A stretch of DNA of 64,000 nucleotides, taken from the sequence record SRR22947727_398. One strand, given 5' to 3'. Made by a program: the position numbers and the translations under genes. Numbering within the stretch: the first letter of the stretch is position 1; each line of letters opens with the position of its first letter. Positions 1 to 64,000 of the stretch are shown one piece after another. A model generated the notes under the pieces. That model was not told where the DNA came from, did no database searches, and saw nothing but the letters and a program-made list of their open reading frames with translations.

Positions 1-2
1 CG

Positions 3-740
3 GGTTATTTATTTTTTTCTTACTTGCCCGACTATATTTATGAAATCTCTGAATTAACTCGATATATTATATTGAGTATAGTTATATTTTTAGCTGTACT
101 TTCAAGCTCAAAAATACATTATATAAAGTGGTTAAGTCTATCTTCTACAATACTATTTATAATTCTTTTGTCATCTTTTTGGCTGAACACAAACATTGAT
201 GCAAAAGAGGCTTTTAAGACAACTAGTCTTTTGGCAGGGTATTTTAAAAATCTGCACATGTTCATAACTCCTATAACTGATTATCACGCTTTTTATCTTT
301 TTTGGTGGTTCTCGTGGAGCATTATGATAGGACAATTCGTTTCCAGATTTGTTAATGGCATGAAGACATGGCATTTATTAGTTGCCTTATTGATACTACC
401 CTCTGTTCCAATAGCAATTTGGTTTTCTATTTTATATTATTATCACATAAACGCTATCAATATTTCCTATATAACTAACCTATCAATGGTAATGGTTGGA
501 ATAATATTTGTTATTAATTCTTTAGACTCTCTAATTCGTTTATATACTGAAAATTATAACCTAACACTCAAAAGGCTAGGAGCTAAAAAATACATATTAA
601 CTAATTTTGGTATTCTTTATGGACTTGTGTTGATATACCAAATGACACCTTTTAAAATAGAATGGGTAGGACTTGCCGTTATAGGACTTTACTCATTAAT
701 TTACCCACTTATTCTCTTGAAAAGAAAAAGTCTAAAATGA
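3..740 (+). CDS. BCCT-family (choline/betaine) transporter, 5'-truncated by window edge
   Basis: Frame is open back to the window start; multiple TM segments; '[20 protein letters not shown]' resembles the BCCT aromatic signature (FYWxWWxSWxPxxGxFxAR); stop overlaps the betA start (ATGA). Confidence 0.75.
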
Positions 741-2416
741 TTATATATGATTATATCATCATAGGTGCGGGGTCCGCAGGGTGCGTCCTAGCCAACCGGC
801 TTACAGAAAGTGGAAAAAACAAAGTCTTACTTATTGAAGCAGGCGGTAGTGACAAACACATTCTTATCCAAATGCCAACTGCTTTATCTTATCCAATGAG
901 TATGAAACGCTATAACTGGGGATACTCAAGTGAATGCGAAAAATACATTAACCATAGACGTATAAATTGCCCTAGAGGAAAAGGATTGGGCGGATCATCA
1001 TCTATAAACGGAATGGTTTATGTCCGTGGACACCCAAATGATTTCGATAGATGGGAGACATTAGGAGCTAAAGGCTGGAATTACTCTTGCTGTATTCCAT
1101 ATTTTATACGTGCTGAAAATTGGCAGGGTGAAAAAAGTGATTATAGAGGGTCAGGAGGCCCATTAAACGTAAATTGTGGTAATGAGATGCAAAAAAATCC
1201 ACTTTATGAAGCTTTTATACAAGCGGGTGTAGAAGCCGGGTATTCTAAAACAAAAGATTACAATGGTTACAAACAAGAAGGTTTTGGGCCAATGCAGATG
1301 ACAGTCATTAAAGGAGTAAGAGCCTCATCCTCTAAATGCTATTTATGGCCAATTAAACAACGACCAAATCTAACAATTTTAATGAATAGTTTAGTTGATA
1401 AAATCATTTTCAAAAATAAAGATGCAGTTAAAGTTTCTGTTATACATAAAGGTGAAAACCATTTATACGAAGCTAATAAAGAGATTATTTTATCGGCTGG
1501 GGCAATCGGTTCTCCTGCAATTCTGCAACGTTCTGGAGTTGGAAATTCAATAGAATTAAAAAAAATTGGTATCCCAGAAGTTCATGAGCTAAAGGGTGTC
1601 GGTGAAAACCTAATGGATCATTTAGAGATTTATTTTCAATTCAAATGTAAAAAAGAAATTACTTTAAACTCAAAACTTAATTTTTTTAATAAAATACTAA
1701 TAGGGGTGAGGTGGCTTTTATTTAAAACAGGCTTAGGAGCAACCAACCACTTTGAGAGCTGTGGTTTTATAAGGTCTGATAAAAATATAAAATATCCAAA
1801 CATACAGTATCATTTTTTGCCTGCAGCAATACGATACGATGGTACTGCAGCTGTAAAGGGACATGGTTTTCAAGTACATGTTGGTCCAAACAAACCTTTA
1901 AGTAGAGGAACAGTTAAAATAACCTCAAAGAATCCAAATGCACCGCCAAGTATTTTATTTAACTATTTAAAACATCCTGAGGATATCAAAATTTGGCGAA
2001 AATGTATACGTCTTACTAGGGAGATAATATCCCAACCAGCCCTAGATCATTATCGCGATGAAGAAATTCAACCAGGAATAAGTATTACTTCAGATGAAGA
2101 CATAGATGAATGGGTGATTAACAATGTCGAAAGTGCGTATCACCCCTGTGGAACATGTAAAATGGGGGATAAAGATGATAAAATGGCTGTAGTTGACACT
2201 GATTGCCGCCTGATAGGCCTTAACGGTATTAGAGTTGTAGACTCGTCTATATTTCCTGAAATTACAAATGGAAACTTAAATGCTCCGACAATTATGGCCG
2301 CAGAGAAGATAGCAGATAAAATTCTTGGGCAATCAATAAAACCCATTAGTCTTGATACTTGGGTGGACTCAAGGTGGAAGACTAAGCAGAGAATTAAAAA
2401 AGCCATTCGCCAATAA
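737..2416 (+). CDS. betA: Choline dehydrogenase (GMC oxidoreductase)
   Basis: [22 protein letters not shown] motif, [50 protein letters not shown]; likely start ATG 737 overlapping the BCCT stop rather than 662. Confidence 0.93.
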
Positions 2417-2449
2417 TAAATAAAAATATAATTATTCAAGGTAATTACA

Positions 2450-3274
2450 ATGAAAGCTATATTCGAAAAAAAAATGTTTGGTGGTATACAAAAGGTCTAT
2501 GAACACTATTCAGATATTTGTAAGTGCTCGATGAAATTAGCAGTTTATATTCCAAAAAGCACTAAAAATTTATCATCACTGTTCTGGCTTTCAGGTCTTA
2601 CCTGCAGTGAAGAAAACTTTATTACAAAATCTGGGGCTCAGCGCATGGCTAATGAATTAGGCATCATAATTATTACACCTGATACATCACCTAGGGGAGA
2701 AAATATACCCGACTTAAAAGATCAATATGATTTTGGTAAAGGGGCAGGTTTTTATCTCGATGCGACAAAAATTCCATGGAAAAAGAATTATAAAATGGAA
2801 TCATATGTTACCACGGAACTAATAAGTTTTCTCGAAATAAACATACCGCAATTTAACAAATCTAAAGTTGGAATTTCAGGTCATTCCATGGGTGGGCATG
2901 GAGCATTAACATTACACCTCAAAAATCCTAATTTATTTAGGACTTGCTCTGCATTTTCACCAATAGTTAACCCCTCACAGGTACCTTGGGGTCAAAAAGC
3001 CTTTAAAGGTTATTTATCCAGCGAAGAAGAATGGAGCAACTACGACGCAACAATGTTGGTTGAGAAGTCTCCATCAAAAGCAAATATACTTATAGACCAA
3101 GGTTTATCTGACGAATTCTTAGGCAGTCAGCTCAAGCCCCTTATATTTAAAAATGCATGTGAAAAATCAAATCAAAAGTTAACCCTTCGAATGCAAGAAG
3201 GGTATGATCATAGTTATTACTTTATTGCTTCATTTATAGACGAACACTTAAGTTGGCACCATAACGAAATATAG
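2450..3274 (+). CDS. fghA: S-formylglutathione hydrolase
   Basis: FWLSGLTC, PDTSPRG, GAGFYLDAT, GHSMGGHGAL nucleophile motif, GYDHSYYFIASF. Confidence 0.92.
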   Translation: MKAIFEKKMFGGIQKVYEHYSDICKCSMKLAVYIPKSTKNLSSLFWLSGLTCSEENFITKSGAQRMANELGIIIITPDTSPRGENIPDLKDQYDFGKGAGFYLDATKIPWKKNYKMESYVTTELISFLEINIPQFNKSKVGISGHSMGGHGALTLHLKNPNLFRTCSAFSPIVNPSQVPWGQKAFKGYLSSEEEWSNYDATMLVEKSPSKANILIDQGLSDEFLGSQLKPLIFKNACEKSNQKLTLRMQEGYDHSYYFIASFIDEHLSWHHNEI

Positions 3275-3303
3275 ATATAGCATTCAGGTAAGTATATATA
3301 ATT

Positions 3304-4398
3304 TTAAAAAAGAGTGGATAAGGCCTTTCCGTCATAATCTTTCAGCTCATCCGTTCGACCTTCTTTTATTTTTTTAACCCATTCAGGATCTTGTAAAAGA
3401 GCTCTGCCCACAGCAATTAAATCAAACTCTTTTCTGTCCATCATTTCATAAAGTTTGTCTAAAGGGGCCGCTTTAGAACTCTGCCCTGCAAAAGCTCCAA
3501 AAAAATCACCATTTAGCCCCACAGAACCAACAGATATTGTAGGTAAGCCAGTTAATTTTTTTGCCCAACCAGCTAGATTTAAATTTGAATTTTCAAATTC
3601 AGGTTCCCAAAATCTTCGTTGGGAACAATGAAGCATATCAACTCCTGCATCTACAAAAACCTTTAAAAATGACTCCATTTCTTGTGGAGTCTCAACCAAT
3701 CGAGCTGTATATTCTTGTTGTTTCCATTGCGACCATCGCAAAATTATCGGCATATCACAACCTATTTCCTTGCGACACTCCCTGATTACATCAGCAGCAA
3801 ATTTTGCACGTTCAATAAAGCCACCACCATACTTTCCTTCGCGTTTATTCATAACACCCCAGAAAAACTGATCTATCAAATATCCGTGAGCACCATGAAT
3901 TTCGATAGCATCAAATCCTAATTTTTTTGCATCTCGAGCAGATCTTGCATAAGAGGAGACCATGTCGGCTACTTCCTCATCTGAGGGTGCAGGCATTATA
4001 GATTTTCCAGAATGAGTTATCCCTGAAGGACCATCAGTTTGGGCTTCTGGGTTATGTCCAGTACCTGGTTTACGTATCATACCAACATGCCAAAGCTGCG
4101 GAGCGATTTTACCTCCAGCTTGATGAGTGCTAGTTACTACATTATTCCACCCATTAAGTGCAGTTTTTCCATGAAACATAGGGTAATTATTATTATCAGA
4201 TGAACCTGGTCGATCTGTAACCGTGCCCTCTGTAATTATTAATCCTACATTAGCGGCAGCACGACGAGCATAATACTTAGCAACATCATCACCAGGAACA
4301 CCATTAGGAGAAAAAGTTCTCGTCATAGGTGCCATTACAAATCTATTTTCTAATGTTAAATTTTTGCAAGTGAATTTTTCAAAGAGCAAAGAAGACAT
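3304..4398 (-). CDS. NADH:flavin oxidoreductase (old yellow enzyme family)
   Basis: NRFVMAPMTR, PQLWHVG, IEIHGAHGYLIDQF, AVGRALL; AAAGGA SD before ATG 4398. Confidence 0.9.
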   Translation of the reverse strand: MSSLLFEKFTCKNLTLENRFVMAPMTRTFSPNGVPGDDVAKYYARRAAANVGLIITEGTVTDRPGSSDNNNYPMFHGKTALNGWNNVVTSTHQAGGKIAPQLWHVGMIRKPGTGHNPEAQTDGPSGITHSGKSIMPAPSDEEVADMVSSYARSARDAKKLGFDAIEIHGAHGYLIDQFFWGVMNKREGKYGGGFIERAKFAADVIRECRKEIGCDMPIILRWSQWKQQEYTARLVETPQEMESFLKVFVDAGVDMLHCSQRRFWEPEFENSNLNLAGWAKKLTGLPTISVGSVGLNGDFFGAFAGQSSKAAPLDKLYEMMDRKEFDLIAVGRALLQDPEWVKKIKEGRTDELKDYDGKALSTLF

Positions 4399-4484
4399 CA
4401 ATAATCCTTTAATGAATAATTTATAATAGTATTAAATAATACAAAGAAAGTTTTTAATAGAGGTATTATCTATAATCTCAACAA

Positions 4485-5429
4485 CTAAAATGCTTTACGA
4501 AAAGCCCTGATAAAACTTTCTAAATCATCGTTATGAAGAAAATTTATTCCTGCTGCAGCTGGCCGTCCACCACCACTTACAAACTGAATTGCAAGCTCAT
4601 CAGAACCGACTCCTAATGAAATAGGCGCACGGATAGAAACCATATAACCATTATCTTTATGGGTCAAAATTGCATGAGCCATACTAGGGTATTTTTGCGA
4701 CAATACATTTCCAAACACCCCTGATATTCGACGAGATCCTGCACTATTTTCTAAAATTAAAATTTTTCCTAATTTGGTCAAATCTAGGGTTTTCGATTTT
4801 TCAGCAAGTAACATGTCTTGATTATATTGCTCTTCAAGTGAGTCTATTATTGCTCCATTATCTTTCAAAAAGAGCATTGGGTTCTCATAATTCAATAATA
4901 TAGAGTACAACTCAGATGGCTCATAGAGTAAATCGCTTAGTGAAGACCCATAAGAATTATAATTTATAAGCCTACCTAATCTTTGTAAACTTTCCAAAGG
5001 CAAATCATACCCTACAGACTTTCGCCACGCTAATTTCGGAAAATTATCTCCAAATGCTGCAGTTACTGCCCATGCTCTATAGGCGCCATCAAGGTATGCA
5101 TCGACTAGCATTGCTGTACACATTTCAGGGGATGTATTAATTATTGCCTCTAAGTTATCATATACTGGAATTTCTCCCGAATTATGGTGATCTATATACA
5201 GTACCCTGGCGCCATTCTGTAATATTCGAACTAAATCTTTTTTATTTGAACGCATTGAAATATCTAATACCACTACATTATCGTTCGCCCCTGCATCAAC
5301 TCGAGATAGTAGGTTTATATCTCGCTTGTAACCTGTAACTAGGGTCGAGGGTGTAGGGGAAGCAAGTCTCAACTGAAGCAAAGATAATATTCCGTCCGCA
5401 TCCCCATTAAATACATCAAAATTAGCCAT
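4485..5429 (-). CDS. DHH/DHHA1-family phosphoesterase (candidate pAp phosphatase)
   Basis: N-terminal DxDG (NGDADG), VLD, YIDHH, and C-terminal SIR...GGGRPAAAG (DHHA1-like GGGHxxAAG); start overlaps the cysNC stop (TAATG). Confidence 0.75.
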   Translation of the reverse strand: MANFDVFNGDADGILSLLQLRLASPTPSTLVTGYKRDINLLSRVDAGANDNVVVLDISMRSNKKDLVRILQNGARVLYIDHHNSGEIPVYDNLEAIINTSPEMCTAMLVDAYLDGAYRAWAVTAAFGDNFPKLAWRKSVGYDLPLESLQRLGRLINYNSYGSSLSDLLYEPSELYSILLNYENPMLFLKDNGAIIDSLEEQYNQDMLLAEKSKTLDLTKLGKILILENSAGSRRISGVFGNVLSQKYPSMAHAILTHKDNGYMVSIRAPISLGVGSDELAIQFVSGGGRPAAAGINFLHNDDLESFIRAFRKAF

Positions 5430-7342
5430 TACAAATTATAACCTGAAAGATACCCATTGTCTTTTAAATAACTCAGAATAATTTCTGAGGCTTGGTTAGC
5501 TGAAACTTTAGTGGTATCAATTTCAATTTCTGGGTTTTCTGGATTTTCATATTCACTATCGATACCTGTAAAATTTTTAATCTCACCTGCACGGGCTTTA
5601 GCATATAGCCCCTTAACGTCGCGTGATTCAGCTACATCTAAGGGTGTGTTTATAAAAATTTCAATAAAAAACTTATCTCCTAATAGGTTTCTAGCCATTT
5701 TTCGTTCTGCTTTATAAGGTGATATAAATGATGCTATTGTTATTAAACCGGCATCAACCATTAATGATGCAACTTCGCTTACTCTTCGAATATTTTCAAC
5801 TCGGTCTACCTTAGTAAACCCTAAATCTCGATTAAGACCATGCCTTAAATTATCACCATCAAGAATATATGTATGTCGGTTTAAATCAAGCAATCGTTTT
5901 TCTAGTAAATTTGCAATAGTGGATTTTCCTGAACCAGAAAGACCTGTAAACCAAAGTAAGGCTGGATTCTGATTTTTTTGTTTAGCCCTAATTAATTTAT
6001 TCACTTCTAATTCCTGCCAAACAACATTACTGGCTCTTCGAAGTGCAAAGTCCAACATGCCAACCCCTACGGTTTCATTGGTTTGACGATCAATAATTAT
6101 TAAGCTGCCTGTTTTACGATTATCCGAATAAGCATCGAAGGCAATCGGCGCTGACAAAACCAATGTTGCAACTCCTATTTCATTTAATGCCAATGTTTTA
6201 GCGGCTACTTCTGAAAAATCATTGATATCGATTTTATATTTTAAATTAGATACACTAGCTAGGACCGTATTATTAGCTGTCTTGAGTAAGTATTGTCGCC
6301 CGGGAAACAACTCTTTTTCATTCATCCACAAAATATGGGCCTGGAATTGATCAGCCTGTGCTATTGGACTATTACCTGAAGAAATAATATCTCCACGTGA
6401 GATATCAATCTGATCTTTCAGTGTCAAAGTGATCGCCATACCCTCTCGCGCGGTCTTCAGATTGCCAGCATGAGTAACAATTTCTTTTACATTTGAGCGC
6501 TTCCCAGAAGAACTCACAATAATACTATCTCCTAAATTAATAACACCGGAAGCAATGGTGCCTGAAAAACCTCTAAAATCTAGATTTGGCCTATTTACCC
6601 ATTGCACAGGAAAGCGAAAAGGTAATTCAAGAGTATTCTTTTCAACGTCAACATGCTCAAGAAAATGAAGCAGGCTAGGCCCTTTATACCATCGTGATCG
6701 GTCCGAAAGGGTTATTACATTATCACCTTCAAGGGCAGAGATAGGAATAAAAGTAATATCGGAAAACCCAAGATTTTTAGCAAATTTTCGAAAATTAACT
6801 TCAATAGCATTGAAAATACTTTGATCAAAGTCGATTAAATCCATTTTATTGATTGCCACTACAACTTGCTTCACTCCAAGCAATGAAACAATATAAGCAT
6901 GTCGACGGGACTGTTCCTGCACGCCATAACGGGCGTCAATCAATAGAACTGCCACGTCAGAGGTTGATGCTCCCGTTGCCATGTTACGCGTATACTGAAC
7001 ATGGCCCGGAGTATCAGCCACAATAAACTTTCGCTTATTAGTTGAAAAGAACTGATAAGCCACATCAATAGTAATACCTTGCTCTCGTTCAGCAGCTAGG
7101 CCGTCTACTAGAAGTGCCAAATCGACTGCATCACCCTGAGTTCCTGACTTTTTACTTTCTTTCTTGATACTTACCAGTTGGTCCTCATAAATCAGTTTTG
7201 AGTCATATAGTAGCCGACCAATCAATGTGGACTTACCATCATCAACCGATCCGCATGTTATAAAGCGAAGAAAACTCTTATTCTCCTGAGCATTCAAATA
7301 AGCGGAAATATCGGTCTCTATCAAATCATCACGGTATGACAT
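5429..7342 (-). CDS. cysNC: Bifunctional sulfate adenylyltransferase subunit 1 / adenylylsulfate kinase (CysN/CysC, NodQ-like)
   Basis: CGSVDDGKSTLIGRLL, EREQGITIDVAY, ADTPGH, NKMD GTPase motifs plus C-terminal WFTGLSGSGKST, LDGDNLRHGL, RDVKGLY APS kinase motifs. Confidence 0.96.
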   Translation of the reverse strand: MSYRDDLIETDISAYLNAQENKSFLRFITCGSVDDGKSTLIGRLLYDSKLIYEDQLVSIKKESKKSGTQGDAVDLALLVDGLAAEREQGITIDVAYQFFSTNKRKFIVADTPGHVQYTRNMATGASTSDVAVLLIDARYGVQEQSRRHAYIVSLLGVKQVVVAINKMDLIDFDQSIFNAIEVNFRKFAKNLGFSDITFIPISALEGDNVITLSDRSRWYKGPSLLHFLEHVDVEKNTLELPFRFPVQWVNRPNLDFRGFSGTIASGVINLGDSIIVSSSGKRSNVKEIVTHAGNLKTAREGMAITLTLKDQIDISRGDIISSGNSPIAQADQFQAHILWMNEKELFPGRQYLLKTANNTVLASVSNLKYKIDINDFSEVAAKTLALNEIGVATLVLSAPIAFDAYSDNRKTGSLIIIDRQTNETVGVGMLDFALRRASNVVWQELEVNKLIRAKQKNQNPALLWFTGLSGSGKSTIANLLEKRLLDLNRHTYILDGDNLRHGLNRDLGFTKVDRVENIRRVSEVASLMVDAGLITIASFISPYKAERKMARNLLGDKFFIEIFINTPLDVAESRDVKGLYAKARAGEIKNFTGIDSEYENPENPEIEIDTTKVSANQASEIILSYLKDNGYLSGYNL

Positions 7343-8448
7343 TAGAAATAACCTTCCTCTTTTTTCTGCTCCATTGAAGCATCAGAGTCTAAATCGATAA
7401 TCCGGCCCTGCCGCTCAGATGTAGTTGTTAAAAGCATTTCTTGAATAACATCGAGAAGCGTATCAGCTTTGCTTTCAACGGCACCCGTAAGAGGATAGCA
7501 ACCGAGCGTTCTGAAACGCACCATTTTTTCCTTTATTATATCATCGGGCCCTATTGGCATGCGATCGTCATCTACCAAGATTAAGACCCCATCCTTTTCG
7601 ACTACAGGTCGCTTTTTAGACAAATATAAATCAGGAATTTCAATATTTTCCCTGTAGATATATTGCCAAATATCTAATTCAGTCCAATTAGATAAAGGGA
7701 AAGCACGAATACTTTCACCCTTGTTCACACGAGTATTGTATATATCCCAAAGCTCAGGGCGTTGGTTTTTAGCATCCCAGCGATGCTGGGCTGATCGGAA
7801 TGATAGAATTCGTTCCTTTGCTCGTGATTTTTCTTCATCGCGCCTTGCTCCGCCAAAAGCTGCATCAAAATGATATTTATTTAGCGCTTGTTTTAGGGCT
7901 TGAGTTTTCATAATATCAGTATGTATAGCTGAACCATGGGTAAATGGTCCGATATTTTTAGCCAATCCATCAGGATTAATGTGAACGATAAGCTCCATCC
8001 CAACTTCCTTAGCGCGGCGGTCTCGAAATTTAATCATTTCCTTGAACTTCCAGGTCGTATCCACATGCATTAATGGAAAAGGCAGGCGTGATGGATAAAA
8101 GGCTTTTACTGCTAAATGAAGCATAACAGAACTGTCTTTACCAACAGAGTATAGCATCACTGGATTTTCACATTGAGCCACAACCTCACGCATTATATGA
8201 ATAGCTTCAGCCTCTAAGCGTTCTAAATGACTCATATTTAAATTATTTTTTCCGAAAAATTCATTTTCGAATTTATCAAGCCTAGTGAAAGCAGTATTTA
8301 AAGTTTTAAGAGTGCATTGACCACCAGACTTTAAACGCGCAATTCCTTTACCATCATTTAAAAGTTTTCGAGATAAAGTTGATATAGATTGCCCACTAGT
8401 AGCTGCATATGCATCGACACGAACTAAAAATTCTTTAATAGTACTCAT
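7342..8448 (-). CDS. cysD: Sulfate adenylyltransferase subunit 2 with an extra N-terminal Cro-like HTH domain
   Basis: From residue 72: [71 protein letters not shown]; 71 extra in-frame residues precede this with no stop. Confidence 0.95.
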
Positions 8449-8452
8449 AATA

Positions 8453-8468
8453 GTGGGATATATCCCAC
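8453..8468. promoter_or_regulatory. Perfect 16-bp palindrome GTGGGATATATCCCAC, candidate operator overlapping the cysD promoter
   Basis: Exact inverted repeat 4 nt upstream of the cysD ATG (8448); on the minus strand a TTGTAA (8487-8482) lies at about -35 spacing from the palindrome centre. Confidence 0.6.
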
Positions 8469-8663
8469 ATATAAAATAAATTTACAAGAATTAAGTATAA
8501 ATTATTAAAATTATCTTATAAAATAACTAATATTTATAAAATTTATGGGAAATAACAAACAATATTTTAATTTTCGAACTAAATCGCATCTATAGTAAAA
8601 AATCACTTGCCCCAAGAAGCAAGGCCTATTAATCACGCGATTACAACCAAACACAAAGCTTTT

Positions 8664-8750
8664 GCGGGCGTGGTGAAATTGGTAGACACGCAAGACTTAA
8701 AATCTTGTTTCCGTATGGAAGTGCCGGTTCAAGTCCGGCCGCCCGCACCA
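8664..8750 (+). tRNA. tRNA-Leu(TAA)
   Basis: GCGGGCG/CGCCCGC acceptor stem, TGGTAGAC D-loop, CAAGA-CTTAAAA-TCTTG anticodon arm, long variable arm, GGTTCAAGTCC T-arm, encoded ACCA end. Confidence 0.97.
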
Positions 8751-8803
8751 ATAAAAAATTGGTTTATTTTGGAAATTATCTAAAATTTTTTTTTAAGTTT
8801 TTA

Positions 8804-9547
8804 TCACTCCCCTACCCTTTTTAAATCAGTGATCATATCTTCAAGCTTTAATTTAACCTTATTTAATTCTTCAATATCTGGACCTCTTGCTACAAATTGA
8901 ACTCCAATTAATTCTCTATTAAAGTTCGGGTAACTGCCCAATGTTATATTATCAAAGCTTTTTTCTATTATCGAAAGCGGTAAAGCGGCATCACCTTCGC
9001 TTATACCCTCAGCTATCACAACTATTGAATGTAATTTTTTTCCAGTCTCAAGTCTGTCCTGCACATCAATTAGCATTGCACGCATAATTGAAGGTATACC
9101 AGCAAGAGTAAAAACATTATGGACCTGAAAACCTGGTGCTTGACTTACAGGGTTTTTAATCAGACTTGCACCTTTAGGTACTCTTGCCATCTTTAGTCTA
9201 GCTTGATTAAGCTCCGTGTAACTGTATCGTTCCTTAAGCATACATACTGCGTCTTCTCGAATATCAATTGTGAGATTAAAAGCTCGCGCGATAGCATCAG
9301 CAGTTATGTCATCATGCGTAGGCCCTATACCGCCAGTAGTAAAAACATAGGTAAATAGTTTAGAAAATTCCCTAACAGTTCTGACTATAGTATCTTTATG
9401 ATCCTTGATAATTCTAGCTTCTTCGACCCTTATACCGAGCGGCGAAAGCCAGTTAGCAATGTAAGATATATTCGTATCCTGCGTTCGGCCTGATAGTAAT
9501 TCATCACCTATGACAATGATACCAGCAGTTATTATTTTTTTACACAT
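8804..9547 (-). CDS. Molybdopterin-binding/CinA N-terminal domain protein (COG1058-type)
   Basis: IIVIGDELLSGRTQDTN, FTTGGIGPTHDDITADA, AGIPSIMRAM. Confidence 0.85.
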   Translation of the reverse strand: MCKKIITAGIIVIGDELLSGRTQDTNISYIANWLSPLGIRVEEARIIKDHKDTIVRTVREFSKLFTYVFTTGGIGPTHDDITADAIARAFNLTIDIREDAVCMLKERYSYTELNQARLKMARVPKGASLIKNPVSQAPGFQVHNVFTLAGIPSIMRAMLIDVQDRLETGKKLHSIVVIAEGISEGDAALPLSIIEKSFDNITLGSYPNFNRELIGVQFVARGPDIEELNKVKLKLEDMITDLKRVGE

Positions 9548-9599
9548 TATATCACTTTTATTTATAGCTACTTAGTCTGTGTAATGTTATACGTCCGAA

Positions 9600-10418
9600 A
9601 TGAATTATATAGATGCAAAAGATGCTGGTGATTTTCGCGATGGCACAATAAAAATTCACAGCGCTAATGATTATAAAGGCATGCGCAAAGCAGGACGTCT
9701 GGCAGCGGAATGCCTTGATATGCTAGTTTCTCTTACAAAGCCAGGAATTACTACAGAAAAAATTGATCAAGCTGCTATGGAGTTTGTTCTGGATAACGGA
9801 GCAATACCCGCATGCTTAGGATATCGCGGTTATCAACATACGGTATGCACCTCAGTGAATCACGTAGTTTGTCACGGAATACCCAACTCAAAAACTCTGA
9901 AAAATGGGGACATAGTGAATATTGATGTTACAGTTATTGTTGATGGATGGCATGGAGATACCTCAAGAATGTATCCGATTGGCGAAATCAGCAGAAAAGC
10001 TGAAAGGCTTATCAATATAACTTATGATAGTCTTATGCTTGGCATTGCAGAGGTAAAACCAGGAAAAACAACAGGAGATATAGGATACGCAATTCAAAAA
10101 TTTGCTGAAAAAGAAAGGTGTTCAGTCGTTCAAGACTTTTGCGGGCATGGGTTGGGAAAACTATTTCATGATGCACCTAATATATTACATTTTGGGCAGC
10201 AAGGCGAAGGAGAGGTTTTAAAAGAGGGTATGTTTTTTACAATCGAACCTATGATTAACCTAGGTAGACCAGATGTTAAAATCTTATCAGATGGATGGAC
10301 TGCGGTAACCCGGGACAAAAAACTAACAGCACAATTTGAACATTCTATAGGCGTTACAAAGGATGGCTATGAGATATTTACCACTTCTCCAAACGGCCTA
10401 CATAAGCCACCATATTAG
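9600..10418 (+). CDS. map: Methionine aminopeptidase type I
   Basis: CTSVNHVVCHGIP, DIVNIDVT, WHGDTSRM, GHGLG, FTIEPMIN, AQFEHSIGVT. Confidence 0.96.
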   Translation: MNYIDAKDAGDFRDGTIKIHSANDYKGMRKAGRLAAECLDMLVSLTKPGITTEKIDQAAMEFVLDNGAIPACLGYRGYQHTVCTSVNHVVCHGIPNSKTLKNGDIVNIDVTVIVDGWHGDTSRMYPIGEISRKAERLINITYDSLMLGIAEVKPGKTTGDIGYAIQKFAEKERCSVVQDFCGHGLGKLFHDAPNILHFGQQGEGEVLKEGMFFTIEPMINLGRPDVKILSDGWTAVTRDKKLTAQFEHSIGVTKDGYEIFTTSPNGLHKPPY

Positions 10419-10450
10419 AAATACTTATTTTAATCTCAAAAAGAAAAATC

Positions 10451-11779
10451 ATGAATAACTCATTATCTAAAGAGAGTAAAAACTACAGAACCACAGTACT
10501 TTGGCTGCTAACGTTGATGTATGTCATTAGCTTCATAGATAGACAAATTATAGGCATTCTATCTCCTTTTATAAAAAATGAAATGGGTCTTAGCGATGCA
10601 CAGTTAGGGTGGTTAAAGGGATTAGCCTTTGCACTTTTATATTCTATAGTAGGAATACCAATTGCTTGGTTAGCAGATAGATACAGTAGAAAGAAAATAA
10701 TCACTGTTTCTTTAATCGCGTGGAGTGGATTTACAGCACTCACAGGTATGGCTGGAAGCTTTTTACAGATGTTCCTTGCTAGAATAGGAGTGGGAATTGG
10801 AGAGGCTGGAGGTTCTCCACCATCACATTCTATTATATCCGACCTCTACCCTAAAGAAAAAAGAGCTTCAGCTCTTGGTATTTACTCCTTGGGAATACCT
10901 ATTGGAATAGGTTTTTCTTACCTGTTAGCGGGCGCTCTAGTTGAAAAATTTGGCTGGAGAGGAACATTATATATTTTAGGTGTTGCTGGAATTTTTCTGG
11001 CTATAATTTTAGCGATAATTATCAAAGAACCCAGACGGGGGCGAATGGATGGAGAAAATATAACTTTAAAAACAGTATCAATTAAGGAATCAATTTTAGT
11101 CCTAGCTAAAATACCAAGTTGGTGGGCCATGTGTATGGGAATTGCGTGGGTAAGCTTTGGCGGGTATGCAGTGTCAGCTTGGGGAGTCGATTACATTATG
11201 CGTTTCAAACCCGAATACATGCCAAGTCCAGATAACAATAAGTTTAAGTGGATTATGTTTTGGCTTGGAATGATTCATTTATTTGGATATGGGGCTGGAA
11301 CTTATTTTGGAGCTGTTATTACAGAAAAATTAGCACGTAAAAATATTAGTTTTTACGGCATTATGCCAGGAGCTGTACTCATTATTGGCGTTCCATGTCT
11401 AGTTGCAGCTTTCTGGGTTCAGAGTATTCATTTTCACCTTGCGTTAATCACTATTTACCTAATTTCTGCAGGGTTTTATCTCGGTCCAAGTTTTGCAGCA
11501 GCGCAGACACTTGCACCAATAAATATGCGGGCTATGTCTACAGCTTTATTCTTCTTGATATTAAATATCATTGCCCTTGGCGGCGGACCAACATTTGTGG
11601 GAATATTGAGTGAATTTCTTTCTGATAAATATGGCGGAACTCAAGCACTTAGACTTGCTATATCTTCATTAGTTCTTCCTTATATTCTTTCCGTGTTATC
11701 ATTCTTTTGGGCTGCAAAAACATTGCCAAAAGACTGGAAAATAGCAGACATTAGAAATAAAAAACTAGCGAACGAATAA
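10451..11779 (+). CDS. MFS transporter (spinster-like)
   Basis: SFIDRQII, WLADRYSRK motif A, ARIGVGIGEAG, ISDLYPKEKRASA; about 12 hydrophobic segments. Confidence 0.88.
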   Translation: MNNSLSKESKNYRTTVLWLLTLMYVISFIDRQIIGILSPFIKNEMGLSDAQLGWLKGLAFALLYSIVGIPIAWLADRYSRKKIITVSLIAWSGFTALTGMAGSFLQMFLARIGVGIGEAGGSPPSHSIISDLYPKEKRASALGIYSLGIPIGIGFSYLLAGALVEKFGWRGTLYILGVAGIFLAIILAIIIKEPRRGRMDGENITLKTVSIKESILVLAKIPSWWAMCMGIAWVSFGGYAVSAWGVDYIMRFKPEYMPSPDNNKFKWIMFWLGMIHLFGYGAGTYFGAVITEKLARKNISFYGIMPGAVLIIGVPCLVAAFWVQSIHFHLALITIYLISAGFYLGPSFAAAQTLAPINMRAMSTALFFLILNIIALGGGPTFVGILSEFLSDKYGGTQALRLAISSLVLPYILSVLSFFWAAKTLPKDWKIADIRNKKLANE

Positions 11780-11852
11780 CTAATTAAAATTATGTTAACC
11801 AAATGCCTAATCTTCCCTTAAAAGCAAATAACAAATACACAGTGAGTTAATT

Positions 11853-13178
11853 ATGATAAATCGATATGCACGCAAAGAAATGACTAAAATATGGTCCGCG
11901 GCAGCAAAATATAAAATTTGGTTTGAAATTGAAGCCCATGGATGTGATGCACTCGCTGAAATTGGCATTATTCCTAAAGAATCCGCAGAAAACATTTGGA
12001 AACGAGGCGGAAATATCCAGTTTGATGTTTCAAAAATTGATGCAATTGAAAAAGAAGTTAAACATGATGTAATAGCATTTTTAACTCACTTAGCTGAATT
12101 CATAGGTGAGGACTCCCGATTTGTTCATCAAGGTTTCACAAGCTCAGATATACTTGACACAACTCTGTCAGTTCAACTCACCAGAGCTACAGACATTCTG
12201 CTTTTAGGAATTGATAGAGTATTAGAGGCACTAAAGACCCTTGCATTCCTACACAAGAATACAATTACTATAGGTAGAAGCCATGGAATTCATGCAGAAC
12301 CCACAACATTCGGAGTAAAACTTGCTAGGTTTTATGCAGAATTTTCACGAAATAAAATAAGGTTATTATCAGCACGCAAAGAAATATCTGTATGCGCTAT
12401 ATCTGGTGCAATCGGTACTTTTGCAAATATAGATCCATCAGTCGAGCAACATGTAGCAGAAAAAATGGGACTAAGTGTAGAGCCTGTATCTTCACAAATC
12501 ATTCCGCGGGACAGGCATGCGGCATATTTTTCAACTCTTGGTGTTATTGCAAGTTCAATAGAAAACGTTGCGGTAGAAATTAGACATCTTCAAAGAACTG
12601 AAGTTCTCGAAGTGGAAGAATTTTTTTCCAAAGGTCAAAAAGGTTCATCTGCTATGCCCCATAAGAGAAACCCAGTGTTAACAGAAAATCTAACAGGCTT
12701 AGCTAGACTTGTCAGAATGGCGGTTACACCCGCTTTGGAAAATGTAGCTTTATGGCATGAGCGTGATATTTCTCACAGTTCAGTAGAACGAGGAATTGCA
12801 TCTGATACAACAGCGCACCTGGATTTTGCTCTGAATAGATTAGCTGGAGTTATTGAGAATCTAGTTGTCTACCCGGAAAAAATGAAATCTAATATGGATA
12901 GGTTGGGTGGTTTACATAACAGTCAGAGACTTTTACTTGCCCTAACTCAAGCCGGAGAGCAAAGAGAAAGTGCTTATAGATTAGTTCAAAGGAATGCCAT
13001 GAAAGTGTGGGAAGTGTTTCGCAATGAAGGAAGCGCAGGTGAAGGTTCTTTCAAGGCATTGATTTTATCTGATGCGGATATAATGAACTTGCTTACAGAT
13101 AATCAAGTACAGAGTATGTTTGATGATGAATATCATTTAAAGTATGTTGAGACAATTTTCTCACGTATATTCGATTAG
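11853..13178 (+). CDS. purB: Adenylosuccinate lyase
   Basis: KHDVIAF, GRSHGIHAEPTTFG, GSSAMPHKRNP fumarase-superfamily signature. Confidence 0.97.
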   Translation: MINRYARKEMTKIWSAAAKYKIWFEIEAHGCDALAEIGIIPKESAENIWKRGGNIQFDVSKIDAIEKEVKHDVIAFLTHLAEFIGEDSRFVHQGFTSSDILDTTLSVQLTRATDILLLGIDRVLEALKTLAFLHKNTITIGRSHGIHAEPTTFGVKLARFYAEFSRNKIRLLSARKEISVCAISGAIGTFANIDPSVEQHVAEKMGLSVEPVSSQIIPRDRHAAYFSTLGVIASSIENVAVEIRHLQRTEVLEVEEFFSKGQKGSSAMPHKRNPVLTENLTGLARLVRMAVTPALENVALWHERDISHSSVERGIASDTTAHLDFALNRLAGVIENLVVYPEKMKSNMDRLGGLHNSQRLLLALTQAGEQRESAYRLVQRNAMKVWEVFRNEGSAGEGSFKALILSDADIMNLLTDNQVQSMFDDEYHLKYVETIFSRIFD

Positions 13179-13291
13179 ATAAATTTTGCTGTTTCAACAA
13201 TTAAAAAACTGATGAACGTTGCTGTTATTAGATGAATAAGCTATAGATTATTTTTAATTGCTGCACGAATCGCGGCTGAAAAGAGATCAAT

Positions 13292-14068
13292 ATGAATCGT
13301 CGAAAAAAAATCTATGAAGGTAAAGCAAAAATACTTTACGAAGGTCCCGAACCAGGAACATTAGTTCAATACTTTAAAGACGATGCAACAGCCTTCAACG
13401 CACAAAAAAAAGCTACACTCGATGGCAAAGGGGTTTTAAACAATAGAATATCGGAGTTTGTAATGTTACGCTTGTCCGAAATAGGAATACCCACACATTT
13501 TCTAAAACGGATTAATATGCGTGAGCAATTAATTAAAAAAGTTGAAATAATCCCACTCGAGGTTATTTGCCGTAACACAGCTGCCGGTACAATGTCTAAA
13601 AGATTAGGTATTGAGGAAGGCGAAAAACTACCGCGATCAATAGTTGAGTTTTGTCTCAAACGTGATGACTTAGGTGACCCCTTGGTATCAGAAGAACATA
13701 TACATGCATTCGGTTGGGCTACTCATTCTGAATTAGATGAAATGATTGCAATGACACTTCGTATCAATGATTACTTACAGGGCATGTTTGCCGGCATAGG
13801 GATTAACCTGATAGACTTCAAAATAGAATTTGGACGATTACCCGACCTTAATGGTGGTCATCAAGTTATACTAGCTGATGAAATTAGTCCAGATAGTTGC
13901 AGACTTTGGGATAGAGAAACTAACAAAAAATTAGACAAGGATAGATTTCGTAGAGACTTAGGAAATGTAACAGAAGCCTATACAGAAGTTGCCACTCGTT
14001 TAGGAATTCTTCAATCAAATCCTCCTAAGGGCAAACCCACTCTTTCCGTAGTAACAAACGAAGAATAG
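13292..14068 (+). CDS. purC: Phosphoribosylaminoimidazole-succinocarboxamide synthase
   Basis: [43 protein letters not shown]. Confidence 0.97.
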
Positions 14069-14078
14069 CGAGTAATCA

Positions 14079-14321
14079 ATGAAAGCAATAATTCATATAG
14101 GCCTTAAACCTGGTGTTCTAGATCCTCAAGGAAGAGCTATTTCCCGATCACTCAATGATTTAGGGTTTAGCGAAGTAATTAATGCCCGCCAAGGAAAAGT
14201 AATAGAAATAGATATAAAAGGTAAGGACTTAAATATAGCACATAAAAGAGTTACTGAGATGTGTGAAAAATTATTAGCAAATACCGTAATAGAAAGTTAT
14301 CTCATAGAGATTAAGAAATAA
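14079..14321 (+). CDS. purS: FGAM synthase subunit PurS
   Basis: [20 protein letters not shown]; lies between purC and purQ. Confidence 0.94.
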
Positions 14322-14983
14322 TGCGAACAGCAGTCATCACCTTCCCTGCCTCTAACTGCGACCGCGATGCAGCTGTAGCTCTTCAAAAAGTTACAGGTGT
14401 AAAGCCCTTGATGGTTTGGCATCGAGAGACTGAGCTCCCAAGCGATATTGAATTTGTGATTATACCTGGCGGATTTTCTTATGGCGATTATCTTAGATGC
14501 GGAGCAATTGCCTCTCGATCACCAATAGTTGCAGACCTTGTGAAGAAATCTAAAAAAGGCTTAGCAATTGCTGGTTTCTGTAATGGATTTCAAGTTTTAA
14601 CGGAGGCTGGCCTACTACCAGGTGCACTTATGAGAAACAAAGGCTTAAAGTTTGTTTGTCGACCTGAAAAATTAGAAATAGTTAATAGTACCTCGCGGTA
14701 TACATCAAAATATAATGATCAATCAGAGGTGGTTTACCCTGTAGCACATCATGACGGTAATTATTATGCAGACAAAGAAGTCCTCAGTAAAATTGAAGGT
14801 CAAGGGCAAGTAATATTTCGATACACTGATAACCCCAACGGTTCGATAAATAATATAGCTGGAATATGCAATGAAGATGGAAACGTGTTTGGCATGATGC
14901 CGCACCCAGAACGCGCAATTGATCCATTACACGGTGGTACCGATGGAATTAAATTATTTAAATCAATTATTGAGTCTATTTAA
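14321..14983 (+). CDS. purQ: FGAM synthase glutaminase subunit PurQ
   Basis: [31 protein letters not shown]. Confidence 0.96.
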
Positions 14984-17184
14984 TGAACATTAAGGTGAAA
15001 ATTACTCCCGAAGTAGTGGCTGAGCATGGTCTTTCTGAGGAAGAATATAAAGTAATCCAAGACCGACTTGGGAGGGAGCCTAACATAAATGAATTAGGAA
15101 TATTTTCGGTCATGTGGTCAGAGCATTGCTCATACAAGTCTTCACGTCGACACCTTAGCAAGTTTTTGACTAAAGGCGATAGAGTAATTCAAGGACCAGG
15201 CGAGAATGCCGGCGTAATCGACATAGATGATGGGGATGCAATAATCTTTAAAATGGAATCCCACAATCACCCATCATATATCGAGCCATATCAAGGCGCA
15301 GCTACTGGGGTCGGTGGTATCATGCGCGATGTCTTCACGATGGGAGCCAGACCAATTGCATTAATGAACGCATTGAGATTCGGTGAGCATTCTCACTGGA
15401 AGACCAAGCAGTTAGTAAATGGTGTAGTAGCCGGAATCGGTGGATATGGGAATTGTGTCGGAGTGCCCACTGTAGGTGGCGAAACAAACTTTCACAAAGG
15501 TTACAATGGAAATATATTAGTCAATGCTATGTGCGTGGGTTTAGCACGAACGGACAAGGTTTTCTATTCAGCAGCTAAAGGTGTTGGCAACCCAATATTT
15601 TATGTAGGTTCAAAAACAGGTCGCGATGGAATTCATGGAGCAACTATGGCCTCTGCTGAGTTTGATGATAATTCTGAGGAAAAGCGGCCAACAGTTCAAG
15701 TCGGTGATCCATTCACCGAAAAACTACTCATTGAGGCATGCTTGGAATTAATGGAAACAGATGCAATTATAGCCATTCAAGACATGGGGGCCGCTGGCCT
15801 TACATCATCATCGATAGAAATGGCTGATAAAGGTGGTGTAGGAGTTATGATTAATCTCGATGATGTGCCGCAACGTGAAGAAGGTATGACACCCTATGAA
15901 ATGATGCTTTCTGAATCTCAAGAACGAATGCTGATGGTTATCAAGCCAGGTAAAGAAAAATTAGCATATGAAGTTTTTGAGAAGTGGGAGCTTGATGTAG
16001 CGTTGATTGGTAAAACCACCAATACAGGCAGATTAGTTCTAAAGCACAAAAAGAAAAAGGTTTGCGATATCCCCATAGCCCCATTAGCAGATGACGCACC
16101 CAACTTAAACAGGCCTTATAAAATACCAAAACCCCTACCCATTATCAACTCCACAGATATTCATGAAACCCAAGATTATAATGATGCTCTACTTAGAATT
16201 ATGGGAAGTCCAGATATTTGTTCGAAAAGATGGATATGGGAACAATATGACCGCCATGTCATGACAGATACTCTTGACAGCAGTCAAAGCGGTGGCGATG
16301 CTGCAGTAATAAGAATACACAATAAAAACAAAGCTGTAGCTATAACAACAGATTGCACTCCTAGATATGTACAAGCTGACCCATACCAAGGCGGAAAACA
16401 ATGTGTTGCAGAAACATGGAGAAACCTTACTTGCGTAGGCGCTGACCCAATAGCTATTACTGACTGTTTAAATTTTGGAAATCCAGAGCGAGAGGATATT
16501 ATGGGTCAATTTGTTGGCGCCATTGAAGGCATGAATGAAGCATGCAGAGCTTTCAATTACCCAGTTGTTTCGGGTAATGTATCTCTTTATAATGAAACTA
16601 ATGGAGTTGCTATCCCTCCAACGCCAGCTGTTGGTGGTGTTGGCCTAATCCCTGACCTAGAATATTTTTCATCCATTTCGGGTGCAAAAGAAGGTGATAC
16701 TCTCATAATGGTTGGCGAAACCAAAGGATGGTTAGGGTCATCAATATATCTACGCGAAATACTTAGAAGAGAAGAAGGTGCACCGCCTCCCGTAGATCTT
16801 GATGTAGAAAAAATAAACGGTGATTACATTAGAAAGCTTATCAGAAACAAACGTGTTAATGCTATACATGATTGTTCTGATGGTGGAATGGCTATAGCCG
16901 CATGCGAGTTAGCACTTACAAATAATATTGGTGTTCATTTAAATCGCTCTTCAGGTTGTCCATCACATGCTTGGTTATTTGGTGAGGATCAAGCAAGATA
17001 TTTGATATCGGTTGATGAAAATAGTATAAACCCCATTTTAACAACCGCCGAAGACAGGGGCGTGAAAGCATATATAGTAGGAAAAGTCGGGGGTATGAAT
17101 ATAAAAGCAGAAGGAGCTTTTGATTTGCCAATTGCAACAGTTCGTGAAAAACATGAAAACTTCTTACCAAAATTAATGTCCTAA
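14983..17184 (+). CDS. purL: FGAM synthase subunit PurL
   Basis: [43 protein letters not shown]. Confidence 0.97.
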
Positions 17185-17423
17185 TGAGTATGCTCGGTAA
17201 AGATATCGCCGATTTAATTATTAAATCCATACCCGACGCAAAAGTTGAAATGATTGACCTAGCTGGTGACAACAATCATTGGAAAGCCATTGTCATAAGT
17301 AAATCTTTTCAGGGTCTTAATAGAGTTCGGCAACACCAGATGGTATACCAAGCGCTAGAAGGAAAAATGGACGGCTCTGATGGTGAGCTTCATGCACTAG
17401 CATTAGAAACTAGGGTAGATTAA
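17184..17423 (+). CDS. bolA: BolA family protein
   Basis: DLAGDNNHW, SFQGLNRVRQHQMVYQAL, LHALAL; start overlaps the purL stop. Confidence 0.9.
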   Translation: MSMLGKDIADLIIKSIPDAKVEMIDLAGDNNHWKAIVISKSFQGLNRVRQHQMVYQALEGKMDGSDGELHALALETRVD

Positions 17424-17430
17424 AAATACC

Positions 17431-19002
17431 CTATATTTCACACTGTTCTTCAAAAGAAGGCTTTAATAGCTCCACGTGATTAAATAATGAATACTTATCT
17501 TTATCCGGATCTGTTTCTGCTTGTTTTTTAACGGTTTCAAAATATTTGCAGGCAGCAGTTAATTTTCCAGACTTTAAATATACATTAGCAAGGTTTAAGG
17601 TTTGAGATGGGTCAAAGCCTTTATCATGAACCTCCTCATAAACGATTGCAGCATTTCGAGCAGCTGAGGTTAAAGGTATATCTGAGGAACCGTATATTCG
17701 CAGTAAATGATCTGTAGAAGTGAAATCCTCGTCATTATATTTTAATACTGTTTCAAAATGATTTATTGAAATTTCTAAATCTTCATTGAGAGTATACAAT
17801 CTAGGCTCTGTATCTTCTAATTCTTCGAACTTTGAATCATGAGACTTATGAAAGTATATATCGCCTAATATTCTTAATGAGTTAATATTATCGCGTTCAA
17901 GCCCCAAGGCAGATTGAGCGTATTTAATCGCATCATCATAGTTCTCTTTATGTTGATAATAAAGTGATCTGGCATTCATAGATTCAGAAGTTTGACCAAA
18001 CTCTTTTTCATAACTATTTATTTTTTTTACATATGAGGAAAGAGTGCTTTTTTTTAAAAAATTTCTCTGCCCCAATGCCATCTGCATATTTACTTCGCCA
18101 GCAGATAATTTTTTTCTGGAAACCTTAACTTTAAAAAAGTCTGGTCCAGGTCTATATTGCTGAACACTGAATTTATCACTTTCAAAATACTTTTTGGCAG
18201 CTTTGTGAAAATCCTTAGCTTTCATACCAAAACCCTCTTCGAAAGCTTCAATAGGGTCATTACCACCCCTTATAAGTTCTAGGTAGGCCCCTAATCTTCT
18301 ATTTAATTTCGTATTTGCTTGCAGGTAGGAAACATATAACCAACTTTGTGCATAAAATTGGTTCATCATCATACCTCTTTTTCTAGGGGATTTATCAGAA
18401 AATGGGTACACGCGTATTGAGCTTATTACATCTTCGATATCTACCCATTTAAAACCATCCCCCATCAACCATCTCGCATGTTTAGCACAAGCGCTTCCCA
18501 TCTCAAGAACATTGCCTTCATACATCTTGAAACATCCAAGATAGTTCGCATGTCCTTCATCATACCAACGCGGATAAGAACCCTCCATGTAGTAATGGAG
18601 AACATGGTGGCTATATTCATGAAGCATCACTTGATTATCAAAGCTATTTTGTTTCTCGTTACTGGCTATTGTTGTCGCCATCATAGGACGGCCTTCATAG
18701 TCACTAGTATAAATTCCAGCCACCTGGCGTACTCCAACATAACTTCTAAGTTGAGCACCATTATCAAAAGCATAAATGGTTATTTTTTCTTCATCATCAA
18801 TGTATGGATCTAAACCGCCTAATGTCATAATCAGTCTACGGTATATCTCCATTTTTTCTAATGTTTGCTTAGCTATTTTAGGAGAGACATCTCCATATAA
18901 TATAATATTATTAGACTCAGCTTTTAGCGGTGCAGCAGTTACAGAGACTGAATAAAATATACTAAGAAGGGATAATATGAGTAATGAAGTTTTCTTTAGC
19001 AC
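17431..19002 (-). CDS. Secreted protein with gluzincin-like HExxH...E domain and C-terminal TPR-like helices
   Basis: Signal peptide; MLHEYSHH followed by YPRWYDEGHANY; FYAQSWLYVSYL; helical repeats (YDDAIKYAQSAL, LGDIY, LANVYLKSG); AAAGGA SD before the GTG start. Confidence 0.65.
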   Translation of the reverse strand: MLKKTSLLILSLLSIFYSVSVTAAPLKAESNNIILYGDVSPKIAKQTLEKMEIYRRLIMTLGGLDPYIDDEEKITIYAFDNGAQLRSYVGVRQVAGIYTSDYEGRPMMATTIASNEKQNSFDNQVMLHEYSHHVLHYYMEGSYPRWYDEGHANYLGCFKMYEGNVLEMGSACAKHARWLMGDGFKWVDIEDVISSIRVYPFSDKSPRKRGMMMNQFYAQSWLYVSYLQANTKLNRRLGAYLELIRGGNDPIEAFEEGFGMKAKDFHKAAKKYFESDKFSVQQYRPGPDFFKVKVSRKKLSAGEVNMQMALGQRNFLKKSTLSSYVKKINSYEKEFGQTSESMNARSLYYQHKENYDDAIKYAQSALGLERDNINSLRILGDIYFHKSHDSKFEELEDTEPRLYTLNEDLEISINHFETVLKYNDEDFTSTDHLLRIYGSSDIPLTSAARNAAIVYEEVHDKGFDPSQTLNLANVYLKSGKLTAACKYFETVKKQAETDPDKDKYSLFNHVELLKPSFEEQCEI

Positions 19003-19163
19003 GTTAGTCCTTTAGTTTTTGTTATAGTATATGTATTCAAATTTATTTTATCTAGGTCAAGTATATCTGTAGTTTTTCTCTATTGTTTTTAATATTTATC
19101 AACTAAACTATTGATATCCTATTAGATAAACCATACTTGTCTAATTAACAAAAAGGAAAACTC

Positions 19164-19496
19164 ATGTCAGTTAATGATATCATAAGTAAAACGATCAATG
19201 ATAACAATGTTGTCATCTATATGAAGGGCACACCAGTATTTCCTCAGTGTGGTTTTTCATCAACGGTAGTTCAAATATTTGATTATCTGGGCGTAAAATA
19301 TGAAAGTGTTAACGTACTTGAAAATGCCGAAATAAGACAAGGCATCAAAGACTATAACAATTGGCCAACTATTCCACAAATTTTCGTCAAAGGGGAATTT
19401 ATAGGGGGCTGTGATATCGTAAAAGATATGTTCGAAACAGGCGAAATGCGCCAGTTTCTAGACTCCAATGGAATAGAAACTGAAGCGCAAAATTAA
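19164..19496 (+). CDS. grxD: Monothiol glutaredoxin Grx4
   Basis: MKGTPVFPQCGFS, WPTIPQ, GGCDI. Confidence 0.95.
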   Translation: MSVNDIISKTINDNNVVIYMKGTPVFPQCGFSSTVVQIFDYLGVKYESVNVLENAEIRQGIKDYNNWPTIPQIFVKGEFIGGCDIVKDMFETGEMRQFLDSNGIETEAQN

Positions 19497-19514
19497 CCTA
19501 ATCGTTAGGTATAA

Positions 19515-20135
19515 TTATCTTGAATAGAATTCGACCACTAGGTTTGGCTCCATTACTACTGGATAAGGAACTTCATCAAAACTAGGAATTCGTGTAAATG
19601 TTGACTTCATTCCTTTAGGATCTACGCTAATATAGTCAGGAAGATCTCGTTCAGCACTTTCTAAAGCTTCAAGTACAAGAGCCATAGTTCTTGATTTTTC
19701 GCGAACCTCAATTACGTCTCCTTCACAACATCTATAAGAAGGTATATTAACTTTTTTACCATTAACTAGTACATGTCCATGATTTACAAACTGACGAGCA
19801 GCAAACACAGTAGGCACAAACTTAGAACGATACACTAAAGTATCTAATCGTCTTTCAAGCAAGCCTATAAGGTTTTCAGATGCATCCCCTCTTTGACGTG
19901 TAGCCTCATCATAAGTTCTTCTGAACTGTTTTTCTGTAATATTACCGTAATAACCTTTAAGCTTCTGTTTAGCACGTAACTGAGTACCAAAATCAGACAT
20001 TTTACCACGACGGGCATTAGCACCGTGCTGACCAGGCGCGTAAGCCCTTTTGTTAACAGGTGACTTAGGTCGACCCCATATATTTTCGCCCATACGGCGA
20101 TCTATTTTATATTTTGTGGACTGGCGCTTAGACAT
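19515..20135 (-). CDS. rpsD: 30S ribosomal protein S4
   Basis: [42 protein letters not shown]. Confidence 0.97.
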
Positions 20136-20255
20136 GCGTTTTAACTTTCAATTCGACCTAGCCCGGCTAAACAATTCATTTGTTAGCGATCTCAACGGCG
20201 TGACTACATCGTTCCGTAATTGAGCGCCTTCTAAAATAATACATACACAAGTCAA
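20136..20255 (-). promoter_or_regulatory. rpsD promoter and structured 5' leader
   Basis: Minus strand TTGACT (20255-20250)...TAGAAG followed by GCGC; the leader contains inverted repeats CTCAA(TT)ACGG...CCGTTGAG and GCTAACAA...TTGTTTAGC. Confidence 0.5.
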
Positions 20256-20307
20256 GTTAAATATATAAAGGATCAAGTATTGAATAATTATTTATCTGTG
20301 ACATGGA

Positions 20308-21210
20308 ATGCTAATGAAAATTGAAAATCAAAAAAAAATTGATGACGCTGGAGTTGGCTTGTTATCTGGTATATTAGCATATACATTTTGGGGGTTTTTT
20401 CCAATATATTTCAAAATAACTCAAGAGGCAGATCCTATGGAGATATTATCCCATAGAATAGCTTGGTCCGTTCCTTTTGCTTTGATTATAATAGTAATCA
20501 GAAAACAATGGCACGAAATAAGCACTGCACTTAGGAAACCCAAATTATTAGTTACTTTATTTTTATCGGCAATCGCATTATCGATAAATTGGGGTGTATT
20601 CATTTTTGCTGTGCAAAATGATCAAATATTTCAAGCTAGCCTGGGTTACTTTATAAATCCACTAATGTATATTCTCATTGGAGTACTAGTTTTTAAAGAA
20701 AAACTTTCAGTATTCCAAAATTTTTCTATACTCCTTGCATTTATTGGAGTTTTCGTTCTTGCATTATACGGGGGCGTTTTTCCTTATATATCTCTCATAC
20801 TTGCTGTAAGTTTTTCGATTTATGGTGTAATAAGAAAACAAGCGGATATTAGCTCCATACCTGGCTTAATAATAGAAACAGCCATTCTATTTATACCTGC
20901 AGGATTATTCATTGCATGGTTAGCATCTTCAAATAATCTAACTTTTGGAAACGCACCTAAAATTACAATGCTATTAATTTTAGCTGGCCCCCTCACAGTA
21001 CTTCCGCTTTGGGCTTTTACTATTGCAGCTAAAAAACTCAAGCTAACGACTTTGGGTATGTTGCAATACATCGGTCCTACAGGACAATTTATTCTTGCCA
21101 TGTATTATGGAGAAAATTTTACCCTAGCTCATGCAATATGTTTTGGGTTTATTTGGCTAGGAATAATTTTATATAGTTATGATAGTTATCTTGGCTACTC
21201 AAAAAAATAA
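20308..21210 (+). CDS. rarD: EamA/RarD family transporter
   Basis: WGFFPIYFK, EILSHRIAWS, QASLGYFINPL, FSIYGVIRK, GMLQYIGPT. Confidence 0.9.
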   Translation: MLMKIENQKKIDDAGVGLLSGILAYTFWGFFPIYFKITQEADPMEILSHRIAWSVPFALIIIVIRKQWHEISTALRKPKLLVTLFLSAIALSINWGVFIFAVQNDQIFQASLGYFINPLMYILIGVLVFKEKLSVFQNFSILLAFIGVFVLALYGGVFPYISLILAVSFSIYGVIRKQADISSIPGLIIETAILFIPAGLFIAWLASSNNLTFGNAPKITMLLILAGPLTVLPLWAFTIAAKKLKLTTLGMLQYIGPTGQFILAMYYGENFTLAHAICFGFIWLGIILYSYDSYLGYSKK

Positions 21211-21222
21211 TATCAGCTATAT

Positions 21223-21573
21223 TTATTTATCCAATTTTTTTCCAATTAAACCGATAATAACTCCCAAGAGAAGTATAAAAACAAACCCAATAGCTGTATT
21301 TTCCAACATTCCACTTGAACTGCGTAAATTAGCTAAAAACCAGCCTAATATATAAACTGTAAATGTTATTAATAGTTGTCCAAAAAATAAGAAAACCCCA
21401 TCAGTGAAGCGGTTATAATCTGAACTTACAGGTGCCATCCTTAGAAAGTCTTTCCTTTTAGGGGCAATAAAAAAAGTAGATAAAAATGCTGTAATTATCA
21501 AAAATCCAATATGAATTCCGTAATAGCCCATCACAGTAGATGCAGTTAAAAATAAGTAACCTATATATTTCAT
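21223..21573 (-). CDS. Hypothetical membrane protein
   Basis: 116-aa hydrophobic ORF filling the gap; start overlaps the trmJ stop (ATGA). Confidence 0.6.
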   Translation of the reverse strand: MKYIGYLFLTASTVMGYYGIHIGFLIITAFLSTFFIAPKRKDFLRMAPVSSDYNRFTDGVFLFFGQLLITFTVYILGWFLANLRSSSGMLENTAIGFVFILLLGVIIGLIGKKLDK

Positions 21574-22364
21574 CTTTTACTGTTTCCCCTTCCCTTGGAC
21601 AATGCTTTTATAATTCCACGCATTGTTTGTACTTCCTGTTTTGTTAAGCGTGCCCTTGTATAAGGGGAACGAATATTTTGCACCATTAAATTCTTTTTTT
21701 CCGGCGGATGAAAAAATCCAGCATCTGTAAGTTCTCCCTCTAAATGCTCAAACATACGTATCAAATCAATTCTTTCAGCAGATTCACTTATATTTTTTTG
21801 GAATATTTCAGGTGGTACACCACCATTTTTAGAGCTCGCCCAAATATATGCGAATATATTTACTGCTTGAGCAAGATTTAAAGATTGAAAAGCTGGATTT
21901 ACTGGATATGTCAAAATTGCGTCTGATAATGCTACATCGTTATTTGTTAATCCAGCCTTCTCAGGCCCAAACATTATACCTGTTGGAACTCCCTGATTAG
22001 AATAATATCTAAGAGTTTGCCCAACAACATGAGTTCCTACGACCGGGATTTCCATTTCCCTTCGTCGAGCTGTAGCAGCTAACACAAACTTAAGGTCATA
22101 TATTGCCTCATCAAGTGTTTCAAAAACTTGAGCATTATCCAGAACAGTCTTTGCTCCAGCTGCCATAGGGATAGCCGAAGGGTTAGGCCAACCATCTCTA
22201 GGGGCAACTAAACGTAACTTATAGAGGCCAAAATTTAGCATACAACGGCATACTGCCCCTATATTTTCTCCAAGTTGAGGTTTTACTAAAATTATAACAG
22301 GTAGATTGCTGGTAAAATCAAAATTAATTTTATTTCCGAGCTGATCTTTATTAGTTTTTCCCAT
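21570..22364 (-). CDS. trmJ: TrmJ/LasT-family SPOUT RNA methyltransferase
   Basis: PQLGENIGAVCRCMLNFGL, MFGPEKAGLTN, SLNLAQAV, EVQTMRGIIKAL. Confidence 0.85.
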   Translation of the reverse strand: MGKTNKDQLGNKINFDFTSNLPVIILVKPQLGENIGAVCRCMLNFGLYKLRLVAPRDGWPNPSAIPMAAGAKTVLDNAQVFETLDEAIYDLKFVLAATARRREMEIPVVGTHVVGQTLRYYSNQGVPTGIMFGPEKAGLTNNDVALSDAILTYPVNPAFQSLNLAQAVNIFAYIWASSKNGGVPPEIFQKNISESAERIDLIRMFEHLEGELTDAGFFHPPEKKNLMVQNIRSPYTRARLTKQEVQTMRGIIKALSKGRGNSKR

Positions 22365-22441
22365 CTTCTCTCTTTTAATATTATTGCACCTCTGTTACAC
22401 CGCGGCAAATCAAATAAACAACTCCGCTTACAGAGGACATT

Positions 22442-23653
22442 ATGAGTAAAATCAAGGTAAATAATCCAGTAGTCAATATGAATGGTGATGAAATGACGCG
22501 TATCATATGGGATTTAATAATAGAAAGACTCATAAACCCATACATAGACATCGAACTTCTTGACTATGATTTATCCATACAAAGCCGTGATGCCACTAAT
22601 GACCAAATTACAGTAGATGCCGCAAATGCTATCAAAAAATGCAATGTGGGAATAAAATGCGCAACTATTACACCCGATGAGCAGCGTGTTGAGGAATTTG
22701 ATTTAAAAGAAATGTGGAGATCACCTAACGGCACCATACGTAATATTTTAGGTGGAGTTGTTTTCCGTGAACCCATAATCTGTTCAAATGTACCAAGATT
22801 AGTACCGGGGTGGACACAACCAATAGTAATAGGTCGTCATGCTTATGGCGATCAATATAAGGCAACAGACTTTTTAATTCCTGGAAAAGGAAAATTAAAA
22901 ATGACATGGGAAGGTGAAGATGGCCAAAAAATTGAAAAAGAAGTATTTGATTTTCCGGGTTCAGGAGTTGCAATGGGAATGTACAATCTAGATGAATCTA
23001 TCAAAGACTTTGCTAGGGCATGTTTTAATTACGGGATTCAGAGAAGGTGGCCCGTTTACCTATCTACTAAAAATACAATATTAAAAAAATATGACGGTCG
23101 TTTCAAAGATATATTCCAAGAAATTTATGAAACCGAGTTTGAGAGTAAATTCAATGACTTTGGTGGTGAGTATCAGCACAGACTAATAGATGACATGGTT
23201 GCAGCGGCAATGAAGTGGTCTGGTGGCTACATCTGGGCATGCAAAAACTACGATGGAGACGTGCAATCTGATACTGTCGCACAAGGGTTTGGCTCTTTAG
23301 GGTTAATGACTTCATTTTTACTAACTCCCGATGGAAAGACCATGGAAGCTGAAGCAGCACACGGTACAGTTACAAGACACTACAGAAACCATCAAAAAGG
23401 TGAAGCCACTTCTACTAACTCAACCGCTTCTATTTTTGCTTGGACAAGAGGGTTAGCTCATAGAGGAAAAATTGATGCTAATGAAGACCTTATGAACTTC
23501 GCTAAAAATCTAGAAAAAACTGTAATTGAAACAGTAGAATTAGGGCAGATGACAAAAGATCTTGCTTTATTAGTAGGCGATCAACAAGGTTGGCTATCTA
23601 CAACAGGGTATTTAGAGGCCATTGCCGAGAATTTTGAAAGAAAAATGGCTTAA
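22442..23653 (+). CDS. icd: NADP-dependent isocitrate dehydrogenase
   Basis: [48 protein letters not shown]. Confidence 0.97.
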
Positions 23654-23682
23654 AATAAAAGGCTTAGAAACTAGTAAAGCCT

Positions 23683-26319
23683 CTATATTATTGCATTCCT
23701 TATAGCATTCAAAGCCTCCTTCGCTTTGGATGCTTGACTGCCTCCAGCTTGAGCCATATTTGGTTTACCTCCACCGCGTCCTCCAATAATTTTTGCTCCA
23801 GCATTGACGAGATCAACTGCATTATAAGTTCCTAAAAGGTCATTGGTTACTGCAACTATTAATGCAATTTTTTCATTATCAGTACCAATAAAACAAACGA
23901 GACCTGAATCAATAGATGCCATCTTGTCATTTACTAATGAGCGAAGATCTTTTCCTGATACCCCATATAGAATAGCACTTAAAAAACTTACTCCATTAAA
24001 ATCTTCAGTAGTAACAGCTTCTTTACCACTCCCTGCCAGAGCAAGATCTTTTTTAACTTTATTAAGCTCTTTTTCAAATAAATTACGTTCATTTATTAAC
24101 GAAATTACACGGTTTTCAATCAACTCAGGTCTAGATTTAAGCTTCTTCGCTACAGCAGCAGCATAACTGGCCTGATTTTCAAGATATGTTCTTGCAGCGT
24201 TACCAGTTACAGCCTCTATACGTCGGATACCTGCCGCTACAGCACTTTCTGAAAGAATCTTAAATAAAGCTATATCACCAGTAAACTCAACGTGTGTTCC
24301 ACCGCAAAGTTCAACAGAATACTTACCCGTGCCTTCCAAACTATTATTTCCGATAGAGAGCACACGAACACTATCGCCATATTTTTCTCCAAAAAGAGCC
24401 ATAGCACCCTTAGCTATTGCTTCATCTGGATTCATAGTTTCTATAGTTGAAGCAGAGTTTTGAAGAATAATTGCATTCACTTCGTTTTCTACAGCAATCA
24501 GTTCTTCTTCAGAGATTGCTTTACCATGCGAAATATCAAACCTGATTTTATTACCATCGACCATTTGGCCTTTTTGAGTTACGTGCTCACCCAGAGTACG
24601 CCTTAGAGCTTCATGCATAAGGTGAGTAGCAGAATGGTTTATTGCGGTTTGTTTTCTATTAAGGGTGTCTACGCAGAGATTAATTTTATCACCGCATTTC
24701 ATTGAACCATCTAAATAACCTATTATTACATGTAAATCATTAGCCTTTTTTATGACATTAGACACCTTAACATTACCGTCTTTAAGTATAGACAAACCAA
24801 TATCACCTGCCTGACCACCACTTTCGGCATAAAAAGGACTTTTTTTAGTAATGAACATTACATCACAATCTCTTGCAGAATCCACAACAGTATCGTTAAC
24901 TAATATACAATCAACAACTGACTCAATTTCTAGAGTTTCATATCCCACAAACTCAGTTGGCCCGCATTTATCCTTAATCTCAAACCAAATACTATCCATG
25001 TCAGAGTCTCCAGACTTAAATCCTGCTACTTTGGAATTCTCTTTTTGCTGCAACATAGCTTTTTCAAATCCTTTTAAATCAACTGAAATACCTTTTGCAC
25101 GCAATGCGTCTTCTGTTAAATCTACTGGAAAGCCATAAGTATCGTATAGTTTAAAGGCTGTTTCACCGTTGAGTATATCGCCGCTTGATAGTCCTTCTAT
25201 GGCATTATTTAAAAGTGAGGTTCCACGCCCCAAAGTCTTTAAAAACCTTTCTTCCTCCTGCAAAAATGTAGATTCTATATTTAACTTAGCCCTATTTAAT
25301 TCATTAAATGTGTCACCCATTTCATTTATTAGCATAGGTACTAAACGGTGCATCAATGGTTCCTTTGACCCTAAAATATGTGCATGTCTCATTGCTCGTC
25401 GCATAATTCTTCTGAGAACATAACCACGGCCCTCATTAGAAGGGCTAATACCATCAGCCATTAAAAAAGAAGAGCTCCTAAGGTGATCAGCAATAACTCT
25501 GTGAGAAAATTTTGCCTCGCCCTCAGCCTTTACACCAGTAAACTCAACTGAGGCCTGTATTAAGTTACTAAATAAATCAATATCATAGTTATCATGCTTT
25601 CCTTGAAGTATAGCTGCAGTTCGCTCTAATCCCATACCAGTATCTATAGAAGGCTTTGGCAACATCTCCTGTTTTCCATCTTTATATCTTTGGAATTGCA
25701 TAAATACTAAGTTCCAAATTTCTATAAATCTATCTCCATCTTCATTGGGTGAACCAGGAAGGCCTCCTTTAATATGTGACCCATGATCGTAGAATATTTC
25801 TGAACAAGGGCCGCAGGGTCCAGTATCACCCATTGCCCAAAAGTTATCTGATGACTTAATTCTTATAATTTTTTCATCTGATAGACCCGCAATTTTTTTC
25901 CAAAGATTAAATGCTTCATCATCTGTATGATATACAGTAACTAAAAGTTTGCTTTTATCCAAACCTAAAGTATTAGTAACAAGTTCCCACGAAAGCTTTA
26001 TTGCTTCATCTTTAAAATAATCTCCAAAACTAAAATTACCTAACATTTCGAAGAAGGTATGATGCCTAGCAGTATATCCAACATTATTTAGATCATTATG
26101 TTTTCCTCCTGCCCTAACGCACTTTTGAGTGGTTACAGCTCGTTTATGATTAGGCACCTGCTTTCTGGTAAAATAATCTTTAAACTGAACCATTCCAGCA
26201 TTAGTAAACAATAGTGTAGGATCATTGTTAGGTACAAGAGAGCTAGATTTAATAATCTTATGTCCATGTCCTTGGAAAAATTCCAAATAACATTTTCGGA
26301 TTTCTCTTAAACTAACCAT
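23683..26319 (-). CDS. alaS: Alanine--tRNA ligase
   Basis: DPTLLFTNAGMVQFK, RHHTFFEMLGNFSFG, DTGMGLER, HSATHL, ELCGGTH, GGRGGGKPNMAQAGG. Confidence 0.98.
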   Translation of the reverse strand: MVSLREIRKCYLEFFQGHGHKIIKSSSLVPNNDPTLLFTNAGMVQFKDYFTRKQVPNHKRAVTTQKCVRAGGKHNDLNNVGYTARHHTFFEMLGNFSFGDYFKDEAIKLSWELVTNTLGLDKSKLLVTVYHTDDEAFNLWKKIAGLSDEKIIRIKSSDNFWAMGDTGPCGPCSEIFYDHGSHIKGGLPGSPNEDGDRFIEIWNLVFMQFQRYKDGKQEMLPKPSIDTGMGLERTAAILQGKHDNYDIDLFSNLIQASVEFTGVKAEGEAKFSHRVIADHLRSSSFLMADGISPSNEGRGYVLRRIMRRAMRHAHILGSKEPLMHRLVPMLINEMGDTFNELNRAKLNIESTFLQEEERFLKTLGRGTSLLNNAIEGLSSGDILNGETAFKLYDTYGFPVDLTEDALRAKGISVDLKGFEKAMLQQKENSKVAGFKSGDSDMDSIWFEIKDKCGPTEFVGYETLEIESVVDCILVNDTVVDSARDCDVMFITKKSPFYAESGGQAGDIGLSILKDGNVKVSNVIKKANDLHVIIGYLDGSMKCGDKINLCVDTLNRKQTAINHSATHLMHEALRRTLGEHVTQKGQMVDGNKIRFDISHGKAISEEELIAVENEVNAIILQNSASTIETMNPDEAIAKGAMALFGEKYGDSVRVLSIGNNSLEGTGKYSVELCGGTHVEFTGDIALFKILSESAVAAGIRRIEAVTGNAARTYLENQASYAAAVAKKLKSRPELIENRVISLINERNLFEKELNKVKKDLALAGSGKEAVTTEDFNGVSFLSAILYGVSGKDLRSLVNDKMASIDSGLVCFIGTDNEKIALIVAVTNDLLGTYNAVDLVNAGAKIIGGRGGGKPNMAQAGGSQASKAKEALNAIRNAII

Positions 26320-26350
26320 TAATTAATACCTAACTATAAATAATATATAT

Positions 26351-26377
26351 AAAAAGCGCCTGACTAAGCCAGGCGCT
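26351..26377 (-). terminator. Intrinsic terminator of recA
   Basis: Minus strand AGCGCCTGGC-TTA-GTCAGGCGCT followed by a T run, about 60 nt after the recA stop. Confidence 0.8.
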
Positions 26378-26439
26378 GTTTATTAAGATATCAGTATAAC
26401 GATGTATACAATATTTTCACTTTATTTTTATATATAATA

Positions 26440-27552
26440 TTATAAACCTAACGTAGAAATATTTTCTATAGAGTCATCGTCTAAACCTTGTTCATCTTTA
26501 GGCATCAAAAGTTCATCTTCCAATAAACCCTCATTCACTCTAATTTTATGCTCTAATTCAGTCGCAATATCGGGATTATCTTTTAGGAATACCCTAACGT
26601 TTTCTCTACCCTGGCCAATACGCTCATTCCCGTAAGAATACCAAGAACCTGATTTTTCTATGACCTCAGCCTTTACTCCTAAATCAATAAGTTCACCCGT
26701 TTTTGAAATTCCTTCGCCGTACATAATATCAAACTCAACTTGCCTAAATGGTGGAGCAACTTTATTTTTAACTACTTTCACTCGCGTTTGATTTCCAACT
26801 ATTTCATCTCTATGCTTTAAAGCGCCAATTCGTCTTATATCCAGTCGAACAGAACTATAAAACTTAAGAGCATTTCCTCCAGTAGTAGTTTCAGGTGAGC
26901 CATACATGACTCCAATCTTCATTCTGATTTGATTGATAAAAATAACCATGCATCCGGATTTTGATATTGATCCAGTTAGTTTTCGAAGTGCCTGGCTCAT
27001 TAATCGAGCTTGCAATCCAGGCAGACTATCTCCCATATCTCCTTCAAGTTCTGCACGGGGGGTTAATGCTGCTACAGAATCTATTACTAAAATATCTACA
27101 GCACCTGATCTCACTAACGTGTCAGCAATCTCTAGACCTTGCTCACCCGTGTCAGGCTGAGCTATCAATAATTCATTTACATCAACCCCTAACTTTCCAG
27201 CATAAACTGGATCTAATGCATGCTCGGCATCTATAAAAGCAGCCACACCGCCCTGTTTTTGCATTTCAGCCACTACATGAAGTGATAAAGTTGTTTTACC
27301 AGAACTTTCAGGTCCATAAATCTCAATTATTCTACCTTTAGGTAATCCTCCTATACCTAAAGCAATATCTAATCCAATGGATCCTGTTGAAACAGCTTCA
27401 ATATCCATCGCACTTTTTTGACCTAATTTCATGACTGCGCCCTTACCAAATGCGCGATCAATTTGGCTCATTGCCGCTTCTAGAGCTGCAGACTTATTTT
27501 TATCTTCGGCTTTACCCACTATAGTTAGCGGTGTTGTTGATTTTCTGGCCAT
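26440..27552 (-). CDS. recA: Recombinase RecA
   Basis: [44 protein letters not shown]; likely start ATG 27552 with GGAG SD. Confidence 0.99.
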
Positions 27553-27635
27553 AATATAACTCCAGTAAAAATGACCGGAGTCCATCGGTCATTATATTGA
27601 AATTTCGGCTGATATTGGACTGCCGTATATCGTTT

Positions 27636-27650
27636 GTTCCATATATGTTC
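27636..27650. promoter_or_regulatory. Alphaproteobacterial LexA (SOS) box 1
   Basis: GTTC-CATATAT-GTTC matches GTTC-N7-GTTC, upstream of recA. Confidence 0.88.
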
Positions 27651-27668
27651 TTATTTATCAAGGAAAAA

Positions 27669-27683
27669 GAACATATAGAGAAC
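27669..27683. promoter_or_regulatory. Alphaproteobacterial LexA (SOS) box 2, opposite orientation
   Basis: GAAC-ATATAGA-GAAC matches GAAC-N7-GAAC, upstream of recA. Confidence 0.85.
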
Positions 27684-27696
27684 AAAAAATTATAAG

Positions 27697-30204
27697 TCAT
27701 TGATTTATATCACTTTCGCCAATCTCATCTTTAACCTTTTCTGCTAATTGAGCGAGCGTAAACGGTTTAGGAAGAAAAGTAACATCGGTTTCATCAGATA
27801 AAAACTCAGAAAACTCCTCTTCAGCATATCCAGAAACAAAAACGATTCTCGCATCACCAAGCATAGTGCGACCTTCTTTTAGAAGAGTTGGTCCGTCCAT
27901 TGATGGCATTACAACATCGGAAATCATCAAATCAAATGGCTCCTTAGCATTCTTCAAAATTTCTAAAGCCTCCTCACCATCATCCGCTTCTATTACTTTA
28001 TAACCTTTTCTTCTCAATGATTTTGAAGCAATATCGCGCACAGAAATTTCGTCTTCTACGAAAAGAATGTTTCCTTGCCCTGTAAGATCAGCAGGTCGTT
28101 TGTTAGCTGAAGATAATTTAGTTAAATCAATATTTCTCTCTTGCTCAGATGAAGGCAAATATATTCTAAATGTTGTTCCTTTACCAGGAGAACTATCTAC
28201 TGTTAAATGTCCTCCTGACTGTTTTATAATTCCATATACAGTGGCTAGGCCTAAACCTGTACCCTTGCCAATTTCTTTAGTAGTAAAAAAAGGTTCAAAT
28301 ATTTTTGACTTTACATTTTCAGTCATCCCCTCTCCCGTATCGGACACCTCAATGATAACAAAATCATTACTATTTATAGACTTCAGAGCTAGCTGAACAC
28401 TTGGATTTTCGATAACGTCTCGTTTCAAAAAGTAACTTGATATTGAAATTGTTCCACCATTGTTTTTTTCCATAGCATCACGTGCATTAACGCATAAATT
28501 CATCAAAACTGTGTCTATTTGAGATCTATCTGCTTTGACCAAAGGTAAGTCTCGACCATGAACTATTTTCAACGTAACACGTTCCCCTAAAGTCTGCTTC
28601 AAAGTAACTACCATTTCAGTTAATATGTCTGTTACTGAAATTGACTCAGTTCGACGGGTTTGTTTTCTTGAAAAAGCCAATAATTTTTTAACGAGGGCAG
28701 CTGCACGTATTCCTGTAGTGTTAATATTTTGTAACTCTGGATATGATGGGTCACCTATAGGATGGCGCTGTAATAATTCATCGGTATTAAGGCGAATTGA
28801 GGTCAATAAGTTATTAAAATCATGAGCAACTCCAGCTGCTAATTGTCCTATGGCTTGCATCTTTTGTGATTGAACTAACTGGTCTTCCAATAATTTTCGG
28901 GCACTAGTATCTACCATGTAAACTCGAAAAGAGTTTTTAATCTCTGACTCAGAAACTATATAAACAGAAACGTTCAGATTAGAAGGACTAGCTAAAACAG
29001 CGTCAAATGGTTTATCCGTTTCACATTCATATGCTACTAAATCTAGAAAACCACTGTCTGTTTTTTCTAAATCAAAGATTTTGCTAAACCTCTTTCCAAC
29101 ACCAGATACGCCCTCACTCATACGACTGAAGGCAAAATTTTCACTTTTTACAATAGCTTTACCTATCTGCGATCCTTCTAAATGAAGTATAGCAACAGGC
29201 GCTGCAGAAAAATCTTCAGCGCTATCAGAATTCATTAGACTTTCTTTGACAAGTTTTGAGTTATGTGACTTTTGAAAACCTATACTATAGTATCCATGAA
29301 TTGATACATTACAGATATTTTCACCACTTTTTGAAGAAGTCCATACACCAACCATTATACTTGGTTTTGACACCCCCTTACGAGTAATTAATCTTGAATG
29401 AGTTCGTATAATCTCCCCAACAGAACTTGAACCCCCTAGCAATTCCTTTGAATTATCAATAAATTCATCTATATGTTGTGGTTTGGATTTCTTGGGGTAA
29501 CCTAACCAACGTTTCAAAGTTGAATTTATTTCAATAATTTCACCTGTATTTCTTATAGAAAACAAACCAACAGGTGCATCTATAAGCTTATTTTTATTAT
29601 CTAATGTATCGAATGTTATATCAATAATTTGCCATAATTTTTGCGGATAAAGATTTATTACCTGTATCCTATAGCGTCTAAGCCTATCTGCAAAGTCAAA
29701 AGCATCTACCACTTCACTTGAAAATGGGATATCATTATCAAGATTATGTAACCTAAAAATTGCAGCAGAAGTCTCTTTACTACACGGGACAAATAACCTC
29801 TCAACAGAGGGTGGAATATCGCCGGAAGTCACTATCTGCAACTCACTTGCTAAATTCATGTAGGATTTATTAGCTACAAGCACTTTTCCACTTTCAGTAA
29901 ATATGGAACTAATAGGATTATTTATGAAGGCACCTGAAAAAACTCGGTCACGGTCTATATACTTTTCTTTTAGGCTTTTATTTTTTTTGAAATAAGCAAA
30001 AAAAATAAAAATACATAAAATAATAAGCAGAAAATTAATAACTACAATAAAATGACCAAAAAAACCAATTGTACTCATATCAAATAAATAGACATAGGTA
30101 AAAGCTAACGAAAAAATAGTAATAGAAGCAAAAACAACAGAAACAATATTTATGTAATTTATTTTATATTTTTGCATCAATTTTTTTCGAATCACAGAAA
30201 GCAT
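27697..30204 (-). CDS. cckA: Hybrid sensor histidine kinase CckA
   Basis: Two N-terminal TMs, PAS-like region, QSQKMQAIGQLAAGVAHDFNNLL H-box, NLCVNARDAM, GTGLGL, C-terminal receiver (SDVVMP, LPKPF); directly upstream of recA as is typical for cckA. Confidence 0.85.
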   Translation of the reverse strand: MLSVIRKKLMQKYKINYINIVSVVFASITIFSLAFTYVYLFDMSTIGFFGHFIVVINFLLIILCIFIFFAYFKKNKSLKEKYIDRDRVFSGAFINNPISSIFTESGKVLVANKSYMNLASELQIVTSGDIPPSVERLFVPCSKETSAAIFRLHNLDNDIPFSSEVVDAFDFADRLRRYRIQVINLYPQKLWQIIDITFDTLDNKNKLIDAPVGLFSIRNTGEIIEINSTLKRWLGYPKKSKPQHIDEFIDNSKELLGGSSSVGEIIRTHSRLITRKGVSKPSIMVGVWTSSKSGENICNVSIHGYYSIGFQKSHNSKLVKESLMNSDSAEDFSAAPVAILHLEGSQIGKAIVKSENFAFSRMSEGVSGVGKRFSKIFDLEKTDSGFLDLVAYECETDKPFDAVLASPSNLNVSVYIVSESEIKNSFRVYMVDTSARKLLEDQLVQSQKMQAIGQLAAGVAHDFNNLLTSIRLNTDELLQRHPIGDPSYPELQNINTTGIRAAALVKKLLAFSRKQTRRTESISVTDILTEMVVTLKQTLGERVTLKIVHGRDLPLVKADRSQIDTVLMNLCVNARDAMEKNNGGTISISSYFLKRDVIENPSVQLALKSINSNDFVIIEVSDTGEGMTENVKSKIFEPFFTTKEIGKGTGLGLATVYGIIKQSGGHLTVDSSPGKGTTFRIYLPSSEQERNIDLTKLSSANKRPADLTGQGNILFVEDEISVRDIASKSLRRKGYKVIEADDGEEALEILKNAKEPFDLMISDVVMPSMDGPTLLKEGRTMLGDARIVFVSGYAEEEFSEFLSDETDVTFLPKPFTLAQLAEKVKDEIGESDINQ

Positions 30205-30336
30205 ATAACAATACTAAGGCAAAGAAATTATTTTACTCATTTTATATTGATAAAAACCTATTTACTATTAGACTCATGTTTTAAACATCTGATAAATTAA
30301 TATTCAGATAAAGTATATTTTACTGAAGGTGACAAA

Positions 30337-32175
30337 ATGCGAAAATTTTTACTTATTGGCTTTTCCACAATAGCCCTGATGGCCTGTCAGGTTGATAAAA
30401 AAACTAATGAGATAAGTAGCAAGATTTCTTCACAAAACTCAATACCAAATGAAAAATTACAACTTAACGAATGGCTAAATGATAAGTTCTATGAGAGAGT
30501 AAGGCGTTATCCCCAATACTTAGCTGGACTAGGAATAAAAGAAAGAATGAGCGAATGGAATGACCCTAGTTATGAATTTGCACTCAAAGAAATTGAAATA
30601 ATATCTAATGAAATAAATGAGATAAAAGAAAATTTCGATTTCAATAAACTAATAGATGAAGAACAATTATCGTATAGGTTATTCTTAGAAAATAGTCAAA
30701 ATAGCCTAGATCAGATGGAGTGGTGGTATCATGATTACGCCTTAACACAGATGTATGGAGCCCATTCAGGCATACCCACTTTCCTGATTAATCAGCATCC
30801 AATAGATAATATGAATGATGCAAATGACTATATAAAACGCGTTGAGTTAAGCGGTAATTATTTAGAAAAAATAATGGAAAATACGAGAGAAAGTGCTCGT
30901 AGAGGTATTCTTCCTCCTAAGTTTGTTTATGAGCATGTAATTAGCACTTCCCAAAATATTATTAGCGGCTTTCCATTTGAAAAAAGCGATGAATTAAATC
31001 TTGTATATAGTGACTTTAACAAAAAAATTTCCAAACTGAGTTTGCCAGAGGAGATATCGGAAAAACTTAAGAAAAAATTACAAAATGCCTTACAGGGCTC
31101 ATTCAAACCCTCATATTTATTGCTGATTGATGAGATGCAAAGTCAAAAAAGTCAAACAACTAACGATGATGGCGTATGGAAATTACCCGCGGGTAATAGA
31201 TATTATGCTAACCGCCTCAAAACAATGACTACAACAGAATTAAGTGCAAAAGAAATTCATCAAATAGGTCTTGATGAAGTTAATAGAATTCATGAGGAGA
31301 TGCGTGCAATAATGTTAAAGGTTGGTTTTGAAGGTGAACTTCAAGACTTTTTCAAATATCTAAAAGACGAACCTCGCTTTACATACCCGGATACCGACTT
31401 AGGCAGAGAAAATTACTTAAAAGAAGCAACACGTATAATTGAAAAAATATCAGAAAGACTAGATGAAGTATTCATTAAACTTCCTAAAGCAGATTTAGAA
31501 GTAAGAAGAGTGGAAGCTTTTAGAGAAAAAACAGCTGGTAAAGCATTTTACTCCAGAGGTACGCCAGATGGATCACGTCCTGGGTATTATTATGCAAACC
31601 TTAATGATATTAATGATATGCCTAAATACCAAATGGAGGCCTTAGCCTATCATGAAGGCAACCCTGGCCACCATATGCAACTCTCAATATCCCAAGAACT
31701 CTCAGGAGTTCCAGAATTTAGAAAGCATAATAATGTAACAGCCTACACAGAAGGCTGGGGCTTATATTCAGAATACTTTCCTAAGGAAATGGGTTTCTAC
31801 GATGATCCATACTCAGACTTTGGTCGTCTGGCGATGGAACTGTGGAGAGCTGCCCGCTTAGTTGTGGATACAGGAATTCATGATAAAAAATGGACAAGAC
31901 AAGAAGCAATTGATTATCTTCTTGCTAACACACCTAACCCTAAAAACGATTGTGAGAAAGCAATAGAGCGATACATCGTCATGCCTGGTCAGGCTACAGC
32001 ATATAAAATAGGTATGATGAAGATTTTAGAGCTTCGGGAAAATGCAAAAGTTAGACTTAAAGAAAAATTTGATATCCGAATGTTTCATGATACAGTTATA
32101 AACTCAGGGCCAGTACCTCTAAATATACTAGAGGAGCGTGTGGATAATTGGATTAATAAAGAGCTAAAAAGTTAA
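30337..32175 (+). CDS. DUF885 family lipoprotein (putative metallopeptidase)
   Basis: Lipobox LMAC; AYHEGNPGHHMQ, EGWGLYSE, RAARLVVDTGIH, PGQATAYKIG. Confidence 0.88.
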   Translation: MRKFLLIGFSTIALMACQVDKKTNEISSKISSQNSIPNEKLQLNEWLNDKFYERVRRYPQYLAGLGIKERMSEWNDPSYEFALKEIEIISNEINEIKENFDFNKLIDEEQLSYRLFLENSQNSLDQMEWWYHDYALTQMYGAHSGIPTFLINQHPIDNMNDANDYIKRVELSGNYLEKIMENTRESARRGILPPKFVYEHVISTSQNIISGFPFEKSDELNLVYSDFNKKISKLSLPEEISEKLKKKLQNALQGSFKPSYLLLIDEMQSQKSQTTNDDGVWKLPAGNRYYANRLKTMTTTELSAKEIHQIGLDEVNRIHEEMRAIMLKVGFEGELQDFFKYLKDEPRFTYPDTDLGRENYLKEATRIIEKISERLDEVFIKLPKADLEVRRVEAFREKTAGKAFYSRGTPDGSRPGYYYANLNDINDMPKYQMEALAYHEGNPGHHMQLSISQELSGVPEFRKHNNVTAYTEGWGLYSEYFPKEMGFYDDPYSDFGRLAMELWRAARLVVDTGIHDKKWTRQEAIDYLLANTPNPKNDCEKAIERYIVMPGQATAYKIGMMKILELRENAKVRLKEKFDIRMFHDTVINSGPVPLNILEERVDNWINKELKS

Positions 32176-32609
32176 TTCGCTCTAACTTTTTCTCCACGCT
32201 CATGCATTTCTTGAGCTTCCAGACTTAGCTTTGCTGTAGGTCTTACATCAAGCCTTTTTAACCTAATTGGGTCACCTGTTTCCTGACAGTACCCATACGT
32301 ACCTTGCTCTATTCGATCTAAAGCTTTATCTATTTGATTTACAAGTTTACGCAATCTGTCGCGAGTTCTAAGCTCCAATTGTCTATCTGCATTAGCAGCA
32401 GCAGTATCAGCAGGGTCAGGGTAAGACACATTTTCTTGCTGAAGGAAAGCAACCGTTTCTTTTGTCTGCTGAGCTATTTCAGCCTTCCATGCAACTAATT
32501 TTCTACGAAAATATTCTTTTTGTTTATTGTTCATAAATTTTTCGTCATCTGACGGAATGTATCCTTTTGGTAACTTAACACTTTTTTTTACTTTTTTTGT
32601 TGATGCCAT
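32172..32609 (-). CDS. dksA: RNA polymerase-binding transcription factor DksA
   Basis: FMNNKQKEYFRRKL, DPADTA coiled-coil tip, ELRTRDR, GTYGYCQETG. Confidence 0.93.
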   Translation of the reverse strand: MASTKKVKKSVKLPKGYIPSDDEKFMNNKQKEYFRRKLVAWKAEIAQQTKETVAFLQQENVSYPDPADTAAANADRQLELRTRDRLRKLVNQIDKALDRIEQGTYGYCQETGDPIRLKRLDVRPTAKLSLEAQEMHERGEKVRAN

Positions 32610-32788
32610 TAAAGCCTCCGTATTAATGTTAAATTTGAATCGTGAAGACTCATATTAATCCTAAGAATATGCGCCTGATATCGCGAGATAATCCCTAGGG
32701 CAACACAATATCTAATAAAAATTGTTAATGAAAGAAGCTTGCAACTCTGAACATGCTGTATACAAAGCTAAAAAAATAAGGAAATAAA

Positions 32789-33637
32789 ATGAAATTTGAA
32801 GGTACTAAAAACTACGTAGCTACTCAAGACCTTAAAATGGCAGTAAATGCTGCCATTACCTTGGAAAGACCATTACTTATAAAAGGAGAGCCCGGTACAG
32901 GAAAAACAGTTCTTGCTCACGAAATTGCTAAGAGTTTAGACACACCATTATTAGAATGGAATATAAAATCGACAACAAAGGCTCAACAAGGGTTATATGA
33001 ATACGATGCGGTAGCGCGGTTAAGGGACTCTCAGTTGGGAGAAAATCGTGTTCATGATATCTCTAATTATATCAAAAGAGGAAAGTTATGGGAAGCATTT
33101 ACAGCTAACAAGAGGCCTATATTACTTATTGATGAAATAGACAAAGCAGATATTGAATTTCCAAATGATTTATTACATGAATTAGATAAGATGGCTTTTC
33201 ATGTATATGAGACTAACGAAACTATAAAAGCAAAACAAAGGCCAATTATTATTATTACATCAAATAATGAAAAAGACCTACCAGACGCATTTCTTCGCCG
33301 CTGCTTTTTTCATTACATACAATTTCCTGATGATAGTACAATGAGTGAAATTATTGAAGTTCACTTTCCAGGAATCAAGCCTAAATTATTAACAGCCGCA
33401 ATGAAACGTTTTTATGAAGTAAGGGCAATGCCTGGGCTCAAGAAAAAACCAAGTACAAGTGAATTACTAGACTGGTTAAAATTACTGTTAATAGAGGATA
33501 TAGACCCTGAAACTCTCAAAGAGTCTGATCCAAAAAAACTTATTCCTCCATTGCATGGCGCATTACTAAAAAATGAACAGGATGTGCATTTATTTGAAAG
33601 ACTCGCATTTTTAACCAGAAGGGATAATAGCGCATAA
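32789..33637 (+). CDS. MoxR-family AAA+ ATPase
   Basis: KGEPGTGKT Walker A, LLIDEIDKAD Walker B, TSNNEKDLPDAFLRRC. Confidence 0.9.
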   Translation: MKFEGTKNYVATQDLKMAVNAAITLERPLLIKGEPGTGKTVLAHEIAKSLDTPLLEWNIKSTTKAQQGLYEYDAVARLRDSQLGENRVHDISNYIKRGKLWEAFTANKRPILLIDEIDKADIEFPNDLLHELDKMAFHVYETNETIKAKQRPIIIITSNNEKDLPDAFLRRCFFHYIQFPDDSTMSEIIEVHFPGIKPKLLTAAMKRFYEVRAMPGLKKKPSTSELLDWLKLLLIEDIDPETLKESDPKKLIPPLHGALLKNEQDVHLFERLAFLTRRDNSA

Positions 33638-33712
33638 TTTTATAAACTAGGTATTGCCTCTATGAATATCTTTGTGTCGACCTTTATTCAATAAAATCTA
33701 TAATGTACTGTG

Positions 33713-35302
33713 ATGTCAAAAAACCTTGAAACTGAACCTAATAAGCGGCGTGTATTTGCTATTATCTCTCATCCAGATGCAGGTAAAACAACACTCACAG
33801 AAAACATGCTCCTTGCATCAGGGGCGATTCATCAAGCTGGGCAAGTAGCTGCACGCGGTGAAGCAAGACGGACGCAATCTGATTGGATGAAGATAGAACA
33901 AGAACGTGGTATTTCTGTGTCATCCTCGGTAATGACATTTGAACATGAAAAACTCATCTTTAATTTACTTGATACTCCAGGTCATGAAGACTTTTCAGAG
34001 GATACTTATCGAACATTAACTGCTGCAGATTGTGCTGTTATGGTCATAGATGCGGCAAAAGGAATAGAACCTCAAACTCTGAAACTTTTTGAGGTATGTC
34101 GTTTACGAGATATACCCATAATCACATTTGTTAACAAATTAGACCGTGAAGCCAGGGACACATTCGATATAATATCAGAAATAGAAGAAAAGTTAGCACT
34201 CGATGTCGTACCTATGCAATGGCCCGCAGCATCAGGGAAACGGTTTAAAGGTATTTCTAATTTATTAACCGGAAAATTTTTAAAGTTTGAAAAACCTGAG
34301 TCAAGCACGAAACACAATTGGATCCAAATGAATAATGTTGAGATGAACCAACATTTTGATGATGAATCGTTATTGGAGCAATTTACTGAAGAACATGAAT
34401 TAGCAAAAGAATATCCTAAATTTAACTTACAAAGTTTTCATGAAGGCCACATGACACCTGTTTATTTTGGATCTGCCTTGAGAAAATTTGGTATTTTAGA
34501 GCTTATAAATGCACTCGCTGAATTAGCCCCCAGACCTCAACCTGAAAATTGTAAAAAATCCGGGCAACCGACTAAAATGTATCCAAACTCTAAAGAAGCA
34601 GCAGGCTTTATATTTAAAGTACAAGCAAATATGGACTTAAATCATCGAGACCGGGTAGCTTTTTTAAGATTGTGTTCGGGCGAGTTTAAACGTGGGATGA
34701 AAATGAAAACAGCAGAAGGGAAATCTCTAACTATTCATAATCCAGTTATGTTTTTTGCCCAAGATAGAGAAATAGCCGAAACTGCTTATGCAGGAGATGT
34801 TATTGGAATTCCAAATCATGGCTCTTTACGTGTTGGTGACAGTTTATCAGAAAGTGGCAAAATAAAATTCGCAGGAATACCTAATTTTGCACCAGAAATT
34901 TTAAGGCGAGCCCGCTTAAAGGATCCATTGAAAGCGAAACACTTGAGAAAAGCTTTGGAATCATTAGCAGAGGAAGGCGTTACACAACTTTTCAAACCAT
35001 CACTGGGAGCTGATATGATTGTAGGAGCAGTAGGTGCTTTGCAAATTGATGTAATGAGGGAAAGAATTAAAACTGAGTATGGCTTAGAAGTTACTTTTGA
35101 AGTTCCACCTTACCAAATAGCAAGGTGGGTAGTGAGCGAAGATAAAATGGCCTTAGATCAATTCATTGCAAAATCTATATCCAATTCAGGGGTAGATGTT
35201 GATGACGACCCAGTTTTCTTGGCAAAGTCTTATTGGGATGTGAATTACGCAGAAGAAAAGAATCCTAAAATTCGTTTTCTGACATCTAAGGAACGTATAT
35301 AA
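33713..35302 (+). CDS. prfC: Peptide chain release factor 3
   Basis: RRVFAIISHPDAGKTT, ERGISV, LLDTPGHEDFSEDTYR, FKVQANMD, GIPNFAPE. Confidence 0.96.
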   Translation: MSKNLETEPNKRRVFAIISHPDAGKTTLTENMLLASGAIHQAGQVAARGEARRTQSDWMKIEQERGISVSSSVMTFEHEKLIFNLLDTPGHEDFSEDTYRTLTAADCAVMVIDAAKGIEPQTLKLFEVCRLRDIPIITFVNKLDREARDTFDIISEIEEKLALDVVPMQWPAASGKRFKGISNLLTGKFLKFEKPESSTKHNWIQMNNVEMNQHFDDESLLEQFTEEHELAKEYPKFNLQSFHEGHMTPVYFGSALRKFGILELINALAELAPRPQPENCKKSGQPTKMYPNSKEAAGFIFKVQANMDLNHRDRVAFLRLCSGEFKRGMKMKTAEGKSLTIHNPVMFFAQDREIAETAYAGDVIGIPNHGSLRVGDSLSESGKIKFAGIPNFAPEILRRARLKDPLKAKHLRKALESLAEEGVTQLFKPSLGADMIVGAVGALQIDVMRERIKTEYGLEVTFEVPPYQIARWVVSEDKMALDQFIAKSISNSGVDVDDDPVFLAKSYWDVNYAEEKNPKIRFLTSKERI

Positions 35303-35303
35303 A

Positions 35304-35975
35304 TTAGTAAATTGTACACCGCCTAACTGAGGCAATACCTCTAAGATAAGCCCTTCTTGCAACACCTTTTCTATACTCTCTTCTAATCATATTTTCATGT
35401 TTAGTGGCGCCTGTTGCAGCCCTTACTAAACCACGGAAAGGTATTAAAGTCCCTACTCCTGCCTCTGCAACATCGAGTGAGGTTTCACGTGTTTTGCTAT
35501 CATCATTTTTTTTTGCATCTAAATCTGGACCTAAAACTTTATTCCATTTTGAGATATCATTTCTTAAGGCACGACAACTCCTATTACGAACAACATCATA
35601 AGGAGAGTCCAATGATAATAAAATTTCTGGTATACGTTGTTTTCTTAAATTTATATCACCTAAAGGACTAAGAATTACCTCACCAAAGCTATCTTTATCT
35701 CCTATCCTATCAATGTTTTTTGCAGTTGGTGCGCCAGTTACATCTTGCAAAATATTAGAATTTGTAGCCTTATTCAAAGTAGTAGCTGAACTCTTACCTA
35801 CTTTAAGCGCAACTTTTCCAGTCGCCTTACCAGTTTTATAAACAATCTTTCCTGAACTGATTGCTGCCTTACCAGTATTCTGAATTACATTTGATCTTGA
35901 ATCAACCGTGTTACAACCGATAAGCGATGCACTCACTAAAAAGTACAAACTTACCTTAGCTATACTATTAAACAC
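35304..35975 (-). CDS. Hypothetical lipoprotein
   Basis: Lipobox SLIGC; Lys/Gly/Ala-rich repeat segment; C-terminal IPFRGLVRAATGA...RRAYLRG segment. Confidence 0.6.
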   Translation of the reverse strand: MFNSIAKVSLYFLVSASLIGCNTVDSRSNVIQNTGKAAISSGKIVYKTGKATGKVALKVGKSSATTLNKATNSNILQDVTGAPTAKNIDRIGDKDSFGEVILSPLGDINLRKQRIPEILLSLDSPYDVVRNRSCRALRNDISKWNKVLGPDLDAKKNDDSKTRETSLDVAEAGVGTLIPFRGLVRAATGATKHENMIRREYRKGVARRAYLRGIASVRRCTIY

Positions 35976-35987
35976 AGTGTTATACCT

Positions 35988-36611
35988 TCATAAAAACTTT
36001 GATTTTTCCATCTCAATTAAAGGAAGACTTAATGGAAAAAGCTTCTTTTCTTCTACAGTATCATATTGCTGTACGAAAATAGTTAAAATATTATTTACCA
36101 CAGCAACTAATTTACCTTTATGTGCAAGCTGAGCAATAAGGCTTTCTGGAGCACTACTAAAACCACAAGTGGCAATAATTCTATCAAATGGAGCTTCGCA
36201 AGACATTCCATGATTTCCATCATCATGCAAAATGGTAAAGTTTTGAATACCTAAAAAATTTAATTTTTCTTTAGCGCTATTAGCCAAACTATTATATCGT
36301 TCTATTGAAAAAACATGGTTTGCCATGAGAGATAATATAGCTGTATGATATCCACTGCCTGAACCAATTTCTAAGACTCTATGAACGGTAAAAAGTTCTA
36401 ATGATTGCGTTAAAAGTGCTATTGTTAGTGGAGCCGAAATTTCTTGACCACAAGCTATTGGGAGTGCTTGCTCATGGTAAGCGAGATCCCACAAATCAGA
36501 TGGCAGAAAGTGTTTCCTTGAAATAGACTCCATTGCGCCTAATAAATTGTTGTCGGATATGCCAGATCCTCGCAATCGCATAATTAAATCTATTAGGCCT
36601 GGGTCAATCAT
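35988..36611 (-). CDS. pcm: Protein-L-isoaspartate O-methyltransferase
   Basis: LPIACGQEISAP, VLEIGSGSGY SAM motif, APFDRII; follows surE. Confidence 0.88.
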   Translation of the reverse strand: MIDPGLIDLIMRLRGSGISDNNLLGAMESISRKHFLPSDLWDLAYHEQALPIACGQEISAPLTIALLTQSLELFTVHRVLEIGSGSGYHTAILSLMANHVFSIERYNSLANSAKEKLNFLGIQNFTILHDDGNHGMSCEAPFDRIIATCGFSSAPESLIAQLAHKGKLVAVVNNILTIFVQQYDTVEEKKLFPLSLPLIEMEKSKFL

Positions 36612-37378
36612 TGAGGGCTTGAGAACTCCTTGACAAGCATTTTAAGCTCCGAAGTGCTTGTTAAATTAGTATGAAGGGGCGTTATAGAAATATATCCATC
36701 ATAAATTGCCCTAAGGTCTGTGCCTTCGGGTGGGTCTGACCTCCCAGCACCATATGTAAGCCAATAATAATCTCCTCCACGGGGGTGGCTTTTTTTTCTT
36801 ACCCCACTCATTTGAAAGTCTCGACTTCCTTGAGATGTAATTTTGATCCCTTTGACACTTTTCGCAGCAACATCAGGAAAGTTTATCGATAATATAGAAT
36901 GAGAATTCCAACCGTGATTATATAAGTCTGATATTAATTTTGATCCGTGCATTTCAGCTGTATCCCAAGGGAGACTTGTTTCTCCTTGGAAACCTCTAGC
37001 CAATGAAAGAGCAATAGAAGGAATTCCCATTTGCATTCCCTGAAAGGCCGCAGCAATAGTACCAGAAAAAGAAACATCTTCGGCTAGATTTTGTCCTCTA
37101 TTGACGCCAGATAGCAATAAATCAGGTTTATTCTCATTCAATATTTCACTTAAGGCTATTATCACAGAGTCGGTGGGAGTTCCTGAAACTGAGAAACTTT
37201 TTTTGCTATATTGTTTTATTCTAACCGGATTGTGTAATGAAACACTTCTAGAGGAAGCTGATTGCTCTGTTTCAGGTGCGCAAACCCAGACATCATCCGT
37301 CAACTCCAATGCAATTTTTTTGAGTACAGATATACCTTTTGCGTGAAATCCATCATCATTCGTAATTAAAATTCTCAA
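36608..37378 (-). CDS. surE: 5'/3'-nucleotidase SurE
   Basis: [32 protein letters not shown] start overlaps the serS stop. Confidence 0.95.
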
Positions 37379-38649
37379 CGACTTATAACCTCAATACCAC
37401 CCATATATGGTATTAAAGCATCGGGTATTGTTATTGAACCATCTGCATTTTGATAGTTTTCCAAAATAGCTACTAATGTTCTGCCTACAGCTAGTCCAGA
37501 TCCATTCAGCGTATGAACAAAACGATTATCTTTTTCAGCGTATTTATAACGCGCATTCATTCTTCTAGCTTGAAAGTCACCACAATCAGAACAACTAGAT
37601 ATCTCTCGGTAGGTATTTTGACTTGGCAGCCAAACCTCAATATCAAAAGTTCGTCTTGCACTAAACCCAAGGTCTCCAGTACATAGTTCAACAACTCTGT
37701 AAGGCAAGCTTAAGCGTTTTAATATTTCTTCAGCACACGCAAGCATTCTTTCATGTTCTTTAGGGCTTTCTTCAGGCTTAACAACTGAAACAAGTTCAAC
37801 TTTATTAAATTGATGTTGCCTGATCATTCCACGTGTATCTTTTCCTGCACTGCCTGCTTCACTTCGAAAACATGGAGTATGTGCAGTCATTCTAAGAGGT
37901 AAAGTATCAGCATTAATTATGCTTTCTCTAATTATATTAGTAAGTGACACCTCTGCAGTCGGTATTAAATATTGATCAACAGTGGTTTTATATAAATCTT
38001 CTTCAAATTTTGGAAGTTGACCAGTCCCAAAAAGCGCATGTTCTCTAACCATTACAGGAGGTGAATATTCAGTATATCCAAATTCAGACGTGTGAATATC
38101 CAACATAAAAGATGCAAGAGCTCTATCAAGTCGGCTCAAAGAACCCTGTAAAACAACAAACCTACTACCACTCATTTTTGCAGCAGTTTCAAAATCCATC
38201 ATTCCTAGATCAATACCTAATTCATCATGTCCTTTTGGACTAAACTCAAATACTGGAGGCTCTAAATATCTATGCAACTCAACGTTTTCATTTTCATCTT
38301 CACCAACAGGAACATTATTAAAAGGAATATTAGGAAGCTCGGAAAGAAGTAAGTGGAGTTGACTTTTTTCGCTTTCTACTTGTATGCCCATGGCTGAAAT
38401 AACATTTTTTGCACCCGATACTTCAGACTTAAGCCTATCAAGCTCATCTTGGTCACCATTCGCAACTGCATGTCCTATCAGTTTAGAGCTTTTATTTCGT
38501 GCAGCCTCCGCCTCCTGAAGCACTTGCATAGCTTTTCGTATTAACGCATCCTGATTTAAAATTTTCTGAGCAATTGGCTCTAATCCTCTTTTGGACCAAA
38601 GCTCGTCATACTTTTTGGGGTTTTCCCTAATAGATTTTATATCATGCAT
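37375..38649 (-). CDS. serS: Serine--tRNA ligase
   Basis: [49 protein letters not shown]. Confidence 0.98.
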
Positions 38650-38726
38650 TTTTATCTCAATATGATTTTGAGTGCTATAGCCCTATGCTACTAATACGTA
38701 AAGTCACATGTGAAATATATTATGAG

Positions 38727-38836
38727 AATAAAATAGCGTCTTGGCTAGGGGAAGCCAAGACGCTTAAAAAGTGTCCAATCTTTAAGGGGAGAAGATGGAC
38801 TGTTACATCTTGGGTAGTCCGCAATAAGTAACAACA
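38727..38836 (-). ncRNA. Candidate small regulatory RNA: three stem-loops, C-rich loops, terminator-like last hairpin
   Basis: GC-richer island in an AT-rich 297-nt intergenic gap; hairpins at 38801-38833, 38773-38800 (minus-strand loop CTCCCCTTA) and a perfect 12-bp stem at 38735-38764 (loop TCCCCT) followed by ATTTTATT. Confidence 0.6.
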
Positions 38837-38946
38837 TACTTACGCAATTAAGTACTTAAATGGATTTAAAAAAAATAATCTTTTTTTAAAGTCAGAAAAA
38901 AAAATGATTAAGCAGTATGACCTTAACTAAATAAAGTTTTCAAAAG

Positions 38947-40287
38947 TTAAGCAGAAAAATTCTTTAGCCGAGCCTTAGCTTTATCAGAACCAAGTAATAT
39001 AATTAATTTTGCCATTTCAGGCCCTTTATTAAGCCCTGTAAGTGCTTGTCGCAAGGGCATGAATAAATCTCTTCCTTTACGGTTATATTTAACTTTTAAC
39101 TCATTTGTCCATTCTAACCAGGTATTATCGGTTATATCAGAGGGAAGCATTTCTGCAGCACCGAAACAAAAGTCTTTGTCTGAAGCATTTATTTGACCTT
39201 GCACCTCTTTGAAGATGATATCATACCATAGAACAGCTTCATTGATTTTAAGTATATTATTACGAATTAATTCCCAAAAATCTTTAGAGTCAGTAATGCC
39301 CAATTCCAAAAGTTTTGGTTTTATATTTTCGTACGGCAAATCAGTTAAAAACTTACCATTCAACATCTCAAGTTCTGTGTCGTCAAAGCGTGCTGGAGCA
39401 CGGCCAATTTTACTGAATGAAAACTCACTACTTAAAACACTCATCGAAAAACGAGGTTCTATAGAGTCTGAAGTCCCGATCTTACTAAGCAATGAACAAA
39501 TAGCCAAGGGTTCAAGACCTTGTGACTTCAGCTGCTCCATAGAAAGGGAGCCAAGTCGCTTAGATAAACCCTTGCCGTCCTTACCAACCAATAGCGGCGT
39601 ATGCGCAAATATAGGTATACGGTCAGATAATGCTTTAAATACTTCTATTTGTGCCCCTGAGTTAGTAACATGATCTTCTCCGCGAATAACGTGCGTTATA
39701 TTTTCATCAATATCATCAACAACACTTGGAAGGGTATACAGAAAAGTTCCATCTCCTCGAATTAAGACAGGGTCGGATAAAGACGAAGTATCAACACTCT
39801 GGTTTCCACGAACCATATCATTCCAATTTACAGTCTCACCTGAGAGTTTAAAACGCCAGTGGGGTTTTCTTCCTGCATTCTCAAAAGCTAGCTTTTGCGC
39901 ATTTGTGAGCTCGAGTCCCGCGCGGTTATATACAGGAGGTTTGCCTTGAACACGTTGAAGTTTTCGCTGCCTGTCAAGCTCCTCAGAAGTTTCATAACAT
40001 GGATATAATAATCCATCTTTTTTTAAATTCTCCGCTAATGCTTTATATCTTGAAAACCGTTTAGATTGATTGAAAGTGTAATCCCAACCCATGCCTAACC
40101 AATTTAAGTCTTCTTTAATACCAAGTTCATAAGCATCAGTCGACCTTACAATATCCGTATCATCAATTCGTAAAATAAACTTACCTCTTTTTTCTCGAAC
40201 AAAAAGCCAATTCATAAGAGCAGTGCGAACATTTCCTACATGTAAACGACCTGTTGGAGAAGGTGCAAATCGGCAAATAACTGTCAT
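38947..40287 (-). CDS. gltX: Glutamate--tRNA ligase
   Basis: RFAPSPTGRLHVGN, LRIDDTD, IRGEDH, LSKR, PLRQALTG. Confidence 0.95.
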   Translation of the reverse strand: MTVICRFAPSPTGRLHVGNVRTALMNWLFVREKRGKFILRIDDTDIVRSTDAYELGIKEDLNWLGMGWDYTFNQSKRFSRYKALAENLKKDGLLYPCYETSEELDRQRKLQRVQGKPPVYNRAGLELTNAQKLAFENAGRKPHWRFKLSGETVNWNDMVRGNQSVDTSSLSDPVLIRGDGTFLYTLPSVVDDIDENITHVIRGEDHVTNSGAQIEVFKALSDRIPIFAHTPLLVGKDGKGLSKRLGSLSMEQLKSQGLEPLAICSLLSKIGTSDSIEPRFSMSVLSSEFSFSKIGRAPARFDDTELEMLNGKFLTDLPYENIKPKLLELGITDSKDFWELIRNNILKINEAVLWYDIIFKEVQGQINASDKDFCFGAAEMLPSDITDNTWLEWTNELKVKYNRKGRDLFMPLRQALTGLNKGPEMAKLIILLGSDKAKARLKNFSA

Positions 40288-41958
40288 CTATTTATCCTTA
40301 TAGTGTGATGCATCTCGATAACCATTTGTGATTGGATAACGACGGTCTTTACCAAAATTTTTAATTCCAATTTTAACTCCAGGAGGTGCTTGACGACGTT
40401 TATATTCAGCAACATACAGTAAGTGCTGAATCCTTTTTACGTCTTCGAGCGTATGCCCGCGTTGGACTATTTCTTCAACTGTTAATTCTAATTCAATTAA
40501 CCCAAAAAGTATGTCATCGAGTACTTTATAATCGGGTAAGCTATCACTATCTTTTTGATCTAATCGCAATTCAGCCGATGGGGGTTTATTTAAAATATTT
40601 GATGGTATTGGCCTGTCGCCTCCTAATAAATCATCCAAATTATTATTGTTTCGCCATTCGCATATTTCAAATAATTTACTTTTATAAATATCTTTTATTG
40701 GATTAAAGCCACCACACATATCACCATAAAGTGTGGCATAGCCAACTGCCATCTCGGACTTATTTCCTGTGGTTACGACCATAGGGCCAAATTTATTAGA
40801 AATACCCATAAGTACTATAGCCCTTGCACGCGACTGCAAATTTTCTTCAGTTAAATCAACGTCTTGACCCTTGAACAGGGGATCAAACATTGCTTCATAT
40901 GCTGTTATAGCAGGTTTAATAGGTATAATATCATAACGACAACCTAAGCGAGAAATACAAAGCTGGGCATCACCTAAACTCTCATCAGATGTGTAGACAG
41001 ATGGCATCATCACACACCACACTTTATTTGGACCAAGCGCATCAACCGCGATGGCAGCAACAGCAGCACTATCTAAACCACCAGAAAGGCCAATTAATAC
41101 GCTTTGAAATTTATTTTTGTTTACATAATCAGCCAAACCAAGCGTTATAGCTCTCCAGTCGGACTCACTTTTAGACAATTGCTTTTCTAATCTAGCTTTA
41201 GCACAGATCCATAGACCTGCCTCCTTAATCCAAGTGGAAACATCGTAATCTTCTACAAAGCTTTTAAGGGCCTGAACTATTTTTCCATCATGCGATAAAG
41301 AAAAACTAGAACCGTCAAAAACAAGTTCATCTTGCCCCCCTATTTGATTGACATAAACTAAAGGTAAACCTTCATTATGAATATTTCTTCCTAATGTAGC
41401 AGTCCTCTCCGACAAAGCCGATCTTCTCCAAGGCGATCCATTAGGTGAAATCAAAATCTCAGCACCCCTTTTAGATAGATAACTGGCAACACCAGGGCGC
41501 CATAGATCTTCACAAATTGGTAGTCCAATCTTTACGCCTTTAAATATAATTGGTTCAGGAAGTCCGCCCGACTCAAAAATTCGAAACTCATCAAACACAC
41601 CATAGTTAGGCAAGTGATGCTTATGACGAATATCGGAAATAATGCCATCACGCATAAATAGCACTGAATTATAAATTTTATTATTTTCTACCCACGGCAA
41701 ATTAAAAACTACAGCTGGACCATTTTGTGTGATTTTAGCAAATTCTTCAGCATATAATTTACAATCCCTTAATGCAGAAGGCTTTAAAACTAAATCCTCA
41801 GCAGGGTAACCAATAATAAATTGCTCTGGTAAAACTAAAATATCTACTTTATCAGATTTTGCTCGCTCATAGACATCATAAGCTTTTCCAATATTAGTTT
41901 TAAGAGAACCAACATGAGAATTTAATTGGGCTGAAGCTATTTTTAAAGTTACTGTCAT
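40288..41958 (-). CDS. nadE: Glutamine-dependent NAD+ synthetase
   Basis: Nitrilase domain (PE, KHHLPNYGVFDE, ICEDLW) plus GLSGGLDSA, ENLQSRAR, TGNKSE, PPSAEL, EYKRRQ; start 41958 or 41970. Confidence 0.96.
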   Translation of the reverse strand: MTVTLKIASAQLNSHVGSLKTNIGKAYDVYERAKSDKVDILVLPEQFIIGYPAEDLVLKPSALRDCKLYAEEFAKITQNGPAVVFNLPWVENNKIYNSVLFMRDGIISDIRHKHHLPNYGVFDEFRIFESGGLPEPIIFKGVKIGLPICEDLWRPGVASYLSKRGAEILISPNGSPWRRSALSERTATLGRNIHNEGLPLVYVNQIGGQDELVFDGSSFSLSHDGKIVQALKSFVEDYDVSTWIKEAGLWICAKARLEKQLSKSESDWRAITLGLADYVNKNKFQSVLIGLSGGLDSAAVAAIAVDALGPNKVWCVMMPSVYTSDESLGDAQLCISRLGCRYDIIPIKPAITAYEAMFDPLFKGQDVDLTEENLQSRARAIVLMGISNKFGPMVVTTGNKSEMAVGYATLYGDMCGGFNPIKDIYKSKLFEICEWRNNNNLDDLLGGDRPIPSNILNKPPSAELRLDQKDSDSLPDYKVLDDILFGLIELELTVEEIVQRGHTLEDVKRIQHLLYVAEYKRRQAPPGVKIGIKNFGKDRRYPITNGYRDASHYKDK

Positions 41959-42036
41959 TATTTTATGCATGAACTAAAAAACATTAAAATATTTTTTAGC
42001 TTTTCTTTAATTTGAAAAATCTGTTTAGTATTAATT

Positions 42037-43260
42037 TTATTCCTTACTAACACTGTAATAGTCAGCTAAACTCCGAAAAACATCAACATTAACATTCATC
42101 GAATGATTATAACCATATTGTTTTTGCGTGAACTCCCTATCAGCAGCGTTTTTTGCTATTACAATACCTTTTGAAGGATTAATATACACATACTGACCAT
42201 AAACGCCTGCAGCAGTAAAATCACCTTTATTTGAACCTTCTTGTGGCATAGGTATCCACCATTGGTATCCATAGCCAACGCCACGATCACCTATTGTAGG
42301 AGCGCTGTGTTTAGTTGATTGATCAACCCATGAAGGTGGAATTATTTGTTCACCATTAAATTTGCCGTTTTGTAAAAATAATTGACCAAATTTCGCGTAA
42401 TCACGAGTTGTCAGGTTTAGACCACCTAAGGCAAAAGCTACATTTTTTCCATCAGTGAGATAATAAGGTGGAAAATCAAAACCCAAATAACTTGAGTAAG
42501 TTTCATTAAATAAAGCATGCAAACTTTTCCCAGTTGCTGCTCTGAGAACCATAGCAGCAATATGTGTATCTATTGATACATATTTCCATCTTTCACCAGG
42601 TTCTATGTCTTTAGATTTAAGGTTAATGGCATACCTATCCATAGACATGCCTAAACCTAATAAGCGACCCATATCATTTATATCAGACTTTGGATCCATG
42701 TAATCTTCGTTAAATGTAATTCCGCTTGCCATGTTTAAAACATTTCTAATTGTTGCTCCCTCGTATGCAGACCCCTTTAAACTAGGTACGTATTTCTCAA
42801 CTTTATCATCAATAGATTCTATTTTTCCATCTTGAAGAACTTTCCCATATAAACCTGACATAAAAGATTTAGCAACTGACCAACTAATACGAAGATCATT
42901 TTTTTCTGTTCCTCTATAGTAACTCTCGTGAATTAGTTTTCCGTCCTTAATTATAACTAAAGCCGTAGTATCTAGTTCATCTAAAATATTTCCTAGGTTA
43001 AATTTTTCTCCATTAATTTTGATATTCTCAGGGAGAGGCTCTATTTCTTCATCAAAACTGTAAGCTTTTGGTGAAGAGGCAAGTTGGTGATGCAAAAATG
43101 CTGCTTTCATGTTTGAAAAATTATAAACAATTCTATCAGCATTAAACAAAGAACTTACAGTCTTCAAACGCTGTATGTTTTGCCAATTAAAAGCCACAAA
43201 ACTTAAAATTAAAATAATACCTAATAGTAAAGTATTTTTAACTATTTTTCTAATATTCAC
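42037..43260 (-). CDS. Serine hydrolase, beta-lactamase (AmpC/NylB-like) family
   Basis: N-terminal anchor, SWSVAKS (SxxK), WKYVS, GYGYQWW, AAGVYGQY. Confidence 0.85.
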   Translation of the reverse strand: MNIRKIVKNTLLLGIILILSFVAFNWQNIQRLKTVSSLFNADRIVYNFSNMKAAFLHHQLASSPKAYSFDEEIEPLPENIKINGEKFNLGNILDELDTTALVIIKDGKLIHESYYRGTEKNDLRISWSVAKSFMSGLYGKVLQDGKIESIDDKVEKYVPSLKGSAYEGATIRNVLNMASGITFNEDYMDPKSDINDMGRLLGLGMSMDRYAINLKSKDIEPGERWKYVSIDTHIAAMVLRAATGKSLHALFNETYSSYLGFDFPPYYLTDGKNVAFALGGLNLTTRDYAKFGQLFLQNGKFNGEQIIPPSWVDQSTKHSAPTIGDRGVGYGYQWWIPMPQEGSNKGDFTAAGVYGQYVYINPSKGIVIAKNAADREFTQKQYGYNHSMNVNVDVFRSLADYYSVSKE

Positions 43261-44165
43261 ACTAGGTCCTTATCGATCGCCAAAGCTAACTTAACAGCAT
43301 TATAACCATCTTTTGGTGAAACAGAAACTTTATTACCATCTAAAATTGAATCAATAAACGAATTTGTAGCTGCTTTTAAACTATCCTTCACTCCTTCATT
43401 ATCAAAAAAAGCTTCATTCAAATTAAAGGGGGTATTATGTTCCATTTTTTTATTTTGAAAATCAATTTTAATAAAACCACTCGGATAAATCAATTCCATG
43501 CTTCGTTCATTGACATCGGAAGCCCTACTAGCCGTTAATGAAGCAATCGTATTTTTAAATTTTATTTCTGCCCTAGAATGATGGAAAAAATTTTCATCTC
43601 CTTTTATTTTTTTACAAGTAACATACTCTGGTTCTTCTTGTATTAGCATCAATATAAGATCTATATCATGTATCATAAGATCTAAAGAAACAGATACATC
43701 CCTTCCCCTATCTGAAGGCCTCGTTAAACGGCTTGAAGTAATTCTTGAAGGCTTTTCAGGCAAATTATCTAAACCTATTGTCTTCAAAATAATTCTCTCC
43801 TGATGCCCTATTTGAACAACGATAGGCTTATTATTAGATAAGAATAAAATTTCTTCCGCTTGATTTAAATTTGATGCAATTGGTTTTTCTATTAAACAGT
43901 GCTTATCAGATACTAAGCATTTTATAGCCAAATCACCATGACTTATTGCAGGTGTAGCAATTATAACGGCATCAACATCAGAAAGCATTTCATCTAGGTT
44001 TGCGTAAGCTCTTGAATTATACTTTTGTGCTAATGATATAGACTTAGATAGATTTATATCGAATAGGCCTACCAATATAGCATTAGGGTTTAAAAAACAC
44101 TTCTCAGCATAGTAGCTACCAAATTTTCCAGCACCAATAATTGCTATTTTTAGTTTTTTTTGCAT
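43257..44165 (-). CDS. Gfo/Idh/MocA-family oxidoreductase
   Basis: IIGAGKFG, IATP, LIEKPI, GHQER, DLMIHDID. Confidence 0.88.
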   Translation of the reverse strand: MQKKLKIAIIGAGKFGSYYAEKCFLNPNAILVGLFDINLSKSISLAQKYNSRAYANLDEMLSDVDAVIIATPAISHGDLAIKCLVSDKHCLIEKPIASNLNQAEEILFLSNNKPIVVQIGHQERIILKTIGLDNLPEKPSRITSSRLTRPSDRGRDVSVSLDLMIHDIDLILMLIQEEPEYVTCKKIKGDENFFHHSRAEIKFKNTIASLTASRASDVNERSMELIYPSGFIKIDFQNKKMEHNTPFNLNEAFFDNEGVKDSLKAATNSFIDSILDGNKVSVSPKDGYNAVKLALAIDKDLV

Positions 44166-44319
44166 ATCATCCTTAACGCGCTTAAGCTATCAAATTACAA
44201 GTATTAAATGATTATTAATTTTATTTTTTATTAAAAAAGTAACCATTTTTTCAAATAAGCAGTATTTTATTCCATAAAAAGCAACAATTATACCAAAAAA
44301 CCCAATAAAACCGATGTTA

Positions 44320-44335
44320 TTAACCTTGCATTAAC
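44320..44335 (+). promoter_or_regulatory. Candidate CtrA binding site upstream of HU
   Basis: TTAA-CCTTGCA-TTAAC matches TTAA-N7-TTAAC; chance hits are possible in AT-rich DNA. Confidence 0.4.
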
Positions 44336-44403
44336 TAAAATAATTAGGATGGTAGATAATGATTCAGTCGCTGTTGACCGAGTCGGCATCTATAAGGGAG
44401 ACC

Positions 44404-44679
44404 ATGATGAACAAGAAAGAACTCGTAGCGGCTTTAGCTGCTCATTGCGATACAACTCAAGCTCAGGCTGGGGAATTTGTTAACGCGTTTACAGAAATAG
44501 TGACTAATGAGCTTAAAAAGGGTGATAAGTCTACTGTAGCACTTCCTGGATTTGGACAATTTATAGCAAAGCATCGTGCTTCGCGTGAGATGAGAAATCC
44601 TGCTACAGGCGCAATGATGATGAGCAAAGCTAAAACTTCTGCGACATTTAGAGCATCTGCTAATTTAAAAGATCTTTAG
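44404..44679 (+). CDS. hup: HU family DNA-binding protein
   Basis: MNKKELV, LPGFGQF, RNPATG, FRAS; AAGGGAG SD before ATG 44404. Confidence 0.9.
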   Translation: MMNKKELVAALAAHCDTTQAQAGEFVNAFTEIVTNELKKGDKSTVALPGFGQFIAKHRASREMRNPATGAMMMSKAKTSATFRASANLKDL

Positions 44680-44704
44680 TATTTAGAAGTCTATAATTAA
44701 CTTT

Positions 44705-44737
44705 AAAACCGCTGTGAATTTCTCAGCGGTTTTTTTT
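44705..44737. terminator. Intrinsic terminator (probably bidirectional) between HU and DAHP synthase
   Basis: AAAACCGCTG-N9-CAGCGGTTTTTTTT between convergent genes. Confidence 0.85.
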
Positions 44738-44748
44738 ATAGTAGCAAT

Positions 44749-46128
44749 TTAAACGGCCAACTTTGTTACAGAATCTTTTTTATAGCTGCCTAGCTCTTCT
44801 GCAATTAAAAATGCTAATTCTAATGCTTGATCTGCATTTAATCTGGGATCACAATGTGTATGATACCTAGATGACAGATCTTCTTCCCTCACTACACGCG
44901 CTGAACCCCCAAGACATTCGGTTACATTTTGCCCAGTCATTTCAAAATGAACACCTCCTGGCCAACAATTCTCACTATGCAATACCTGCATAAAACTCTT
45001 TACTTCTGATAGGATGTTATCAACTGGTCTCGTTTTATACCCTGTAGCTGTTTTTATAGTATTCCCATGCATAGGATCACATGACCAAACAACATGTCTA
45101 CCTGATGTTTTCACAGCTCGAGCTAATTCTGGAAGGTGCTTTTTAACTTTAGTATGTCCATAACGAGCTATCAAAGTGATTTTACCAGCTTCATTTTCTG
45201 GATTTAATTTATCGATAAGTTTTATTAGATCATCCGCCTCTAAATCTTCACCAATTTTGATAGCCACAGGGTTTTCAATACCGCGCATAAATTCTACATG
45301 TGCGTGGTCAAGCTGACGGGTCCTATTGCCTATCCATAACATATGTGCAGAAGTATCATACCACCTCCCCGTAGTACTATCAATTCTAGTCATAGCCTCT
45401 TCATACCCAAGTAAAAGTCCTTCATGGCTAGTATAATAATCTGTAGCAGCCATTTGGGGCGTACTTTCGGGGGTAACCCCACACGCTTCCATAAAGTCCA
45501 TCGCTTCAGATATTTTATCGCATAAAACTTTGTAACGATTGGTTTGTTTCGACTGACTAGCAAAGCCTAAAGTCCACTTATGAATATTTCTCAAATTTGC
45601 ATATCCGCCGGTTGAAAAAGCTCTTAACAAATTTAAGGTAGCCGCTGATTGGCCATATGCTTTTAATAATCTCTTAGGGTTTGGAGTTCGAGATTTCTCA
45701 TCAAATGCCATTCCATTTATATTATCACCTCGGTAACTCGGCAATATAATTCCATTTCGTTCCTCAACAGGAGAGCTTCTTGGTTTTCCAAACTGACCCG
45801 CTATACGCCCTACTTTAACAACTGGCTTACCTGCGCCGTAAGTTAGCACAACAGCCATTTGCATCATAACGCGAAACATATCTCTTAAATTATCAGGATG
45901 AAACTCCTTAAAACTTTCAGCGCAATCCCCCCCCTGAAGAAGAAATGCTTTTCCATTAGCTACATCTGCCAACCTTGATTTTAAACGCCTTGCCTCTCCG
46001 GCAAATACTAAAGGAGGGTGGCCCTTTAAGGCAGTTTCCACTTCTGCCAATTTGTTGCTATCCGGGTAGTCGTCTGGGATATGTTTTGATGGTAAAGATC
46101 GCCAACTTGAGGGTGTCCATTTTGTCAT
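44749..46128 (-). CDS. Class II 3-deoxy-7-phosphoheptulonate (DAHP) synthase
   Basis: LLQGGDCAESF, GRIAGQFGKPRS, YRGDNING, CDPMHGNT, CDPRLN. Confidence 0.95.
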   Translation of the reverse strand: MTKWTPSSWRSLPSKHIPDDYPDSNKLAEVETALKGHPPLVFAGEARRLKSRLADVANGKAFLLQGGDCAESFKEFHPDNLRDMFRVMMQMAVVLTYGAGKPVVKVGRIAGQFGKPRSSPVEERNGIILPSYRGDNINGMAFDEKSRTPNPKRLLKAYGQSAATLNLLRAFSTGGYANLRNIHKWTLGFASQSKQTNRYKVLCDKISEAMDFMEACGVTPESTPQMAATDYYTSHEGLLLGYEEAMTRIDSTTGRWYDTSAHMLWIGNRTRQLDHAHVEFMRGIENPVAIKIGEDLEADDLIKLIDKLNPENEAGKITLIARYGHTKVKKHLPELARAVKTSGRHVVWSCDPMHGNTIKTATGYKTRPVDNILSEVKSFMQVLHSENCWPGGVHFEMTGQNVTECLGGSARVVREEDLSSRYHTHCDPRLNADQALELAFLIAEELGSYKKDSVTKLAV

Positions 46129-46327
46129 AGTCTTTCCTATTTGACAGGCAATTAAGTTAGAATTTAGCTTCAGTTAAATTATGTGTATAGCAAATTAATA
46201 AATAAATGACTAGAAGTGGTTTTAATGAATCATCAAAAAATGAATGGATATATAAGTGGTGAGCTAAATTAATCTTTTAAACTACTATATAAAAAAATAA
46301 CATCATATAAAATCAAGGTCCGTAATT

Positions 46328-47470
46328 ATGTCAGACAGTAATATAAGTTATTTTGAAATCACCAATGAAGGTGTTTCAGTTTGGTGGAGTTGGATACTCG
46401 TATTTTGGTTTACGGTTCTAGGGTGGCTGTTAGTCCAAATAGTTATTACAGGCCCAATACCAGAACTTGCAAGATCAGCTGATCCGAACCTTGGATTTCA
46501 AATCGATAAAGCAACTGAAAACATGATCCAACAAATTGATTTTAAAAAGGTTAGTTATTTTGGCCTCATTTTCTTTTTTGGCACATTACTTGGTTTGATA
46601 AGCTGGTCAATGAACCGCAGTTTCAAAAATTCTTATCTTAAATCTTCAGGTTTTTTAACTGGTATTGGTGTAATAGCTTCATTTTATGGTTTGATAAATT
46701 TATTTCCACTTATGAATGATGCTGAAGCTAATACTACAATAATCAAAGCTATAGGGGTAAGTCCTACTATCTATATTCTTTTTCTATTAGTTTTTCCTGC
46801 ATCCTTAATCGCACTGTATCTTGGACAAAAATATATACACCAAAGAACTATACTTAGTCTACATACTGCCAGCCCAACGATAAGATGGAATAGAGGTATA
46901 AACGCTTTTCTTGTTACTTGGCTTGTACTTGGGACCCTTTCTTTAGCCGGGCATATAAGTGGATTAAGTGTTGTTAAAGCTAACTTTCAAGCTGAAAATA
47001 TTTTACTTTATATGATATTATCTCTTGCCCTCATTCCTCTTCAATCTGCGACTGAAGAAATAGTATTTCGAGGCTATTTAAACCAGTGGTTCACACATTT
47101 ATTAAAAAACAAGTGGATAGCCTTCATAATTTCCAGCGCTCTTTTTGCTTCAATGCATCTTTCCAATCCAGAAGCCTTAAAAGGAGCTGAAGATGGAGTG
47201 TTATTGCTAACCATGAGCGGATATTTCTTATTTGGTTTCGTGGCATGTTTGTTAGTTTGGATGGATAATGGACTCGAATCTGCCATAGGATTTCATGCAG
47301 CTAATAATACGTTTGCGGCAATATTTATAAATTATGAAGGATCTGTTTTACCAGTTCCTTCCCTATTCATGGCTAAGCCTAATATCAATTTAGATATGCC
47401 TATAATGGTTATAGCTTTAATAATAATTACTTTAGTTTTATATAAAACTAGATATAAATCAGTCTCTTAA
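46328..47470 (+). CDS. CPBP (CAAX protease/Abi-like) intramembrane metalloprotease
   Basis: EEIVFRGY, LFASMH, GFHAANN motifs in a multi-TM protein. Confidence 0.85.
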   Translation: MSDSNISYFEITNEGVSVWWSWILVFWFTVLGWLLVQIVITGPIPELARSADPNLGFQIDKATENMIQQIDFKKVSYFGLIFFFGTLLGLISWSMNRSFKNSYLKSSGFLTGIGVIASFYGLINLFPLMNDAEANTTIIKAIGVSPTIYILFLLVFPASLIALYLGQKYIHQRTILSLHTASPTIRWNRGINAFLVTWLVLGTLSLAGHISGLSVVKANFQAENILLYMILSLALIPLQSATEEIVFRGYLNQWFTHLLKNKWIAFIISSALFASMHLSNPEALKGAEDGVLLLTMSGYFLFGFVACLLVWMDNGLESAIGFHAANNTFAAIFINYEGSVLPVPSLFMAKPNINLDMPIMVIALIIITLVLYKTRYKSVS

Positions 47471-47495
47471 CGTAATATCTTTATAAAATTTATCC

Positions 47496-47520
47496 AAAAA
47501 AAAACCGCCCCTTAGGGCGG
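47496..47520 (-). terminator. Intrinsic terminator of the TonB-dependent receptor gene
   Basis: Minus strand CCGCCC-TAAG-GGGCGG followed by T9. Confidence 0.85.
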
Positions 47521-47545
47521 CTTAATATTATAAGTTTCTGTAATC

Positions 47546-50182
47546 TTAGAACTTGTAACGTACGGACGCGCCATATGTTCTAGGTTGACTTGGGTAAGCA
47601 TTAATGGTCGCGCCCTGAACCACACCTGGGAATGCAGATGTGTAAGACTGATCATTATTTAAGTTTCTAGCCCATATCATGAACGATACGCCACTATCAA
47701 AACCCACACCGGCTGATGCATTAATGATATTTGTTGAACGTGTAAGTCCTGCAATATTATCAACGATCTGAACATCGCTCTCATACTGATAGTCAGCTCG
47801 TACAAAACCTGAAATCGCATCTGAGAAGTCATGAGTATAAGTAGCTGAGGTTGAAAGCGAAAGTTCGTTTATGCCGGCAGGTCTTTGACCAGAAAGATCA
47901 ATAACGGTGCCGTTTGGTCCAGGAGCTGTTGGGAAGCTGTCATAAACTGGGTCCTGTAAGATACCCGCAAATGTAACATGCAAAGGATCCATTAGCTTAA
48001 ATGTTGAATCCCATTCAATACCGCGAGTTGATTGTGTACCAGCGTTAGCTAAGACAAAACCTGTTCCTTGGAAAATTGTTGACTGGAAGTTCTCGATTGT
48101 CTGATCAAACGCTGCAAAGTTGAATGTTCCCCAATCACCTCTAGCTTTAAAACCAATTTCCGCCACTTCCGATGTCTCTGGCTCAGAATACCGTGTTCCA
48201 AAGTTACGTCCTGTTGAAGGCACATAGTTGTTTGGAAGTAATCCCGCCGCTGCAAGAGCTAGAGCATCTGCTTGGAACGGACGAGAGTCACGTGTTAAAT
48301 TCCAAGACGCTGACTTAAAGCCAGTAGCATATCTTGCATATACATTTATTGTGTCGTTAACTTCATAATTAAACATCCCTGTATAGGTAAGTTTATTATT
48401 ATCAGTAATACCGTCTTCCACAGCGTTTGGATATGCTAACAGCTGCGGTTGAAACTGAAGCCCAAAAAGTCCGCCTAGCGGGTTACCATTCGGATCGTTC
48501 ATGATTCCTTGAGGAATAGCTGCAACACCAGCAGCTACTTGAGCTGCAAATCCTGGGTACACTACTGAACCTGGAGCAGTATTTCCTGCGGCATCAACAA
48601 AACATGCAGGCGCGCCCAGTACAGCACCAACGTTAGCAGGCGTGAATGGAAGTGCTCCTAATCCGCAAGAGGCGGCTACATCTGGGAAATTACCTGCAAT
48701 ACCTAAGCCTGTAAGAGCAGCACGGCCTTCTGCGCCGCTGAAGTCGATGTTACCAAAGACATCATTGTTATCTGTGTAAAGAGATACATTTTTCTTATCT
48801 TGAGTGTAGTTTACACCAAAAGTAGCAGTAAGTCTGTCTGTAACGTCAAATTCAGCTTGTCCAAAGAGACTGAGAGCTTCGTTATCCTGTGTTGCATACT
48901 CATCTATAGTTGTGTCATCCGCAAAGAATGTACCAGGAGCATAACCTAGTATAGCTTCAACACCACCTAGAACAGAAGCGCCGCCAGCGAGAAGATCTAT
49001 ATAGGTTCTTGTATCGTCACCATAAAGTAGACCTGAGTCTTGATCTATACTCTCATCAAAGTAAAAGCCACCAACCATAACATCGACTTTATCAGATACT
49101 TCGTAGTTAAGACGTAATTCCTGCGTAAATGTTCTGATATCAACATTTTGATAAACATTTTTCAGAAACTCAAGAGAGTTGTAATCTGAATCAGATCCGT
49201 AATCGGAGTCGTTCGCGCGATAAGCTGTAATAGAAGTAACATCAACGTTACCCATTTTAAATTTACTTTCAAGTGAAACGCCTCTGTCTTTTATCTCATT
49301 CTGAGAGTTTGAGTTGCCATATGTTTCATATGAAAACTGATTATCAGAAGAAGGCTGATTTCCGCCTAACGCTAAAATGATATTTCTAACGTTTGGCTGT
49401 CCGGCAGCAAAAGGTCCATCAATTGCAACACCCGTACCGCAGCAGTTCTCATCGATAGAACTTCTATCAAAAATCAAACGGAAAGATGTATCATCTTTAG
49501 GAGTCCACATAATTTGACCCCGCATATTCCAACGATCGATTTCATTAAAATCATCGGATTCAGCTAGGTTTGTAAAATAACCATCACGCTGCTGAAAACC
49601 AAGACCTAAACTCACAGCTATATTTTCTGCCACTGCGCCCTCAACATAACCCTTAGCGTACATTTGATTAAAACGGCCATATCCAGCCTCTACATAACCA
49701 CCTGTTTCAGAGTTAGGTGCTGAAGTCACAACACTAACAACGCCGGCAGAAGCATTTTTGCCGAAAAGTGTTGACTGTGGACCAGAAAGCACCTCTACAC
49801 GCTCTAGATTTGGCAGATCGCCGATCTGAGCTGCTGCACGTGACCTGTAAACTCCATCAATGAACACACCAACGGCAGGTTCAATACCTAAGTTATTACC
49901 TCCGTTACCGAAGCCTCGAATAGCAAGACTTGTGTTAGCTGAGTTTTGAAGTTGTGAAACACGAAATGTAGGCACAACAGACTGAAGATCTTTAATATCG
50001 AGTATCTGTGCCTTTTCAATAACATCAGCAGAGGTAACTGAAACTGAGAGTGCTACTTCTTGTAGCGTTTTAGTAGACTTAGTAGCAGTAACAATAATTT
50101 CATCTCCAGCACTATCCTGTGCTAAAGCTGGTGAAGCAGCAACGATAAGAGTTGTGCCGAGTAAAAGGGTTTTTTTGAGCAT
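47546..50182 (-). CDS. TonB-dependent receptor
   Basis: Signal peptide ending ALA, TonB box DEIIVTA, plug motifs (VGVFIDGVY, ERVEVLSGPQSTLFGKNASAG), C-terminal PRTYGASVRYKF. Confidence 0.95.
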   Translation of the reverse strand: MLKKTLLLGTTLIVAASPALAQDSAGDEIIVTATKSTKTLQEVALSVSVTSADVIEKAQILDIKDLQSVVPTFRVSQLQNSANTSLAIRGFGNGGNNLGIEPAVGVFIDGVYRSRAAAQIGDLPNLERVEVLSGPQSTLFGKNASAGVVSVVTSAPNSETGGYVEAGYGRFNQMYAKGYVEGAVAENIAVSLGLGFQQRDGYFTNLAESDDFNEIDRWNMRGQIMWTPKDDTSFRLIFDRSSIDENCCGTGVAIDGPFAAGQPNVRNIILALGGNQPSSDNQFSYETYGNSNSQNEIKDRGVSLESKFKMGNVDVTSITAYRANDSDYGSDSDYNSLEFLKNVYQNVDIRTFTQELRLNYEVSDKVDVMVGGFYFDESIDQDSGLLYGDDTRTYIDLLAGGASVLGGVEAILGYAPGTFFADDTTIDEYATQDNEALSLFGQAEFDVTDRLTATFGVNYTQDKKNVSLYTDNNDVFGNIDFSGAEGRAALTGLGIAGNFPDVAASCGLGALPFTPANVGAVLGAPACFVDAAGNTAPGSVVYPGFAAQVAAGVAAIPQGIMNDPNGNPLGGLFGLQFQPQLLAYPNAVEDGITDNNKLTYTGMFNYEVNDTINVYARYATGFKSASWNLTRDSRPFQADALALAAAGLLPNNYVPSTGRNFGTRYSEPETSEVAEIGFKARGDWGTFNFAAFDQTIENFQSTIFQGTGFVLANAGTQSTRGIEWDSTFKLMDPLHVTFAGILQDPVYDSFPTAPGPNGTVIDLSGQRPAGINELSLSTSATYTHDFSDAISGFVRADYQYESDVQIVDNIAGLTRSTNIINASAGVGFDSGVSFMIWARNLNNDQSYTSAFPGVVQGATINAYPSQPRTYGASVRYKF

Positions 50183-50423
50183 GGTTTCCCCGTATGCAAA
50201 GTTAAGTTATACACCACTCTTAGGTGGTATTTATGAACAAATCGCTACTATGTAGAGATATTTATATCAAGTAAGATAAATATTTATTAAGTGATTTGTC
50301 ATGACTGTGTCTTATTTAACACACAATAAATACAACGATTTAGATATAATTAAGAAAAATAATAAACTAATATATTAAGTTTTATTCATTCATTTATGAA
50401 TATTTACATGATAAAGCTAAGAT

Positions 50424-51488
50424 ATGATTTCCTTAGAAAAAGATAATACAAAAACTTCTTTAAAAGAAAAGTGGCTGACAGCAGTGGCTGGACCTGGAGA
50501 TACTGGTATTCGTGTCGATAAATGGCTTGCCACTTGGACTGAATTATCAAGGTCTCGTATTGGAGCACTTATAGAAGCAAAACAAGTAAGAGCAAATGGT
50601 GACATAATCACAAAACCCACTATAAAAGTAAGAGAAAGTGTTGAATATGCTATTCTTGTTCCGCCACCCGTTGATGATTCTCCAAAACCAGAGAACATTC
50701 TACTAGATATCCTTTTTGAAGACGAACAGCTTATAGTTGTTAATAAGCCTGCCGGAATGACGGTACATCCTGCCCCAGGGTCTCGTTCAGCAACTCTAGT
50801 TAATGCACTTCTCCATCATTGCGCAGATAGCCTATCCGGTATTGGAGGGGTTTTAAGGCCGGGTATTGTCCATCGACTTGATAAAGATACATCAGGTGTT
50901 TTAGTAGTTGCAAAAACCGATCGAGCACACAGATATTTATCAAAGCAATTTGCTAAACATACTGTTAAGCGACTTTATATTAGCCTTGTAAGAAGTGCGC
51001 CAAAACCCCGTGAGGGTAAAATTATAACGCGAATAGCTCGCAGTCCAAATGATAGAAAAAAACAATCAGTAGTTCGAGGAACATTTAACGATATAGAGTC
51101 ATCTGATCATGGAAGGCACGCAATAACTAACTACAAATATCGCAAAGGTTATGGTCAACAACCGAATGCGGCAGTTGGTGTACCCCAAGTTAGTATGGTT
51201 GAATGCAGACTGGAAACTGGAAGAACCCATCAAATTCGAGTGCATTTAGCACATATTGGATGCCCTTTACTTGGCGACCCACTCTACGGAAAACAGCGTG
51301 CTTTTTTAACAAGCAAGGATCCGAATGAAGCTATTGTGAAAAATGCAATTGGAAATTTAAAGCGGCAAGCCTTACATGCCGCTAGTCTTGGCTTTAAGCA
51401 CCCTACAACCAAAGAATTTATGTTATTTGAAAGCCCCATGCCAAGTGATATGTCTGAACTCATTACCGTTTTGGAAAAGCTAAATTAA
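50424..51488 (+). CDS. rluD: RluA-family 23S rRNA pseudouridine synthase (RluD-like)
   Basis: S4-like N-terminus, VNKPAGMTVHP, GIVHRLDKDTSG, LETGRTHQIRVH, RQALHA. Confidence 0.9.
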   Translation: MISLEKDNTKTSLKEKWLTAVAGPGDTGIRVDKWLATWTELSRSRIGALIEAKQVRANGDIITKPTIKVRESVEYAILVPPPVDDSPKPENILLDILFEDEQLIVVNKPAGMTVHPAPGSRSATLVNALLHHCADSLSGIGGVLRPGIVHRLDKDTSGVLVVAKTDRAHRYLSKQFAKHTVKRLYISLVRSAPKPREGKIITRIARSPNDRKKQSVVRGTFNDIESSDHGRHAITNYKYRKGYGQQPNAAVGVPQVSMVECRLETGRTHQIRVHLAHIGCPLLGDPLYGKQRAFLTSKDPNEAIVKNAIGNLKRQALHAASLGFKHPTTKEFMLFESPMPSDMSELITVLEKLN

Positions 51489-51557
51489 TAATAATTTTAA
51501 TCCAAAAACCTTTTAAAACAGTAAAAATACATTATATAGAGCAACCGGAGATCATTA

Positions 51558-52526
51558 ATGGTTGATAGTAAAACAGAATTACCCTCTAAAAAGCGCGATT
51601 ATAGCGCAAAAAAGACTGATGCTTCTTATTCAGGGAACATGAGCCTCTCAATGACATTGTCACCCGAGCAAGGGCTAAATCGTTATTTGCAAGAAGTTCG
51701 TAAGTTTCCTATGCTTGACAGAGATGAGGAATTTATGCTCGCAAAACGTTGGATCGAACAACAAGATTCAAATGCTGCTGAAAAAATGGTCACATCGCAT
51801 CTTCGTTTAGTTGCAAAAATTGCTATGGGATATCGCGGGTATGGCCTTCCGATTGGTGAGGTAATATCGGAAGGAAATGTTGGCCTTATGCAAGCTGTAA
51901 AGAAATTTGATCCCGATAAAGGATTTCGTTTATCAACATACGCAATGTGGTGGATACGAGCAGCAATCCAAGAATATGTACTGCGCTCTTGGTCGCTAGT
52001 AAAAATGGGAACAACAGCTGCTCAGAAAAAACTATTCTTTAACTTAAGACGCCTTAAGGGCCAAATGAAAGCTATTGATGATGGAGACCTTACCCCCGAC
52101 CATGTAGCAAAAATAGCCACTAAATTAGGAGTTAAAGAAGAAGAAGTCACTTCAATGAACCGAAGAATGGGGCATGGAGGTGATGCATCTCTTAATGTGA
52201 GCATTGGAGGTGAAGACGGCAGCTCTGAATGGCAAGACTGGCTTCAAGATGATACGGATTCTCAAGAGGAAATACTGGGTCAAGATCAAGAGCATAATGC
52301 AAAGATGGAATTATTAAAAAAAGCTATGTCTGCACTAAATGAGCGAGAACAAGATATAATATCCAAAAGGCGTTTAGCTGATAAACCCATGACCCTTGAA
52401 GAGCTTGCTGTTATTTATGGTGTGTCACGTGAGCGAATAAGACAAATAGAAGCTAGAGCATTTGAAAAACTTCAGGAAGCTATGATTAGTTCTGCTCAGT
52501 CCTCAGGACTTATTGAAGGTTATTAA
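51558..52526 (+). CDS. rpoH: RNA polymerase sigma-32 factor
   Basis: SHLRLVAKIA, RLSTYAMWWIRA, RpoH box QKKLFFNLR, VSRERIRQIE. Confidence 0.95.
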   Translation: MVDSKTELPSKKRDYSAKKTDASYSGNMSLSMTLSPEQGLNRYLQEVRKFPMLDRDEEFMLAKRWIEQQDSNAAEKMVTSHLRLVAKIAMGYRGYGLPIGEVISEGNVGLMQAVKKFDPDKGFRLSTYAMWWIRAAIQEYVLRSWSLVKMGTTAAQKKLFFNLRRLKGQMKAIDDGDLTPDHVAKIATKLGVKEEEVTSMNRRMGHGGDASLNVSIGGEDGSSEWQDWLQDDTDSQEEILGQDQEHNAKMELLKKAMSALNEREQDIISKRRLADKPMTLEELAVIYGVSRERIRQIEARAFEKLQEAMISSAQSSGLIEGY

Positions 52527-52538
52527 AACTAATAAAAG

Positions 52539-52916
52539 CTATAAAGAATTTGCCGCAGGAACAATTGTAACACTCTCGCCACAACCACATGCGTCTGTTT
52601 GATTAGGGTTTGTGAAGGTAAACCTAGATGATAAAACATCTACTTCGTAATCAATGACTGATCCCAAAATAAATAAAACTGCTTTGGCATCAACAACTAT
52701 CTGAACTCCATTATCCTCTACAACCTCATCAAATTTTTGCGGTTCTGATATATAGTCCATGAGGTATTCCATACCAGCGCAACCTCCATTTTGAACGCCA
52801 ACTCTGAGAAACCCTTCATCTTTTTCATCAAGAATTTCCCTTACTCTATTTGAGGCTGCATCAGTTAGTGTTACTAATTTAGCTCGAGGTTTTCTATTGT
52901 TTTTAATATTAGCCAT
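52539..52916 (-). CDS. sufA: A-type Fe-S carrier (SufA/IscA)
   Basis: GGCAGMEY, FTNPNQTDACGCGES; likely start ATG 52916. Confidence 0.9.
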   Translation of the reverse strand: MANIKNNRKPRAKLVTLTDAASNRVREILDEKDEGFLRVGVQNGGCAGMEYLMDYISEPQKFDEVVEDNGVQIVVDAKAVLFILGSVIDYEVDVLSSRFTFTNPNQTDACGCGESVTIVPAANSL

Positions 52917-52920
52917 AAAT

Positions 52921-53385
52921 TTACAACATATTGAGTTCAAGACGAGCTTCGTCACTCATACGATCTGGTGTCCAAGGCGGATCAAAGGTCATACTAACCT
53001 CTACTTTAGCAACGCCTGCAACAACTTCACAAGCTTCCCTAACCCACTCTGGCATCTCGCCGGCTACAGGGCAACCAGGAGCAGTTAATGTCATTTCAAC
53101 TTTTAAAAGACGATCATCTTCCAGCTCAACACCATATATTAAGCCAAGTTCATAGATATCGACAGGAATTTCTGGATCATATACTGACTTTAGCTGTGAA
53201 ATCACATCATTCGTTATTTGTTCAATTTCACTATCTGAAGGCTTCTCATAACTAGAATTCACATTAATTACATCTCGCTTTGGTTTAATTATATTTTTGT
53301 CTGTACTTTCTATTCCAGGTATTTGGGCATTAGCCAAAGCTTCAGCTCTTCTTTGTCTATCATGTGCTGGGTCAATCATTGTCAT
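52921..53385 (-). CDS. sufT: SUF system Fe-S assembly protein (DUF59/SufT)
   Basis: VYDPEIPVDIYELGLIY, MTLTAPGCPVA, FDPPW...MSDEARL. Confidence 0.88.
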   Translation of the reverse strand: MTMIDPAHDRQRRAEALANAQIPGIESTDKNIIKPKRDVINVNSSYEKPSDSEIEQITNDVISQLKSVYDPEIPVDIYELGLIYGVELEDDRLLKVEMTLTAPGCPVAGEMPEWVREACEVVAGVAKVEVSMTFDPPWTPDRMSDEARLELNML

Positions 53386-53403
53386 CTCTTAATTAAATCA
53401 TTT

Positions 53404-54651
53404 TTATGATAAGAATTTAATAGCCCTTTTTAAACCCTCAACAAAACGGTCAGCTTCTTCAATTGTATTATAAATACCAAAGCTAGCTCGCGCTGTTGAA
53501 TGTATTCCAAGACTATTCATAAGTGGTTGAGTGCAATGTTGTCCAGCCCTAATAGCGACACCATATTTATCAAGTATTTGCGCAACATCATGAGCATGAA
53601 TTCCTTCGATATTAAAGGCTAAAACAGGGCCTTTATTTTCGGAAATTCCAAATATTTTAAAATTTTCAATGCTCATTAATTGCTTCAGAGCATGATTATA
53701 AACAGAATTTTCATGCTTATGAATTTCAGAAAAATTATACTGAGAATACCAATCTATAGCAGCACCAAGACCAATCGCTTCAAGTATTGGGGGCGTTCCT
53801 GCTTCAAATTTAAATGGAGGATCATTGTAAGTTACACGGTCTTCAAAGACATCCTCAATCATTTCACCTCCACCATTAAATGGCTGCATTCTCTCCTGGA
53901 TGCTTGTTTTCGCATATAATGCACCTATGCCTGTGGGCCCATAAAGTTTATGACCTGTCATACAAAAAAGGTCAGCATCTATTTCCATCACATCAATTGG
54001 CATGTGAACAGTTGATTGAGTGCCATCAACTATGAAAATAGCTCCAGAATTATGTGCGAGTTGACCAATTTCTTTTACAGGGTTTATTGTACCCAAGACA
54101 TTTGACATATGAACAATTGAAACTATTTTTGTTTTTGGACCAAGCATAGCTTTATATATTTCTAAATCCAAGTTTCCTTGCTCCGTAACAGGAATGTATT
54201 TTAGAACTGCCCCACACCTTTCCCTAAGAAAGTGCCAAGGAACAATATTCGAATGATGTTCCATTTGCGATAAAATTATTTCATCACCAGGCTGTATTTC
54301 ATTCATTAATCCATATGCTGCTAGGTTGAGGGCTTCAGTGGCACCTTTGGTAAAAATGATATTTGATGCTTTAGATGCTCCTAAAAAATTTGCGACTTTT
54401 ATTCTTGAGTTTTCATATGCTTCTGTTGTTTCGTTAGCGAGTGTATGTAAGCCTCTATGAACATTACCGTAACTCTGACTCATCTGTTCAGAAATTGCAT
54501 TTATCACACTAAGAGGTTTTTGAGCAGATGCAGCATTATCAAGATATGCTAAGCCATAATTATTAACTTTGCGGTTAAGAATTGGAAACTGTTTTCTTAC
54601 AGCATGAATATCAAATCCTTCCAATTTATGGATATTATTTTCGATAGTCAT
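53404..54651 (-). CDS. sufS: Cysteine desulfurase, SufS class
   Basis: YLDNAASAQKP, MEHHSNIVPW, TGHKLYGPTGIG, RAGQHCTQP. Confidence 0.94.
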   Translation of the reverse strand: MTIENNIHKLEGFDIHAVRKQFPILNRKVNNYGLAYLDNAASAQKPLSVINAISEQMSQSYGNVHRGLHTLANETTEAYENSRIKVANFLGASKASNIIFTKGATEALNLAAYGLMNEIQPGDEIILSQMEHHSNIVPWHFLRERCGAVLKYIPVTEQGNLDLEIYKAMLGPKTKIVSIVHMSNVLGTINPVKEIGQLAHNSGAIFIVDGTQSTVHMPIDVMEIDADLFCMTGHKLYGPTGIGALYAKTSIQERMQPFNGGGEMIEDVFEDRVTYNDPPFKFEAGTPPILEAIGLGAAIDWYSQYNFSEIHKHENSVYNHALKQLMSIENFKIFGISENKGPVLAFNIEGIHAHDVAQILDKYGVAIRAGQHCTQPLMNSLGIHSTARASFGIYNTIEEADRFVEGLKRAIKFLS

Positions 54652-55688
54652 TACAATCTACCTCGAATTTTAGTCAAAATATTTTCCTTTAAGTGGTTAT
54701 CCTTAAGAGAATAAAAAACATCGCTCACAAACGCCTCTGTCAACATAGCCTCAGCCTCGGAAAGAGGAATAGATCTTTGGCGTAGATAAAAGAGAACATC
54801 TTCATCTAACTGACCAATAGTATTACCATGTGCACATGCTACGTCATCCGCATAGATCTCAAGTTCGGGCTTTGACCTTATCTTACTCGTATCAGAAAGC
54901 ATTAATGCATCATGCCTCATTTCTGCATCTGTGAATTGCGCGGGTCTGTGTACATGGAATTTACCTTGAAAAACTCCATTTGATTTATCTTTAACAACAC
55001 CCTTAACTAATTGCCTTATGTAGCAGTTTGGTTTTAATAAATCGATATTACTGGTCATATCACAATGACGACTTTCACTTAATAAATATGCACCATTAAT
55101 AGTTGCATTTAAGTTTTCTCCATTTGCAGTAATTATAGTTTCAATTCTTGATAAAGCTCCACCAAATGAAATAGCATTCTGTGTTATTCTTGTATCAGAC
55201 TCAGAATTAATTATAGCACTTGAAATTCTCACAGTTTCGTGGGTGTCATCATGAAATATGATCCTATCCAGCTCACCTTTATCCATAATGTTGATAATTA
55301 TATTTGTATTAATAAAAGAATTGGATTTACTTTCATGATATTCAACCAAAGATAATCTTCCACCTTTATTAATATTGATTATAATTTGTGAATGACCACA
55401 ATTAAGATTACTTATTACTAAAGGTTGATCAGACTCAAAGCTCTCAGGAACATCAATTTTCCAGGCTTTATGGCAATAATTTTCAGCGAGAACGCTTGAG
55501 ATATTTTTTAGTGATGCACACTCGCAACCAACCTCTTCAGTAGTTAGGCCATCGGGTAGAGTAAAAAAAGGTTCATTGATACTTTCAATGCCTTTAGATA
55601 TTTGATTTAGCGAACTTCTCAGGTCTGAATATTTCCAATTTTCATCACGTCTTGTAGGGAACAAATTGATATTATGCGTAGGCATCAT
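54651..55688 (-). CDS. sufD: Fe-S cluster assembly protein SufD
   Basis: PTRRDENWKYS, GVFQGK, KPELEIYADDVACAHG, FYLRQR. Confidence 0.9.
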   Translation of the reverse strand: MMPTHNINLFPTRRDENWKYSDLRSSLNQISKGIESINEPFFTLPDGLTTEEVGCECASLKNISSVLAENYCHKAWKIDVPESFESDQPLVISNLNCGHSQIIININKGGRLSLVEYHESKSNSFINTNIIINIMDKGELDRIIFHDDTHETVRISSAIINSESDTRITQNAISFGGALSRIETIITANGENLNATINGAYLLSESRHCDMTSNIDLLKPNCYIRQLVKGVVKDKSNGVFQGKFHVHRPAQFTDAEMRHDALMLSDTSKIRSKPELEIYADDVACAHGNTIGQLDEDVLFYLRQRSIPLSEAEAMLTEAFVSDVFYSLKDNHLKENILTKIRGRL

Positions 55689-56415
55689 AACCCTCAGCCT
55701 CTAATTTTTTTGCAAACTCGGCATCACCACTGGCAGCAATTCTTCCATTTGATAAAACATGAACCTTATCAGGGACTATGTAGTCTAAAAGTCTTTGGTA
55801 ATGCGTAATAATAAGTATACCCCTCTTTGGTTCTCTTAATTTATTTACACCTTCAGCAACTATTCTTAACGCATCCACATCAAGACCAGAGTCAGTTTCA
55901 TCCATAAGTATAAAATCTGGCTCAAGCATCATCATTTGAAAAATCTCCATGCGTTTTTTTTCTCCTCCAGAAAAACCTACATTCAATGGCCTTTTAAGCA
56001 TTTCAGGTTTAATTTTTAAATCCGCGGCTAGCGCCCTAGACTTCTTTAAGAATTCAGGTGCTCCCATTTCATCTAAACCATTTGCACGACGTTGGGCATT
56101 AAGAGCAGTTTTAAGAAATGTCATTGTTGGAACACCGGGTATTTCAATCGGGTATTGAAATGATAAAAACATACCTTTTGAAGCTCTCTCTTCAGGAGAT
56201 AAATCCAACAGAGATTCACCAGATAGCAGTACATCTCCAGCCGTAACTTCATAACCTGGTTTGCCTGTTAACACGTAGGACAATGTTGATTTTCCAGCAC
56301 CATTAGGACCCATAACAGCATGGACTTCACCTGCTGGTATATGTAAAGACAAGTCATGAATAATTTGCTTATTACCATTATCAACATTAGCAAATAAATT
56401 ATTGATTTTTAACAT
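55672..56415 (-). CDS. sufC: Fe-S cluster assembly ATPase SufC
   Basis: MGPNGAGKST, FQYPIEIPGV, GFSGGEKKR, DETDSGLDVD, THYQRLL. Confidence 0.96.
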   Translation of the reverse strand: MLKINNLFANVDNGNKQIIHDLSLHIPAGEVHAVMGPNGAGKSTLSYVLTGKPGYEVTAGDVLLSGESLLDLSPEERASKGMFLSFQYPIEIPGVPTMTFLKTALNAQRRANGLDEMGAPEFLKKSRALAADLKIKPEMLKRPLNVGFSGGEKKRMEIFQMMMLEPDFILMDETDSGLDVDALRIVAEGVNKLREPKRGILIITHYQRLLDYIVPDKVHVLSNGRIAASGDAEFAKKLEAEGYDAYA

Positions 56416-56460
56416 TATTTTCTTTCTGATTGTACTTTAAAAAGTGAATTAATTTTTATT

Positions 56461-56940
56461 TCAACAAGCTTTTGCTTGCCATGCAGATGTTGTATTATCG
56501 TTTAAGCATTTAATTCTTATACCAAAATCAGCTACGAATTCTGACATATCAATAGCATTAAAGCTGATAAAAATCTCTTCTGCAATCACAGGTGCTTTTG
56601 ATTTATCCGCTGCACTATATAGTAAAATATTATAATCGTTTTGTTTAAATTCAGCTTGAGCTGTAGAAACAACTTCGACTCCTTCTCTGGGAGCGAGATG
56701 TAACCTAATAATATCAACCGCCTCTCCACGTGTTAAACCTGTTTTTAGACCTATTGAGTTAGCTAATGTTTTTGAATAATTATTATACGTTATCTCTTTT
56801 TCTATCATCGAAATAGATATATGATTTTCACTGTATTGGCGATCATTTTTAACCAGACTCACTGGTTGCTTTGATACCACTAATGGATCAATATCCGTGC
56901 AGGAAGCTAAAATTACAAATAAGGGAATAAAATACCTCAT
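56461..56940 (-). CDS. Hypothetical lipoprotein inside the suf operon
   Basis: Lipobox ILASC; ATG overlaps the sufB stop (TGATG); ORF fills the sufB-sufC gap. Confidence 0.6.
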   Translation of the reverse strand: MRYFIPLFVILASCTDIDPLVVSKQPVSLVKNDRQYSENHISISMIEKEITYNNYSKTLANSIGLKTGLTRGEAVDIIRLHLAPREGVEVVSTAQAEFKQNDYNILLYSAADKSKAPVIAEEIFISFNAIDMSEFVADFGIRIKCLNDNTTSAWQAKAC

Positions 56941-58439
56941 CAACCAACGCTGCCTTCCAGACTTATTGCAACAAGTTTTTGCGCTTCAACAGCAAACTCC
57001 ATCGGTAACTCTTGGAGTACTTCTCGACAAAAACCGTTGACAAGCATAGCAACAGCGTCTTCTTCAGACAGACCACGTTGTCTACAATAAAATAACTGCT
57101 CTTCAGATAACTTACTAGTTGTAGCTTCATGTTCAAATTGTGAAGATGAGCTGTCACTTTCGATATATGGGACAGTATGCGCACCGCATTTATCACCAAT
57201 AAGTAAACTATCACACTGCGTGAAGTTTCTGGCATTTTTCGCTTTTTTATGGGCAGTAACCAAGCCTCGGTAGGTGCTGTTAGATTTTCCTGCACTAATC
57301 CCTTTTGAAATAATTCGTGACTTAGTATTTTTACCAAGATGAACCATTTTTGTACCTGTATCCGCCTGCTGAAATCCATTAGTAATTGCTATTGAATAAA
57401 ATTCTCCTTGGCTATTATCACCTTTTAAAATACAGCTAGGGTACTTCCAGGTAACGGCAGACCCTGTTTCAACCTGTGTCCAGCTTACCTTGGAGTTTTT
57501 ACCACGGCAATCAGCTCTTTTAGTAACAAAATTATATACTCCACCTTTACCTTCACTATCACCAGGCCACCAATTCTGAACAGTAGAGTATTTAACCTCT
57601 GCATCATCATGAACTATTATTTCTACTATTGCTGCATGCAACTGGTTCTCATCACGCATGGGGGCTGTGCAGCCCTCTAGATAAGAAACATATGAGCCTT
57701 TATCGGCAATAATAAGCGTGCGTTCAAACTGGCCAGTGCCTTGGGCATTCATTCGAAAATATGTAGAAAGCTCCATTGGACACCTTACACCCTCAGGAAT
57801 ATACACAAATGACCCGTCGGAAAATACTGCATTATTTAAGGTTGCATAGTAATTATCGGTTAAAGGAACCACTGAACCCATGTACTTCCTTACAAGTTCT
57901 GGATGTTCTTTAACTGCCTCTGAAAAAGAGCAAAATATAATGCCTTTCTCCGCTAATTCTTTTTTAAATGTAGTGACTACTGAAACCGAATCCAGAACGG
58001 CATCCACAGCAACTTTTGGCGCACCTTTTACTCCTGCCAATACTTCTTGTTCTTTAAGGGAAATTCCTAATTTGTCATAAATAGCTAATATTTCTGGATC
58101 AACTTCATCTAATGATTTAGGTTTATCATCATCCGACTTGGGTGCCGCATAATAATAAGCATCCTGAAAATCTATTTTTGGATAATTTACATTAGCCCAA
58201 ACTGGCTCCTTTAAATGCAACCACCTGTTATATGCCTCCAAGCGCCAATCTAAAAGCCATTGTGGTTCATCTTTTTTCGCTGAAATAAATCTAACGATAT
58301 CTTCATTTAGTCCCTTTGGAGCAAATTCCTGTTCTATGTCACTATCAAAACCATATTTGTATTTTTCAGCCTCAAGCGAACGAACACCATCTACAGTTGA
58401 CTTATCAATACTAGATTTAATTTTTACTTCTTCAGTCAT
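56940..58439 (-). CDS. sufB: Fe-S cluster assembly protein SufB
   Basis: [45 protein letters not shown]. Confidence 0.97.
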
Positions 58440-59550
58440 TTATATTTTCCATTCTATTTCGTATGCTTGACCAAGCTGATAAAATCTGGTCGACATCTTT
58501 ATTTGTGCTTTTATAACCAAAACTAACTCTCAGTGCACCCTTCGGGGCAAGGCTAGATAAACCCATTGATTTTATGATACGGTTTTCATTAGACTTACCA
58601 GAGGAACATGCCGAACCTGTCGAAACAGAAATACCAGCAAGGTCTAGTGCCATCATCATCGTCATAGCGTTTAAGTTTGGAGAGGAAATAAAGCTAGTAT
58701 TGGGCAAGCGCTCAGCATTAGCCCCAAAAATATTGATATCACTTTCTATATTTTCCAAACGTTTTTCAAATGAGTCGCGAAGTTTTTTTGTATGATCCAA
58801 ATTCGCCATTACACTGGCAGCAACTCCAAAACCATGAATACCTGCTAAATTCATAGTTCCTGATCGCATTCTACGCTCTTGTCCTCCCCCACAAAGTAGG
58901 GGCGATAAAGGGGTATCTGGACAAACATATAAAGCTCCCACACCCTGTGGGCCTCCTATTTTATGAGCTGATATAGCTATATAGTCGGCTCTAAATAACA
59001 TAGGTATTTTGCCAAAGGCCTGAACAGCATCAACAAGAATTAAACCACCATATTGATGAACGAGATCAGTTATTGCTTCTACAGGTTGAAGTACACCCGT
59101 TTCCCCATTAGCAGCTGACACAGATACAAATGGCCTACCGTCAGAAGTATTCCAATTTTTTAGTATTTCTTTAAGATAGTCTATATCTGTAATACCATTA
59201 ACATCAGTAGGAATAAAATCATGGGAATAACCCCAATTCTCAGCTGCTTTGAAAGTGGCTGTATGATCAGCATTTGAAAATAACATTTTCTTACATCCAG
59301 CATTGTAAGCAGCATAAATCGCTGTATTTAGGGATTCAGTACCACTACCTGTGAAAATAATGTCTTGAGAACAAACCCCCATTTCTAATCCAATAATTTC
59401 TCGAGCTTTGGATATAATGGCATTAGCCTTACGACCATCACTGTGCTGAGCCGAGGGGTTACCACAAAGATTCATAACTTCAGTTACAGCAGTTATTACT
59501 TCTGGCCTTATTGGACTACTAGCGTTGTTATCAAGATAAACTCTAGTCAA
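58432..59550 (-). CDS. Cysteine desulfurase, IscS/NifS class
   Basis: [43 protein letters not shown]. Confidence 0.9.
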
Positions 59551-59662
59551 AACACATACCTTTATATGTTAAAGTCAATAACAATTGCATTTCGACTAAA
59601 AATATCAGTTTAAACTTCCCTTGAAAGTTATTTATTATTTCGTGAAATAAAAACAAATTATT

Positions 59663-60094
59663 CTAACCTATACTTTTATTATAAAAATTTTCGGAAATCA
59701 CATCGTGAACCGTAACGGATATTAAAAATTCCTCTATGTGATTCTCCAAGGCACCCCAAAGATTATGAGTTAAACAAAGATCAGCTTTTCCTGTACAAGC
59801 CCTTTTTAAGCTTGGGCTACAACCATGAGCCTGAATATTTTCATCAACTGCATGAATTATTTTATCAAGTGTTAAATTCTTGGCAGAATGCGCCAACACA
59901 TATCCTCCTGATGCCCCTCTGTAACTTTCAACAAGTCCAGCACGCCTCAATTTTGCGAACAATTGTTCTAAGTAATTCAATGATATACCTTGGCGTCGTG
60001 AAATATCTACCAAAGGTATTCGCACATCTGAGCCTTGAGCGGCCATATCAGCTATAGCCATGACAGCATATCTTCCTTTTGATGTTAGTTTCAC
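59663..60094 (-). CDS. iscR: Rrf2-family Fe-S regulator (IscR)
   Basis: MKLTSKGRYAVMA, YLEQLFAKLR, SYRGASGGY, and three Cys plus His (C-x7-C-x6-C-x2-H) matching IscR cluster ligands; heads the suf operon. Confidence 0.88.
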   Translation of the reverse strand: MKLTSKGRYAVMAIADMAAQGSDVRIPLVDISRRQGISLNYLEQLFAKLRRAGLVESYRGASGGYVLAHSAKNLTLDKIIHAVDENIQAHGCSPSLKRACTGKADLCLTHNLWGALENHIEEFLISVTVHDVISENFYNKSIG

Positions 60095-60183
60095 TTTTAA
60101 TAACTTTCTTTAAAGGTTTTTCTCGCTTTTTTATAATTGAGTTGTTAAAGCCCCAATAAAACGTCTTACGTCAGGCATGTAAG

Positions 60184-60208
60184 TATTCCGACTAGTTTAG
60201 TCAAGTTT
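60184..60208. promoter_or_regulatory. IscR type-1-like binding site overlapping the iscR -35
   Basis: TATTCCGACTAGTTTAGTCAAGTTT has the YYGACT-N5-AGTCRR core of IscR type 1 sites; the minus strand reads TTGACT. Confidence 0.75.
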
Positions 60209-60254
60209 AAGAATGCAAAGACTGACTGCGACAAAACCGTAATTAAGGAATGCC

Positions 60255-60923
60255 ATGCCAGAAGTTATTTTTAATGGACCAGAAGGAAGACTTGAAGGAC
60301 GTTATCACCCCTCAGATGACCCCCAAGCTCCATGCGCTTTAATTTTACCACCACACCCCAAAGCTGGAGGTCACATGGACCACAGAATTACTGTAGCAAT
60401 GTATGAGCAATACAAAGCGCGTGGCTTCTCAGTGCTAAGATTTAATTTCAGGGGGGTAGGAAGATCTGTAGGAGAATATGATAATGGACAGGGTGAGTTG
60501 CAAGATGCTGCTTACGCAATGGATTATATCCAAAGCTTTAATCAGAACGCTCCCTTTACATGGGTTTCAGGCTACTCATTCGGAGCTTGGATCGGAATGC
60601 AGTTATTAATGAGACGCCCAGAAGTTTCTGGATTTATCTCCATGAGTTTACCCACTAATACATATGATTTTGCATTTTTAGCCCCTTGTCCAGCTTCAGG
60701 TTTAATTACTTATGGCTCACAAGACCCTATAGTACCAGCCGACGAAGTAGATAATGTCGTTGAAAAAATCCGCGTACAAAAAGGACACAAAATATACACG
60801 CATTGTATTGAAGGTGCTGACCATTTTTATACTAATCATCTGGACATAGCCATGAATGTTATTGATGATTATTTGGATGCAAATCTAGATCCACAATATT
60901 GCCCGCCTCGTGAACTTGAATAA
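60255..60923 (+). CDS. Alpha/beta hydrolase (conserved neighbour of iscR)
   Basis: GPEGRLEGRY, PHPKAGG, RFNFRGVGRS, GYSFG, GADHF. Confidence 0.88.
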   Translation: MPEVIFNGPEGRLEGRYHPSDDPQAPCALILPPHPKAGGHMDHRITVAMYEQYKARGFSVLRFNFRGVGRSVGEYDNGQGELQDAAYAMDYIQSFNQNAPFTWVSGYSFGAWIGMQLLMRRPEVSGFISMSLPTNTYDFAFLAPCPASGLITYGSQDPIVPADEVDNVVEKIRVQKGHKIYTHCIEGADHFYTNHLDIAMNVIDDYLDANLDPQYCPPRELE

Positions 60924-61031
60924 GCCTAAAAATATTTGTTATCATATTGAAGCATAATATATTTAATCGATCTGTAAGTAATTTACATGTAAATTTATAA
61001 TATAAAATATTTAATTACTTTGTAGAAAATA

Positions 61032-62150
61032 TTAATTTGGTAATGCTAGTTTTCCACCAATTAAGGGCTCCATTACTCCAGTTGTAGTTGGGAAGCTAAT
61101 AGGTAGACATAGGTGAGATCTTACAGCTAAATAAGCGAAAGCTTGAGCCTCTACCGCATCAGAAACCCAACCAACTTTTTCGGTAGTGGAAATTCTCATA
61201 TCCAGCTTTCTGTTTAATGAAGAAATTATGGATCTATTGTGCCTGCCGCCGCCGCAAACAATCATTTCAAGTGGTTTTTCTTTAAATCCCTCCGTAACAT
61301 TTACCACAGCCTCTACAATAAAGGCAACTAATGTTGCGGCTCCGTCTTCAACGGAAAAACTTTTTAGATCATTTAATACGTCAAAGTCATATCGATCAGC
61401 GGAACGGGGTATTTTTCTTTTAAAAAAATCATGCTCCAACCAATTTTCTACCAAATCATAATCAGCATTACCCGCTAATGCATATTGACCATAAGGATCG
61501 TAAGACCCCAAACCGTTTTGATAAATCCAGTTATCAATTGGGCCATTTCCTGGTCCAGTATCAGTGGCTATGATTTTATTATTTTTCTCTATCAAAGTCA
61601 TATTAGAGACTCCCCCTATATTCAAAACAACAGTAGGAAGTTTCAATTTAGAATACATTGAAAGTGATTTATGATAAATTGGAGCTAAAGGAGCGCCCTG
61701 CCCCATATTAATAATATCATTACTTCTAAAATCATACCATACGGGGCAATTGAGTGCTTTCGCCAGACTCTCGCCATTACCAAGCTGCAATGTTTGTCCT
61801 CTCGTTCCAGCCTTTGGAGGATAATGCAAGACTGTTTGACCATGAAAACCGATAAAGTTTAACCTTCGAGACCAACTTTTATTATTTTCACATAATTGTT
61901 CAACAGCAAGTTTATGGGTTTTTAAAATAACATTTTCTGCATCTTTAAATATAGAAGGTCGCGGACCAATGAACTTCCACTGCAAAGCAGACTGAATAGT
62001 TTGTTCCAAAACTTCTCTTTCCTCTGATGAGTACTGAATACATAAACTTGGTCCAAATTCATAAATTTTTTCACCGTCCGTATGCAAGAAAGCAGCATCT
62101 ACGCCATCCAACGAGGTTCCACTCATCAAGCCTAAAGACACATAATCCAT
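61032..62150 (-). CDS. anmK: Anhydro-N-acetylmuramic acid kinase
   Basis: GLMSGTSLDGVD, GFHGQTVLH, GQGAPLAP, NIGGVSN, DTGPGN, EAQAFAYLA. Confidence 0.95.
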   Translation of the reverse strand: MDYVSLGLMSGTSLDGVDAAFLHTDGEKIYEFGPSLCIQYSSEEREVLEQTIQSALQWKFIGPRPSIFKDAENVILKTHKLAVEQLCENNKSWSRRLNFIGFHGQTVLHYPPKAGTRGQTLQLGNGESLAKALNCPVWYDFRSNDIINMGQGAPLAPIYHKSLSMYSKLKLPTVVLNIGGVSNMTLIEKNNKIIATDTGPGNGPIDNWIYQNGLGSYDPYGQYALAGNADYDLVENWLEHDFFKRKIPRSADRYDFDVLNDLKSFSVEDGAATLVAFIVEAVVNVTEGFKEKPLEMIVCGGGRHNRSIISSLNRKLDMRISTTEKVGWVSDAVEAQAFAYLAVRSHLCLPISFPTTTGVMEPLIGGKLALPN

Positions 62151-62224
62151 TTGATCTGAACTTACCTCTTTAACTTAGCAATTAGTATTGCTAGTACACT
62201 AAAAGATATAGTTAGGCCAGAAAC

Positions 62225-63493
62225 ATGAATAAATATCAATCAAAATTGATGCAAAACCTCACTGAAAGAGGTTTTTTATATCAATGTACAGACCCAAAGG
62301 GCCTCGATAGTTTAGCATACAAAGAAAATTTAACAGGGTATATTGGGTTTGACTGTACCGCGCCAAGCTTGCATGTTGGCTCGTTAGTTCAAATTATGAT
62401 GCTACGCCAACTACAAAAAGCAGGAGGACGTCCCATAATACTGCTTGGTGGGGGTACCACAAAAATTGGCGATCCCTCGGATAAAGACAAATCAAGACCT
62501 ATATTAACTGACGATTTAATAAAAAAGAACAAAGAGGGAATTGGAAGAGTTTTTTCTAAGTTTTTAAGCTTTGAAGGCCCTAATAGCGCTATAATAGTTG
62601 ACAATAATGACTGGCTAGGTGGGCTTGGTTACATTAATTTCTTAAGGGATGTAGGAAAACTATTCACAATAAATCGTATGATTGCAATGGAAACTGTCAA
62701 AAGGCGTATAGAGAATGAACTTCCAATGACCTTTTTAGAGTTTAACTACCCTCTACTACAAAGCTATGATTTTGTTGAACTAAATAAAAGATATAACTGC
62801 ACATTACAACTTGGTGGTTCAGATCAATGGGGAAATATAACAAATGGGATAGACCTTACAAGAAGAATGTCTGGCGCCCAATGTTATGGTTTTACAACAC
62901 CATTAATCACAACAGCATCTGGAGGAAAGATGGGCAAAACAGCTGATGGGGCCATATGGCTTAACTCTGATACTTCTTTAGGAGAGAATTATTCAAAAAG
63001 TTCATATGATTATTGGCAATTTTGGCGAAATACTGATGATGCTGATGTTGGAAAGTTTTTTAAGCTATTTACAGATTTACCTTTGAGTCAAATAGACGAT
63101 ATTGAAAAACTTACAGGTGCTGACATAAACAAAGCAAAGATTCAGTTGGCAAATGAAGTCACGGCGATGCTGCACGGGATTAAAGCCGCGAAAGAAGCAG
63201 AAGCAACCGCTCGTGATACATTCGAAAAAGGGTTAAATTCAACAGGATTACCAACGATTATGATAGAGAGAAATAAGTTTGAAGGTATAGGAATTCTTCA
63301 AGCCTCTGTTCTTACAGGACTTGCATCATCTAATGGAGAGGGCAGAAGGCATATAAAGGCAGGGGCATTGAAGATTAATGATATAAAGGTTGAGGACTTT
63401 GAATATAAACTATCAAAAAACGATTTAGAAAATGGGTGTATTAAAATTTCTATAGGAAAAAAGAAGCATGCTATATTAAAATTGAATAATTAG
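62225..63493 (+). CDS. tyrS: Tyrosine--tRNA ligase
   Basis: GFDCTAPSLHVG, YPLLQSYDF, QLGGSDQWGN, KMGKT, C-terminal S4 domain. Confidence 0.97.
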   Translation: MNKYQSKLMQNLTERGFLYQCTDPKGLDSLAYKENLTGYIGFDCTAPSLHVGSLVQIMMLRQLQKAGGRPIILLGGGTTKIGDPSDKDKSRPILTDDLIKKNKEGIGRVFSKFLSFEGPNSAIIVDNNDWLGGLGYINFLRDVGKLFTINRMIAMETVKRRIENELPMTFLEFNYPLLQSYDFVELNKRYNCTLQLGGSDQWGNITNGIDLTRRMSGAQCYGFTTPLITTASGGKMGKTADGAIWLNSDTSLGENYSKSSYDYWQFWRNTDDADVGKFFKLFTDLPLSQIDDIEKLTGADINKAKIQLANEVTAMLHGIKAAKEAEATARDTFEKGLNSTGLPTIMIERNKFEGIGILQASVLTGLASSNGEGRRHIKAGALKINDIKVEDFEYKLSKNDLENGCIKISIGKKKHAILKLNN

Positions 63494-63494
63494 A

Positions 63495-63998
63495 TCATTC
63501 AAAATTATCACTTAACTCTTCAGCTTCAGACCAGCTTTTATTACTTAACTTATTTCTATTTGTACGAAAAATTCCACGTAAAAATCCTGGAGTTAGAGCA
63601 GATAAAGGGTTAACTAATATTTGACTATTACTGAATGCGCCCTTTACCGTATAACTGAGTGCAAAAATACCTTCGCCTTTTTTACCAACAAATATATCAC
63701 CAATGACTGGAATCTCTCCCAACATAGAGTTAGCAGTATAGGCTGGTACTAACACCCCATCCATATCAATTTTTTGAGTGTCAAAGTTAACTTCCCCTGT
63801 GCCTGTCATTCCTAGAGCAGGCCCTGAAACACGTGCATCTTTAATATTTAGCTCACTATCTTTATAAATAAAAGGAATAGAAAATTCATTAAAATTCAAT
63901 CCATCTCCACTTAGCGTGTCAGTTATCCCTTTTAGAGATGCTACAGACAATATTTGAGCTAAAATTGGAGCTTTTACCAAGGTAAAATCTTCAATTTC
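63495..63998 (-). CDS. AsmA/YhdP-like protein C-terminus (5'-truncated)
   Basis: GVLVPAYTANS...IPVIG...GEGIFALSYTVKG...VNPLSALTPGFLR resembles the AsmA_2 C-terminal domain; frame is open to the window end. Confidence 0.75.
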   Translation of the reverse strand, partial: EIEDFTLVKAPILAQILSVASLKGITDTLSGDGLNFNEFSIPFIYKDSELNIKDARVSGPALGMTGTGEVNFDTQKIDMDGVLVPAYTANSMLGEIPVIGDIFVGKKGEGIFALSYTVKGAFSNSQILVNPLSALTPGFLRGIFRTNRNKLSNKSWSEAEELSDNFE

Positions 63999-64000
63999 TA

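Follow-up and report, generated by a model that had tools for sequence, protein, structure and literature searches.

In the DNA described here, the first sulfate-assimilation enzyme appears to bear a DNA-binding domain of its own, together with a private operator found nowhere else in the genome. A perfect 16-bp palindrome, GTGGGATATATCCCAC (GTGGGA-TATA-TCCCAC, read directly from the sequence), is situated at positions 8453-8468 of the window, by which is meant the whole stretch of 64,000 nucleotides that was analysed (sequence record SRR22947727_398). It precedes a gene in which a small helix-turn-helix (HTH) domain is fused to CysD, and it recurs at the same place in relatives that carry the same fusion. 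Judged from comparisons of sequence, the palindrome is probably the operator of a self-regulating enzyme, so that cysD-cysNC-DHH would constitute an autoregulated trigger-enzyme operon which the fused domain binds and represses. The stretch belongs to contig C31 of a genome of 1.83 Mb with a G+C content of 37%, and the nearest named relatives indicate that the host is a Hellea-like member of the Caulobacterales. The relevant features are collected in Table 1.

Table 1. Features of the HTH-cysD region, in coordinates of the window
Feature	Position	Strand	Basis or remark
HTH-CysD fusion gene, 368 aa; CysD part at residues ~68-368	7342..8448	-	NF009214, PF01507
N-terminal four-helix HTH domain, residues 1-66	8251..8448	-	AF2 fold, phrog_7669
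cysNC (sulfate adenylyltransferase large subunit + APS kinase)	5429..7342	-	NF004035, 1006 bits
DHH/DHHA1-like gene	4485..5429	-	Pfam DHH 8.2e-5, DHHA1 2.2e-4, both under gathering score
Proximal operator (putative)	8453..8468	.	Unique exact site in the genome; same place in relatives
TTGTAA, candidate -35	8482..8487	-	Kept as TTGTAA/TTGTAT in L039-L041 only; absent from promoter scan
Orphan distal half-site TCCCAT (ATGGGA on +)	8545..8550	-	92 bp from proximal right arm
Terminator-like hairpin of upstream minus-strand gene	8606..8623	-	Upstream limit of the cysD control region

The first-pass annotation of this DNA had drawn attention to an exact inverted repeat 4 nt from the start codon, and the letters themselves confirm it: four nucleotides (8449-8452) separate the palindrome from the ATG, which occupies 8448-8446 on the minus strand. 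It had also placed the -10 element belonging to TTGTAA inside the palindrome and had remarked that no Shine-Dalgarno (SD) sequence was apparent. The geometry is as claimed, with TTGTAA at 8487-8482 of the minus strand followed, after a 17-nt spacer, by GATATA at 8464-8459, and no SD of the GGAG/AGGA type is present at -20 to -1 of HTH-cysD.

Perfect palindromes of this length are not rare, as the same annotation had cautioned. Five of at least 16 bp were found in the window, against 1.68 ± 1.2 expected from 100 first-order Markov simulations, and 65 were found genome-wide, 11 of them with at least eight G/C positions. Because the simulations also reached a maximum of five, the palindrome by itself is not beyond chance. 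What is beyond chance is its conservation and its uniqueness in the genome, not palindromicity as such. When the 1.83-Mb genome was scanned for further copies of GTGGGA-N4-TCCCAC, as the annotation had proposed, a single exact site was obtained, with no one-mismatch site and 25 two-mismatch sites.

The distribution of the fusion was determined by a six-frame search of 41 related genomes, with the 70 N-terminal residues as query. The N-terminal domain was found in 20 of the 41, each time within one stop-free open frame of 369-405 aa, and in all 20 the fusion to CysD was confirmed, the CysD part being intact, with a mean column identity of 84%. Fourteen of the 16 other genomes of the window's genus carry the domain. 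A wider scan, with one genome per species, gave 112 relatives, of which 80 were kept; these derive from Hellea, Robiginitomaculum, Litorimonas, Maricaulaceae, Amphiplicatus, Marinicaulis, Parvularculaceae and three Sphingomonadaceae records. Complete ORFs, 206-458 aa in length, were present in 76 of the 80 (74 at 366-458 aa; L102 at 206 aa), and four were cut by contig ends.

The site accompanies the fusion. Exact matches to GTGGGA-N4-TCCCAC occur in 18 of the 41 relatives, as a single copy in each, and in 16 of the 18 the match precedes the fusion gene. In G026 and G034, genomes that carry no fusion, it is inside an unrelated coding region and was dismissed as a chance match; a reversed-pattern control matched in 2 of the 41 genomes. 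Versions with one to three mismatches were present in the four fusion genomes that gave no exact match. A larger set of 85 non-redundant fusion loci, spanning Hellea, Maricaulaceae, Parvularculaceae and some Sphingomonadaceae, was then scored for GGGA-N4-TCCC with at most one core mismatch within 60 nt of the ATG. By this definition a proximal site is found in 78 of the 85, at 14-50 nt ahead of the ATG, most often (70 loci) at -14 to -25. Of the other seven loci, six have only farther sites and L109 has none. The distance from site to start codon is more constant than expected of a purely transcriptional operator.

It is apparent that the core is concentrated at these positions, as 102 exact copies fall within 19.2 kb of upstream regions and the remaining 428 kb of these loci contain one, an enrichment of over 2000-fold. 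The core is missing from the 300 nt ahead of all eight unfused cysD genes examined in relatives, where the best sites have at least four mismatches. In the cultured relative Hellea balneolensis DSM 19091 (L052) the site reads GTGGGATAAATCCCAC and is located at -24. The alignment of upstream regions that the first-pass annotation had recommended thus reveals a palindrome that is conserved with the HTH-CysD fusion and absent from the unfused genes, that is, a cis-element tied to the fusion. Sphingomonadaceae loci (L101, L108 and L115) possess both the fusion and the sites, which fits the proposal, also made there, that the two were acquired together, and may reflect such an event.

The identity of the enzyme part is clear. 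The CysD portion scored 531.7 bits against the NF009214 CysD equivalog (cut-off, 413), and the E value of the PF01507 match was 6.3e-55. Stop and start codons overlap by 1 nt (TAATG) both between cysD and cysNC and between cysNC and the DHH/DHHA1-like gene, whose product may serve as a pAp phosphatase. A cysN homologue follows the fusion gene in 66 of 76 complete loci, and the start of a DHH gene follows cysNC in 26 of 80, most loci stopping short at that point. The earlier assignment of cysD-cysNC-DHH to one unit is therefore upheld, given these overlaps and a tightly coupled, conserved gene string. Enzyme and N-terminal domain reside in one polypeptide, encoded by a single 368-aa ORF, as would be required of a trigger enzyme, and a capacity for DNA binding is suggested by fold and motif. 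A shorter CysD isoform initiated at M72 was considered and rejected, as only 48 of the 80 loci have M at this position (26 have L and 2 have F), and just one of those 48 ATGs is preceded by an SD-like tract. The NCBI name for the Hellea balneolensis protein is only 'sulfate adenylyltransferase subunit CysD'.

An AF2 model of the N-terminal domain, built from 72 homologues (pLDDT 91.4), consists of four helices at residues 4-18, 22-30, 35-40 and 47-65. This unit is retained in the full-length model, where a linker of low confidence occupies residues 67-70. Invariant residues include R10, T24, S26, R27, K28, N31, D32, G33, K34 and G35, and an invariant T-x-S-R-K motif falls within helix 22-30. 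In a profile search of the PDB nothing was found below E = 1; the sole match, 3ctp, is weak (E = 1.4), and its alignment sets T-x-S-R-K on the 'TVSR' recognition helix of LacI type. PF00356, the LacI headpiece, was matched weakly by 21 of the 72 members, with a best E value of 2.5e-4. The N-terminal domain of the window itself matched no Pfam family at E ≤ 10, and the window protein gave no HTH match at E ≤ 0.01. Foldseek against the PDB returned nothing at E ≤ 0.001; its top entries, all below significance, were the 434 repressor, HipB, C.AhdI and SinR (TM 0.52-0.63; E ≥ 0.37). VIA returned Stl, CUT domains, MuB-N, XRE proteins and MqsA with Z of 5-7.8, a range common to small helical bundles. 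The first-pass annotation had likened the domain to Cro and CI. Any such likeness is one of fold, in which the nearest structural neighbours are DNA-binding domains of lambda-repressor type at values below significance. HTH_3 (PF01381) is absent from the 19 families matched by the 72 members, and the sequence matches obtained were weak ones of LacI type, in relatives, and one to phrog_7669.

The match to phrog_7669, from a library that has no curated cut-off, had an E value of 5.2e-6 and aligned residues 2-57 with positions 7-62 of the 105 in the profile. When 1.84 billion representatives were searched with a profile, 429 matches were obtained at E ≤ 0.001, many of them standalone proteins of 62-110 aa. 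Such homologues share 30-44% identity with the domain along its entire length, and phrog_7669 was matched by 18 of the 19 tested. A language-model atlas returned small, mostly viral hypothetical proteins with a score of 0.92, which is regarded as a lead only. No relative was detected in viral contigs scanned with single homologue proteins, and tblastn of phage records for domain homologues yielded no match.

The same domain is found on other proteins. Its profile matched 29 genomes in an even sample of 401 Alphaproteobacteria, and the matches included 4 CysD fusions and a few standalone genes. In 17 loci the domain heads an unrelated protein of approximately 450-500 aa; this partner of ~450 aa matched no family in Pfam or NCBIfam. 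Single fusions to fumarase-like and nucleotide-sugar-dehydrogenase-like sequences were also seen, these being named from motifs read by eye. Upstream of the 17 paralogous fusions, TGGG[AC]/[GT]CCCA half-sites occur at 20.0 per kb, compared with 4.3 per kb elsewhere in the loci, and inverted pairs at 2.94 per kb, compared with 0.04 per kb; at least one pair is present in 7 of the 17 loci. Of the 68 half-sites and the 10 inverted pairs, one of these loci, L145 (genome G279, flagged unpublished), supplies 5 and none, respectively, and owing to this small share the enrichment does not rest on it. No inverted pair was found in nine standalone or other-fusion loci. The boxes at the paralogous fusions lend independent support to the suggestion that the box belongs to the domain.

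A wider reading of these results is offered tentatively, and with less than even confidence. The N-terminal domain could represent an undescribed phage-related (phrog_7669-like) family of DNA-binding domains that recognises TGGGA/TCCCA and has been fused repeatedly to alphaproteobacterial enzymes, and the catalytic or oligomeric state of the CysD complex could gate looping between two phased operators. On this reading no regulator of CysB type would be needed to control sulfate activation. The enzymes involved would be CysD and the ~450-aa protein, which is methyltransferase-like, and possibly the fumarase-like and nucleotide-sugar-dehydrogenase-like sequences.

The near-leaderless promoter proposed in the first-pass annotation fared less well than the palindrome. 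The spacing of TTGTAA-17-GATATA is as described, but TTGTAA-17-GATAT(A/T) is kept in the four closest genomes only (L001 and L039-L041), and the element failed the criteria of a promoter scan and was not listed. The scan did list TTTATA-17-TATACT (8522-8494) and TTTATA-17-TATTAT (8475-8447). The latter was rejected as the cysD promoter, being placed across the ATG and so unable to serve it, and no scanned promoter is compelling given that 28 sites were found where 19.3 were expected. Ahead of the palindrome, by approximately 15 nt, other Hellea genomes have a conserved TTTACA/TTTTAA-N16-TATATG/TAAATG, and with that promoter the site would fall at about +8 to +24 of a leader of ~30 nt. In L050 the TTTACA-N16-TATATG promoter lies between a distal and the proximal site, and Parvularculaceae-like loci have TTGCAT or TTGACT, with extra TCCCAC half-sites over the -35 and spacer. 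A '17-nt deletion' that would have linked the window's promoter to that of the other Hellea genomes was dropped, as MAFFT aligns the region differently and unreliably. Four RNA runs (X1-X4), available as contigs only, bridge positions 7600-8699 and so the whole intergenic region; contigs of this kind give neither a 5′ end nor proof of expression. A divergent tRNA-Leu is situated at 8664-8750.

A second, distal site is present in 58 of the 78 loci, 38-128 bp upstream and beyond a recognisable -35 and -10. Centre-to-centre distances cluster at 72-74, 82-83, 92-95, 103 and 125-126 bp. At a period of 10.5 bp the distances are in helical phase (R = 0.58), and the 29 distinct distances give R = 0.44 with p~0.004, a value that overstates the significance because the genomes share ancestry and are not independent samples. 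Phasing of this kind is characteristic of duplex DNA and would suggest that the sites are bound cooperatively or through looping. The window itself has the half-site listed in Table 1: TCCCAT is located at -102 (G000), and TCCCAC at -103 in L039-L041. A spacing of 92-94 bp is common among loci with two operators, and related genera have a full distal operator there. In the clade of the window the distal operator would thus have been reduced to an orphan half-site.

The mechanism that we favour can be outlined as follows. The HTH domain, tethered to CysD by a short flexible linker, would be the binder of the site, and two such domains from an oligomeric CysD/CysNC complex, whose oligomeric state we presume from that of E. 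coli ATP sulfurylase, would engage the two GTGGGA arms on double-stranded DNA. Since the site coincides with the promoter or follows it closely, and adjoins the start codon, binding would repress cysD-cysNC-DHH; repression rather than activation, by occlusion, is what the geometry suggests. In most related genera the complex could loop to, or bind cooperatively with, the phased second operator upstream of the -35, in the manner of LacI/GalR. By analogy with BirA, in which bio-5′-AMP tunes DNA binding, the ligand state of the enzyme (ATP, sulfate, APS, PAPS or the GTPase cycle of CysN) may tune the binding.

Other explanations of the palindrome were weighed against this autoregulatory operator. 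That it is a chance palindrome without function would be in keeping with the five such palindromes in the window and the 65 in the genome, and is nevertheless refuted, for practical purposes, by a sequence and position conserved in more than 80 loci of several families with an enrichment of over 2000-fold. An RNA hairpin in the 5′ leader, which we consider quite unlikely, would act in translational autoregulation: GUGGGA and UCCCAC would form a 6-bp stem with a 4-nt loop that masks the ribosome site, brings a distant SD near the AUG or is bound as RNA by the fusion protein. The near-constant distance from the start codon noted above would suit such an element, as would the likely upstream promoter in the GC-richer Hellea, from which the site would be transcribed. 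An SD-like purine tract is immediately 5′ of 29 of 78 proximal sites and 3 of 76 distal ones, and the left arm is GAGGGA or AAGGGA in sites that adjoin the ATG; these tracts suggest that a transcribed copy may have an additional role as an RNA hairpin. In the clade of the window, though, the site has no SD tract ahead of it. The hairpin is present in both the MFE and centroid folds of a 71-nt region, the energy of which is unexceptional (z = -1.7; 13 of 200 shuffles fold equally well). Variation among the sites is also more readily accounted for by DNA. The selected sites are invariant in the inner GGGA/TCCC, a result that is partly circular as this core was the selection criterion, and for lack of variation these four pairs are uninformative on compensation. 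At the outer, unselected positions G1 is found in 52, T2 in 62 and A15 in 65 of the 78 sites. Pair 1-16 is Watson-Crick in 25 sites and a non-pair in 38; pair 2-15 has no double changes and is a non-pair in 20. No compensatory changes were thus observed in the 78 sites, and the invariant arms with uncompensated outer variation would fit a DNA site rather than an RNA stem. Distal copies upstream of the -35, half-sites around the -35 and the helical phase of the two sites, a feature of duplexes, argue further against a hairpin.

Two further alternatives accept a DNA operator and differ as to the protein or its effect. A transcription factor distinct from the fusion and unlinked to it could bind the operator, in which case the N-terminal domain of CysD would have another role such as protein-protein contact. 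The lack of a Pfam family for the domain and of structural matches above significance would leave room for this, but site and fusion co-occur across several families, the site is found at none of the eight unfused cysD genes, one site per genome suits a local autoregulator better than a global factor, and paralogous fusions of the domain to a different protein carry similar boxes; we regard it as improbable. It is unlikely that the fused domain binds the site and activates, for example from a distal site near -62 in species with two operators. The locus L050 provides the case for it, as its distal site is ~19 nt upstream of the TTTACA -35 and is centred near -62, a classical activator position. 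Against it, in the window's genus the proximal site alone is retained, in a position within or beyond the promoter, and Parvularculaceae-like loci have extra half-sites across the -35 and spacer. Sites that overlap the -10, the transcription start or the start codon are typical of repressors, which also counts against activation.

Bacterial sulfate assimilation is regulated by separate transcription factors, the CysB-type LysR proteins. If the operator proposed here functions as described, sulfur assimilation would join the short list of pathways under enzyme-repressor fusions. The phrog_7669-like small proteins would acquire a function, and the public annotation of CysD would be seen to miss the regulatory half of the protein. 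The system is a testable one, as the domain has 66 residues, the site 16 bp, and a relative, Hellea balneolensis DSM 19091, is in culture. Among the papers listed in searches of the literature outside subscription journals, no description of HTH-CysD or of the motif was found.

Among known systems, BirA of E. coli is both biotin protein ligase and repressor of the bio operon, and PutA and NadR are other trigger enzymes. HTH-CysD resembles these in combining a putative DNA-binding domain, here an N-terminal HTH, with a nucleotide-handling or adenylate-forming enzyme in one polypeptide, and it is predicted to share with the BirA type a palindromic operator at the operon of its own pathway. It differs in its enzyme, CysD, which has the ATP pyrophosphatase fold of PAPS-reductase type. 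It differs also in its predicted four-helix fold, which may be like that of lambda repressor or the LacI headpiece and is not a winged helix or ribbon-helix-helix, and in the two helically phased operators of most relatives. With LacI/GalR it has in common a weak likeness in the presumed recognition helix ('TVSR' type), a 16-bp palindrome, and an operator just downstream of the promoter with a phased second one upstream. In HTH-CysD, however, an enzyme replaces the effector domain of periplasmic-binding-protein type, the operator centre is A/T-rich and not CG, and the domain of the window is no LacI member by Pfam. The small phage proteins of phrog_7669 and the bacterial homologues of 62-110 aa are homologous to the N-terminal domain over the full extent of the domain, but unlike HTH-CysD they have no enzyme attached. 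The PAPS reductase of Tuber melanosporum is reported to be a moonlighting transcriptional activator (PMC4848566), and would likewise be a sulfur-assimilation enzyme of the broad PAPS_reduct fold family with a transcriptional role; it is eukaryotic, is reported to activate, and is not known to have a fused HTH or a palindromic self-operator. ArsRM of Brevundimonas sp. M20 (Caulobacterales) is reported to be a bifunctional protein (PMC10190100) and, from its name, would combine an ArsR-type regulator with a methyltransferase. ArsRM is distinguished from HTH-CysD by an HTH of ArsR type, a different enzyme, and a role in arsenic detoxification, not assimilation.

A further fusion family was found in the Alphaproteobacteria, in which a homologue of the N-terminal HTH domain of the HTH-CysD fusion, containing the sequence ..AESTFGRRAVNDGKF.., is located N-terminal to a protein of approximately 450–500 aa. 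This partner protein contains a DAGMGDG motif, and no family match to it was obtained in Pfam or NCBIfam. The loci that represent the family are listed in the table; the source genome of one of them (L145), G279, is flagged as unpublished. TGGG[AC]/[GT]CCCA boxes, which resemble the arms of the putative cysD operator, are enriched immediately upstream of these fusions, and often adjoin a TTGAC −35 element.

In two single cases, named from motifs read in the sequence, the HTH domain appears to head another enzyme: the partner resembles a fumarase/aspartase in L152 and a nucleotide-sugar dehydrogenase in L153. The upstream regions of both were searched for inverted pairs of the boxes, and none was found. 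The domain also occurs alone in some short ORFs on long contigs (P0006, P0008 and P0022–P0024). The sequence is out of frame past approximately 40 residues in P0023 and P0024 and past approximately 53 residues in P0008; the last residue of P0006 is residue 68. These ORFs may represent the fusion in other assemblies, either split or disrupted by a frameshift.

Contigs of related strains from four metatranscriptome runs were compared at the palindrome 4 nt from the HTH-cysD start codon (8453–8468). An A to G change at position 8458, present in one run, breaks its perfect symmetry. Positions 8484 and 8486, both within the TTGTAA that the first-pass annotation had proposed as a −35 element, also vary in these contigs. 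Other perfect palindromes containing G/C are included in the table; one of the two copies of TTGACAGCGCTGTCAA, both on contig C8 of the genome, is extended to 22 bp. The assembly comprises 92 contigs, several of which were joined to make the window, and distances that span the joins are not genomic distances.

Coordinates of fusion loci, palindromes and contig segments
Feature	Location	Sequence
Second fusion family	L132–L145, L147, L151, L156 (e.g. L133:304-1665:-)	
Perfect palindrome with G/C	window 31182–31197	ATTACCCGCGGGTAAT
Perfect palindrome with G/C, two copies	C8:19635–19650 and 24342–24363	TTGACAGCGCTGTCAA
Positions on contig C31	window 5000–8300	
Position on contig C11	window 25000	
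Positions on contig C91	window 30676–64000	

Among the putative proximal operator sites of the HTH-CysD fusion loci L042–L118, those of 29 of 78 loci have a purine-rich, SD-like tract directly on their 5′ side, at a distance of 20–28 nt from the start codon. Where the proximal site abuts the ATG, its left arm is itself SD-like (GAGGGA, AAGGGA). If the transcribed palindrome were to fold, the resulting hairpin would move the SD-like tract to normal SD spacing.
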